NCBI GenBank assembly: GCA_000182565.2
Contig: KQ257452.1
Length of the DNA stretch: 64,000 bases
Direction: 5' to 3' (one strand)
DNA from: Spizellomyces punctatus DAOM BR117
Taxonomy: Eukaryota
In this document: in pieces, positions 1 to 64,000 of the stretch
How positions within the stretch are numbered: position 1 is the stretch's first letter
Layout: each line of letters opens with the position of its first letter
Program-made: the position numbers and the translations under genes
The notes under the pieces: model-generated
What the model saw: the letters and a program-made list of their open reading frames with translations, nothing else
Told to the model about the DNA's origin: nothing
Database searches by the model: none

Positions 1-690
1 AGCCTCGTCCAACTGATTTGAGGAAACTCCGATATCAAATAGTATGCCATCGAGACAAGGACCACTGTGAATTAAGATACGAAAACTGAACTTGACTTAA
101 AAGTTGGATTAGAGGAGAGATTCTTACTGTAGATTCACATTGTGTTGGAGAAGGGAAACTAGATCGCCAAACTATGTTTGAGAATGCATATTCAGATTTA
201 ATCCGCTCGTGAAATACGGTCGTTGCTTTACCTTTCCCTGTATTGGGATGATCCGATCTCTACTTCGACCGTCAGCCATATCAGAATTACAGAGCCTATA
301 AAGTTCATACGTACCTGTAAGCGGCACTATTCGCAAGATCGACTGCTCGCTCATATGCAAGGGGATCTTGATCAATGGCAACCACCTTACAATCCAGCCT
401 ATCTAGCTTTCGAAACACATGCACAAGTAGCGGCATTGTGGAGGTCATTAAAAAATCTCATTGGGTTAACAGGCCTACGACCACCCACCTAGCAACTTTT
501 TCGTATACCCTCCGTCCCCAAACGTCGCATCACAAAAGAGTCTCGTGCCTTCCTTGTTCTCTGAAGCGGAGCGGATTTGGTGCAGGGCCTCTTCCAAAAG
601 AACTGGGACATGACGCTGGGTGTGAACGTATGCCTTGCATCTGCTGAAAAGATGCTTTGGGCACAGTCTCTGGAGTGGACGGGAAAACAT
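1..690 (-). CDS. RsmH/MraW-family rRNA m4C methyltransferase (METTL15-like, probably mitochondrial); multi-exon, 3' part runs off the window
   Basis: Spliced exons give HVPVLLEE..., FCDATFGDGGY, VVAIDQDP and DGILFDIGVSSNQLD (1-57), all MraW motifs. ATG at 690 is followed by an Arg/Leu-rich presequence-like N-terminus. Confidence 0.9.
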
Positions 691-931
691 CGCCTCGGTG
701 GAAGGCAGGTCAAAATCCAACTCGAACGCGCTTCTGTTGACGTGACTCACCATGACGCATTACCAGATATCACGGGATACTCACGTGAGCACCTTCTTGG
801 GCTTTCAAACTGACAGCCGAGCTGCTCGGATTTCTTCCCTCTTCAGATCGCGGCTACGGCACATCGAAATGGTAAGTAGGACGATTATTGATAGTTGGCC
901 GAGAGGAGTCTTGAAGCAGAACCGCACGGAA

Positions 932-998
932 GGGATGGATGGAGGGGCAGATGGATGGATGGACGAATGGAGCGATGGATGGATGGATATGCAATGGA
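932..998 (+). repeat. Degenerate (GGAT)n microsatellite
   Basis: Repeated ggatggat units are visible in the sequence. Confidence 0.7.
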
Positions 999-1236
999 TA
1001 GTCTGTTGCTTGTCGACCATGGCGATTCGTCCAGAGACATCTCTGAAGGTGCCCCTCCACCTTGTTCAGGTTCCCGCGTATGAGACTCTGGCCTCTCGTT
1101 GATGTCGATGCATACGCGGCAACCGTAGGGACTACGTATCCCTAGTGCGCCCGCAAAGTGCAGATACATAACGAACTAGAGATCTCATGCTTCTGTTCTC
1201 TTTGAATACGCATTATTTACAAGAAAGTGTCAAAGT

Positions 1237-3860
1237 CTAAATAAGATCAATATCCCTGGTGTCCATATCTTCCGGCACATCTGTCGCATCCCGCTGTTTG
1301 GGTGCTTTGGCCGTTGTCAAGAATGGCAGTATATGATGGTTGAAATAATCCGCCAGTGCGTTCGCGAGGGTGCAGATTCCGCTGTGCGGTTGATTATACG
1401 TGAAGCAATTCGAGATAATGTTTCGGAAATCTTTGATGAAGCCGTCCAAATTATACTCGCCCGCTTGCACCTTCGTGCGCATTGTAAGAAGGTCCATCGG
1501 CTCCCGTATAAGTTCATAATACCCTGGCGCCACCAATGGATTCACAGGCGCTACGAAGGGGGCTGAAGACTTGTGATTGATCAGCATTACTAGCGCTTCC
1601 TTCATTGAAAGAGTCGTAGTCTCAGGGACTTCTGAGACAATATCCTACAAGGGTACAACTTTAGTACAGTTCCAGTATGCAAGACGATATGAAAGGTACT
1701 CCCTCATGCAATGTCATCTCACTCGCGTCCATATTGGTATCACGGGAACCCCATATGTAGATATCATGGTTTGCTTAGTGCGCAACCAGTCACTTTGTAA
1801 TGAAGGCCAGATAACCCATTGATGCACCAGTTAGCTCATAGAGCGTATGCAAGGATGTACCTCCTAAGGCTGATTGCACGCAAATGATAACTACGGGCGT
1901 GATACCGGACAGGAGAAGACACTCGCGAAGTTTCCTAGAACTATAACAATCAGAGTACGCAGTAAACAAAAACAATTACGCACCTTTGCCACAGTTTTCC
2001 TCTTCTTTCTAGCCGGAGGATTTGCACAATCGTCCATCTCCTCTGCTCCGTTCTCCACAACAACCCGTCTTCGCACCCTGATGGGCCTTTCACAGGCTTC
2101 GGCCTCGCTATCTACAGTATTGTTGGAGCCGAGGTCGCCGACTTTTAGATGGGTTTTGGTTATGCGGTTGGGGTTTTCAACATTCCAGGAAGAGGAAGCA
2201 GCTTCATCGTCGTCATCGTATTCTTCACTGCTATACGCTACTCGGCGGGGTGTTGTCGGAGAAGGTTCCTCCTCATCATTGCTATATTCCACCCGGCGGC
2301 GTGGTTTCGGGTTTTCAACTGATTTTCCCACAATGCTGCCTCCCAGACCATTCATCACCTCCTTAACATCCTTCCGTTCCCACACGGCGTTCAGCAGAAG
2401 GTAGATCAGTTCTAGGGCTTTACAATCATCATCCGGCCGGTGGAATTCGAGATTATAGCCGGGGAACAAAATGGGGGAAATATAATCCAGCCGAAGAGAA
2501 GGAAAATAACCGTCTAGCACATGGGTAATCGACGCGGCGGCATTCACGCTCATGCCCCTGGGTTTCGGTCGCCAAATTGCTTGTGCAGACCAAAATGGGT
2601 TAAAGAACGACCAGTGCGTGGGAATCTCGCCATATTTGTCAGTGTATATACGTGTCAAAATGTTCTTATCAACGTCGTTCGTAGACCACGAAACAAATAC
2701 ACAAGTGTCGTGCAGAAACTGCTTATGCCACAGGGTAGCTAAGTCCGATTCAGAAAATCTCGTTCCATGGACGTTGATGTACTGAGACTGAGCCGGCTTA
2801 TGGAGTATTTTCCAGCCCACATGATACGGCCTGACATCTTCGTGTTTCATTCTCGCCTTCATAAATGCCCACTCGAAGTCAAAGAAGATGATCTTCTTAT
2901 TATCAGTTGGGGGCACAAATGTTACTGTCCGCATGCGTCTTTGGACTTCGGTCGGATAATGTAGGAGATCCAGATAGGTGTAAGGAGGAGTAAATTTAGG
3001 CACCCACACCGGCCGAGAATCTGCAGACTGACTCTTCAAGTTCGGACGCCGACCATTCCAACTGGGCAAGCATGCCTTACAGTAATGATAATTCCCGTAC
3101 AGGAGCAGATCCAACACAGCAGGACAACGAAGGCATCTAACGGCATCCTGCGACTCTTTGTTTCGGCGCTCACGTGCATCTCTTCTTTGAATATGGCACT
3201 CTTTGCAGTAATAAAGTTTTCCGCCCTTAGTCAACGCTCCGACCTGGTCGGGCTCGTAACCACAATTTCCGCAAACTTTCCCTTCTTGAGCCAATAAGGA
3301 AAATTCCTTCGCTTCCTTGTCACAACCCTCACATCTATGATGTTTGCCGACCTTTATCAGAGGCCCCACAACCTTCGTGGACTTGGAACACCGATAACAG
3401 ATCTTCCCCTCTTGGGAGAGTCGCGAATGCTTGGCATATCCCTCTTTGGTAGCTGGGAGTCGTGCTACGAATGAAGGACTATGAGACCACGATCATAAAA
3501 GTCAAACAACAAAAGGATGAAGGATCGATAAAGAAGCATATATGTACTTAACCGTCGTAGTTACGTATTCATCTCGCGCTCGTGATTGTGACCTTTGCAA
3601 TGTGCAGTTCAACTGGCGGCGTCTGGCAGATGAGCTTGCAACCAAATTGCATATCATGCCGCGCTTCCGAAAATTCGGGGGCAATCAATGAAAGGAGGCT
3701 CAACAGCACGCTCATCCTAACCGCCAGTATGGTCGAGGGACTGCAGATTCGTCACCGAGCAGTGAAATGTAACTATATGGGGGTAGCAAGCTTGCCGTGG
3801 GGTGGTTCTGTGACTGAAATATTTACCAGCAGGGCGTTTGCTTGGCTTTGTCTTGGGCAT
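1237..3860 (-). CDS. Putative zinc-ribbon repeat / DEDDh exonuclease / bromodomain protein (multi-exon; start uncertain)
   Basis: The large exon (~1984-3460) has CxxC pairs and Exo motifs IIFFDFEW, SWSTNDVD and FHRPDDD. The last exon (1237-1644) is a bromodomain (PFVAPVNP..PGYYELIREPMDL..NCFTYN). GT-AG introns join them in frame. Confidence 0.65.
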
Positions 3861-4208
3861 TGTGAAGCAATGAACGGCGATATTAAGTGCTGCGAGGATG
3901 GATGTTGGCACTTGGGTGTGTGGGAAACGGTGCACGCAGTTGGTTTCCTTGTCTGAACCTGTGTGAAGCTGGTGAGCTGTGGTGTTTCGTTAAACCTTGC
4001 AGGGCTTTTTACTTTACACTCTAAGATGCATGAGGAGCTGTGGAGCAAATGGTGAGAGTGGCTGGTTAATCAATATGGACTCTTATGGAAGATCACGTGG
4101 CAATTCCCGAAGAAAAAAGACCATATAAACAGACCTCTTTCTGCCTTCTGCCTTCTTCCCTCTTCACTCTTGCCCTTCAATCTGCGTACGGCTCGGCTCT
4201 CTAACAAC

Positions 4209-5514
4209 ATGAGCCACAGGAAGGCAAGTTTTCCAATGGTATTTAAATAAAGAGAATGCAACTAATTATTGTAATATGTATGGGCTTCGCATAGTTCGAA
4301 CACCCCCGTACGGGTTCCCTTGGTTTCCTGCCGCGTAAGCGTGCCAGGCGTCACCGGGGAAAGGTGAAGTCCTTCCCCAAGGATGATCCCTCGAAGCCCG
4401 TCCACCTTACGGCCTTCCTCGGTTACAAGGCGGGTATGACCCACATTGTTCGTGACTTGGACCGTCCTGGATCAAGTAAGCTGTTTGAAGCAAGCTTCAT
4501 ATAATGGAGGTCATGTTGGTAACAAAAAAACTCTTAACAGAGATGCACAAGAAGGAGGTCGTCGAGGCTGTGTCCATCATCGAGACACCTCCCATGGTCA
4601 TCGTTGGTGTGGTTGGTTACGTTGAGACTCCCCGCGGTCTCCGCTCCTTGGCTACCGTGTGGGCTGAGCACCTGAGTGATGAGGTGAAGCGTCGCTTCTA
4701 CAAGAACTGGTACCGCTCCAAGAAGAAGGCTTTCACCAAGTACGCCAAGAAGTACGCCGACGGAGGCAAGCCCATTGCCCAGCAGCTTGAGCGTATTAAG
4801 AAGTACTGCCAGGTTGTGCGTGTCATTGCCCACACCCAGATTCGCAAGGTTAAGATCGGTCAGAAGAAGGCCCACGTCATGGAGATCCAGCTCAACGGTG
4901 GCTCCGTCGCCGACAAGGTCAACTGGGCCAAGGAGCACTTCGAAAAGACTGTCGATGTCAGCTCTATCTTCGAACAGGATGAGATGATCGATATTATCGG
5001 TGTTACAAAGGGTCACGGTTTCGAGGGTGTCACTCACCGTTGGGGTACTAAGAAGCTTCCCCGTAAGACTCACAAGGGTCTCCGTAAGGTCGCTTGTATT
5101 GGTGCATGGCACCCGTCCCGAGTCATGTACTCGGTTCCTCGTGCTGGTCAGGACGGTTACCACCACCGTACTGAAATGAACAAGAAGATCTACCGTGTCG
5201 GCAAGGCTGGTGACAAGAACAGCGGTGCCACCGAGTACGACCTTACCCAAAAGACGATCACCCCTCTTGGTGGTTTCCCCCACTACGGTATCGTCAACGA
5301 GGACTGGATCATGGTTAAGGGATCCACCCCTGGTGTTAAGAAGAGGGTTCTTACTCTTCGCAAGTCTCTCCTGGTCCACACCAAGCGTTCGGCTTTGGAG
5401 AAGGTGCAGCTCAAGTTCGTCGACACCTCTTCCAAGTTCGGACACGGTCGTTTCCAGACTGCCAGCGAGAAGGCTTCCTTCTTCGGTACCCGCAAGAAGG
5501 ACATCCAGGCTTAG
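4209..5514 (+). CDS. RPL3: 60S ribosomal protein L3 (uL3), 3 exons
   Basis: [21 protein letters not shown]...[16 protein letters not shown]...KFGHGRFQT. Introns at 4224-4294 (GC-AG) and 4476-4540. Strong codon bias. Confidence 0.99.
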
Positions 5515-6036
5515 GAAGTTTTCATTTGTGTTCATTTACTTATGCGGTGACGGTTAGCCGGTTCCTTTGACCTAATAATAAAAGTGCCTGGCTTGGTGTA
5601 CATATTTGTTCCTTATTCTCAGCGTGCTGTTTATATTGGCAAGCAATTTTGTCTAACCGTCGGTGAAACCCTTGTGCATTTGCTTAGGCAGCTATACTGT
5701 ACAAATGTGGGCTGCTCCAAGATGTCGCTCTTCAGAAAGTTTATGATCGTATGCGCATTCGAAAACGAATTGTTTCTATGGTTGCATCGAAGCGGGTTCA
5801 ACAGGAACCGAATGATCAGACCAATTTAGCTCTTGGCACACAAATCCAGACTTGGTTCAAATCGAGGTATGGTTGGATGATGGGCAAATTCATTCGAAGC
5901 CGCACTAAGCCGGATTTGAGCCAATTGTGCTGTGCCACACTTGCAGTGTGGGGCAATTCGACACTCGTCGCATCTACTGGTGTTCCATGCAATACATTCA
6001 TCTTTCATCACATTTGGTTCAATTCTTACTGCCAAT

Positions 6037-6727
6037 ATGAGAGTTACCCGTCTATTCATTAATACAGCTCTGGAATTCCACCCCTACCGCCGCCCTGCCA
6101 TCCCGACTGTTCCTATATGGCGCCCCTTCTGTCGTCTATTGCACACAACGCACATTGCAAGGGCGGAACATGGGAGCAACAGCAGCTCGCCGGACATGAC
6201 TGCCGTACTACAAGAATTATCAAAGAACCCAAAAGCCATGGCGATTTTCCAAGCCATCCAGCGTGACCCTCGGTTACTGAATGAGGTTCAGTCTTTGGGG
6301 TTACTCCTACATAGCAAAGGATTCATTGACCCATCAAATCCTGTCAAACAGCCGGGTTAGTTTACCTTTCCACCAGTCCACCTAGATTTGAGGATAATTT
6401 TCTGTACTTGTACTTTAAAACTTGTTGATTCAATCTAACCTCGGACTGACTTGATCTCTACGTCCAGGTCCTCTCATTATGATGCGGATGTTTGCTGATG
6501 GCTCGATTCGGTCCAAAATGCTGAATGTTGCCAAACTTCTGACAGAAGCGGGCGCATTGGATGCCAATGGAAAGCCCGTGGATATGGCTAATGTAATGCA
6601 AATCATGATGGGTGGTAGTCCTCCGCCACCCGAAGCAGTTAAACGTTTAGACGGGGAAGGCAGTGAAAAGGGCACACGAGAGGATGAAGGATTAGGTGGA
6701 AAGATTAAGGGCTTTTTTAAAAAGTAA
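6037..6727 (+). CDS. Hypothetical protein, probably mitochondrial, 2 exons
   Basis: Arg-rich presequence-like start (MRVTRLF...RLLHTT), an STI1-like helical segment (ELSKNPKAMAIFQAIQRDPRLL), and a GT-AG intron at ~6356-6467 joining two ORFs. Confidence 0.7.
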
Positions 6728-6947
6728 TACACTTTCATAAACATGCACACCTAAGTCGGAGAATTATTCCGGTATATCCGTACTCGAATTTGGCACAGGG
6801 TCACATCCTATTGAAAATCCTCCGATAAGTCGGCTGGGATTAATATGCGCATCTGAGGTCTGCAATTCTTTTCTGGAGGTGAAAGCAAACAAAGGCTGTC
6901 ATACCTTCCTTGGGCCTATATATAACAATTAACACTCGGGCAACTAT

Positions 6948-8739
6948 ATGATGGCCACCACTCTCCAAGCACCCGCTCTTCACACTCGCTCCACTATCGC
7001 ACTCTCCTTAAAGGACCACTCATCCCTCCCCTCTCTTCCGAGTGCCGAAACCGACATTATATCTCACTGGCGTTCAATTGAATGTAACCCACGACACAAA
7101 GACTGTATTTTATCTGCGCCCTCTCAATTGGATGCAAACGATGTCACCGCTACACCATACATCATCTGCTCCAGAGGAGCTTCACGGAATCCCAAACACT
7201 TCTATTGTACAGCTTATGCGACGACGCATAATACCAAATACTTCAAAAAAGCTGGTGGAGATGTTCGCACGACACGTACGCCCAGCCATCTGCAGAAACC
7301 GAGGACCGGATATTCGATAAACGTTATACCATATGTGGAATACGATAGATCGGTGGATGAGGGACCTGAGTTCAAGTAAGAACATCTCCGTCAAAGCAAA
7401 ACTTATTTTATATTGCCCGTAACATTCTTTGCATAATAGTATAAAGGAACCCTTTGGAACATCTCACAAGAATCACTATAAGGCACCCACCACCGTTTCC
7501 CCGCAAAGCGGTGAGATCTCCACGCTGATCGATTCTGGTTTCACTCGAATGCCACCAAAATATAACGTTACCACTGACGGGACGGTAAGGATAAAGTAAT
7601 TTTCGAAAGACCGGCTGCCCATGCCTCATCCCAACTTTTTGGCAATTAGGCGCGGGGAAATATGACAAGTACCATGAAATCTAGTTATGACTCCAGTCGA
7701 CTCTCCTACAAGGGTCCTCAATTCGATAAAGACAAAGTTACACCTTCTGGCAGTGCCTACATTAGCAACAGCGGTCAGATTCAGGAGCTCGGTACCGACA
7801 ATGATGTTGGAAGGTTTGAGGTGCGTCCAATCTAATTCCATCAGCGCTTTCGACCTCTAAAAGTCTATTCGCTCTACCCAGCGCTCCAATCGTAATCCCC
7901 CAACCGAGGGGGATTGGCGAAATTATAATACAAGTCATATGGTCGAAGACGGATACACTCGATCACATCACGCTAATATCCTAGGTCGCGACGATCCTGC
8001 TGATATACTTTCCGCAAAAGATCAAGAAAGAATTAGGAAGACTGATCCAACACGATGGATGCAGGTGCAGGACCCTAATGCTTGGATGAGCACGTCCAGG
8101 TAAGATATCCAAGACGATCCATGTTCCATATATATTAGCCAAGTTGGTGTTTACTTGCTGAAAAACTATAGAATGGTACACCGTCCCTTTCACCCCCTCT
8201 ACGAGACAATGACGGCCCTCAAGTCGCCCGGCACAAAAGTCGGCAACAAAGAACCGCAGGGAAGTGTCCGAAACAACCCGGTATACCTAAATGGCGTCGA
8301 AATCGACCCGAGACAGCGATTTTCGACCGAAACGGGTGACAGGTAACCAAGTTTGCAAGTGTTTTGGATCTATCTGAAGGTTAATAGACTCACATTTTTG
8401 TATGCAAGATACACGTATTCGATGCCGAGATTCACACCTGGCACCTTCCCAAAGATTGACGGGGTGGCGAAATCTACCGGTTTCACTCGAGGCAATAAGT
8501 TTGAATACACATTCGACGTGCCAAACGATGCAGAATCAGTATGTTGTTAGGTTCACCATTTATGCTTCCAGGAGAAAACAGCTGATATCCTCTTTCCGTT
8601 CATTTAGCAGGCTCAACTGCACCCAATGCAGGCATGTGCTCGTCGACAAGCTGACCGAGGCACATTCTCTGTAAAGCCAACGCAAGTCAAATTTGGAGAA
8701 GCAGCAGGCAATGTCTGTGATTGCGGCTGTGGCTGTTGA
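6948..8739 (+). CDS. Probable flagellar microtubule inner protein, PPP1R32/IIIG9/SAXO4-like, multi-exon
   Basis: Spliced exons with repeated SGFTR/STGFTR motifs and a C-terminal LHPMQACARRQAD motif. TATA-like tatatataa at ~6917. Confidence 0.55.
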
Positions 8740-9047
8740 GAAGTGCAATCCATTGGCGAATAAGATCCTTTTTCGGCCCTGTTGTAAGGAATTGGCCAAG
8801 TTGTCCAGTGTTCACTCAAGAAAATGGTTGTTAGAGTTGCACCCTGAAGGTTTGCTTAGAAGGAACATCTGCAAATTCTTTCCGACATGAAACATCTATT
8901 CACATTTCGATCTCAATTGAGGGTTGGGTGATAATGACCCAATGTCCAGCTGTCCAGCTGTCAAATAATAATAAATAATTACAGAATGAAAAGTTTGCCC
9001 ACAGATAACCAGTACATGTCGTTTGCATCCATCTCCCATCATCTAGC

Positions 9048-12000
9048 TCACGAGAGTTGTAAAGCCCACCCAACGACCTCCCCTAATATCTCAAATCCGT
9101 TGCACCTGGCGATGCTCCCAAAAACCACCATTCGTCTCATGAAATCATTTGTCACATATTCCCCCACCATCGTACCTCGACATCTCTCACACTCTTCTTT
9201 CATATCCTCTGCTTTGACATAGCGACATCGGGTACATCGAATATTTTGATGCTGCCACGCTTCGAGTCGTTTTTGAGCAATATCCAAAAGTCGCTGCTCA
9301 ATGGATGCTTTATCGTACTCTGTTTCGCAGCAGGGACATGTCCATGCTCCAACTGCGCCTTCATCTGGAATTCCCTCTTCTTCACCATTATCACCATCAT
9401 CGTTGACTCTCCGGGGTAAAAGATCCTTGTCGCGGGTCAAATCCAGATCGCGGCAATGATTGCAATATTCACAGATAACCTGCGGAAGCTTGAACGGTTC
9501 GCATGGATTCACAAAATTTGTACCTTCGCCAAACTCCTTGACATCAATCAGCTTCAGCAGATTTTGCTTGAGGGTGCGCACCTCTCGCTCATTCCAGGTG
9601 TCCAAGGCTAGGACCGCACAGACAAATTTGACAAACTCTAAGGCTGGATTCGTCATCGTCAAATGAGAACCAGGAAGAAGGGGAAAATCGTATGCTCCCG
9701 GATTACGCTTAGCCTCAACATGGTGGACAATGTCTGGCACCACTTTCAACAAGTTTCGCTTTACGGTGGTATTAAGCAGCTCCCTTAGAAATTGCGTCAA
9801 AGGATGCCGATCGCCGTCGCGGACACTGCCAGCGACCCCGGTCTCCAGCATCTTCTGCTTGAAGTTGAGTACTTCAAAGACATACTCGGCCACTGTTTTC
9901 ATGAACTTTTGCTGAACCGCTGGCGGAAGATAGTCGCACATATTCCATTCCATGTCAGCCATCAGACTCGGTTGTATTTTCGTGCTACTCTCTTCCGTAT
10001 CTTGTTTCTTATCATCCAACCCTAGACGTCGACCCTCATGCAATAGCTCCTCTGGGTTTTCGCAAATGATACCTCCGAAATTGTGCGGATCCATCCACAT
10101 CAGGAAACCCCAATATCTCTCCACCTTCAACTCTAAGGTCTCAAACATTGGCTTCCGCGTAATGGCGTCGGTAATGTACGTCCCATAGACCACCCCGTTA
10201 ACAAACTCCACTTTTGTAGTTGCAATGACAACTTTGTCAAAAGTAGCGTAGACAACTTTACTTCCCAGGCGCTTGAACTCGGACATCAGTTCCACGAACA
10301 CGCGGCGCATAAGGCTATGAATAATGGTATGCAAAACTGGGTCGAACATGCGAGACGCAGGAGAGGTGATCCATCTATAAAGATGTTCAAGCATATACGA
10401 TGCTAGTCGGTTCCTTCTCCGGACGTCATCCGCCCAGCCCATCACCATGGACTTCAAAATGCTGAATGTTAAGGGCGAAAGCTCATCCCCATTCGAACCT
10501 GGATCTCGAACAATATTGCTCCCTTCCTCTGTCCCTTTGGTATAATCATCCATCAGGTGCCCAACGGCCTGTACTCCGTTTCCACCCAAAGCGGCTCCAC
10601 CTCCTTCAATCTCGCCCATCAATCCAGATTGCATAAAGGTATTCATCGTCAAATCCCAAACTGACAGCTCAATGCACACAGTCTCATAGCATCCTGGGAT
10701 GTTGATTTCTGGATTGATGAGTTCATCCAACTCGAATCGGTGGTCGTCCTGTTCGCATCCGCCTAGATCCGGTACATCAGATGCAGAGTACCATAACACC
10801 ATATCGGCCCTCTTGAGTCGCCTGGCGAATCCAAGATCCGCAAGGAACGTGGTATAATCTTGCGAGATATTGCAGACCGGCACATCCGCATATCGCGAAA
10901 GCGCTATGCGTTCTTTCAAAAAGTCGTTCAGATTCAAAAAATGCGACAGCATCCTTTTGCACACGTATTGCTGCCACCCCAGTGTAGGGAAGTTTGTATC
11001 TTTTTTATGTGTCGGTAACGTGATGATGGGGAAGTCGAAGATGACCGAAATGCCGTCCATTTGCAACTGTTTTGCGGTCTTCACAGCCTGCAGAGCAAGG
11101 ACAGTGGCACCACGGCGTTGTTGCTGATACTCCCGCAATGAGCGATTGATGGCAATTATAGCTTCGACTTCTGTCGCATACAAGGTGGCCGTAATGTCAA
11201 TATCATCTGCGTATTCGATTGCATCAGATTCCGCCATATTATCCACCTGGGTCTGCCTAAACGGTTGAGAACTAGAATAGCCCCCAGTTTTCGTCTCACT
11301 CTTCCTTTCCGCATACATCTTGGATAAGTTTGGTATGGCGTCCCTGTTCCTTGCTTGGTCAACGACAAAAACCCATCCCTTCTTCATGACCGTCGAAAAT
11401 AGTCCGAAAAACTTTCGGTTACCATTCGAAGTTTGAAACAAGTAAAGATAATGGATCTTGACATCTGCCGGCAAGTATGGCGTATGCGAATCAATGGCCT
11501 TGTGAATCACTTCGTCCAGTTCGAAGCCCTGGTCTAATCCACGCCCGCTCAAGATCCTCTGGCGGTCTACATTAGCCACGCAGCCTAGTCTTATCAACGC
11601 ACGGAATAGAAGGGGGACCTGCATTTCATACACCCCTTCGATTTCCTGGTGATCCGACATAGCCGCAAATAAGGCGGAGTTCTCCCGGTAAAACGGCTCA
11701 GCCATCGTCATCTCGTAAAGAAACAAACACGGGTGACATCGCGGCAGTGTTCGCACCCGTCTAACCATTTTTACACCGACCTTTTCAGTATTCTCATCGG
11801 GATCAGGTATCCGACTGTTGACGTAAAATATTCGGGGTACACTCAGTTTGATGGAATGAAGGTCGCCCTGGACGAGTGCCCACACTCGAAAATCACCTGG
11901 AATATCAGTCTCGGCAATCTCTAAAATCTGCCATGAAGACGCCAAGATATTTCTCGCTTGCTGCCGGAGGAATCCCTGGACACCGCGTGGGTCGGTCTTT

Positions 12001-15000
12001 GCACCAGTTCCGAACATAGCTATTTCCATTGCTCGCTGTGCCCTTCTCCGTTTCCATCGTCGCTTCTGGAATTGAATCCAGCCAGAGTAGTCTGAGTGCA
12101 TATCTGGCATATTCTCCGCCGGATCCAGATCCTGCAGTGCCGAGTCGTCATCATCCATTTGAGCTGAGAATTGCTTGTTCCGCTGTTTGCGCTTTCCTAG
12201 GATCTTTGAGGTCTTATGTACAACAGGCACGATCCTCCCATCTCTGAGGACAGACGCCTCTTTTCCTCTTGCAATATCTTCCAGATCTTGGACGCCATTC
12301 GCATTAGCGTTACCCTCGGCATTCTCTTCGTCGGACTGTACATCGACCGTTTCATTTCCCAACAGATTTTCGCCTTCACGGTTCTCCTTATCACCGATCG
12401 CTTTCTTCTGGAACATCTCAGTGATACGGTATTGCTTTGTCTTGTCATCCTTTGCAGCCACCCGCTTAAGCAGCCAGTCCGGATGTCGAACTCTAGGCAC
12501 AGGGTTTTTCACCCCTTGCATCGCCGCAGGGATTGTTATTAACTTTTGAATGACACTTCCAAATCGCTCCATATAGTACTTCCAATCCAAGATATCGCGG
12601 ATGTCGAAAGTTTGCAGACCGGGATCCTTTAACCACTTTCGCATGTAATGTTTTCGGACCCCTGGATCCGCCTGGAAAATTACTACCGGAATGGCTCGCT
12701 CGCTAACAGGCTGACCGAATGGTTTGGCGGAAATGATAAATTTGCAGTTCAAACCTTTGTCCTTGACCATCTGATCCCCTAAAAACTCGGCCAATCGCTT
12801 TGCGGTACTAATCGAGGTGGACTTTTGCGCCCCGTAGTCCTCCAAGCTCTTACTCATACTTCGGTTCTCCGAAATGAGATCGAATAGTTCGTTGTCCCCA
12901 ACACCGGCCCCTTTGTTGTACAAAACATCCAACCATTGATTGGCAACATTTGCGACAGCAGCATAACATTGTTCGAGCGTTCCTCCTTCCAAAAACACCT
13001 TAAAGAGCTGGCTTTGGAAGATTTTGATTAACTTCAGCTCTCCTCGCCGTTTAACTTCAAATCCCTTTAATTCAGCTAATGATCCATCATCATTGAAGAC
13101 AGCGTAGCGCTTTTTTAACAGCTTGTCCTCCTCGGTACTCGATGGCAAAATCATGGCACGATATGGGCCGTCTACCTCGAAGAAGATACTATTCTCGCTG
13201 CGCGTCGTGTATGAATTTTGAGCAGGATCATCGAGCTCCTGATATTGGTGATTTGTGAACTGATCATGCACTAAATGATTTAACATGACACACGGATAGG
13301 ATATAGGAAATACTTTGCCGTTTTTGAGTTTGAAGGCAAAATTTTCTGGGAAGGTTGCGGGGAAAATACACCAAATACCGTCCGTATCTAGTTCGAGAGG
13401 TCTTCCGATTTGCTCAATCCGAGTCCGCGCCAATTGAATAATGGTGGCCCCAGTTAAACACACTATACCAGCCATCTCCATTGAGTACCATCGAGCACCC
13501 TTTCGCATCACATATCCGTAGAAGGAATTCAGAATACACCTAACAATTTCCCGTCAGAATGAATGTAATTGTTTCAACACCTTTGAAGGAACTCACTTGT
13601 GTGCCAACTGAAGCGAATCGTACACTACAATCAGCTTTTTGGCCTCGTCAACTTTCGTCAAATCGCCCGCAGTCCCAGCATCATCCAACTTCTTCTTCCA
13701 GGTCTTGAGCAAGCCTTTATACTCATAACGCCTATCACGGAATGCTCGCACAGTATCCACATAGAAGGAATTTTCCCTCTGGCACACAACACTTTCCTTA
13801 GGCACCACTTTTGTCTCGTGGATTTTATTATACACCTTCCGACTGTAGGTCGAGAGGCGCTTTTTGATCTGAGTTTGCTGCTCGTGCAGCCGTAACTCAT
13901 GGAACGCCCGCGGAGGATCTGTAGGCAGTTTCCCAGGAAACTTTTCTTGCTGCATCTGATTTCGAATCATGTTGTACTCGCTTCGCTTCGCAGGGAAGTA
14001 TTCTCCTCTCCACGACCATAACATTTTCCGCTGACAGGTACTTCCAGGACCCTGATTGAAGTCACATGCAGCGCAGGTTTCTTCATCAACGATTGCATCG
14101 GGTTGCAGACGATTCGTGAGAATGATGTTGGGATACATTGCGGCGACGTCCAAATGGTAAATCGATGGCTTTTCCAGTCGGTTGGGAATCTCGCGGAGAT
14201 TAGCGAGCGCTTCCACAATTTGTGCTCGCACCTTCGTAAAACCAACGCTGTCAATAACAAACCGGCAAAGGACTGAAAGCCTGCATGCTATACCTCGTCA
14301 TAATTCGTCACATCTTCAAGCTTCAGATTTCCCTCCACCACAATACTGAACTTGAGAGCCTGATCTATTTCGTCGATAAGCTGCATAATCCAACCACATC
14401 TCAATTTGTTTGTTTATGAGACCCCACTAAATGCACCAAAAGTCCATGTACCTGCTGGAAAGCCTCAGGTACCAATCGAAATTTAACCGGCAGATCACTT
14501 CGAAAAACACCGGCTTCTAGCGCTTCGACATGTCCTCCCACATATGTTTCACTTTCCAAAAGATGGCCTTCGAAAAACTGGCCTACTTTGTCGACATGCT
14601 TATTAGGCATAATTACGTTCGCTTTGTACGCTTGCACCTGCATTCAGCAGAGTTTAGATTTCGCCTTGATGGCTTTTATGTCAACGTACCATTAGCAGCG
14701 TTTCACATAGCGTTCCTGAACCTCTACGCAAAACGTCATCTGGGTTCATGGGAATGATATTGCAGAGAGAAAAGATGAAAGGATGGACATATTTCATGTA
14801 CAAATAATACGTTGCCACCGCATCGGAGACGGAATATTGAGCCAAGACCTGTGGCTGTTCAGCAGCAAATCTGGATAACTGGTAAGAAATAAGAAGCGGG
14901 TAAAGGGTAAAAACATAAAATTACCTAGTCATATCTTCCGGGTCCAATTCCATCGGATTGTAACCAAGCTTTGCAGTTGTCACCGCCTACAGAGTGTACG

Positions 15001-16985
15001 CGCCCAAATTCATCAGGACACAATGCTGGGGAGCGGTATCGTGAAGGCAACTTGCCTTCAGACCTTGGCTACCCTGGGGTAGATAACTATCACGCTTCAC
15101 CCAGCACAGGGCATCCATGTGAATCGCGTAGTAAGATTTGTACTCATTGCTATTGTCCTTAGAAAATCCTATTTCCTATAGCAGAAAATGGTTAACTGGT
15201 GAAAAGGCCCGACAACTGCGTCTTATACATCTACCCACCTCATTCATGTCAATGCCATGGACTCTCGCTCGGGTTTCAACAAAAGGCCAATCGAACCAAT
15301 CTCCGTTGTATGTCACAATTACGGTGGGACGGCACTCCTGAACGTGCTCAAAAAATCTTCGGAGAAGCGATTCCTAACATACAAAAAATGGCTTGGTTCT
15401 GCGCAACACACATTCAAGAAGGCTGCAGCGATCATACTTCATCTGGCTCATTGAACACTGTGAAATTCCCGGGATATTCAGGTTTTGAAGTGTACACGAA
15501 ATCGTCAATGTCCTCTGATACAATTTCTCGATTTGTGATAAGGTAGCCCTGAAGATGTGCGTCTCAGTGCAATGCGCCTTATAGTGAGTAAATTATGAAT
15601 GTTGGGACACTTACTAGGCCATCTATCATATATGAAATCATCATGATCGCATCAATCGTGGCATCAGGAAACTTGAGCGGTAGCTTTGTTGTCTCAATAT
15701 CAAAGGCCAGAACCACAGGATCGGCACGCTTGACCTTATCTGGTCGTGGTTCTAACAAAATCGACCCTTGCAACGCTTTGACAGTGTACCACAATCCAAC
15801 TCTTAGGTCTGTCAAGAGGTCAAAGTCACTAGACATTCGTGTATGAGAAACAAACAGGCGCTTCCAACTCACCACAATCTATGGCAGCGCGTGTGTAATA
15901 TGTAACGTCATACTCTCTCAGATCTATGACAAAGTCCAGCGCATCTCGGTGGTTTTTTTGAATTGCCTGTTCCGCAGCGTTTTGTTGGTTTGTCATTCTA
16001 AACAGCCCAATGTCAGATATGCAATCATACCGAGATGATTCAAGAACCACCTACTCGGCAACTTCATCATACGCTCCAGATGTTTCCTGCTTGTGTCGAT
16101 TTCTAGCAACAGCCGGTAGTAGCATCTTTCGAACAGAGAGCAGGTTCTGCACGTTCCAGAACTTCAGCTTCAGAAGCGTTCGCTTGTTTCCGAGAAGATG
16201 ATTCGCCTATTGATAGAAAGTTTGTGAGCATCGTGATACTAGGCGCCAGTTGGGCGACACCCGCGATGACGTACCAAATCGAGATCGTCTTTTTCAACTC
16301 TTTCGACGGAAAGTATGACCTTGTCAAACCGGCGTCGAATGTACTCTTCAACGTCTGCTTCGGTGCCAGGCTGCGACCCCGTAGATGTCAGCGTTTTGTA
16401 AAGGAATGTTGAGCTCAACATTAACAAATCACACTGCTCACCTTGCAGAGCACAAAAAAGTACGGCTCGTATATGATTGTCGCCTTAAAAGAAGCGCCAT
16501 CTTCATCCAGAAAGTACAAATCTACAGCTGCCTTTCCACTGGGCCATTCACCATCGAACAATACCGTCTAACATATTTGCGTCAAACCCCACTGTCCCTC
16601 AACAGCCCTCTAGGAAATGTCGTCTTACCGGATGCATATTCACCATCCAACCCAGCCGCTCCGGACCTTCCGTATATCGATAGAACCCCATCTTCTCATC
16701 CATTTCATCCCGTACACGAACCTCCTCTTTACGAAAATCGAGAGTATCCATGTTTTCCACAAACGGTTCGACAACCACTTCGGACGGTCCATCTACGTTT
16801 AGTCCAGAAATGGGAGCCTCTGTTCCACCAGAAGCATCATTTTCTGGTCGGTTAGCAGGATCCTCTCCAGTTGTTTGGTTTCTTTCATATCCTCCTATTC
16901 GTCGTCGCAGGCCATTGGAACGACCACCCTTCCATTTCCCTCGCCATTTGCCCCTTCCTCCTCGCGGCGGAATGCCAAATGTCAT
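9048..16985 (-). CDS. POL2: DNA polymerase epsilon catalytic subunit, multi-exon
   Basis: Motifs [16 protein letters not shown] (Exo I), [27 protein letters not shown] and [11 protein letters not shown], plus C-terminal Cys clusters (CEYCN..., CPCC, CTRC..CERC). Confidence 0.98.
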
Positions 16986-17584
16986 ATTGTTCCAGCGGTA
17001 GTTTTCATAAAAGTTGGTGATTTAATAGGAGGATAATAAGATGTAAGTGTGGGCGGCTTGGTATGCAGCAGGACAATGTCCGTTGTGGAATACGCTGGAT
17101 ATCTCAAAGCTGAGATTCTCAACTCGATCCTGGACGCGGTGCTCGATGTCCGAAGATTCGGCCGGACATATATGGTTATATGACGTTCAAGCTTAGGTAA
17201 TCGACTCTTTGAGGCTGTACAAGAAACACAGCAGCGCATGCGTTAAACCAGGTTTGATGTCATGGCCATACCGCCGTAGCAATTGCTATGAAATAGTGCA
17301 GTGAATGAATGCAACCACAACGAACCCACAATGGAAGAAATTACAAATATATTAAATTCAAACCGCTGTGTTAACCACTGTGTGGTGTCCCATCACATAC
17401 TCGATAGGAGTTGTAGAACCAGTAAAAAAGGATTTAATGTACATACAGACATTCTATTCCCAACATTATATGACATGTGCATTAGTAAAAATAAATGGGA
17501 ATGTACTCCCTTATATCCAGAGCCTCTATGTATCGTGAACCCCCCATTCTTGAATCATCTATACGTACAACAGCCCATCAAACC

Positions 17585-20500
17585 TCAACGATAACCTCCA
17601 TAACCAATATAACCGTCACTGTATCCTCCAAAGCCGGTATGTCCATTATTTGTACCATATCCACCCGGAGGAAAAGCTGGCGCCGGACCAGATCTCGTTC
17701 GTGTATGTCCAGGACGTGCTCCCATGTAGTGAGTCCCGCTTGGTGGTCCCGGGTGAACCATAGGCATCGTAGGCAATGGCGGAACGGGAGGTATTTGCTG
17801 CTGGTAATAAGCTACTAACCCGCCGCCGCCGTACCAATCTCCATTGTCGCTTTTGGAACTTCCCAAGCGGCCTGCCGACGTAGATCGCAATTTACTGTTG
17901 CCAACCCCTTGCCATCCCGTCTCGTCGGTCAACATTTCTTTTGGGTTCCACCCACTTCTGGATCGACGGCGACCTTGAGGTGTTTTACTCCGTGGTGGCA
18001 CTCCTACCATTCCTCCTATCATTCCTGCAATCATTCCGCTTGAATCTGGGGGAGGCCCCGACACACCAACCGTCGCAATACCAGAGGCTTCTGAGACGGA
18101 AATCGCCTCCATCAACCTTCTTCTTGCCTCGCGCTCCTCTTCTTTCAATCGTGCTTCCTCGGCCACTGCCCGTACTCGAACGTGTCCAACAGCCTCCTGA
18201 AGACATCGCAGGTCCTCCGCCGCTTTCATAACCTTCCATTGTCTTTCCTTGCGTTCACGTTCAGCGCGTATGATATTATGCCTTGCCGCACGCTCGGCGG
18301 CGTGCTGTGCTCGTTCTTGAAAATGCTGTAACAGATGCGTGCGTTGTGATGTGATTTTAGCATGGAAAGATTCTAGAAGGGAGGTGATGGTCGTTCCGGA
18401 AAGCAGCGCGGGTGTGCGACAGGTGCGATGGAAGTGCGCGACGAGGCGGTTCACATTATCGTCAAAGTGCGAAACATCCTCGTAGTAGCCATCGGCAATC
18501 TATACAGAAACCTGTTGGTACAACTTCTTGAAAACAGCTGTATCTGGCATCAGATGGATACCTTATTCGTAATTTCGTCTTGTCCCTTGGCCAATAGAGA
18601 CCGACAACGAGCAATAGCCATTTCGTAGTTTTTGATAACAAAGGTGGCAAGAAACGCATCAATGGGATGCACTTTACCACGCTCGTCCATTTGACCCATT
18701 GATGCCTGGTGAGCAATTCGAACATCAGCACCTGGTCATTCTCGCGCAGAGACGCGTCAGTCATCATACCAAAAGTTCCTCTTCCCGTCTTCTCCAAAGT
18801 TTTCCTCTAGTGTCCACATCCAAGCTGTCCCGAACAGCAAGAGTAGACTTTCGGGCACATTCGTCATGCCGTTTGCGGAGAGCTGCTAAATCCATAGGCA
18901 TGTCCGGTACTGCTACCGCTGCCATTAGGTCTTCATCTGCGAGAATTGAAAATTAGTTAGTACGTAAGCGCAAGATTACCCACTCATGCTTTAGTGGAAC
19001 ATACATTTAGATCTCGCTGTCTGCTGTACCATTTTCCATCTTCGGTCTGGGAGGAAACGTAGGTTTAAGCAGAGATAACATATAGTGCTCTCGGCATATG
19101 TAACCCACCATACGTCTCTTGCCATAAGGATGTCAGATCCAGGGGCTCACTCTTATTTAACACGTCGCAGCAAAGAACCAGCAGGTTAGCCACGGCTACA
19201 AACCGGCAGCTTTGTCAGCTTTTGCGAGTTGCTTCCGAGTCAGAACATGAGATGGCTAGACTCCACAATGTACCTTTGCCTTTCAGAGGAAGCGCCATCA
19301 TATCCCCTCGTAACGCCCAGGCTTTCTTGACGTCGGTTGTCCTTCCAAGGGCACTAATCATCCGCTCCATACGTCGCCGGTATGCGTTGGATTTTGGCCG
19401 TCTCGGTGGATTATCCGCGGACTCATCGACAGGGGGCAATTCCTCCTTAGGAGATGGGGATGGGATGCTGTAGAGTGACTGGTATGGAAACAGTTTTGTG
19501 AGTACTGCCCGAACCATCTCAGTCGTCTCATTGGTCTTAAGCTGGTTTGGTGGGTGGAGCATGGCATCGAGGAAGTTAGCGTCGTCGTCTGACGTTTTTG
19601 TGTCGGCGTCTAGAAGGACCCAAACCAGCTTTGGGAGGCACAATGAAAGTACGTCCAGGCAAGTCGAAGGGTCGATGAGTTTCGGAAGTTCGCCAAATGC
19701 TCTATAAAATTCGTTAGTGGTTCGAGCATAGCTTTTTAATGGCCTTTGAACGTCGCGGTCTTACCTAAGTGTGCGCAGCGCTGCATCATCGAACCTCTCT
19801 CTCCCAACAACCAGCACCGATGATGCGATGAGCATCACTAGGGCAAGAAGGTTGAGTTCCCGGTCAAGGACTGTGTCGGTCCCTTCCAATCCAGGCGTAT
19901 CAAGGAGGAGCACTTTCTTTGGCATGACTTGGGGCATTCCACTTGAGTTCATATCTCTCCGATTGTGGTTGCCCTGCGCATCCGTCTCCCACCATGGGTC
20001 CACAGTCATAAACGATATTCCCTGTTGTGACGGCTTTCTCGGGTTCTTTTCTTCCGCTACAGGAAAGCGCTTTCGGCTTTTCGCAATTCGGTTTAGCACG
20101 CTCGACTTCCCAATGCCACTCCCACCAATTGCAGCGATTACAAAGACATCCGCCTCGATTCTCCGTAAATGTTCGAGTCCTTCACGCCGAAGAAAGAGCG
20201 TCCCGTCTGAATCGACATCTACAAGGCGGATAATCGCAGTCGATCGGTGCGAAGATGATGATCTCGACAGACAGGATGTAGGAGTAAGCGCAGTCGATGC
20301 TGAAGACCCCGAGGTGGTAGAGGGGAGACTGGGTGGTGGGGTACTGAGGTAATTCAGAATTGGCTCCGACTTTGCGGGTTTGAGTCGGGATTGAGGCGTG
20401 CTGGGAAGTTGAAGAAGCGATTAATAACCTGCAAATCCCACTGTAATGTGATCTTTTTTTTGTAATTCGCGCACCTGGTAGAACTCGGGTTTCTAGCCCG

Positions 20501-20824
20501 CTCAGTAGACGAAGGAGTTTTAGGCCGCACGGGATTAACAGGGGTGGTGGATGTGATAAGTGCTTCCGGCGATATTGGCCGAGCCAGCTCTTTCTTCATT
20601 TCCGACATACTTTTACTCCTCTTTCCAAATAACTTGAATGCTCCCAGGAAACCCTTCACTCCGCCCTTCCGCCCATCTGCGGATGACGCTTTCGACCCCA
20701 GTGAAGAACGAGCGTCATGGCTCTTTCTTGCCGAGTCAGAGGGTAGCGAAGGCGCTCGCCGTGAGGCCTCTATCGACGCGCTCCCACCTCCCCTAGACAA
20801 GTCAAGCAAGGCGTTCGGCGGCAT
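17585..20824 (-). CDS. Guanylate-binding protein (GBP)/atlastin-like large GTPase with low-complexity termini, multi-exon
   Basis: P-loop IAAIGGSGIGKSSVLN (~20090-20150), G3 LLLDTPGLEG, then LALVMLIASSVLV and PKLVWVLLD. C-terminal coiled coil and Gly/Tyr-rich tail. Confidence 0.75.
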
Positions 20825-21884
20825 ACTTGCACAAGCCAGGTGGTGGCAAGCTGCACCGACCCTCGATTACAGCGGACGACACACACACGACTTGGTAAGG
20901 TGTAGGGGAGGGCGTTTTAACAACGCGGCGTCGTGGGAAATGCTGACAAGATGGCGAGTATGCGAATTGAAATTCCAATATCTCGTCTGAGGTGTGAATG
21001 AAATATTCTGGCAAACGGTTGTCCAATCCTTATTGTCGGTTTCTGCATTCATGCAGCAATTCATCAGAGACTTTCCAGCTGGCCGCCGCTGCTTTATCTT
21101 CGAGCCCAGTTTCCCAATAGAAGCACGCGTTCCTAACGGATATTATCTACGCGCAGAAGCCTGTCCTTCTGTTAAGTAAGCGCTAATGGCAAGGTAAGCA
21201 ATAAAAAAAAGAACTTCCAGTGCTATGGTCGTCCTTGTTTTTCGTCCTTTGGCACTGTCCTGTTCATCTTCAGGGACAAGCATAACAAAGCACGAGAAAG
21301 CAATTTACCAGATGCGCGCCAAAAACGTATTTAAAAAAAAAGCCTCGGAGGGTTGGGATACGACGGGGGTGTGATGTCAAATAGACGAGAAGACGCAGAC
21401 AGCGTGGACACTCTGCCTCTTTTAGCTACTTTTTGCGTTTTGGCTTTGCATTCCATTTGACGTACTGGAATTTTCTTGTCAGCACGGGGGGGTACGTCGC
21501 ACAGCTACTAACAGCAGGAGTTTTGGCACACAATTGGATCGCTGCCGATTTTCTTCCTCGCCACTGGGGATGCCCGACAGCAACGGCGAATAGCCAACTG
21601 TCCATAGCGTTCTTGCCATTCATGACATTCCTACGGCTAGCAAAGTCAAGCTAGGGCAACCGCTTGGCAACCGCGATTACTTTCGCATCTCACGTACATT
21701 ATAATAGTAGTGAAAGGAATTTTTGGTTTGCTTATGTAAAAAGCATATGGGAAGATATAAACGGTTCAAAATACTTTTGCAATAACAAATTTACAACAAA
21801 ACATCAACTATCTCGCAACCCCAAAAAACTATGCTTCTTGAAGGATATGCCCCACGCTCACGCAACATATTGTTAGATTGTGTT

Positions 21885-24653
21885 TTAAGCATTGAAAGCT
21901 TTGCTTCCCCACTCCGGGATCCCCTTTGCGGGTTCTGGTCCACCTACAGGGGCAACCTGATTCGCTGCTTGTGCAACCTTTTCGTCGAGGCTAAAGATCA
22001 AATCACGAAGAGAGTCGGACACGGCCTGCTCGATTTGCTTCTTTGCCCGGCTTTGGAGGATGGGTTTCGCGATCTTGTACAGGAAGCTGATATTGGAAGA
22101 GTTACAAATAAGTCCTTTGTGTTCTAGTCACACGGGATGGGAACGCTACTTGATACTTACTCATGGTGGGAATCGTGGAGACGGAGGTCAAGGTTATGCA
22201 AAGTCGTTTCCACCTCAGCTGCATGGAGGAAGCGGCCCTTGACGTCATCGCTTGGAGCCGCACGGCCAGTTTCAGCACCTGGGATGATCTTGACCCGAAT
22301 AGAGAGCCCTTCACCCTTGATGTCAAAGTCTGCAAGACCGACATCACCCGCCTTCCAGAAACCAGAGTGCTTGTTGAACAACCATGCAATGTCACGAGCA
22401 GATGCTTCAATTTTGGAACTGAAGAGTGCAATGTTAACAGACTGAAAAACAATGCCAACAGAGGTAACCATTTAACTTACATTTCGAGAAGGATGTAGTT
22501 GTTGAATTGCTCGTTCGGGTCCTTCTTGCTAGCATCCACGGTGGTGTCGGTCACAATGTGCACATACTTGGGCAGAATAGTAGAGTGCAAAATAATGTTG
22601 TCGAAAATAAGGTGGTAAGTTCCGTCATCAACCTCAACACGAGGGATAGGTCTGGGAAAGTGATATCAGGGTCAGACCTGCACGGAAATAAAACCAAGAG
22701 AGCACGATACATACAGGTAAGCAAGTTTGTCGGCAATGGCCGGGATGCATTTTGCCAAGTCGCGAAGCAGCTCGGGTTTGAATGTAGGTTTGCCGCGTTC
22801 ATCGAGGAACAAATCATTGACCAAGGCGTTAGCATCGGATTGCAATCTTTGGGTGGTCTTGTTGGATGCGAGGGCTTGGGCGTAGTTGCGGCTCTCGTAC
22901 GAAATCTTTTGAGTGTGATAGTTGTACTTGTCCAAGGCCCGACGACCGCGTTCAACGAGTTCTTCAGCTTCACGGTCGTAGTTGGCCTGCTCAACGTAAC
23001 CGGGTTCGCGGATAGTCCGACGAAGGTAGGCGCCAAAGTCGTTCCAGAATGCGCGCAATTCCTGGTCCTCACGAGCTTCCTCGGCGAAGCCTTGCAATGC
23101 GACAATGAGAGGATCCAATGAGCGGCCGTTGGCAAAGTTCTCAATGAGCTGCTTTGCATTGGCGGTGGCGATGCGAGCTTCCCGAGATGCTTCAAGCTGG
23201 TTGGGATCAGTAGGGGCCTCAGCGGTCTTCGAGATAGCAGCGGATGCCGCGGTCTTGGCCTGCCAGCCAAGGGGCGCGAGGATGTCGAATATGTCGTCGA
23301 TACCGCCTTGGAATTCGGGCTTGGACTGAAGAGTCTGCAAGGACACCAAGTTGTCATCAGTATTCCGAGTAAACGACGACCAGGCGCTCATTGAACATAC
23401 CTTTGCAACGACCTTCACACGGCGAATGATGTCCCTGCGCTTATCTTCGGGCATGTCTACCAGTTTGCGGGCAACGCGCTCACCAGTCTGGCGAAGTTGC
23501 GAGTTGGGATCACGGAGTTGCGCGGTTGCCTGATTAGCCAGACTTCGGCCCTGCTCAATGGCCTGGTTTTTCAGCCCAGTCGCGGACTCCTCACCAGTGT
23601 GAAGCTTGGCGCCATGCTCACGAATGGCTCCAGATGTCTTGTTGACCGTGTCCTCAGGTAAGTGTCGTTCAGCTTGATTAGCGATGGTATCAACAAGGTT
23701 CTTTGCAGTATCGCGCAAAGTTGCCCCGCCCGCAAGAGAGTCACCGGCTGTGCGTCTTGTAGCATCCCCGGCTTCTTGTGCTTTGCGACTTTGCTCATTG
23801 GCAGCGTTGTACGCTTGTTGCTTCCCTTGCTCATAGGTTACCTGAGCTTGTTGCCTTCCCTGTTGAGCCGCACCTTGAAGGTCGTTGTTACGCACTGTTT
23901 CGCGAGTCCGGGCAGCCGTATCGCGTACTTGTTCTGGTGCATTAGGGTCGTTGGCAAGATCATCACTGGCTTCGTCAATGTTACTTCGGGCAATTTCTAG
24001 GACGCAAAAGAACAAGTTTATCAACCTTCTGCCATGGCTGCGATTTGCATGGATTTCAAACCACCTACCTTGGGCAATCTCGCTGATTTCACTTAGCAGT
24101 GACCGGAACTCGCCAGATGTTACAATCATCTTGGCGAGCTGCGCGGCCTTGGCGCCAGCCTGTACTAACTGGTCAGCAGCGGTAGATGCCTCAGAGGCAC
24201 TTAGTGGTTGTGAACGTCGAGCAGCGACTGAAAAATAACCGGAAATCAGGACACGCAACAATTAATCGGTGCAAGCGCGCGAGAACGATACATACGTCCA
24301 CCATAGTAAATGGTATTCTGCAGCTCGTTGTTGGGCATTGTTTGGGTAATGACCTTCTTGGTGTCATCTAGGATGCGCTCGGTATCCGCCAAGACCTAAG
24401 GAGAGAGATCAGAAAAGAATAAATAAATGGTTCCTTCACAAACTATAGTATATGCAACACGTCAAGGTATAAGAGATCTTTGTACCTTCTTTCCCGCGGG
24501 ACTCAAGTCTTTTGATACACCACCGAGGGACGCATCTTGCTGGATTTGCTGGATTCCAGAGACAGCCTGGGCGGTAGTTGGGAGTTTACCCTCCTTGAGG
24601 GCACCTGTTACTTCTCGTACTTTCTCAGCTCTCTGGCGTTCAATATCAGACAT
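21885..24653 (-). CDS. Conserved fungal DUF5923/DUF4449-type (BPI/TULIP-like) protein, multi-exon
   Basis: GALKEGKLPTTAQ, KMIVTSGEFRSLL, LIENFANGRSLD, ASARDIAWLF..SGFWKAGDVGLAD and a C-terminal WGSKAFNA, all typical of this fungal family. Confidence 0.75.
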
Positions 24654-25434
24654 TTCGATAGTTTGAGTAAAAAGAGATGAAATGGGATATCAGAGGGATA
24701 TGGAACAAAAGTGTTTGTGATTGATATTTGATAATTGAGTGTTGCTGTTCTTAATGGCAGTACAAGGAAAAGCCTCGAGAGATGCTCGTAGTCTCCCTTT
24801 TATATCCCCCGTCCCCCCGCCTCGAGTATCAAACTGCGTGATCTGCCACCCTCCGTCATACGACGTCATAAGGTGGTTACGTGTCTCTCGGCGACCCTTT
24901 TCCCATTGATATCATACAAGAATTTCCTGTCCAGCAGCCCAGGTGTGTGATGTCAGGTCCACTACGTTTTTGTTCTGAACAAGGTTTCCCCTTCGCGAAC
25001 ACATCTGCCACGCGTTTTTTAGACCTCCTACGAGCAAACGCAGAGGCACAAAATAAATATCCGCAATGGCGCATTTCGCATGTTGACCTTCCGCATGATG
25101 TGCATGGTTGCATCATTCCAAAGCCGCATTGTTCAAGAAAAAAAAAAAAAAACGTTGAGCAAAACTCTAATGAGCTCAGATGATGACGTCACACCTCCGA
25201 TCCGATACCTCAGCAAAGTTTCCCCCGAATATCATAGATTACTTAATCATACGCGACATGGACAAAGCAACGATTTCCTCAAGATATGACCATCTGGTTC
25301 AGCTGCAAGAAAATAATACACAGGCGAGCAACATTACATACACAAAAGATTCCAAAGAATGGTGTGCCATACAGTAATAGTATATGAAAATACGCTAGCA
25401 TGCAACCGGTCAAATAGTCTCTTTTACTACTGTA

Positions 25435-26351
25435 CTATACGCCAGTTGACGGTGGAGCGTCATATGCTTCCAACCAGCCCAAAGCGACGAACCAATCGTA
25501 TAATTTTCCAGTCTTGTTAACGTCCACTCTACACCATTTCTGAGCATCTCGTTTTTTAAAAGGCCCTCGCTCTGCTTTGGCGGTAAGAAGGGTTTCCTTT
25601 ATTTTCAGGTAGGTCTCTGGTAGAAGACGGAGTGTCGAACACGTGTGAAGTTCTTCGGGGGTGAGATGGCTATAATAAGGTGTTGCTGGGGTTATGAGAA
25701 GCGGTTCACCTGACAGCAATACAAGCACATGTTAATTATCTGTTTGTGAGAATAGAAAGATCCTTGTGAGCAAATACCTTTGGTCCACGTAATAACTGGA
25801 GCACCTTGGGTTGTGCCGGTTGTCTTTGGCATAAGCGCCATATCATCTGGTGAGAATCCCTCCGCAAAACGATTGGTCATGGGTTTTCTTCCGCCCCGTC
25901 CTCGCCGTCTAGGCCTTCCCACTTTCCTTCCAAAAGTCTCATCCTCACTGTCGCCATAAGCAACCCGCTTCCGCTTCCACGCCCAGAGCGCCTTTCGTCG
26001 TGCTTCGCGGTCAAATAGGAGTTGTGCGGGTTCCAAACGGTAGGCGGTGTACACGTCCAGCTTGATGATGCCCAATTCGCGCTTTTGGTCGCTGGTCAGT
26101 GAAGAGGGGAGGGAACGGTGGGGTACAGGAATCTTGCGGCAATTGTGGGACGCGGGGGAATTGACTACAGTTTTATGAGATGCGGCACAGGAGCATTGGG
26201 AGGTTGTAATGGTGGTGGATGGGCTACTCGTATGCACTTCGGACACGGGGGGAGAAGGAAAGGAAGGAGTCGGTGTTCCCAGTGTTTTGGAACATTCATC
26301 CGAAGGAGTAAGCGCTGAATGGTCCATCAATTCAGATGATACCGCCGACAT
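25435..26351 (-). CDS. SWIRM-domain protein (Fun19/YOR338W-like), 2 exons
   Basis: LTPEELHTCSTLRLLPETYL...FKKRDAQKWCRVDVNKTGKLYDWF..GWL; intron at ~25711-25778. Confidence 0.9.
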
Positions 26352-29157
26352 CGCTTTCTGACAGGGGTAAAAAATGAGGTGAGAAGGTGTTCAAACCAAG
26401 CTTCCAAGCGTAATACGATCCGCAGTCTTTCAAGGCATGGTTTCGTAAAAAGGATCCTTCCGACGGATTAGTAAGCAACAGCTCAAGCCTCCATCATGTG
26501 GGCATCCACACCGACATGTCTCATCGGAATCGTTCAGCCCAATGATCTTGTGTGGTGGTGAATACTTACTACGAGCTTGCACTGCTAAAGACACTGGTAC
26601 CCGATGGGCGGGAAGCTCTCAGGGCCCCACGTAATATACCCTTCCGCTCCCTCTCACGCCAGACAGAAAATAGTAACATGTCATTTGGTCGGACATCTAA
26701 AAATATAGCACGCGGGATAAGGAATGGCCGAGCTCAAGCCGCAGTTGACAATTATCCCAAACGTCAAACGTATCCAGCTTGTCACTAAAAATACGTTAGC
26801 GATGGGATCCAGTCCTTGGATCTTGTTTGAAGCGGCAATGCGCCATAAACCACTATCCATTGGTAAATCAAATTAACAAAACCTAAAGTCCAATGAATTT
26901 CCGACTCTCCACAGCCCCAAACCATTCACACTGTGTATCTACACGACATCTATTCGATTCAGAAATAGCAACAGTCAATATTTCTGATAAAGGTCCCGAG
27001 GATCCACTCACCCATCCTAATCCAGCGGTCGTGACGATCCTGAAGTGCCCCCGTCCAGCCCCATAGTTCATGCATGCCCATGACCCTCCCCTCGTGCGTC
27101 GAAACCTATCTATACCTTTATGGGCATGGGCAAACAGTCCTGAAAGGCGCGTGGAATTTAAAGAAGATAACGTCGCAAGACATATTATTTTCTTAGAATA
27201 TGGACGCCTCAACAGGGTTGCCGCTCGCCAGACATTCCTGGAAATGTCTTTGAGGAATACACTCTGAACAGTTCAGTTGATACAGAAGCGCGCGAACCGA
27301 AGCTGACGAGGATGAATTAGGTAAACGGTGGTTAGCGCCTTCTGTCGACACAAGGTAGAAGGCGTTTACTCATAAACTGCTAGCGACAAAAATGCTTCCC
27401 TAGTTGGTTCACAGCTACGGCATGGGTGGAACAGTAGCAATGTCCAACTAAACATAGCTACTCAGTTTTGCCCTTCTTAGTCCGATAGACCTCATCGTGA
27501 ATTGGTGAGAAGGATCAGCGTTGTAGTATCTACATGACGGTTTTTTGGAATAGCGCTTTTCCTCAAAGTGAAAACATTGGTAAGATGAGGTTTTGTCGTT
27601 GGATTCGTGCTTCACCATGGCCTGCATGATACGCATCATAATAATCCATCGGTTTGCATTGACTATCGTCAAAGCTTGAGTTTTCTTCAAACTTCTATTT
27701 ATTGGGAAGACCCTGGATTTTGTGATCGTGAACCTACTCTTCCTTTATATTGTAAGCATGTGTAGAATTTTGTCCCCGGCAATGTTCAAGGAGCTGTTCT
27801 TAATCTTTCTCATGCATAATTATCCATGCTTCGATTGCATAGTATTCACATGTGCATAGTAGGTTTTCGTATGTACCTCATTGAAGTCTCAATGGAACCA
27901 TCATAAGCTTTTCGACGCATCCATGCGACTCCTCCATATCTGCAGTGATATTTCTTCCCTTTCATTGATTCTCAGCCTACTGACTGCATCATGACATCGA
28001 GGAGATTGGATTAATTTGAAGAATGATCTTTTCCGGATCGCGGAGAACGTAGTCTTTCACAAAAAAAAGCCGCATTACTTGCCTAATACTGACTTTTGTC
28101 TGCATGAGGCGGGGGCTTGAAGACAAGATTCTCATCTTAAATTAGGACTTGAGAAAGATCAAGCTTTATGGTTTTGTATGACTGGATTGGTTTTTCTCAT
28201 AACTACATGTTTCTAATGTTCCAAGTAAAACTATGAACTATCAAAATGCATGAAATACACATTACGTTCACCTTGATTCATGCATATTTTTGGGAAAACC
28301 ATCTTGCGGTTAATGAAGTATGATGAGTAATGGAATCCAATAACACGATGTCAACCTGACTTTAACCTCTAATTATTGGACAACCAAGATAATTAACCGA
28401 AACGCTACTTGACAAGACTGTAACCCTAATACCGTTGAGTTAATCATACAGAATCATGGAGTTATTCAAGTTTATATCTTGTGATACTGGTCAAGCAAAC
28501 TGACTATTGCACTTGATTGTACAGCAGTTTCATGTCCCTGCAGCCTTCATTCCTCAATGTTGTTATGTGAGTCTCCTGTTAAGACCCACCAGGCACTCTT
28601 TAGATAAATGAAAGCAGCGGTCAGTGGGGTAACCACAGAATCATTACTGTAAAAGGCTAGGTGAAGCCAAAGAAGAGGGTGACGTGTGTGGTGTCTAAGT
28701 GCAGTAAACTATCACTCGCCACCATGATGATGCTGCTCTGATTGTCGCACCGTTCAAAACGGATCGGCAAATGATCGGCAATCATCAGCCATCGGCTTGA
28801 GGTTGCTCCTATGGTGCCCGGCACAGGGAATCCTTCTCTCCTGCGTATGGCGACGACGACAATGGCGAGGGGAGTCAGCTCGTTGACATCCAGACGAGAC
28901 CAGAAACCAAACAAAGGGAACAGTCCACAACTCAAATGATCGGCGATGGGATAAAATCCCAGAATGAATTGGTGACACCCAAAACGAAACCCAAGCGTTC
29001 CAATTACAGTTCTCACAGACACCCAACAGGTACCGAGGGGCTGGAACTGCGTCATTTGTAGACCGACCTCACACCATGTCACAAGCCACTGGATAAGCAA
29101 AGAGAGTGACTGCACACGTATTTAAGTTAATAGATAGATACAGAGACTATAGAGGCT

Positions 29158-32100
29158 TCAGCCTGGACAATTTCTGCGATGTCGGAGTGTTTCAACTGGG
29201 GTAAATAAAAATGTCCTCCCGCATTTGCTACATTCAAACGTCTTGCGTGCGGCATCTTGTGCAGACTGTGATGATGGTTCCTCGGTGGTTTTCTCGGCCA
29301 TGTCAACACTAGGCTCCACTGGGAGTTCTTTTGCGTGATCACTTGCTGGTTCGGGGTGCTCTGTCTGCATGTCATCCACTACCTCCTCATACAGAAGCTT
29401 TCGCATTTTCCTTGTAACGATTTTGGGGTTGGCTGCAAAGTACCGAAGATACGGTGTAACTTGAACCGACGCCTGCTTGAGAGTCTCTGGCGTGTATGAA
29501 TCGTATCCAAACTATAATGGACGACATCAGGAGAATTCCATTATTTAATGAGCATAACGGATACACACCATTTGTGAGACTTCTTGCATCTTTAAACGCT
29601 CTGCAGTGAAGGACACATCCAGATCCAAGAAATCTCCCAGTTGTGCTATAAATGTCCAAAAACTGGTGAGTTGGGATGGGCATAGGGAACACGATCGACA
29701 ACTCGTACCAGATACATCTTCAGCGCCAATATCTGCAAAGGCCCCTATCCCGCCCAAAATTGTGCCATCCTCCCAATCTCTGCGCATGCGCTTTATTGCC
29801 GATGGCAGGAAGTCGAATTTAGCCCAATCCGTTCGTCCTCTACGACTGTGCCGTGCAGACTGTCCTGATGTTTCGTCTTCCTGTAAGGCTGAATCACCCA
29901 AGGCGGTCCCCACTACCTCTGTCGCATCTTTTGACGACAGTACTGCATTTTTAAAAAGGCGCACATTCTGGAGTAGAACGGTGCAAGTCATTATCTAGTT
30001 TCAAAACGCTCAAAGCAAGTACTCCACCCTACCTCCAGTTTTCGACCAACAATCATATCCCATGCGACGCGTAAGAAATTCGCCAACACCAAAACACGCT
30101 GTGCAACGTGCGGATCATGAAAGTTGAGATGTAGCCAGTCATCAACGACGACATGCATTGTGTCTGGGCTGATATCGACTAGCGGAAGCCATGCATGTGA
30201 GCAAGATTTTGTCATACGGTCAACAGAGCAAATTACATACTTGAACGTCCGAACAAGAGGCATGCTGAAAGTGCAGGTACTCGTAAGACGTTCATGAGGT
30301 ACGGCTTGGTTGTCTCCAATAGCTCCAAGTAGCATAACATCTCTGTTACATGGGTACGTGCATGAAGGGTGGCTAGTGTTTCCTTGCCATCTTCCGGAAC
30401 AGGTATCGTCCCTGCAAACAAGTTGTAAGGGATGACAGCGGAAAGGACAGACCACCACACTTGACTGTAGAAATCGCTGGACATTTTATATACCTTGAAC
30501 TTTGGGCTGCACCAACTCTGGTTTAGACGCAAAAATACTTGTGGGATGCATTGCCACAAATCTGGCCAAAAACGAAATCAGAATGGACATGACTACATCC
30601 TCCCCTGTAAACTATCCATACCTCTTTCCTTTAGTATGAAAAACCTGCTCGGTTGCTCTGCGTACGTGGTTCGCCTCATCTGGAACCGCTAAATGTGGGT
30701 ACAATCCTGAACAAACCACCAATTTGAGGAGATTCACATCTCTCTCGGTCAAGTTTCCAACATCTGAGCGTTGGAATAATTCACGAGCATCGTGCTTAAG
30801 AGAAAACTCTAAGGCATCGACTGACATGTCTGCGATGTCTAAACAGCATAGAACAAGTGGATTCATGTCATAATATGTCCACTACGCATAGGGATAGACG
30901 ACAGAGTGAATGTTACCATCTTCAGGTTCGTCTTGCTCTCCAGCCTCAAACCCTTCAGATTCCTCCATCCGTAGCATCTTTCGTTTTCCGGAACTCTGTA
31001 GCCGTTTCCGCCGCTCTAGCATGCGCCTCTGCTCACGTCGACGTTGATACTCTGGGTCCTGTGTACAGCTGCATCGTCAGAACGATTCATCGTAAATAGA
31101 ACCTATTGATACATACTCTCCAGTTCAACCGCCCCTTATCATCTCTGTCTTCATATTGCTTACGTTTGCGCCCAATTGCTTCCTCGCTGTCGTCCTCGCC
31201 CGCAGAAGAAGCTGACATTCGCAAGTAATCCTGCAAGACTCCTTCAAATTGCTTCTTGAGTTTCACCATTTCATATAGTCGTTGCTCTTCCACACCGTGA
31301 CGCTTGCACCAATTTCGGGAGGATTCCTTTTCATGGAGTTGTAAATTAATAAAGATTGACAAATTTGGACACTCCAAAATATATACCTCTCTCGCAGCTT
31401 TCACTCTGAGCCATTCTGAGAACACATTAAGCAGTGTAAAAGGGTCACCATGATCGGATTGAAGAGATCGTCGGTTCTGTGTCCATGGCAGATGCGGTGG
31501 GTATGATGTTGAAAACATTGAAACCCGCCATCAAACATATCGCGTGCATACCTCGAGAATATCCACCTTGTGCTCAGGGACGCGTATGAATGGTGACTGA
31601 ACACTCAATGCTGCAGCTATCACCACAATGGCATCGACAAGATCACAGATCTGCCAGGCAAAAAAGCAAAGCCATCAGCTTTCCTGAGTTTCCGCAAGTC
31701 TCTGCCCGACACGTACCGATCCCAAAATTAGCATTTTCCCTAATACCACGTCCAAGGGTAACATGGCCAATACCCTCCCCAGGGCAGTCAAGGCTTCTTT
31801 CCTGTCTAGTGCGCCCAAATCCTGCAACCGCATTATCGAAAATGATATATTGGCGTCCGCTGGTCGCTCGATGAAATCAAAATCTCGTGGATCACCGAGA
31901 CCGTATGCCAGGATTTGGAGGAGAAGTGGTTCGAGAGGCATGCGTAGAATTTCAGGCACAGGAAATTCGTTAAGGCGGTCATACTCCTTTTTAGAATAGA
32001 ATCGATAACACTACAGGAAAAATATTTCCAGATATATAGTCATTAGGGATGTATCGTTGTGCACTAATCTTTAGTACGTACTTCACCAGGCCCCGTTCTT

Positions 32101-34618
32101 CCTGCACGACCAGCCCGCTGCTTTGCGCTTGACTGACTAATCCAAAACTCTGAGAGGCGGGACAGATTTGCAGCGGGATCAAAGCCCATTTCCTTGACCT
32201 TGCCTGAAGGATATTAAACAGTATGAATTGTTGTTGAACCTGCTGAATGTATTGATTCCTTCGTGCGCACCAGAGTCAATAATAAAGCGAACACCGTCAA
32301 TGGTGACGCTGGTCTCGGCGATGTTGGTGGAGAGGATGCATTTGCGGACCCCGGCAGGAGGGACATCAAAGACCTGCTCTTTCATGTTAAGCTAGTATCT
32401 ATATTCACATTTGCCGAGCATATTCATATACCTTTTCCTGCTCAGTCACAGACAAAGAACTATGCAGCAGAAGTATAATCCACTTCCTAAACAGTGAGTA
32501 CCGCTTAATCAGTATGTGCAGCTATCGGCATAAGAACGCGTAGGGTACAAACTTTGTGTAGTTTGCATAACCTTTCAATTCATCTGCCAAGAGCGAAATC
32601 TCATTGATACCACTGACAAATATGAGCATGTCGCCTCGCTCGTGGTCCGGAACCACTTGATCGATCTTCTCCATTATTCTCAGGTATGGTGCTATTGCAC
32701 TCAGCAGTGAGAAACATGATGCACTTTCAAACTTCCTAGAAATTGGGTCTTACCAGCATCAAGTTTGGTTGGGCGAGCGGGAATGGATTGCCGTACTTCG
32801 GCTTCCATTCTTTCATTGTACAGTCTGTCATCAACCAGATTCCTGTCTTCTTCCTCTATCGGTAGATACTCAATCGTAACAGGATACATGCGTCCAGGAA
32901 CCTACTAAGCACTACAAACATTAGCTCACAATAAAGATTCGTAGAACAAACAAAACTTCATGGATCTTGCCTCGATAATTGGTGCGTTAAAGTATTCGCT
33001 GAAAAGCTTCGCATTGATTGTGGCGGACATCAGGATCACCCGAATATCCTCTCGATGCGACAGCAAGCGCTTCAGTACTCCCAGGAGGAAATCACCTGAT
33101 GCCAGAAAGGTAGATTTATATAATGGATTGATAAAGTGCCATAGTAGAGGACACTACCTGTCATATGCCGCTCGTGGACTTCATCTACTATAATCACATT
33201 ATACATGGGCAGTTGCGGGTCGCTTGCAAATTGTCTTAGGAGCACCCCCTGTTGCCATTGTTTAAATCTTTATTTCTCAATTATTTATTCTATGAGAGCA
33301 TACCTCCGTAAGAAACAAAATCTTTGTCTTCGTAGTCTTGGTGCCTTCGAATCGAACTTGATATGCAATTTCTGAGCCATACATGTTCATGCTCTCGTAG
33401 CTACAATCAACGTGAGATGCTTTTGATTATTAAAAAAGGAATTTGAGCTTAATACTTACCTAACTCGTCTAGCGAGACTGTAGCAAGCAATTCGCCTTGG
33501 CTGTGTACATGCGATACGGTCGAAACCGGCAGCTAGCAGGTACTGAGGCACCTGAGTGCTTTTACCGGCGCCCGTGTCCGCTATGGTCACAAAACTGTTA
33601 AGGACTACTCGGTGATACTCTGCATTTAGTATCGACCGCTCACCAGCAATGAGTACGACGCGGTTATCGCGCACAGTTTCCGAGATCTTTTCCTGCAGCG
33701 GTTTAATGGGCAAAGCTGCACGGTCCTTATCAAAGTAAACGTCAGGTCCAAGCGATTCAACCACACATTGCGTATATCGCTTTCACCCACGCTCTCAATT
33801 TTCGTCTTCAATTGTTCCCGTTTTCTCTCTTGGAAATCTGCAAAAAGCACCAATGCATGTCGACTATCTGCTATCTCATCACGTTTTGGTGCTTGGTGTG
33901 GGTTTCCTGATTTTATCGCAGCTACTTCATCTGCTTTGAGCTTCTTCTCCCGCATGACGGTGAATTTTAGGAAAAAATCTTTCTCGTGGCGGGATTGAAG
34001 CAATGAATTTAGATATGGTAACGTGGGAACCGGATGGACAAAGAGAAGAATAAAAGATATAATATTTTATTACTTTTGACGTCAACATATAACAAGGGAA
34101 AACACACTGGACCACCAGACATCAATAGGCTCTTCCAGCCACACCAAGATCTGTCTATCCTCATACACTGTGTCCAAACGCAGGTTGAAAACGCACCTCT
34201 GAATTCATCATATTCAGGGTCTTCTCGTCGAAAGGGTGCCTCGCCCCCTCTCCCGAAAAGCACACGATCTGCTTCCCATCCCCACACTGGCGCCCCTCTC
34301 TCCCGCCGACCTCCACTTCGCAATTCAGGCTCTTCACCTGAACGCCCTTGTTCCCGTTTGTCGCGGTTCTCAATTAAGATAGCCTTTCGTGCCTCTGCGA
34401 GTGCCTCCTCTTTGCTAAGTTTTGGCTTTTCCGGTCGTTGTTGCCACCTCTAGATATGCAAGGAAAAGACGAGATCAAGATCAAAGTGAAAATGTGAGTT
34501 GTCATGTTACTGTCAAACTTACTCCACCGCGCCGCCTATCCCACTGCTCTCTTTCGGCCGCTTCCCTTTCTGTTTCCTGTCGCAATGTTCCATCAATATT
34601 GTATCGCAACTCTCCCAT
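29158..34618 (-). CDS. DHX34: DEAH-box RNA helicase, DHX34-like, with many short introns
   Basis: [52 protein letters not shown] and QRAGRAGR motifs. DHX34-type features: [18 protein letters not shown] and a C-terminal C2H2-like finger (FECSKCG..F..TP...LRH). Confidence 0.85.
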
Positions 34619-35629
34619 CGTCGCCAGCCCCCCAATTATTTGATATCCACAGTTCGTGCTCCTGAACTGAGTTCAGACGCTGTGCCACATATCACCATGG
34701 CAATGAGATGCCATCCAACCCGAACCCGAACGTCCCCATAATACCAGAGCTTAGTTGCCCGTTCCTCGTCACTCTGCAAAGGTTCGCAACTCATACGCAT
34801 AGCATCAGCTGAGGATGTGGTAATGTCTCCAATTGCTTAACAAATGGACATGAAAGTGATATATGCCGTCTCCCTCAGGCGGTCTCAGGCGGAAAGATCC
34901 ACGTCCATGGCTAAACGTAACGTGAACCTGCACTAGCAAGCCACGCCGTAAGCCACATCATGGAAGCATTTTCCATTTGTTTTTCTTTCACCGGCGCACT
35001 CCAATGAAGGTTGATAATGCAAGAGCACGGTGGGATATTGAAAAGTTGTCCATTCCCTCCAACCCTTTGACTTCAGATGGCAGGGGGTAGTCCGAGTATG
35101 CACTTTCCCAAGTGTCCAACCCAGCGTTCATGCGTTCATCCAGTACGGGATTTCGGGTGGAAATCTCCATTTCGCTTTGCCATCAAAGTATGATTGGATT
35201 TAAGTTGGCTAAATCTGCTTCTCACTTCCTTACCCGGGAAAGAAAAACCAACCCCGACAAGGCAGCGATGAACTACTTGATGTACATTTTTGGTACAGGT
35301 ACAAGATACACATTAAAATAATACGATCGGGTGGGTGGTGAGAGAACCCTATTCAAATAAAAAAACTACCAAACTCTACCAAAACCTTTCCTCCACCGCC
35401 GCCTTGTTGAAGCAACCGGCCAAGTGATATAAGAGAGAGAGAAAAATAATGTGGATGCCCCCAAATGACTGTTAGAAAATAAATTCGCAGAGGACACAAG
35501 ATACGGAAGTATCTCTCTCGGCGTGTTAGATAGGGTGATTGATTTGCAAACATTGCTCGTCCGTTTCGTGAAGGCGCAGACGGCTGCTTCGCTAAAGAAA
35601 AACTGTCCGCTATGTGTGCTGCTCTCTTC

Positions 35630-37095
35630 CTAAGACTCGTCGCGTTGAGGTGGCGGACTTCGACTAAAATTGCGGACGAGCTTGGATAAGTTTTCTTGGT
35701 TCCTTACAGAACCATACTCAAAGTGGAATAAAGGACTGCGAAACTCACTTGCGTGCTCGTATCTCCACAATGCCCTGTTCTGCAAGACGTCTGGACAATT
35801 CCGTTGACTATATCGGCGGCGTCAGCAATGCAATCAGTATGCAGAGATGTAGATAGTATTCTACCTTTAGCATTCCCGGGAACTGTTTCGGCCTGTAGGA
35901 CTCAAAGGGCAAGGATTGAACTACCGCCAGCACCGGCTTTCCTTCTACGGCATCACGGCCAACCATCTGCTTCAAGTTGCCCTCTGCTGGCCTCCTGTTC
36001 CCGTGACGAATGCAATGAGTACGAGCACCGGATTTATTGCATAGTTTGCCGCAAAAGTGCAGAGAGCATACATCATGCTGACGTTGAGGAACTCCCTCAT
36101 GGGCAACCAGAACTTACCCTAGCGAAACGTCCACAAGCTGAAACCGAAACGAGTATCGTCCAGGCAAACGAACAGACAAGTCCGGATATAAAAACATCAT
36201 TTTCCGCTTATCGTCCACATCTTTTAATGATTGAGCTATGGCCACCTGGGAACCAACTACTGCGTGCACGCTGGCATCTGCTGCGTCGTTTCCACCGCCT
36301 TGGGCGTATACGTTTTCTACCAAACTGCGATCCTCTGTGCCCTCTGGGTTCCAAAGTGATGCATGGCATACTAGGAAAGGAGCTTCTTCGCAGCTACAAA
36401 ACGCGGACAATGTGCTTAGGTGCGACACATTCTGTCGCAAAAATCGACATTATACTGTTGGCATACCTGTCTATTTCCTTGCCAGCAGCATCCAGTCTCA
36501 CCAATTCCACTACTGGCGGCTACAAGGTCAAAATATTGGGAGACGCCATGTCAGTGGATATTGGCGGGAATCACGCCAGATAAACAAGCAATCGAAATCA
36601 TACCGGATCAACGGCTCGCCGGTCTAGTCGAGCAAGGGTGAGCAATGATGCACGTGGTATAGCAGAAAACACAGCACACCTTGTGTGTGTGTGCGTGTGT
36701 GTGCGGCAAACTCTTACCTTTATTTCCAAATCCGCAACAGCGTGCACGTACTGGGTGTTGAAGGATTCTCAACTGATATGAACACACCATTCTATTAATC
36801 CGCAATATTTGAGACACACACACACACATGAGCAAAGACGACGAAGAAACCAAAAGGTTGCGCATAACACGTACGATGCGGTTGAAGGTGCATCTGATGC
36901 GGGATTTTGCTGTGACTGCGGTGGGTTTGACGCTGCCCTATCAGACGAAAGTGGTCCTCTCCCATAAGCATCAGAATTCCGCGGGCCCGGATCCCGTTGA
37001 TGCGGTCCGTCGACAACGCTGTCGATGGATAATGGATGACGCCGTCCAGATTGGGAATGAGACTTGTTTGACTGCAGATTAGATGCAGACGACAT
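35630..37095 (-). CDS. Velvet-domain transcription factor, multi-exon
   Basis: YQLRILQHPVRARCCGFG, FLYPDLSVRLPGRYSFRFQL and KQFPGML|STELSRRLAEQG are velvet signatures. Confidence 0.92.
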
Positions 37096-38840
37096 TGTTT
37101 AAATGTGGTTGTCGGTTGGGTGGGGGAAACCCGGTAACAGCTTGCGACCAGGCGGAATTTTCAAGACACAATGTTGTAGTGTGTCCAAACGAGACGAGTG
37201 GGAGGCGATCCAATGACTGGAAGCAAATGCAGCTTGGTTATGAATTCTGGCGCGGGCAGGTCTCCCGCAGGCCAAACGCCCAACTTTTTTTCAGGCGAAG
37301 GGGGGAGGACGGGGAGTGGAAGGGAGGAAAAAGGTATCCAGTCTTTCCGAGACAAGGGCTCCGAATTTCGGCCGACCACAAGAAGTACTTTTGGCTCGAC
37401 TGGTTTCGAAAAAGTGAATCCACGTGTTCCGAAGCCAATGGAGAGAACCAAGTGATTTCATGACCATTGGATAACCACACGTAATCCATCCTGGTTCCCG
37501 GACTGTCGTAGTAGACGAGTCTTCCACGGCTCCCACGAATGTGGGCGCTGACTAATCACCCACCATTCAGTTACTATGCCGCAGGTCGAACCATCCCCCA
37601 CGCCCTTGTGACAGGTGAAAAAAAGTTCCAACTCTGGAATCTTTTCGGGGTGCAGGAATGGGTGGCATAACCCCTTACAAATTGGCATATTGTTGCACTG
37701 GGAGAAGGATTTCCTTTTGAGAGTAACCCTTGAATGACCTGGATATATTCGTGCCGTTTTTGCCTGTTGTCTAGAGAATATCCCTTGTGTACGAACTGTC
37801 CACGTCGTGGGTCGTGTTCGTGATCGTTTGTTGACGACGCGACGGGCCCCACAGCCCTTTCAAGGGAATTTTTTGCAAAATTCGAAACGATTGCTTGGTA
37901 GAGACATGAATGGGGATCTCTAGCCAGCTGAGCACCATCACCGATCAGCTGAGCCAATATCGCTGCTTACCCGAAAAATGTTTACCCCACGTGACATGCG
38001 CTCATAGCTGAACGCCTCACTCTTGCGGCTGGAAGCATTGGATACTGGCTGTTGAATGCTTGAGTCAGCTCCGATCCACGGACCAGACAATTCAAGGTGT
38101 GGAAATTCTGTGGAAACTTTTGAGACAATGAATGGGTAACATTTTCTGAACAATGGGGCGAATGGGCGCAGTTCAACCCCAAAATGTCGGTGGCTCCAAG
38201 GTCGGACCCTTGGAAGGTCGCACGGGAGAATCCACCACAGATAGATGGGAGATAGGAAGAAGCACAATGCGTTCTGCAGGTTTTTTTTTTTATTGTATTT
38301 TAGGGTTGTAGACATGCAATTAGGTTGCGATCATTACCCTGAAACAGTGTGAGATTTCTAGTCAAAATCAAGAAACGCATCTCCGCGGACCTTCCCGGAG
38401 ACTATTAGCCGGGTCGAACTCGTCAAATTACATGATTTCGTAGATTGTCTGCTCCGTGGGTGAAACTCCTTTGTTGATTACTTGGCGGTTGCATGAGCTC
38501 TCCCTTGAAAAGTGTTCATGTCGCATGGGTGAATTTAAAAAAATTATGCAAGTTGCACAAATCAACTTTGTAAATGTTACTGAACGGACTCCCCGGAATC
38601 TGGCATACGACTACAACTCTCCCCATGCAGGCGAAAGACACTGGAAATATCTTGTGGCTTGGGTGTGCGAAGGCTTGTACACGTCATACCGCGTATTAGA
38701 TAAGCCCGGACCTTATGACGTCACATTGAGGTTGCCAATGGCCCTTGTATTTAAGATTTCTCCTCCTACTAGAGTCCTTTCGTTTTTGAACGTCCAGCTT
38801 GCAAAAAAGTTTACAAGTTTTAAAGTAATAGTTTGACAAT

Positions 38841-40142
38841 ATGCCTTCTCAAACCAAGGAGAGTTCTGCGGAGCCTACGTATGAGTATCACGGTGGTGCC
38901 CCTCCACCAAAAGCAACAGACAAGATTGTCCAACCTGCCCAAGAAGAAGCGGAGGTGAAAGGTATGACCCTTTCATTACTGTAGCCATTAACTGCGAAAG
39001 TAGGAAACTCACATGTAACATCCATAACGGATTTAGATGCCATCATCCACGAAACTGTTGCTGAAGTGGAACGCGAAGAGATCCAGCCTGTCGTTGAAAG
39101 AGAGCGGATTCAGACAGAAATTCAGCAGGTCGTGCAACCTGTTTTGGATGTTGTGACCGAGGCACCTACAGTGGAGAAGGTCGAGTTGCAGGAGGAGAAA
39201 CACAGATATCGCGAGAAAGTCAAGTATGTATCCATTCTCGTGGGGCGTCCGAGATAAAGTACGGAATTGACATAATTTGACGCATGATGCAGAGAGGCCG
39301 ACCTAGAGCGATACCAGGAACAAGCCGATGCATTCAAGGACGAGATTCATGAAAGTGCTGTTATCCACGAAAAGGTTCGTTTTTGGACTATTTTTTTTTT
39401 TTACTTTTGGAGCCAACCCGCTGATTTAAATATCAAACGACCACTTAGGTTTATAAAGAGCCTATCATCCACGAAACAGTCAAGACAAAGATAATCACAG
39501 AAGTGCAACCCGTCATTGAGCGAGTTATCCATAAAACTCATGTCGTGGAAGAGTACGTATATTGAGCATGTTACAGGACACAAATTACCGTAATTAACCT
39601 TTATTTTTTTCCATTAGAACCAAACCAATTAAGGAGACTTTTATTAAAGCACCTGTTGTCCATGACCAGGAGATTGCTCCTCCTATATCCATGGAAGAGT
39701 TTGAGACGCTCAGCAAGTCACCTGAAAAGACTCCGACAAAGAGAAAGGTATGTCGACCAATAGATTGTACTTATCATAAATCGTGCTGACACAAGGTGGG
39801 CATGTTAAGTCAAGGGCCTCACTTAGCCCTTCCCCACTTGATGGCGACGGGCCCATGACGCGATTGAAACGAAAAAAGTTGGCTGAGGCAACAGAAAGTG
39901 AAACCGGGCCAGCCGAAGTGACAGAGCTTGTGGATGATGGTTATGTCGAGGTCGACCAGCCGTCTCTAAAGCCCTCCACCATCCACGGTACGGTAGAAAA
40001 AATTGTGGGAGCTGTTGAGGCTGGTGTTGGCGAATTGATTGGAAATGATGGGTTGGTAGCTAAAGGCCAAGCAAGAAAGGTCGAAGGGGAGTTGGAAATT
40101 GAGGCTGCACAGGCAGCCAAGAAGCGGAAAGTGGATGTTTGA
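38841..40142 (+). CDS. Fungal 'allergen'-type repeat protein (EEIQPVVERE repeats) with C-terminal CsbD-like domain, multi-exon
   Basis: IIHETV..EREEIQPVVERERIQTEI and IIHETVKTKIITEVQPVIER repeats; C-terminal GTVEKIVGAVEAGVGELIGNDGLVAKGQARKVEG. Confidence 0.7.
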
Positions 40143-40174
40143 AAACTTTTGATAATTGATGACGGTGTAAATAT

Positions 40175-40536
40175 GTGCGAAATATGATTTTTTTGGAATA
40201 GCAAACGTTCTTTGCAACGCTCACCCGAAACAAGACCTCTATATCTCGCATATCTACAATATTGGGTATCTACACAACAAACAGGGTTTGGGGGGACCTG
40301 ATTGTAAATGATTGTAGTTATATTTGGTTGTCAATTAGGAGTATAAGTCAATATTTGCAACCAGGTCTGCAGACCTGGGTCCGCGACTCACTGGGAACTC
40401 GTCGGATTGATTTGGAGTAAGTGCGAAATATGGTTTTTTTTGGAATAGCAAACGTTCTTTGCAACGCTCACCCGAAACAAGACCTCTATATCTCGCATAT
40501 CTACAATATTGGGTATCTACACAACAAACAGGGTTT
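40175..40536. repeat. Two ~115-bp near-identical direct repeats (40175-40289, 40421-40536) flanking a 131-bp spacer
   Basis: gtgcgaaatatg...acaaacagggttt occurs twice and differs only near the T-run. Confidence 0.95.
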
Positions 40537-40689
40537 CGCCAATAAAGCCACAAAATATGAGCACGCAAACCACAACGCCTTCCAGATTTTCAAAATCATG
40601 TTCCCCCATCTTCACACACTACGCACAGAAAAATATTAACTTCATACAAGAAAGAAAATCTTTGGTCTATAGGAGAATACAGCGGCCAA

Positions 40690-43600
40690 TCATTCTGCAT
40701 CGTCCACAATACCAGGACAAGATACATCGATTTGAACTCCCACAGCATCCTCACCAATATCGTCCATGAAGGCAACCTTTCCAGGCTTCACAGCGAATAC
40801 ACGGATTTCAGGAGGGCTTTTGGTCAAATCAGGCACAATTCGCACCCACACACGATCAAATATGCGCACAGTTTGCGTGTCCACGGTTGCGGGATCAAAT
40901 GTGCGGCGTTTGGGTTTGGTGGCTTTAGCGTCACCGGCGGGGGTGGACGGTGTTTGATGCAAAGACGACGAATTATCACGAAGAGATACGGAGTCGTTCG
41001 ACGATATGCATGGGGTAATATTGGGATGACTTTCAGGGTTGGCGGATTCACCTTCAGGCTTGCCATTCGACGATGCGTCGCTCCCACTGCAAATGATATC
41101 TACTGCATCTTCTGCGTCTCCAATGTTCAAGTTCTCCAAGCTACCAATAACAGCGGCCATTCCATTACTATCCTTCTTCCAATAGATTCGAAGTTTGCCA
41201 ACTTCCCCTTTGACCTCTTCACACCCAACAACCTCGCCCAACTCGATTGAATCCTCAAGCCAAATTCGCTTTTCGAGTCCGTACTTGGGAACCAAGACGT
41301 CAAAACCTCTGGTCCCCACATTGTACACAATAGCCTCTGCAAAAATTCCGTCTTTCGCCGATGTTTGATTGCTTTGCGTTCCGTTGACGGCCCCCTTTTC
41401 ACACAATCGCTTCAAATATGCACACAAGAAAAGCTTTTGACTAGCTTCTTGTGCGTCTTTACTTGCGTCTTTCCGATCGTTACATTGCTTGGCAACTAGA
41501 GTTACTTCTTTCGTATTGTAAATGTCGTACTCGACGTTGTCAATGGCAGCTTCCAGCATGCGATGGACCATAACATCACAATAACGACGAATGGGCGAGG
41601 TGAAATGAGTATAGAGCGGAACGTTCAGCGCATAGTGATGCCACTTTGTAATGTCAATGGCCCCAGTACAGAAATATTTCGCTCGCTGCATTGGTTTGAT
41701 GCACAGTTGCTGCAACACAGAGCGCTGAAATGCATGCGGTATCGATTCAAACGAGGTTTGCAGGGACGCAGAGGTGGAAGAATCGATGGTATATCCCAAT
41801 TTGGCCGCAAAAGCTACAAATTCATCCATACTCCTCTTCAGAGGGTTTCGATGATTGCGTAGCAAGGCCGAATTAGAGAATCGGCTACTGATCTTTTGCG
41901 CAACAGCCATGTTCGCCAACAGCATGAACTCTTCGATCAGCTTGTTGCTGTCTTTGATCTCGTATACTCCCGTACTCACGGGGTTCCCATAATCATCAAT
42001 GGCAAACCATAACTTTACATTTTGAATGGACAACGCGCCATTTTCAAACCTGCGTCGCCTCATCATCTTGCTGAATTCGTATAGTCGCAGGACATCTCCT
42101 TTTATATCTTCGATAGTCGTGTTTCCACTAATTTCAACTTGAGGCAGTCCCTCCCAGTCCTTCCCGTCAATGAGCCTCTGAGCATGATCATAGCTTAACT
42201 TGGCGCAAGACTTGATAATAGTTCGTCCAAACCAAGGAGTTCCAATCACCATCGCAGAGGAATTCATCTTCCAAATCACCGAAAAGGCCAGGCGTTCTAC
42301 TCCAGGGTTCAAACTGCACAGTTCCTCACAAAGGAGCCTGGGTAACATAGGGATCGCCTTCTGGACAAGATAGACGGTTGTAGCACGATGTCGTGCTTCC
42401 TTGTCCAACGCGGTTCCTGGGCGTACAAAATGCGTAACATCAGCAATATGCACGCCGACTTCAAATGTTCCATCTCCTAATGGTTTGACGGAAACAGCAT
42501 CGTCCAGATCCCGAGCAGTTTGCGGATCAATTGAAAAAATGCGCTCTGAGCGCAGATCCCGACGTTTTCTGTACTCCTCCTGTGGGATACTCCAAGGAAC
42601 TGGTGGTAGGCAAGCTAATACTTCATCGGAGAACGCATCCCACGTAACTCCTGCGTCCACGAGGAGAGCATCAGTCTCTATTGAGATCTCGCCCATTTGT
42701 CCAAGTGTGCCCGTGACCACACCAAAAGGATGCTGTGAACTGGCGGGCCATCTAAGTACAGCCGCTTTGAAGAGAATGTTTTGATAAGCCACCGGGTCTT
42801 GAAGAAAATCTTTTGGCGCATGCTCAATTGGAATCGCCAGCAACGCAACGCGCTTATCGCTCTGTAAATTGGTCACATAAATTGTCAGTTGCATGCATGC
42901 ATTCACAGACGCACAAAGCATACTCACGGGCTTGAACCAGACAATCTTTGGAGGTCGATCACGGTTAGCATGTCTATCTCGCATCTGAGAAATAGGAGAA
43001 TCGAATTGGAGGGTCCCAGCAAACGACCGATCCTGACGACGTTCCGAAATGTAAACGACCTTTCCGTACACGCGATTCTCTACATCTTAAATTCAGGAAG
43101 GTTAAAACGAAGGTTAAAACGTTGAGGTAAAACCCTTCAAAAGAGCGCGCAAAGATACTTTACCAATATCTTCTTCATCCTCAGGAGCTAGTTCTTCCTC
43201 GCTACTATAACCCTCCGCGACGACATCACACTTGGCCTGGCGTTCCTGGTTACTCTTCCTCCTCTGTTCTCGTCGATTCCTCTCCCCATTTACTTCCTTT
43301 TGAAGATCTTGACCTTCCAGAAGCATGACGACTACTACATCTCCTTCAAACGCGCGATTCCGATTCTTCATTCCACAAATGTATATATCTTGTTCATCGT
43401 CGTTGACACTCACATACGAGTCAAAACGGTTGCGTTTGTTGATACGCAAAGAACCCAGCTTTAACGTCCCGTCCTTCAATCCTTCAGCCACTTGTGTACT
43501 CGTAATGTACCTAGAAAGTCACTAAGAGTTAAAAAGATTTATATTGTTGTTGTATAAAATGGAACTATCACGCACTCTTCGTAGATATTCCGTCTCGCGG

Positions 43601-45260
43601 ACACATGGGGGGATGCTCGGGGGCTTCCATACGACTCTCGAACAGCACTAGATCGAGGAGAGGCGGATGCGGATGCGGGAGTATCTTGCTGGCGCCAAGA
43701 TAAAGGTCCTTCTGGTGTGTTGGCCTGCGACTTTTCTCCAAACGATTTCTTCCCACGTTCTTTCTTCCGTGACAATGGGATACCGGTGTCAGGATTCCCC
43801 TCATTCTCGAAAACAGTGCGACCTTGACGATCAGAACTAGTTTGTTGATCATTCTTTCTGGGCGTTTCGTTCCGAGCTGATGCTCCCCGTCGGCGCACAC
43901 CGTCGTCGGCGCCGCTCCTATTGATATGCTCATGGCTTTTGGCTTGACGTATAGACGGCGATGGTTGGATTCCTGCTCGATTGCCTTTTGGTGTTTCCGG
44001 TGCTAACCCGTAGGCCAATGCTTTACCCATATCAGTTCTCCCACCAGATAGAGTTTTTTCTTTTCTCGAACCATCCCCCGCTGTGAATGGCCGGCCGTGG
44101 GATTTCATATTTCCATTATTACTGGCCGCCTCATTACGAGAACCTTCGTGGCGAATAATTTGATGAGACTTTGCTTTGCGAATGGGTCGCTTGCTGGGAG
44201 TAGGACCACTCAATGCGGTCAAGTCTGCATAGTCAATTACTTCTTCTTCCTCGTCCTTTCTGCCAGGTGTCCGGATGCATGCATCGTGCGCTGGGTTGTT
44301 GGGCACATCCTTGAGTTTCCTTGAAGAAGTAGGTGGACCCGCGTTGGTGAGCGTCGACGGAGGAGCGGGTGTACCATCGCTGTAACTGACATCTGGATTG
44401 CCAGGACTCCGAGGAGAGGTGGAACAGGATCTGGTAACAAGAAGCTTTCCACCTGAAGCAAGGGTACGGCTTTCGATCACCAAAATAGGTGTTTCTTGAT
44501 CATCCAAATGTTGTGCCTGCTTTTGCTTGTTCTTTTTTCGATTGCGTGACTTTTTCTGCCCTATACCCTCTACACCTTTGACATCTGAAGGAGGTACAGA
44601 GGGCTTGCTCTCAGTAAAGGGGTTTTCGCTTTGGAGAGCACCGTCTCCTTCCAGCACTTCCACGTCCAACGCATCTCTGGAGCCAGTCGATTTCCGTTGA
44701 TGTCGCTTTCTTCTTGATTTCTTGGGATCAGACGCACCTTGTCCGGTCGTTCCATTTTCACCCACATTGCTGGTCTCCAGCTCTGCCTGAATAGGAGGAG
44801 AATGCCCTTGCGAATCTCTTCTTTGAGCATTCTTCTTGTTCTTGGTGTTTTGACGTGTTGTCGTGTTAGATGATGATTGGATCTTTGATGACTGATGTAC
44901 CGGAGACTTTTCAGATGTTCCAGAGGCATGTCCATCCGTCATTTGCAATCCAGATCCTTCGTTCGTACCGTGGCTGCCTCGTCTTGCGCTGCTTCCACTA
45001 TGTTGCCTGCTGTGCTTAATTGGCGAAACAGGGCCAGTTTCTTCGCTATATGCCTCATTTGCGTGGTCTTTGAGAGATGCCTTAGCGAGCTTGTGGTGAG
45101 GAGGAGGTATGTAACTATACGAGCTTCGTTCTGGATCGTAGCCACTCTTTCCACCTCGTCGACTTCCCTTGCCACCTCGACCGGGGTGAGAGTCTCTCCT
45201 CGGGAAAGTATCACTGGATGGCATCTCTGCGCTAGGCGGAATATACGACGCGGAACTCAT
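40690..45260 (-). CDS. DIS3L2: DIS3L2 (RNase II/RNB family 3'-5' exoribonuclease) with long disordered N-terminus
   Basis: CSD1 (GSLRINKRNRFDSY..DIYICGMKNRNRAFEGD), KIVWFKP..DKRV, an intact catalytic motif SIDPQTARDLDDA, and YTHFTSPIRRY. Confidence 0.92.
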
Positions 45261-45808
45261 TGTCGTTTGATACTGAGAAACAAGCTTTTCCGACTAAGAA
45301 TGCGGAAAAACTTGAGTTGGACGGAATGGACGTATGGGTAGATGGAAAGACCTTGGTACATACCCTTATGCAAACCAGCTCGATGCTCCGCAGAGATTCC
45401 CACTCGTTGACCTCTCCGTATCCAAAACCTTGATTCCCTGATACCAGATGCTTTGGAAGCTGCCGACTCAAGATTAAAAAAGGGAACTGCTAAAACTCGG
45501 CCACAAGTGTCAAAGCCAAGGCACTTTCAAGTGCGCCCAATTTGGTTTAATGACGTTCACGTGATATACGCGCTACGTAAAAGACGGACTGTTCCTGTCC
45601 TGGAAGGAGTGTGACGTTTTGATGGTTTATGGGCTGGACGACTTGCAACGTCCAAGGGAGGTAGCGGGTTTTACAAATGGGTCCTTAGCGTGACGTTAAG
45701 CTCTACCTGTTTTATGCGAATAAAACCTGACTTTGAACTTGCTGGCCCTGCTTTTGTATCATTCGTTGAGCTTGCCTCGTCCTGCTGCAACTGGCTTGAG
45801 TGACCACA

Positions 45809-48800
45809 ATGTGTCCGCCTACAGGAAAAAGCCTCAAAGAGCGCTTCAAATCGGGATATATTGTTGAACATGTTCACAGAGAGGAAACTTATATCACCGC
45901 TGACTTGACAGTCACTGGTCAGACCCGTCTTTCTCACCTCGGTCACGACGTGGCCGAGCTCGCCCTCAAAGTGACGTTTGAAACACCCTCTCGCCTGCAT
46001 ATTGTCATTGGTGACCGCCAAAACCGACGATGGAGGGTACCAGAGTCCATTTTTGAGCGGCCCAGTCCTGATAGAGATCTCAAGGTTGATGATCTGGCCT
46101 ACAGTGTGGATGTGTTGACGGACAAACCAGGTGAAAATGGCCTTATCCCTGACACGATTTTATCGGTTACTCGTAATGAGGATGGCGCACCCGTCTTTCG
46201 CGCGAGTTTGAGTCAGATGGTGTTCAAGGATCAGTATATTGAACTGGTTAATACTGGGATTGCTCCGAAAAATGCGAATATTTATGGGCTTGGAGAGAAC
46301 GTTTCAGCATTGCGAAAGGACCCTGATGGGAGTATATGGACTATATTTGCCAGAGGTATGCGGTTGGCGCTTGGGGCTTTTTCAAGTACCTCGTCTCAAA
46401 ACATTTGCAAGATGCGCCAAGTCCACCAAATGAAAATCTTTACGGCTGTCGTAAGTGTGTCGCATGATGGCATGGTTGATTACTTTCATTGCTTCACTCT
46501 TGGTTCGTTTAGATCCTGTGTACATGGAACTTCGCGATGGCAAAGCTCACGGTGTGGTAAGAAGCCTCGCTCTCCAATCCATTCCGTCATGAACATTTGT
46601 TGACATTGACCCGGTGCTATAGTTTCTTCTTAACAGTAACGGAATGGACATTGAGCTGCATCCAGGAACTCTCATCTACAAGATCATTGGGGGGATTCTC
46701 GAGTTCTATGTCCTGCTCGGACCAACGCCTTTGGATGTCTGCCGCCAATATACAGATGTTGTTGGACTGCCAGCCCCTATCCCTTACTGGTCCTTGGGAT
46801 TTCATCAATGTCGATGGGGATACTATACATTGGATGAAGTCAAGAAGGTCGTTAGGAATTTTAAAAAGGCAAAGATTCCGTTGGACTGTATGTGGTTTGA
46901 TATTGAGTACGTACTGTTTCTGGTGTCTGGGTAACATCATCTCCATTGCCGGCTGACCGGGGCTTTGTATGGAACTGTGTAGCTACATGGAAGAATTTAA
47001 GGATTTCACGTACGACCCCATCCGTTATCCAGCAGCAGAACTTCAAGCGTTCATAGACAAACTTCACGAAAGAAACCAGCACGCCATCATGATTGTCGAC
47101 CCAGGCGTCAAAGTCGAAACAAATTACCCGTCCTTTGAACAAGGTCTTCAACTCGACATTTACATGAAAAACCGCAAGAGAGCCAACTTTATGGGGAAAG
47201 TATGGCCAGGACGGGTTCACTTTCCAGACTTTTTTCATCCAAAAGCTTATGAATACTGGGATCGGTGCTTGAGGGAATGGTACGAAATCTCGCATTTAGA
47301 CGGTGTTTGGCTGGACATGAACGAGCTGGCCAATTTCTGCAAAGGCGAATGCAAGGACGATCCCAGAACACCGAATAAGGCGGTGAACCTGGATGAATTG
47401 ATCCAACCGGATCTTTCTGGGCCGGCTTTGCATATTCATCCTTTGGAACCCGACGAGGAGGTACAGAGTGATGCCGGGTCAAATTGTTCTACAGCGACAG
47501 AGGTTGAATCTGTATTTGATGACTTGGAATTTGACGCTGGGGAGGATATAGGAGAAGTTGGAGAGGTACCGGTGGAAGAGTTGCAAGAAGTGCAGACATA
47601 TTCCTTAAAAGATCTTCTCGAGTCAAATATAACAAATGCCGAGTCTGGAGGGGGCAAGGAGGGAGCTGTCGGGTTTTCAATTACTGGGACTCAACAAAAG
47701 GAATCTACTGCGACACCAGAATCAACTCCTGAAATCATCTCCAGTTGGGAAGGTTTGCCTCGACCCTGCACGCCCGAACCGCCCAACGTTCCACCCCTCT
47801 CCCAGAGCCTACCCTCTCAGCCTCTCTACTCCCCCGACCGACGTCGTTCCCTCCCTCAGCGTCGTTGCTCCGCCTTCCACCACAACTGCTACACACACAG
47901 GGAATCCCACCAGTTACACCATCACACTCACCACTGTACACTCGAATACCCGCCGTACCGTATCAACAATGCAGGGGAGCGAGAAGATCTCCACACAAAC
48001 ACAACATCGATGGACTCTGTGCATTATGGCGATGTTTTGGAGTACGATGTACATAATTTGTATGGACACATGGAGTCCATTGCAACATACAAGGCTTTGA
48101 CGGTTATAGAAGGTGGAAAAAGGCCTTTTGTGCTATGTCGGAGTACGTTTGCCGGAAGTGGACGGTGGACTACCCATTGGTTGGGTGATAACTGTGAGTC
48201 TTTAGCATACGTGCAGCATGGGATGCTTGACTATTACTGATTTGATCATGTTCAAAAGTCTCAACCTTTGAATCTCTCGCCTATTCCATCCCTGGCTGCA
48301 TCAATTTTCAGCTCTTTGGCATCCACATGGTCGGTCCGGACATTGGAGGGTTCAACGGAGAACCAAGTGAAGAACTCCTGACTCGCTGGATGCAAATGTC
48401 TGCTTTCTACCCTTTCAGCCGGAACCACAACGTTCGGGGCGCCAAACCCCAAGAACCGTTCGTTACACCCCAAGTTACGCATGCATCTCGCATTGCGCTG
48501 CACACGCGGTACAAGCTTTTACCGTACTGGTACACGCTTTTCCACGAAGGCTGGACAAGGGGAACACCCGTTCTCCGTCCGTTGTGCTGGGAGTTTCCTA
48601 TGGATCCCAAAACCTGGGACATGGACACGCAATTTATGATCGGTCCTTCCATTTTGGTTGCACCTATATTGCGACAAGGTCAAGAGAGGATCGTACCTTA
48701 CCTTCCCAAATCCAACTGGTACAATTTGTATCATTACAAGGAGATCCCCTCGGCGATGCCGTTCATGTCGGCGCCGCTCACGGAGCCTACCCCCGCGTTC

Positions 48801-49244
48801 ATACGAGGGGGATATGTCGTGCCTACCCATCATACACCCAGCTTGACTGTACATGACAGTCGGGAGTCGGGGTACGACCTCCTTGTTGCACTGGATGACT
48901 CGCAGAATGCCGGGGGAACATTGTACATTGATGACGGCATATCCTTGAAAACAACTCCTACAAAGTCATCGTATGAAATATCCTTTACGGCAACCGCATC
49001 TTCTGTTCGGTCCTCTGGTGCAAAGGTTGCAGAAGACGTTGAATGGGCCATCCCGGATTCGTATATAGTTCATGAGATTGTGGTGATGGGAGTGCGGACA
49101 GAGGATGAGAATACGGATAAGCCGTTTCGCGTTACAGTGAATGGAGATGCCAGACAGTCGACTTTGGATATAGGGGTGTTGAAAATGGATGTGGGCGTCC
49201 ATGTTTCTGAGGCCTTTGAGGTGGTTTGGGGCTGGGGGGACTGA
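45809..49244 (+). CDS. GH31 alpha-glucosidase, multi-exon
   Basis: YWSLGFHQCRWGY, WFDID, nucleophile motif DGVWLDMNE, YDVHNLYG, acid/base motif HWLGDN, and GPDIGGF. Confidence 0.95.
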
Positions 49245-49967
49245 CAAACCATTGAGTTTTTTTCTTTTTTGTTTCCCCTTGTATATAGTTGAACTTTTAG
49301 GGCCGATATCTCTCTCTTTTTGTTGCATAGTTTTCTTGTAACTGCCGTGTACTATGTAAAACTTGGAGGAACGACTTTCTCAACATTTTTTCACCGTCCC
49401 AGTTCAACATTGAATGTGACAAGTCACTTGTTTCAAGTTTCCATATGACAATTAGGATTTTGTCACTCCATGTGAATGATATTTGGACAGATCCGTAGAA
49501 TGCAGGATCCTTGGCAGTCCGTTGAATCATCCAAGGATGTTTTAGAACACTTTGCAAGTTAATCACACGTGATTTGCTTATATAAGCAACAAATTTCACA
49601 TCGCACCACCCTCAGCTATCGAATGACCTTTCTCATTCCACTTGAACAAATGCCAATCTGTTTCTTTTTTTTGTTTCGTGGCGCTGAGTTTTAACTAAAG
49701 ATGGCTCGATCATATGCAAAAAGTAGGCCCACTTTTATGAATGTGGTTTTTCTTGCAGAGTCAGTCTGTTTTGTTTGGGTTGGTGGTTGACATGATTGAG
49801 AGCGTGATCCCATCTGGCTTGCTTTGCTTTTTGTTTATGGCCCGTTGAGAAGTCTCTCTCGTTTGTTCACTGACGTCTCCGCGTCGAATATGTAAAGTGC
49901 ATATCTATTACTTTCATCTAAAAGGACCCCCTGTCACCCGCACACGATCCTGAACCAAACGCTGGCA

Positions 49968-50336
49968 ATGATGATGGACGGGAATGCAACCCGGTTGTTG
50001 AAGCAGACGCTTGTGATTGGGATGCAAGAGATTGATTTTGGTATGAAGGAGTTGCGTATTATGTTCATTAACATACTGGTTTAACATTTGCTTGTAGCGA
50101 CAGCAATAGTATGCTCATTTCTGTCGGCCCTCCTCCTTGTGGGAACAATTCGCATCGTCCTCGAAAAGTGTTTGATGGATACCATCTCATGGCAAGAAAA
50201 GGTGGGTACGTGTGTTTGAACATTGTCCCATACCCGTGTGTTGAACGGTTTGGTTTGGATTTTAGACCTGCAAAACACATGCCTCCGATTTGAAATCTGG
50301 CGTACCGACCTAGACTCCAACACCATATTCCATTGA
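49968..50336 (+). CDS. Small (~83 aa) single-pass membrane protein, 3 exons (not in the ORF track)
   Basis: Exons 49968-50040, 50098-50205 and 50266-50336 are joined in frame by GT-AG introns; hydrophobic segment ATAIVCSFLSALLLVGTIRIVL. Confidence 0.5.
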
Positions 50337-51039
50337 GCACACTACACCAAAGCGCCCACACCCAAAAGGGTTGCTTCCATACCATTATTTTACTGATACC
50401 TGATACAAACATCTTTGCATTTGTATATATGTAGACTAACGATATATTGTTTGATATTATTATGAGAGATCTTTATTGTTAGTTCTTTGTTTGCTTTTGG
50501 ATTTGCTTGTTTTTGTCATTGTGGAGAATAGAGAGAGAGACATAGCTCCCTGATCGTCGTGGTTGCGCAAGGCTGACTTGCAGATCTTGCAGTGATTTGG
50601 TATCTAGCACACACACTCGTCTCAATTGCCTTGAAACCCCAAAGGCATGTTGCGCAGCTGTTCACAACGGGATAACAGCATGTCTTTTCCTTTGATGCAT
50701 ATCCAGTTGTGCTTTGACCTGCAACAAGAACCAGAAGCCTTTCCTTGTTTGCAACGGCAACAGTCGCCGATCTCCCCCCCTCAAGGACACGTTTTGCAAA
50801 AGTTGCCCCAAACGTTGGTCTTTTCAATTTTCAATATTTGCTATAAAAGGTTACATGAATCCTTTGCAGCCAATCAGCTTCATCCATCATTTAGTCTAAT
50901 ATGGCAATGTGGCGCAGTCCACCCCAAGCGAATTTCCTACAAGAACCGAGTTGTCCGGACGGTTTCCCCCTCCTTCCCATCAACCCCCATCTTCGACCTC
51001 CCAACCCTTTCCCCACACTCTCCAACAACACTTGCAAAC

Positions 51040-51878
<839 letters not shown>

Positions 51879-51978
51879 NNNNNNNNNNNNNNNNNNNNNN
51901 NNNNNNNNNNNNNNNNNNNNNNNNNNNNNNNNNNNNNNNNNNNNNNNNNNNNNNNNNNNNNNNNNNNNNNNNNNNNNN
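51879..51978. other. Assembly gap (100 N)
   Basis: Run of N. Confidence 1.
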
Positions 51979-52149
51979 TTCCGTTACTCTTCATTTTGTG
52001 ATGAAGTTTTGTGAACTATGATGAAGGCATTGCATAGCAATACAGTCATTGTGATTGCCATACGCCACATTAATGGTTTTGTAGGTGGCGATCGGGGGCA
52101 ACCTCATGATCGAGTATTACATAAGCTTTCTCACGTGATCCGCGCTTTT

Positions 52150-52345
52150 GGGGTATCATTACACACAACGCACCTGTTTCCCAGATAGGGTTAGGGTTAG
52201 GGTTAGATCTGGCTATAGTTTCCAACGTGGACTACGCGGAGGGCAATAGCGAAATATAGGTGAAACGGCCATATCCCATAAAATAGTTGATAGCAATATC
52301 CGTCTTTTCTCTCGTCAATGAGTGGTATCAGGTTTCAACACATCC
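52150..52345 (+). ncRNA. Candidate box H/ACA snoRNA with an insertion containing TTAGGG repeats
   Basis: Hairpin 1 (ggggtat/atatccc; cacct/aggtg), H box ATAAAA at 52278-52283, hairpin 2 (gttga/tcaac), ACA at 52340-52342. The pocket strand aacggccat is complementary to 18S AUGGCCGUU. Confidence 0.5.
52186..52206 (+). repeat. Interstitial telomeric repeat, ~3.5 x TTAGGG
   Basis: tagggttagggttagggttag, flanked by the inverted repeat ccagat/atctgg. Confidence 0.9.
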
Positions 52346-52514
52346 ATCTCACATCACATACCTGTTTAACTCTTGCACAGGGTTTGTGTGCATGCCAAGT
52401 GTCCCAATGATCCATGATATAAAAAGACTATTGTAAATAGCAAATAATAAAAAAGAAACCGAAAAGTAAATGGTTCTTATATAAATAATTACATTATTTC
52501 TTTATACTCTGGTT

Positions 52515-55285
52515 TCAACTGACCACTACAACCCGTTTACGTTTCCCTCTCTTACCCTCCCTTTCCTTTTCCTTTTCTTTTCCGACATCCAAACTCTCCA
52601 CCTCCTCAATTCCAAACCCACTGATCTCACTCCCAAGAACCCCTCTCAAAACCTTTAATCCGGCAACATTAAACCCAATGACATTTTTCTGGCTTTGCAG
52701 AGAGGTTTTGAGTGTTTTTCGGGTTTTTAGGAGGAGGGGTGTTAGAGGGGTTGTGGATGTTAGTTGGTGGTGGTGGGTTTTTAGGAGGGTTGTTAGGATT
52801 CGGGTTGTTTGGTGGAGGTTCCAAGACTGAAATCCAAGAAAAATAAAAGTGAGTGACGAGTTGAGAGAGAAAAGATGGACAAGGACGTACGTTTTCGATC
52901 CACGTATCCAAAACCTTTAAGAAAACCAACACGTGTGAGAAACTCAATACAATGAGGATGGTATCGAGGTCGGTTGGACGAATGGTTTTTAGGGTTGTGT
53001 AAACAGTGTACGCTGCAGATTTTATTGTTTCCTTTGTGGGTTTGTTGCGTGTTGATTCCGCGAATGTATCGAGGGCTGCGATGAGTCTGTCTGTGGATTG
53101 AAGGGTAACGGGTGTTTGTTTGGTGGGGAGACTAGTGTCATTGTCGATCACAGTTTGGGAGTCATTGTGGTCAACACCGGATCCAATGGGTGCATCTTGG
53201 GGTGCATCAAAAAGAGTTTGATCGTATAATTCCTCCAATTCTTTTTCGCGTTCTTCGTCGAGTGTGAATTGGTCGTCGGTTTTTTCCCAAATGCGTATAG
53301 AGCGGTCATGGGAGCCTGTAAAAACTTGGTTACCGTATTTGGAGACAGCAAGAGCCCACACCTCGCCTGCGTGGCCATCGAGTTTGAGAATTTGTTCAAA
53401 TTTGTCGGCGTCCCAGTATTTAAGGGTCTTGTCTTTGGAGGTGGAGAAAAAGTAGTGGGTGCCCCATACGAAACGGATTGACATGACAGCGTCCTGGTGG
53501 GCAAAAAGGGATTTATGACAGTCGCCGAAATCAAGGCCCCAAATTTTAATGGTCTTGTCAGAGGATGCCGTGATGATGAGGAAATTGTCAGAGGAAATGT
53601 CCATGGACATGACTGGGAGTTTGTGGCCGTAGAGGGAGAGAAAGAATTTGAGGGTATCGGCGTAGAGGACTTTGACGGTAGAGTCGAGGAGGGCAATAGC
53701 CAAGAGCTTGCCGTCGGGAGAGTATCGGATGCAGAGGACATTGTCTGACATGCGTAACGTCCGAGTATGAACAAGAGCGGCTCGACGTACGCCGTCTTGA
53801 ACTACCATGCCACATTCCCAAAATTTGATCTCCTTGTCTTGGGATCCCGTCGTGACGCCCTTGCGATCTGGCCAGACCTGTAACGACCAAACCGGTCCCT
53901 CGTGGGCTTCGATCGTCTCGAGTAACCCTCGCGCAAGGTCAAACAAGTGGAGTTGGCCGGATTTGGTACCCACAACCACCAAATTGGGTCCAATAAACTC
54001 GCAGCAGAGGGCATAGCCTGACTCCAGGGTTTTAACACATTGACCCGAATGAACATTCCAGATTTTGATGGATTCTGATGAACCGCTGGCGAGCATTTGG
54101 TTGTCGGGACTGAGTGCTAAGCAGCGGACGTCGGTGCGGTGGCCTGGCATGTCGATCCCCGTAATGAGACGGGTGGGTTGCTCCTTGTTGGAGGGTTCAA
54201 GGACGTGAACTTGAATACTATTGTTGGCGAGAGCGCAGAGAAGTGTGAGCGTGTCTTGTTGGTCTTGAGATTTGAGCGAGAAATCAAAGGATCGGATCTT
54301 TGCTGAGCAGCGAACGTTTCCGATACAGGGGATTTCATCCGCAACCGTCAAGACAGGTTCCGATTCCTCTTGCTCGCCCTTGTTTTTCTTTTCCTTGCGC
54401 TTTTTCAACCTTGCCAGCTTTTTCTTGATTTCATCTAGTGTCCTGATGCGATAGACTTGCACTAATCGATCGGCTCCCTGTGCGGCAATGTACCGCCCAT
54501 TGGGGTGCACCTTGAGGGTCACTACGCGTTCCTTGCTCTGTCGCTCGAGCACGCCTCGACTGGTTACGGCCCGCTTTGCCGCATCTGGTTCTGTACTCTC
54601 GTCCCAACCGCCCGCCACGACTCCCGGCTCCAGCTTTTGTGAGAGGGCGTCAGGATCAATCGTCCAGACGCGGACCTCCCCATCCGCAGCTCCAGTGAGC
54701 AACATGCGTTCATCCTGTCCCACATCCAAAGCCCACACCTCTCCTCGATGTCCAATAACGGTCTCTACACAATGCTTTGTGCCGATATCCCAAAATTTAA
54801 TCAACGAGTCCTTGGAACAGGATACGATATGATCCAACCCATTCCGTGTCAAAAACGAGAGTCCCGTGATTTGATCCTTGTGTCCTCTGAACCTGGCGAG
54901 CCCGCACTCTGCCACCACGTCCCAAACGATCAGATCCGTGTCTGCAGATCCCGATGCCAACCTCGCACCCAACGGATCAAACCCCAACGCCGTGACAGCG
55001 CCTCGATGGCCATTGAACAAGATCTTGACATGGTCCCCATCCCAAATGCGTATACTCCCGTCGGCGTACCCAGCCGCTACAAACCCCTCTGGACTGGCGC
55101 ATAAACAAGTGACTTGAGACTTGCAGTCTGGGTCGTTCCATGACGAGACGGGGACACCTGTTTTGATGTCCCATGTGTGATGATTCGAGGGTGCGGTGAT
55201 GCGTGCTGCTGATGCGAGCAGAAGAATATTTGCGTGACTCGTGATAAGACCAAGTTTGTGTGGCGTAGCGTAGGTAGAGTGACAT
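52515..55285 (-). CDS. DIP2: U3 snoRNP WD40 protein Dip2/Utp12 (WDR3); apparent indels in the 5' end
   Basis: MSLYLRY start, WD40 repeats, LKFFLSLYGHKLPV, WGLDFGDCHKSLFAH, and a spliced C-terminal Utp12 domain (QKNVIGFNVAGLK). Confidence 0.93.
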
Positions 55286-56114
55286 GAGAGCGTCAAGGTG
55301 GAGACGTGTGTATCTGGGTGTCAATGGATCTATGTATATGCGTATGTGTGTGTGATGTGTGCGTTGGTGCTTGTCCAGTAACAAACTGTCTTCAAAAAAA
55401 AACGAAAAACACCAAACCAAATTGCCCAAAATGCTCAGAAACCCAAAGCAGCTGCAAAACAAGAACAAGGCAATGTGTGCAAAAAATAAGCATAAGATGC
55501 CGGTTCATCCACATTTATTGTAGAAAGTGGGATGGAACCTGTAACCAGACGTGGTTTTAATTTTCTTTGTCTTTTCACGCAATACATTCCAAACAGTTTG
55601 GATGAGAAATGCGCCCTTGCGGACTGGAATGACTTGCTCGGAATTTGCATGACTCTGTGTGAGTGGATGGATGGGATGTGTGAATGGATGTGAGATGATA
55701 CTTGTTTGGAAAGTGTTTGCGATACTAGGAGTGTGTGACTCTGCATATGCCCATGTGTAGTGTGCATGTGTGGATGTGTATCCATATTTATATATGCATA
55801 TGCCCATGTGTATTATGCATGTAATGAAAATCTATAAATGGGATGTGGTGGAGAGAATGGGCGTATGTTGTCTACAATCTGCTAGTAATAAAAATAGGAA
55901 TATCCCATTGACTACTCTCGCCAAATTCCATTCAAACTTTGAAGTGTGAAATATCTCACATCTGTCATCTCCAATATCGTATGATTATTCCCTTCCCATA
56001 GGAGAGAGCATTCTTCCCATTTCACACTCACTCCCTCCCTACACATACTCTATTCTCGTCAATCTCCCTGTCATTCTCCATGCAATTCCCATCTCTTACA
56101 CTTTCTAACGCCCC

Positions 56115-56138
56115 TTATTATTATTATTATTATTATTG
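56115..56138. repeat. (TTA)n microsatellite
   Basis: ttattattattattattattatt. Confidence 0.9.
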
Positions 56139-56331
56139 ATGAGATCACATGCCATTATCCACATTCCAATGCATATTTACTATATTCATATTACTACTTT
56201 TATTTTCTTTTTCTGCATCATTTTTATCACATTATCTCATTTGTTGCTTAGTATTTCTTTTTCTTTTCGTTATTTTTGGGAGGGGTGTTCATTACGGTTC
56301 TTGCATTTTACCTTCATTTCACCACTAGCTA

Positions 56332-58202
56332 ATGACAAGCATGACGATTCTTCCTGCTACTCCTGCTACTCCTACTCCTACTACTACTGCTACTAGTACT
56401 ACTAGTGCTAGTACTCCTCTCATTAGCCTTACAGCTACTCATGCAAAAGAGGGACAAGCACAACAACAACAACAGGACGACGACGAGGACAAGAAAGAGG
56501 ACAGAGAGGATGTAGAGAGTAACGCGTATGTCTTTTTTCAACTCGCAACTACATGTCGCATATATATAAGACTCACAACTATTCTAGGTCAACGGAATCG
56601 ACTTGCAGTACGTGCACGTCGAGTAGTGGCTCAACGTCTCGCTCGCGCTCTCGGTCTCGCTCTCGTTCACCTGCCCAGTCAGTCTCCTCCACTTCCTCTT
56701 CCTCTCTCCACGACGACACCATTCCAGACCATGCCACCCTCCAAGCTATTGCAGACCTGAAGCGGCCCCGTGGAAGGCCGCGCAGGGCAAAAAATCATCC
56801 CGTCGCTGCATTATTAAAAGACTCGCCTCCTCCAGGTCAACCACAAACGGAAGCAAACGAAAACTCGCGCAAGGGCCTCGCTCAAAATTTGCGTACAACT
56901 CACTCTGTTCTCGTCGAACACGGCCTCGTCAACAAGGATGGAAACCCCTTTCCCGTCTCGGCCTCTTCCTTGTCCCAGTACATTGGCCTCCAAGCAGAAC
57001 GCATGCGCAGAGGTGAAATTCAATTCTCGTCCTTGAATTGGTACTTGCACTCGATGCGCAAGCTGCACAATGAAAATGGCTGGGAATGGGACAGCGTCCG
57101 AAAGCATCCCACTGTCGTTGAGGCCTGGAATGCCGCAAAGGCGCTCACGACTGAAGCCGCTGCCGTTCGCGCCAGACAGCGTGCCGCAAAAGAACTCTTG
57201 GCAAAGGAACATGCCGAAAAGGAGGGAAGGCAGCGCCATGCCGTCCCAAGTGCAAAGGCCTCGCGCATTGCTCGTGTCAAAGAGTATGACGAAGGCTCGC
57301 GAGGGATTTTGACAGATGATGAAGAAGCGGCCGCAGCGAGTTTGGCCTCGTTGGCGGGCGGCATGCAGCAGCAGCAGCAGCAACAGCAACAACAACCATC
57401 ACAGAATCGTGGCTCGCGGCGTACCTCGCTGCAGCGATTGGACTTTTCGGGCAACCAACCCAGCATGGTCGTGTCCTCTCGCGCGTTGGAAGAAGAAAAG
57501 AAACCCGTTGCGGATTCCTCCATGGAGGCAACCCATTGGCATAATAATGTCCCTTTGCCCGCCTCGGCATCCACACCTAGCGGTGAATCCGGCCAACCCC
57601 TTCCCAGCCCCATTTCGTCCCCGACCTCTTCTTCTGCCGACCGCAAACACACTGACGCCAATGGCATGCCCATATACAAGGACTCTAAATGGTCTACCGA
57701 TCACAAGACTGGTGCTGCTGCTACTCCTGGTAATGGCGGCGGCAGCGGTGGTATGTCTGACCAAGAATTATTAGACATTATGGCCCAAGCCCGTCGTGAA
57801 ATTGAGCGCTTTCGCCGCTTTCCTTCTGAATACGCCTTTGTCCAGCGTTCTATGGATACGCCGCGCCGTTTACCCGATCCATGGATGTCCTACCCCCATC
57901 CCCACGATCCCCATCACCACCCTCACCATCACCCCCAACAACCATCGCAAGCGCTAGCACCATCCCCGTCCCAAGCCCAACATCAGCATGCCCAACAACC
58001 ACAACAACAACACGTGAGCGCATACTATTCCCCGTTTGCCATGACACCCTCGCCCTACCCCACCATGCCCCTTCCTCTGAAACGCAAGCGCGCGACAAAG
58101 CCAAAGAAACCAGCGCGGAGAAGGACAAAGCGGGAGGATGAGGAGGAGGGTGGGTATTATTATGAAAAATATCCGGCGTATGAGTATGGGTATGCTACGT
58201 GA
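56332..58202 (+). CDS. Low-complexity nuclear protein with an AT-hook and a tyrosine-recombinase N-terminal (SAM-like/core-binding)-like domain, 2 exons
   Basis: An intron at ~56526-56587 joins the frames. AT-hook KRPRGRPRR; PFPVSASSLSQYIG..GEIQFSSLNWYLHSMRKLH..GWEW..VRKHPTV; polyQ and His/Pro tracts; basic NLS-like tail. Confidence 0.75.
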
Positions 58203-58674
58203 AAACCTTTTTTTTTGGTGTGCAGCGGTTGGGTGGGATGATGTGATGCATTTGAGGTTTGTTTTGTTTTGGTTAGCATGAATGTTTTTTTTGCATATTA
58301 GCATGTTGTTTTTCTTTTTTTTTCTGTATGTGTGTGTGTTGTTATTGAGTTGCGTATGTTGCGTGTGTGTGTGTGTCTGTTCTTTTTCATTCCTTGTTAT
58401 TTTGTATATTGTATATTTTGAAAAGGAGTATCAAGCATATGTGTGAAGTTGTCGATATTGTATGCATCTGCTAAATGAAGCAATGCTTCAAAAGTGTGAT
58501 ATTTTCCCCAGTTGCTTACCACGTGATTTATATCACGGGCTGCGTGGGAAAAAAGGGCCGCAAGGAAGATATGGCAAAAATTAAATTTTGAGTTTCAACA
58601 CTCTTTGACGGAGGGTTTTTCCCACCTACACACACCCAATTACCCATCCTTCTCCATCCTTCCTCCTTTCCCCA

Positions 58675-60198
58675 ATGTTCCCCCATATCCTTCTTTTACT
58701 CCTCCTCCCAACCGCACACACACTCACCTGCACACACCTCACATCTCTCACAGCATCCCTCTCATTCACTTCAACGGCTCCTGTAGGGTGTTGTGGGATA
58801 GTAGGTGTAGAGTGCAATACAAATAGAGTCACAAGCATGTAAGTTGCAGTTTTTTTGTATTGGTTTATAAACGTGATTTTAATGTGTGTTTGTTGTTTTC
58901 GTAGTAGGTGGGATCGAGAGATTGTGCATGTTCGAGGGGAGTTTAATGGGGTTTTGGATGGTTTGGTGAGATTGTATGTATTCTGCTTGTTGTGTGTGTG
59001 TGGAGTTTTTGGAAAAGAGGTTGACTGTTTTATTGATCACCAGATCGGTGAAGGGCCAGAGTGGGCTTTTTGGAACGGTTTCTGTCATGCGGGACGTGAT
59101 GGATTCTCATTCGAGTCGGTACGTGCGGGATGTTAACTATGACGTGGATGTCGATGTGGATGTCGATGTGAGGGGGTCGGGCGTGCTGGTCAAGCGAATG
59201 GGTATGTATTTGGAGTGATTTGATAATGTCAATATCGGGTGTAATGATTTCTCGTTCCGTGTGTAGGGCGTACACTAACGAGTCGAACGGCCCAAGTAGA
59301 AGAGCAAGTTGAAGAGATGCCAGTCCACAGCATCAGGACTCGTCTCACTCAACGCGACTTGCCGCAAATCGGCGGCCCGGATAACCGTATCCTCCCCGAC
59401 CCCATCCAACTCGACACGGCCGATAATGCCATCTGGTACGCCCTAGCCGCCATAGTCGGCTCAACTCTCCTCTTCATCACCTGCCTCCTTATTTGCAAAT
59501 GCGGCCAAAAAACCTCTTTTCCAACCACAAATCCTTCGCTGTCCCGCCGCCGCTCCTCGATCGGCCACGTCTCCCTCCCCCGCACACTTGCCCGTCCCCT
59601 CCCCCGCTCTAGCTCCCTCGCCAAAGACGACCCCAGCGCTGTCGAAACAGCTCAAGAATTCATTGCAGCCAACCACAACAAAAAGGAATTCCCGGTAGCA
59701 AAAGTCCATGTCAAAACCGCACCTGATGAAATGAATTTGGTACCTGGCGACCGAATCGTCTTGATGAGAGTATTTACGGATGGGTGGGCGGAAGGCGTGA
59801 GTAAACGTGCTGGAGGGCCGTTTTGTTTTCCGGTTGTTTGTCTTGGCGGGAGTGTTCCGAGGGTTTTGGTGAGTCGGTATGGGGCTGCCCAAGAGTCTAT
59901 TTCTCAACGAATGCAGACAGAACGAGTGCAACCGAATTTACCACCTGTGCCACCCATGTATGCACGGCCGGGACCGAGTGGAGGGAATCCGGGGGCACCA
60001 AATATGGGACCTAGTATGGGACCGAGTTTCATGGCACCACCCAAGCCTTCCTTAAAATATGTCCAAGGACGCGGCTTTCGTCCCCAAATCGTCCCACCTG
60101 CCCCTCCCTCGTCTCCATCTCTTCCTACCCTCCCACAACAACAGCAAGGCTATCTGGGACAGAATAGAAATGTACAGAGTATTTACACGGATTTGTAA
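58675..60198 (+). CDS. Single-pass receptor-like protein: signal peptide, LRR N-cap-like Cys motif, TM helix, cytoplasmic SH3 domain, Pro-rich tail; multi-exon
   Basis: Signal peptide MFPHILLLLLLPTAHT; CCGIVGVECNTNRVTS; TM IWYALAAIVGSTLLFITCLLIC; SH3 HVKTAPDEMNLVPGDRI..VFTDGWAEG..FPVVCL. Confidence 0.75.
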
Positions 60199-61017
60199 GG
60201 TTGTAGTATCTTTCTATGGTTTTTTTTCTAGTTGTTGTTTTGTAGAACTTTTAGACTAGGAGTTTAGATTTTGCCATTTCTTTGGTTTTTTTTTGATTCT
60301 TTTGTTGAAGGATGGAAGGTTTTTTTTTTAGAGTTTGTGGGTTGGGAGACTTTTTTCTGATACACTGTGAGATAGAACAATACCATATCATGCATTTTCT
60401 ACCAAGCCTTATATTTGGCGTATCGAGTATCGGTATGAGAATTACGTGAGTGAGACTTTTGTTTTTTGCTTGTGTACAATGACTGGGGAAGTGGAATGCT
60501 TGCTCAACAGGAACAAGTTTTGAATTTATGGTTTTTTGTTGTCGGGGTCCGTTGTTTTTCACGTGTATTTTATGAAGGAGATGCAACCTTTAACAAGTTT
60601 TGTGTGCAAGCAGACATTTTGGCTTTGACATACATGATGGTTTTCTTGACTTGAGAAAACTAACAATGGTATCTCAATCCCCCATGTTCTTTCCGGTCGA
60701 CTCTAGTGTGTTGCGGGAAAACCGAGACTCAAAAGCATAACGGCAACTGCTCGTGGTCCAATGATAAATCGCTTTAAACAAGGCATTTTTGGTTGGTGTA
60801 TTTTTAAAAAGCCGTTTTTTAAATAACTGAAAATGTCTGATATCGTATAGACAGATTAGGTACTTGTTTATTTTGCGTTAAAACATTCTGTTTATTTGCG
60901 TTAAAACATTCCAGATGCTTGCCAGCATATACGCAAATCCAAAAATCCAACAAAAAAAAAAAAACAAAAAAGAGATCTCAACACTAAAAAACCGATCACG
61001 AAAACCTCCAACCCAAA

Positions 61018-61898
61018 TCACAAAACCTTTAAAACCTTTTCAAAACTCTCAACAGGCGAGACGCCCACACAAACCTGTCGAACCCGTCCCCCCTTCTCAA
61101 CAACAACATGAGATCGCACGATTTTCTTGGACGGTTTAGAACATCCTAATCATACCGTTAGTAACATGTATATAATTATGATGGATATACGTACCTAAAT
61201 GGGATATAAAGGCTAATGAAGGGTCTGAAAGGAGTTGGTAGGGTAATTCCAACTAATGAAAAAGTGAGTGAATGTTGTTATAAAAAAGAAGAATGGGGAA
61301 TTTCATACTTTTGTCTTCCATTTTTGGAGAGCGGATACAGAGTCTCCGCTTATCCCAAAGACTTTGTATCCTTTTTCCTTGATCTACCGCAAAAACACTA
61401 TCATCAACCCACACATTCACGACCCCGAAAAAAACTAAAACGATTCACGACTTACCTCTTGATAGTGATCACGAAACCCAGTAGCTTGCTTCGTACATCC
61501 TACTCCCAAATTCCTCATTACCAAAAAGCTCTAGATACCATACACTTGCAACGCTGAACAACCATACCAGGCGTATTCGCACGAGGATACACAAAAAACA
61601 CTACTCCCGTGGACGCAATTTCAGACCCGATATCCACCTACTAGTATATCAACATCCATGCTTAAACGCAGTATGCAAATATTCTTACCTCTGTACCCGA
61701 TTCATCTAAAAGGACTGACGAAAAAGGTTTGAATGGAGTATCGACGGTTTGGCCTACGAGTGCCGCGGATATCGGGGCGGATATCGCGGGGGTTGATTCT
61801 GGTTTGGACGCGATGAGTGCTGGTGGTGGTGCTTTGACGGGTTTGGTGGGGGGGTACGGTGTCGTACGGGAGGCAATACGAGCGCTACGGCGATTCAT
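61018..61898 (-). CDS. Peroxiredoxin Q/BCP (Dot5-like), multi-exon
   Basis: Spliced VVFFVYPRANTPG|CTKQATGFRD, YKVFGISGDS, LPYQLLSDP and IVRSHVVVEKGG..GVSP; basic N-terminus. Confidence 0.9.
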
Positions 61899-62098
61899 TT
61901 CTTGTTTGTTTGCTGTGTGTGGTGGAGTGCGAGATCGGGTAGTCCTGGTTATCGGGGCGTTTGGAACGTGGGTGATCGTGCTTACGAATCATGACTCATA
62001 CCCATGTGTGAAGGGCCGGGGAGGGGGGGAACGCAGAGTACCCGCGCTACAACTCCCCGCTCATTTTTCTGCGATACACACACATTAAAACCCCGACG

Positions 62099-64000
62099 AT
62101 GCACACCCCGACAGCACTCTTACTCCTTCTCATCGCTTTGGTGACCCTCCCGACCGTCTCTGCGTTCGGTGCAGGCAATATTCCGTCCATTGCGTTTGTG
62201 GAGGGCAAGGCGTTTCGACATGGTGATATTGAAGATGTGATTGCGTCGCTGGTGTTATCGCAGGGTGCTATTTCGCTTTTGAGTAAAAAGTTTGGGGGGT
62301 TGGATGTGAAGAGGGTTTATTTCGGTAATTACACAAAAACACAAAACAATTATTGTGCATTCTTACAAGAACGAAACTCTTACTTTTTTCTTTTCGTTAG
62401 GGAATTGGTTACGAGATTACTCTCAAGCCATTGACGTCGGCACACTCTCAAAAGGCCTCAACAAAACCACCTTGGTGACCCTCGTTTCCATCCTCGGGTT
62501 TCTAGCCTTTGGATACGCCACCGCCGAATTCGAAGTCACCGAAGATCGGTTAGGATGTTACCGTGCCGAAGAACACATTGATAACCCAAAAGGATACGCT
62601 GATGGTCAAGATGCACGGAAATACGACCCAGGACTTCGTGGACCGGTTGACCCGCGTGAACTGGAGATTGACCCACGAACAGGGTTAAAAAACTATATCG
62701 CAAATGAAGGGGGTGGGTGGCCTACTTCCTCTGCTTTTGTCCGTGCGACACTCGAACGTGCGATTCAAGCTTACCGCTCTGGAAACGAGTATGAGGGGTT
62801 TAGACTCTTGGGTACCGCGTTGCATACTTTGGAAGATTACCCAGCTCATAGTAACTTTGTTGAGCTTGCCTTGATTGAACTTGGGTATGATTCTGTGTTT
62901 CCGTTTGTTGGTGAAGCTACTGCGTTTCGGCAGGGAGTGGATTCACGTACGGGGAGGAATCGTCCTATTTATCCCATTGTGACTGGAACGTTTGGTGGAG
63001 CCGATTTTGTTCATTCCTTGTTGGGCGAAGCCACGGATCACGTCTCCGCTGCTTCGATTTCCTCGCTCAACAGCGAAATGGAGGCTGCTAAACGGTCTTT
63101 TGATGACAACTCCCTTCCGGATCTGTTATCCAAGGTCCCGGGTATGGAAGACGTGACGCGTCAGGTCCGTGACGTTGAACGCGCGCCCGTGAGCACCGAC
63201 CCCGCAGAAATGAAGGCAAGCGTATGGAAGATTTTGGAGTTGCGTGATCGGATCGTCAAGGGCGTTGAAATGACGATTGAAAAAATTCCTGGTTTGAGCT
63301 GGCTTTCGGAAAAGATTTCCGAGACGGTTCAAGTGTTTGTTTTGACGCAGCTTGAGGTCCGTTTTTTATTTTATTTTTATTTTTTTATGTGTATGGCCAG
63401 TGTTTTCTTTTTTTAATTTTTCGTTTTTTTTTTATAATAGCCGTATATGAAACCCATCATGCAGCAAGTCGTTGGTAAACTCCAAAACACGTCCGCAGAA
63501 ATCGTCAACGCAGATTCCCAGCGAGAAATCTTTACCAACCCCCATTGCTCGGATCCAACCCATTCGCTCTTATCCAAGGATCATTTTGATTTATTCTTGA
63601 ATGAGGTGCAGATTGTTGCATATGTTTGCAAAAAATGGAATTTTGAATGTTTATTGACTTTTCTATTAGCCTGCAGGACTCGTCGCCAAAGTCATTGTTG
63701 AACACATTGTCAAAGCTGTCGTCAAGGCCTGGTCAACCTCTGACGCCTCTGCCACGTCCGAAGCCATCAACCTCGCCATGCAAGTCTTTGTTCACCCTGC
63801 TAATTTAGGGTTCGCCAAAACCCCGTTGCAAACTCAAATGTTGGACGTGGTTCGCAAATGGGCTGATGAGAATCGAAGCATTTTGGGACAATTGGATAAA
63901 GCTAGTGTTATGGCTGGACGGAATAGGAGGCATCCTGAGACGGCTGGGCGAGGTTGTGGTGGTGGGTATATTCCACCCCCTCAGCCACAAGCGCAGGCGA
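62099..64000 (+). CDS. Heterokaryon incompatibility protein Het-C family; runs off the window
   Basis: Signal peptide, then AFGAGNIPS..GKAFRHGDIED, KRVYFG|NWLRDYSQAIDVG, EEHIDNPKGY, LHTLEDYPAHSN and DPTHSLLSKDHF. Confidence 0.95.

What the first reader, a model, noticed from the sequence alone, without database searches (positions are those of the whole stretch)
1237..3860. Possible chromatin-targeted nuclease: zinc-ribbon repeats + DEDDh exonuclease + bromodomain in one gene
Seen in sequence: two tandem C4 units (QEGKICYRC..VGPLIKVGKHHRCEGC and QEGKVCGNC..VGALTKGGKLYYCKEC) and a third CxxC..CxxC unit. These precede Exo I FFDFEW (~2868-2886), an Exo II-like SWSTNDVD and Exo III HRPDDD (~2424-2448), then an acidic linker and an NLS-like RKKRK. 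A donor at 1983 and short GT-AG introns lead in frame into a bromodomain exon (1644-1237) that keeps the acetyl-lysine-binding Tyr/Asn (YY, TYN). Established knowledge: DEDDh enzymes are 3'-5' exonucleases and bromodomains read acetyl-lysine. Inference: I know of no characterised protein with this architecture. It could be a nuclease recruited to acetylated chromatin (genome defence or RNA surveillance), or a domesticated mobile-element or viral gene inserted between the housekeeping genes METTL15 and RPL3.
Basis: partly seen in the sequence, partly recalled or inferred. Interest (0 to 1): 0.78.

Follow-up and report, generated by a model that had tools for sequence, protein, structure and literature searches.

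The report
Chytrid zinc-finger exonuclease-like bromodomain gene
A fungal (chytrid-type) gene appears to join three zinc-binding modules, a very divergent 3'-5' exonuclease-like domain and an acetyl-lysine-reading bromodomain in one protein, a combination not described before that would put a nuclease directly on acetylated chromatin.

Summary
On the minus strand, 3860-1237, lie three CxxC..CxxC units, a central domain with DxE, D and Hx4D motifs, an acidic linker, RKKRK and a true bromodomain exon (Pfam PF00439, E 1e-18). One phase-0 GT-AG intron of 339 nt (1983-1645) joins the two parts. I found no junction read, because the one RNA run is strongly 3'-biased. The fusion is supported by comparison. 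An exhaustive search of 1.84 billion proteins found three hits: the window's own ORF and two relatives, both from chytrids. The full-length relative (Rhizophlyctis rosea, 485 aa) has the same order: Zn unit, exo-like domain, bromodomain. No Pfam or PDB sequence search recognises the central domain. Four weaker lines point to a DEDDh fold:
- the catalytic residues are invariant;
- protein-language-model neighbours are RNase_T/DnaQ-like;
- a low-confidence AlphaFold model draws almost only DEDD exonuclease domains (best Z 6.8);
- an in-register hhalign match has P 0.014, reached by 1 of 200 shuffles.

There is no sign of a mobile element or virus. Verdict: a probable new domain architecture, function untested.

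The parts
3827..3860 (-). Proposed exon 1: ATG plus 11 codons and 1 base (MPKTKPSKRPA, then g). Donor GT at 3826-3825.
   Evidence: Read from the sequence. It is needed because exon 2 has no ATG before residue 177, yet the region upstream of that residue is conserved in P0003. A few sense reads lie at 3824-4071 and none at 3576-3823; depth is too low to prove splicing.
3465..3826 (-). Proposed intron 1 (362 nt, GTAAAT..TCGTAG, phase 1).
   Evidence: Sequence. No junction read was seen.
1984..3464 (-). Exon 2: zinc units, exonuclease-like domain, acidic linker and NLS-like RKKRK (P0002, 493 aa from 3462).
   Evidence: Open frame. Homologous to P0003 over residues 92-361, E 6.5e-26. An identical 246-nt contig covering 2065-2310 occurs in run X1, which also holds spliced RPL3.
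3322..3399 (-). Zn unit 1, CX2C-X18-CX2C.
   Evidence: AlphaFold pLDDT is about 90 over residues 10-100. Nearest folds are LIM and ClpX zinc-binding domains, none at E<=0.001.
3196..3273 (-). Zn unit 2, CX2C-X18-CX2C. Tandem copy of unit 1, each preceded by QEGK.
3070..3135 (-). Zn unit 3, CX2C-X14-CX2C. This is the unit conserved in the R. rosea relative, there as CX2C-X14-CX2H.
2371..2934 (-). Central DEDDh-like domain (P0002 residues ~177-364). Exo I DxE at 2886-2869, Exo II D at 2670-2668, Exo III Hx4D at 2442-2425.
   Evidence: The motif residues are invariant in the family alignment. ESM Atlas neighbours are exonuclease or RNase_T clusters. The wide VIA search gives DEDD exonuclease domains, best Z 6.8. 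hhalign gives P 0.014 with motifs in register. No Pfam hit.
1984..2370 (-). Acidic, probably disordered linker with NLS-like RKKRK (2010-1996).
   Evidence: Sequence. No Pfam hit. The linker is absent from P0003, where the bromodomain follows after a short acidic stretch.
1645..1983 (-). Proposed intron 2 (339 nt, GTGCGT .. TACTAAA .. TTGTAG, phase 0).
   Evidence: among the in-frame, stop-free donor/acceptor pairs only the acceptor at 1645 appears, with five possible donors; 1983 is the only donor with a GTRNGT-type consensus (consensus recalled). Sense-strand RNA depth is 0 in 1592-1963. No junction read was seen.
1237..1644 (-). Exon 3: bromodomain and stop codon (1239-1237).
   Evidence: PF00439, E 1e-18. 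38% identical to the bromodomain of P0003, E 9e-20, aligned from exon residue 1. Sense RNA depth is 16, 7.6 and 1.5 over 1220-1591.

Best explanation
One intron-bearing nuclear gene (3860-1237, minus strand) encodes a protein of about 640 aa. Its parts, in order, are a short basic N-terminus, three C4 zinc modules, a highly divergent DnaQ/RNase T-like (DEDDh) 3'-5' exonuclease domain that keeps all five catalytic residues, an acidic linker with a classical-looking NLS, and a C-terminal bromodomain.

Inferred mechanism: the bromodomain docks the protein on acetyl-lysine, most plausibly on acetylated histone tails of active chromatin. The zinc modules hold a nucleic acid or a partner. The DEDDh site trims 3' ends of DNA or RNA there by two-metal-ion hydrolysis.

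Shown here: the domains, their order, and conservation of that order in another chytrid. Inferred: the splicing, the fold, catalysis, the substrate and the acetyl-lysine target.
For: Bromodomain:
- PF00439, E 1e-18, with the YY and YN positions aligned to solved bromodomains.

Family and architecture:
- The family is tiny and, as far as it is named, chytrid. Three hits in 1.84e9 representatives: the window's own ORF, a 485-aa Rhizophlyctis rosea protein (E 6.5e-26) and a 150-aa Geranomyces variabilis fragment (E 1.6e-6).
- The R. rosea protein has Zn unit, exo-like domain and bromodomain (PF00439, E 5.5e-20 at 354-432) in one model.
- The window's bromodomain exon aligns to it at 38% identity from its first residue.
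- Intron 2 is phase 0 with GTGCGT and TACTAAA..TAG signals.

Catalytic residues:
- D and E of Exo I are conserved in both sequences that cover it.
- The Exo II D, and the Exo III H and D, are invariant in 3 of 3 sequences.

Fold:
- ESM Atlas: the first hit for the window domain is 'Exonuclease domain-containing protein' at 0.93, and RNase_T clusters score 0.91-0.92. For the R. rosea domain, the RNase_T set counts 19 of the hits listed of 30.
- Wide VIA search of the AlphaFold model: by my reading of the titles, at least 45 of 50 rows are DEDD-type exonucleases or polymerase exonuclease domains. The top rows are PolC exo (Z 6.8), Cas2-DEDDh (6.3), Pol III epsilon (6.3) and ExoI (6.2).
- hhalign against five E. 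coli PF00929 domains: score 21.9, P 0.014, 155 columns, all three motifs in register. 1 of 200 column shuffles reached that score.

Expression:
- Sense reads cover exon 3 and, thinly, exon 2 and the 5' end, with none in either proposed intron.
Against: - No read or contig spans either splice junction. The fusion therefore rests on one predicted gene model in another species plus splice-signal logic.
- The central domain has no Pfam match even at E<=10. It has no PDB sequence match, either by phmmer or by profile, and no PHROGs match.
- Its family profile finds no DEDDh gene in E. coli K-12, only a chance hit antisense to frdA.
- AlphaFold confidence for the domain is low in both jobs: pLDDT 24-62 and 23-54.
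- The best structural Z of 6.8 lies within what the tool says models without a true match typically reach (7-8).
- Foldseek found no exonuclease at E<=0.001.
- The hhalign probability is only 3%.
- The Exo I to Exo II spacing of 56 residues is shorter than in the DEDDh enzymes I recall.
- Sense depth on exon 3 is 16, against 0.4 or less on exon 2. This fits 3' bias, since RPL3's 5' end also has only 0.7, but a separate short bromodomain transcript would look the same.
Confidence: 0.55

Rival explanations
1. There are two transcription units. A Zn-finger/exonuclease-like protein ends in the unspliced read-through (stop at 1891), and a separate small bromodomain-only protein starts at the Met 14 codons into the 1644-1237 frame.
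For: No junction read was seen. Sense depth on the bromodomain exon (16, 7.6, 1.5) far exceeds that on exon 2 (0.4 or less). The ORF caller's product P0001 reads through the donor for 34 more residues. A Met sits at the start of the first bromodomain helix.
Against: The R. rosea relative is a single protein with both parts. Similarity to it starts upstream of that Met, at the exon's first residue. The donor, branch site and acceptor are good and phase 0. The library is strongly 3'-biased, since RPL3's 5' exon has depth of only 0.7. A 122-aa stand-alone bromodomain protein would be unusual (from general knowledge).
Confidence: 0.17
2. It is one gene, but the central domain is not an active exonuclease. 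Either it is a different fold whose motifs mimic DEDDh, or it is a pseudo-exonuclease used as a binding module, as in Exuperantia, Egalitarian or ESRP1.
For: No sequence profile recognises the domain. The model confidence is low. Pseudo-exonucleases appear among the structural matches: Exuperantia at Z 5.2 and ESRP1 at Z 4.3, and Egalitarian in Foldseek at E 0.14.
Against: All five catalytic residues are kept across about 30% identity. From my recollection, pseudo-exonucleases have usually lost them. Two divergent family members independently land on RNase_T clusters. The hhalign match has its motifs in register.
Confidence: 0.18
3. The gene is a domesticated viral or mobile-element gene inserted between the methylase and RPL3 genes.
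For: The distribution is very narrow and patchy. The nearest language-model clusters are largely phage proteins. The N-terminal repeats of P0003 weakly resemble a phage HNH endonuclease family, not significantly (E 0.35).
Against: There are no terminal or flanking repeats. GC content is like the neighbours. The introns look spliceosomal. There are no relatives in IMG/VR viral contigs (45 pattern matches, none confirmed), in 50,697 phage records (one irrelevant hit) or in PHROGs. The bromodomain is a eukaryotic chromatin module.
Confidence: 0.08

Closest known systems
DnaQ/RNase T-like DEDDh 3'-5' exonucleases (Pfam PF00929; e.g. Pol III epsilon, PolC exo domain, TREX1, RNase T, ExoI, Cas2-DEDDh)
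   Same: It has the three-motif pattern DxE, D and Hx4D in the usual order, and the predicted strand/helix order is compatible with the fold. These enzymes are the nearest structures and the nearest language-model clusters. The hhalign match to E. coli members has its motifs in register.
   Different: It is not recognised by the PF00929 HMM or any other sequence profile. The Exo I to Exo II spacing is short (56 aa). It is flanked by zinc modules and a bromodomain, a context I know of for no characterised member (recalled; literature searches found none).
Bromodomain-containing chromatin proteins (GCN5/PCAF, BPTF, BAZ2B, TAF1, BRD4, PBRM1)
   Same: It has a canonical bromodomain, with E 1e-12 to 1e-17 to single-bromodomain chains and the acetyl-lysine Tyr and Asn positions conserved.
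   Different: In the known families the bromodomain accompanies acetyltransferase, ATPase, PHD, SET, kinase-like or E3 modules (recalled), not a nuclease. The public name of the R. rosea relative, 'Tyrosine-protein kinase baz1b', reflects only its bromodomain. Pfam finds no kinase or WAC-type domain in it.
KAJ3039345.1 (Rhizophlyctis rosea, P0003), an uncharacterised predicted protein
   Same: It is the closest relative: 29-30% identity over the third Zn unit and exo-like domain, 38% over the bromodomain, with the same domain order.
   Different: It has one C3H-type Zn unit instead of three C4 units. It has a long helical basic N-terminus. It lacks the roughly 115-aa acidic/NLS linker.
Tandem C4 zinc modules (LIM domains, ClpX zinc-binding domain, zinc ribbons)
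   Same: The units have CX2C-X14-18-CX2C spacing. The beta-hairpin plus helix units are predicted with confidence (pLDDT about 90). The nearest folds are LIM domains and the ClpX ZBD (TM 0.67-0.72 on the target, 37 residues).
   Different: There is no significant Pfam or Foldseek match: best Pfam E 0.16 and best Foldseek E 0.005. 'Zinc ribbon' is therefore a description, not a family assignment.

Membership tests
DEDDh exonuclease superfamily (DnaQ/RNase T-like) | Exo I motif D-x-E | tested here: met
   FFDFEW in the window and FLDTEF in P0003, aligned. The G. variabilis fragment lacks this region.
DEDDh exonuclease superfamily (DnaQ/RNase T-like) | Exo II acidic residue at the start of the helix after strand 4 | tested here: met
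   The D of SWSTNDVD is invariant in 3 of 3 sequences. hhalign aligns it to the D of the E. coli HNaxFD motif.
DEDDh exonuclease superfamily (DnaQ/RNase T-like) | Exo III motif H-x4-D | tested here: met
   In HRPDDD, HQSDED and HMPDHD the H and the fifth-following D are invariant in 3 of 3 sequences. hhalign aligns them to the E. coli H..D motif.
DEDDh exonuclease superfamily (DnaQ/RNase T-like) | RNase H-like alpha/beta/alpha fold with the five residues at one site | tested here: inconclusive
   The AlphaFold models have low confidence in this domain. The model nevertheless matches almost only DEDD exonuclease domains, best Z 6.8. Foldseek shows none at E<=0.001. I could not inspect residue geometry.
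DEDDh exonuclease superfamily (DnaQ/RNase T-like) | Metal-dependent 3'-5' exonuclease activity | not testable with these tools
   This needs a biochemical assay.
Pfam PF00929 RNase_T | HMM score at or above the gathering threshold | tested here: not met
   There is no match at E<=10 for the window domain or at E<=1 for P0003 and P0004. I therefore do not file it as a PF00929 member, only as DEDDh-like.
Pfam PF00439 Bromodomain | HMM score at or above the gathering threshold | tested here: met
   67.5 bits against 21.7, E 1e-18, profile positions 2-82 of 84.
Pfam PF00439 Bromodomain | Conserved acetyl-lysine pocket Tyr (in P.YY..I..PMDL) and Asn (in YN) | tested here: met
   GYYELIREPMDL and NCFTYNQPHS align with the corresponding polybromo-1 positions. 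That these residues bind acetyl-lysine is established knowledge (recalled).
Pfam PF00439 Bromodomain | Binding of acetylated lysine peptides | not testable with these tools
   This needs a peptide array or ITC.
Zinc ribbon / double zinc ribbon (e.g. PF12773 DZR) | HMM match above threshold | tested here: not met
   DZR gives E 1.0 and 10 bits against a cut-off of 27.3. FYVE_2 gives E 0.16.

The most novel reading that the evidence does not exclude
A chytrid lineage has built a nuclease that reads histone acetylation directly. An active DEDDh 3'-5' exonuclease is tethered by its own bromodomain to acetylated nucleosomes, where it trims nascent RNA, R-loop or DNA 3' ends at active chromatin. That would be the first nuclease with an intrinsic acetyl-lysine reader, and a natural template for chromatin-state-targeted nucleic-acid processing.
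Probability: 0.3. Interest if true: 0.75.

Novelty: new variant of a known kind. Interest (0 to 1): 0.58.

Why it matters
Bromodomains are known to bring acetyltransferases, remodellers, methyltransferases and E3 ligases to acetylated chromatin. A nuclease partner in the same polypeptide would add a new class of effector to acetyl-lysine reading. It would also suggest a chromatin-coupled 3'-end processing or surveillance activity in early-diverging fungi.

The central domain is a DEDDh-like family that current profile libraries do not see. Adding it would improve annotation: the only named relative is currently mislabelled as a BAZ1B tyrosine kinase.

The value is limited for now. The family is very small, with two relatives in 1.84e9 proteins, and nothing is known experimentally.

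Tried and rejected
RNA evidence for the splice:
- The look-up of sequencing runs listed no holder on record as RNA.
- The one RNA raw-read run of the same species label (X9, about 6% of it read) gave no joint at 1984/1644 or 3827/3464. The only joint seen was on the other strand.
- X1 and X2 contigs lie inside single exons.

Sequence recognition of the central domain:
- Pfam at E<=10, PDB phmmer, PDB profile search (the best hits are ATRX-type zinc-finger noise at E 0.2) and PHROGs all gave nothing.
- tblastn against phages gave one irrelevant capsid hit at E 1.
- The family profile against the six-frame E. coli K-12 genome gave one chance hit antisense to frdA.

More family members:
- A word-indexed search with the protein and with the alignment added nothing beyond P0003.
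- IMG/VR viral contigs gave 45 pattern matches and metagenome contigs 128; none was confirmed.
- Eukaryotic genomes without protein annotation could not be searched, so the real range of the family is unknown.

Structure:
- Both AlphaFold jobs, with alignments of 3 and 4 sequences, left the central domain at low confidence.
- Foldseek on model 1 saw only the zinc part.
- I did not search with the second model, because its confident part is the bromodomain.

Other:
- The last homologue search (bromodomain exon, longer proteins) found nothing at the cut-off of 1e-8, which I set too strictly. It says nothing.
- No whole genome is held for the window, and earlier findings were not open.
- Mini-exons inside 1645-1983: not needed and not supported by sense reads. 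Not excluded.
Full report
**What is in the sequence**

The finding lies on the minus strand. A 533-codon stop-to-stop frame (3492-1891) contains three CxxC..CxxC units, in window coordinates:
- unit 1, CX2C-X18-CX2C, 3399-3322;
- unit 2, CX2C-X18-CX2C, 3273-3196;
- unit 3, CX2C-X14-CX2C, 3135-3070.

After them come FFDFEW (2886-2869), SWSTNDVD (2691-2668) and HRPDDD (2442-2425). These are followed by an acidic stretch and RKKRK (2010-1996). A second frame (1644-1237) is a genuine bromodomain. Pfam PF00439 gives E 1e-18 and 67.5 bits against a cut-off of 21.7. There are 379 distinct PDB bromodomain sequences at E<=0.001, and the YY and YN positions align to polybromo-1.

**Gene model**

Exon 2 has no ATG before residue 177. 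Yet the region upstream of that residue, the third Zn unit, is conserved in a relative. An upstream start exon is therefore required.
- ATG 3860 to 3827, donor GT at 3826-3825 and acceptor AG at 3466-3465 fit in phase. This gives MPKTKPSKRPA-A-RLPATKEG...
- At the 3' side, GTGCGT at 1983 and TTGTAG ending at 1645, with TACTAAA 18 nt upstream, make a phase-0 intron of 339 nt.
- Four other in-frame donors exist, but they have poor consensus.
- A 352-nt spliced intron is documented by five reads on the other strand close by, so introns of this size occur here.

The neighbours are an MraW/RsmH-type methylase fragment (E 2.8e-5, below the Pfam cut-off) and RPL3 (E 2.4e-154).

**RNA**

One RNA raw-read run of the same species label was laid, with about 6% of it read. 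In it the first mate reads the sense strand: the minus-strand methylase gene has only minus reads, and RPL3 has only plus reads.

The library is strongly 3'-biased, since RPL3's first exon has a depth of only 0.7. Sense depth across our gene is:
- 16, 7.6 and 1.5 over 1220-1591 (exon 3);
- 0 over 1592-1963 (proposed intron 2);
- between 0 and 0.56 per bin over exon 2 and the 5' end, with several bins empty;
- 0 over 3576-3823 (proposed intron 1).

This agrees with the model, but no junction read was found, so splicing is not shown. A contig identical to 2065-2310 occurs in run X1, which also contains spliced RPL3 (4223 joined to 4295). A contig covering 1272-1530 occurs in X2. Neither bridges an intron.

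**Relatives**

The word-indexed search found only the window's own ORF call. The exhaustive phmmer search over 1.84 billion representatives found three proteins:
- the window's own ORF;
- P0003, 485 aa, E 6.5e-26, 30% identity;
- P0004, 150 aa, E 1.6e-6.

Their public records are KAJ3039345.1, 'Tyrosine-protein kinase baz1b', from Rhizophlyctis rosea, and a hypothetical protein of Geranomyces variabilis. Both are chytrids.

P0003 has one Zn unit (CX2C-X14-CX2H), the exo-like domain and a bromodomain (PF00439, E 5.5e-20, residues 354-432). The window's bromodomain exon matches it at 38% identity (E 9e-20), and the alignment begins at the exon's first residue. This conserved order in an independently predicted protein is the main argument that the window's parts form one gene.

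Its public name is misleading, because Pfam finds nothing but the bromodomain in it. Scans of viral and metagenome contigs with the family alignment confirmed no further relative. The alignment-based protein search also added none.

**Is the central domain a DEDDh exonuclease?**

Against:
- No Pfam family matches at E<=10.
- There is no PDB sequence match by phmmer or by profile, and no PHROGs match.
- The family profile finds no exonuclease in the six-frame E. coli K-12 genome.
- AlphaFold gives low confidence for this domain in both jobs. For the window protein, pLDDT is 24-62 there and about 90 in the zinc region. For P0003, pLDDT is 23-54 there and about 80 in the bromodomain.

For:
1. D and E of Exo I are kept in both sequences that cover it. 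The Exo II D and the Exo III H and D are invariant in 3 of 3 sequences at about 30% identity.
2. The ESM Atlas places the window domain next to an 'Exonuclease domain-containing protein' cluster (0.93) and RNase_T clusters (0.91-0.92). It places the P0003 domain next to RNase_T/DnaQ-like clusters, a set counted for 19 of the hits listed of 30, and next to the arenavirus nucleoprotein C-terminal domain. The tool warns that scores near 0.9 also occur by chance in 4-10% of shuffled proteins.
3. The wide VIA-align search of model 1 against 48,161 chains does not depend on Foldseek. It returned PolC exo (Z 6.8), Cas2-DEDDh (6.3), Pol III epsilon (6.3), ExoI (6.2), DinG, TREX1, Cap18, RNase T, QIP, 3'hExo, REXO2, ISG20 and the exonuclease regions of many polymerases. 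By my reading of the titles, at least 45 of 50 rows are of this kind. Two are clearly not (8b0j_L and 4bql_A) and three are unclear. Z under 8 is not significant on its own, and the model is poor. The coherence of the list is the point.
4. I took the five PF00929 domains of E. coli K-12 (dnaQ, orn, sbcB, rnt, exoX), aligned them and ran hhalign against the three-sequence chytrid alignment. The local score was 21.9, P 0.014, over 155 columns, with DxE, D and H..D aligned in register. 1 of 200 column-shuffled controls reached that score (mean 12.0, sd 2.2), and the reversed alignment scored 15.6.

Together these make a DEDDh-like fold likely; I put it near 0.8-0.85. The domain is outside what current profiles call RNase_T.

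**Zinc modules**

AlphaFold models units 1 and 2 with confidence as helix plus beta-hairpin units. Foldseek's nearest structures are LIM domains and the ClpX zinc-binding domain, none at E<=0.001. Pfam gives only sub-threshold hits. They are C4 zinc modules of unassigned family.

**Origin**

Nothing points to a mobile element or virus.
- There are no flanking direct or inverted repeats.
- GC is 0.44-0.52, like the neighbours.
- The introns look spliceosomal.
- There are no viral relatives.

The phage-rich language-model neighbours reflect where divergent DnaQ-like domains are common. They are not evidence of transfer.

**Mechanism (inferred)**

The RKKRK motif would take the protein into the nucleus. 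The bromodomain would bind acetyl-lysine, most plausibly on H3/H4 tails. The zinc modules would bind nucleic acid or a partner. The DEDDh site would remove 3' nucleotides by two-metal catalysis. The structural neighbours tied at the top are mostly DNA exonucleases, but their Z values lie within 1 of each other, so the substrate is open.

**Novelty**

Full-text searches gave no description of such a fusion:
- 'bromodomain' + 'exonuclease' + 'chytrid': 0 papers.
- 'DEDDh' + 'bromodomain': 2 papers, judged unrelated from their titles and abstract starts in the listing.
- 'bromodomain' + 'exonuclease domain' + 'domain architecture': 2 papers, likewise judged unrelated from the listing.
- 'bromodomain' + 'Chytridiomycota': 8 listed, none on this.

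I saw listings only and read none of these papers. From my own knowledge, I know of no characterised nuclease with a bromodomain. I rate it a new variant of known kinds: a new architecture and an unrecognised DEDDh-like subfamily.

**Verdict**

- Observation: confirmed.
- Interpretation: partly supported.
- Single-gene architecture: about 0.8.
- DEDDh-like fold: about 0.8-0.85.
- Whole mechanistic statement: 0.55.
- Interest: 0.58.

Noticed in passing
window 857-1267, + strand: There is a polyadenylated plus-strand RNA, much more abundant in run X9 (depth 31-103) than the gene studied. Twenty reads carry a poly(A) tail after 1267, which is 30 nt inside the 3' end of the bromodomain coding sequence. 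The two genes therefore give convergent, overlapping transcripts. Five reads splice 872-1223 (GT..AG), directly after an ATG at 869-871, and other loose ends suggest alternative acceptors at 1069, 1227 and 1235. The spliced forms encode only a few residues, and the unspliced form has a 77-codon ORF of low complexity. There is no Rfam match and no C box.
   Followed up: partly
window 2460-2707, + strand: Plus-strand (antisense) reads at depth about 6.5 lie inside the exonuclease-like exon, next to an A-rich stretch on the plus strand at about 2691-2705. This could be an antisense RNA caught by internal oligo-dT priming. Plus-strand depth of 1.2-1.8 also covers the proposed intron 2 (1592-1963).
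   Followed up: no
window 933-984: A GGATGGAT-type microsatellite (period 8, 4 copies of a 28-nt register) lies inside the plus-strand RNA. An unrelated contig of run X1 matches only this repeat.
   Followed up: no
P0003 (KAJ3039345.1), residues 14-74: The R. rosea relative has a long basic helical N-terminus with repeated K/R-x-Y-x-Q/N units in place of the window's first two zinc units. It weakly resembles a phage HNH endonuclease family (E 0.35, not significant). Its public product name (BAZ1B tyrosine kinase) is not borne out by Pfam.
   Followed up: partly
window, whole: The window contains 100 N (a scaffold gap), and overall GC is 0.474. There is no paralogue of the gene elsewhere in the 64 kb (tblastn).
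   Followed up: yes
window 4190-4295, + strand: The first intron of RPL3 (4224-4294, 71 nt) is confirmed by a spliced contig in run X1. The gene studied and RPL3 are divergent, with about 350 bp between their start codons, so they may share a promoter region.
   Followed up: partly
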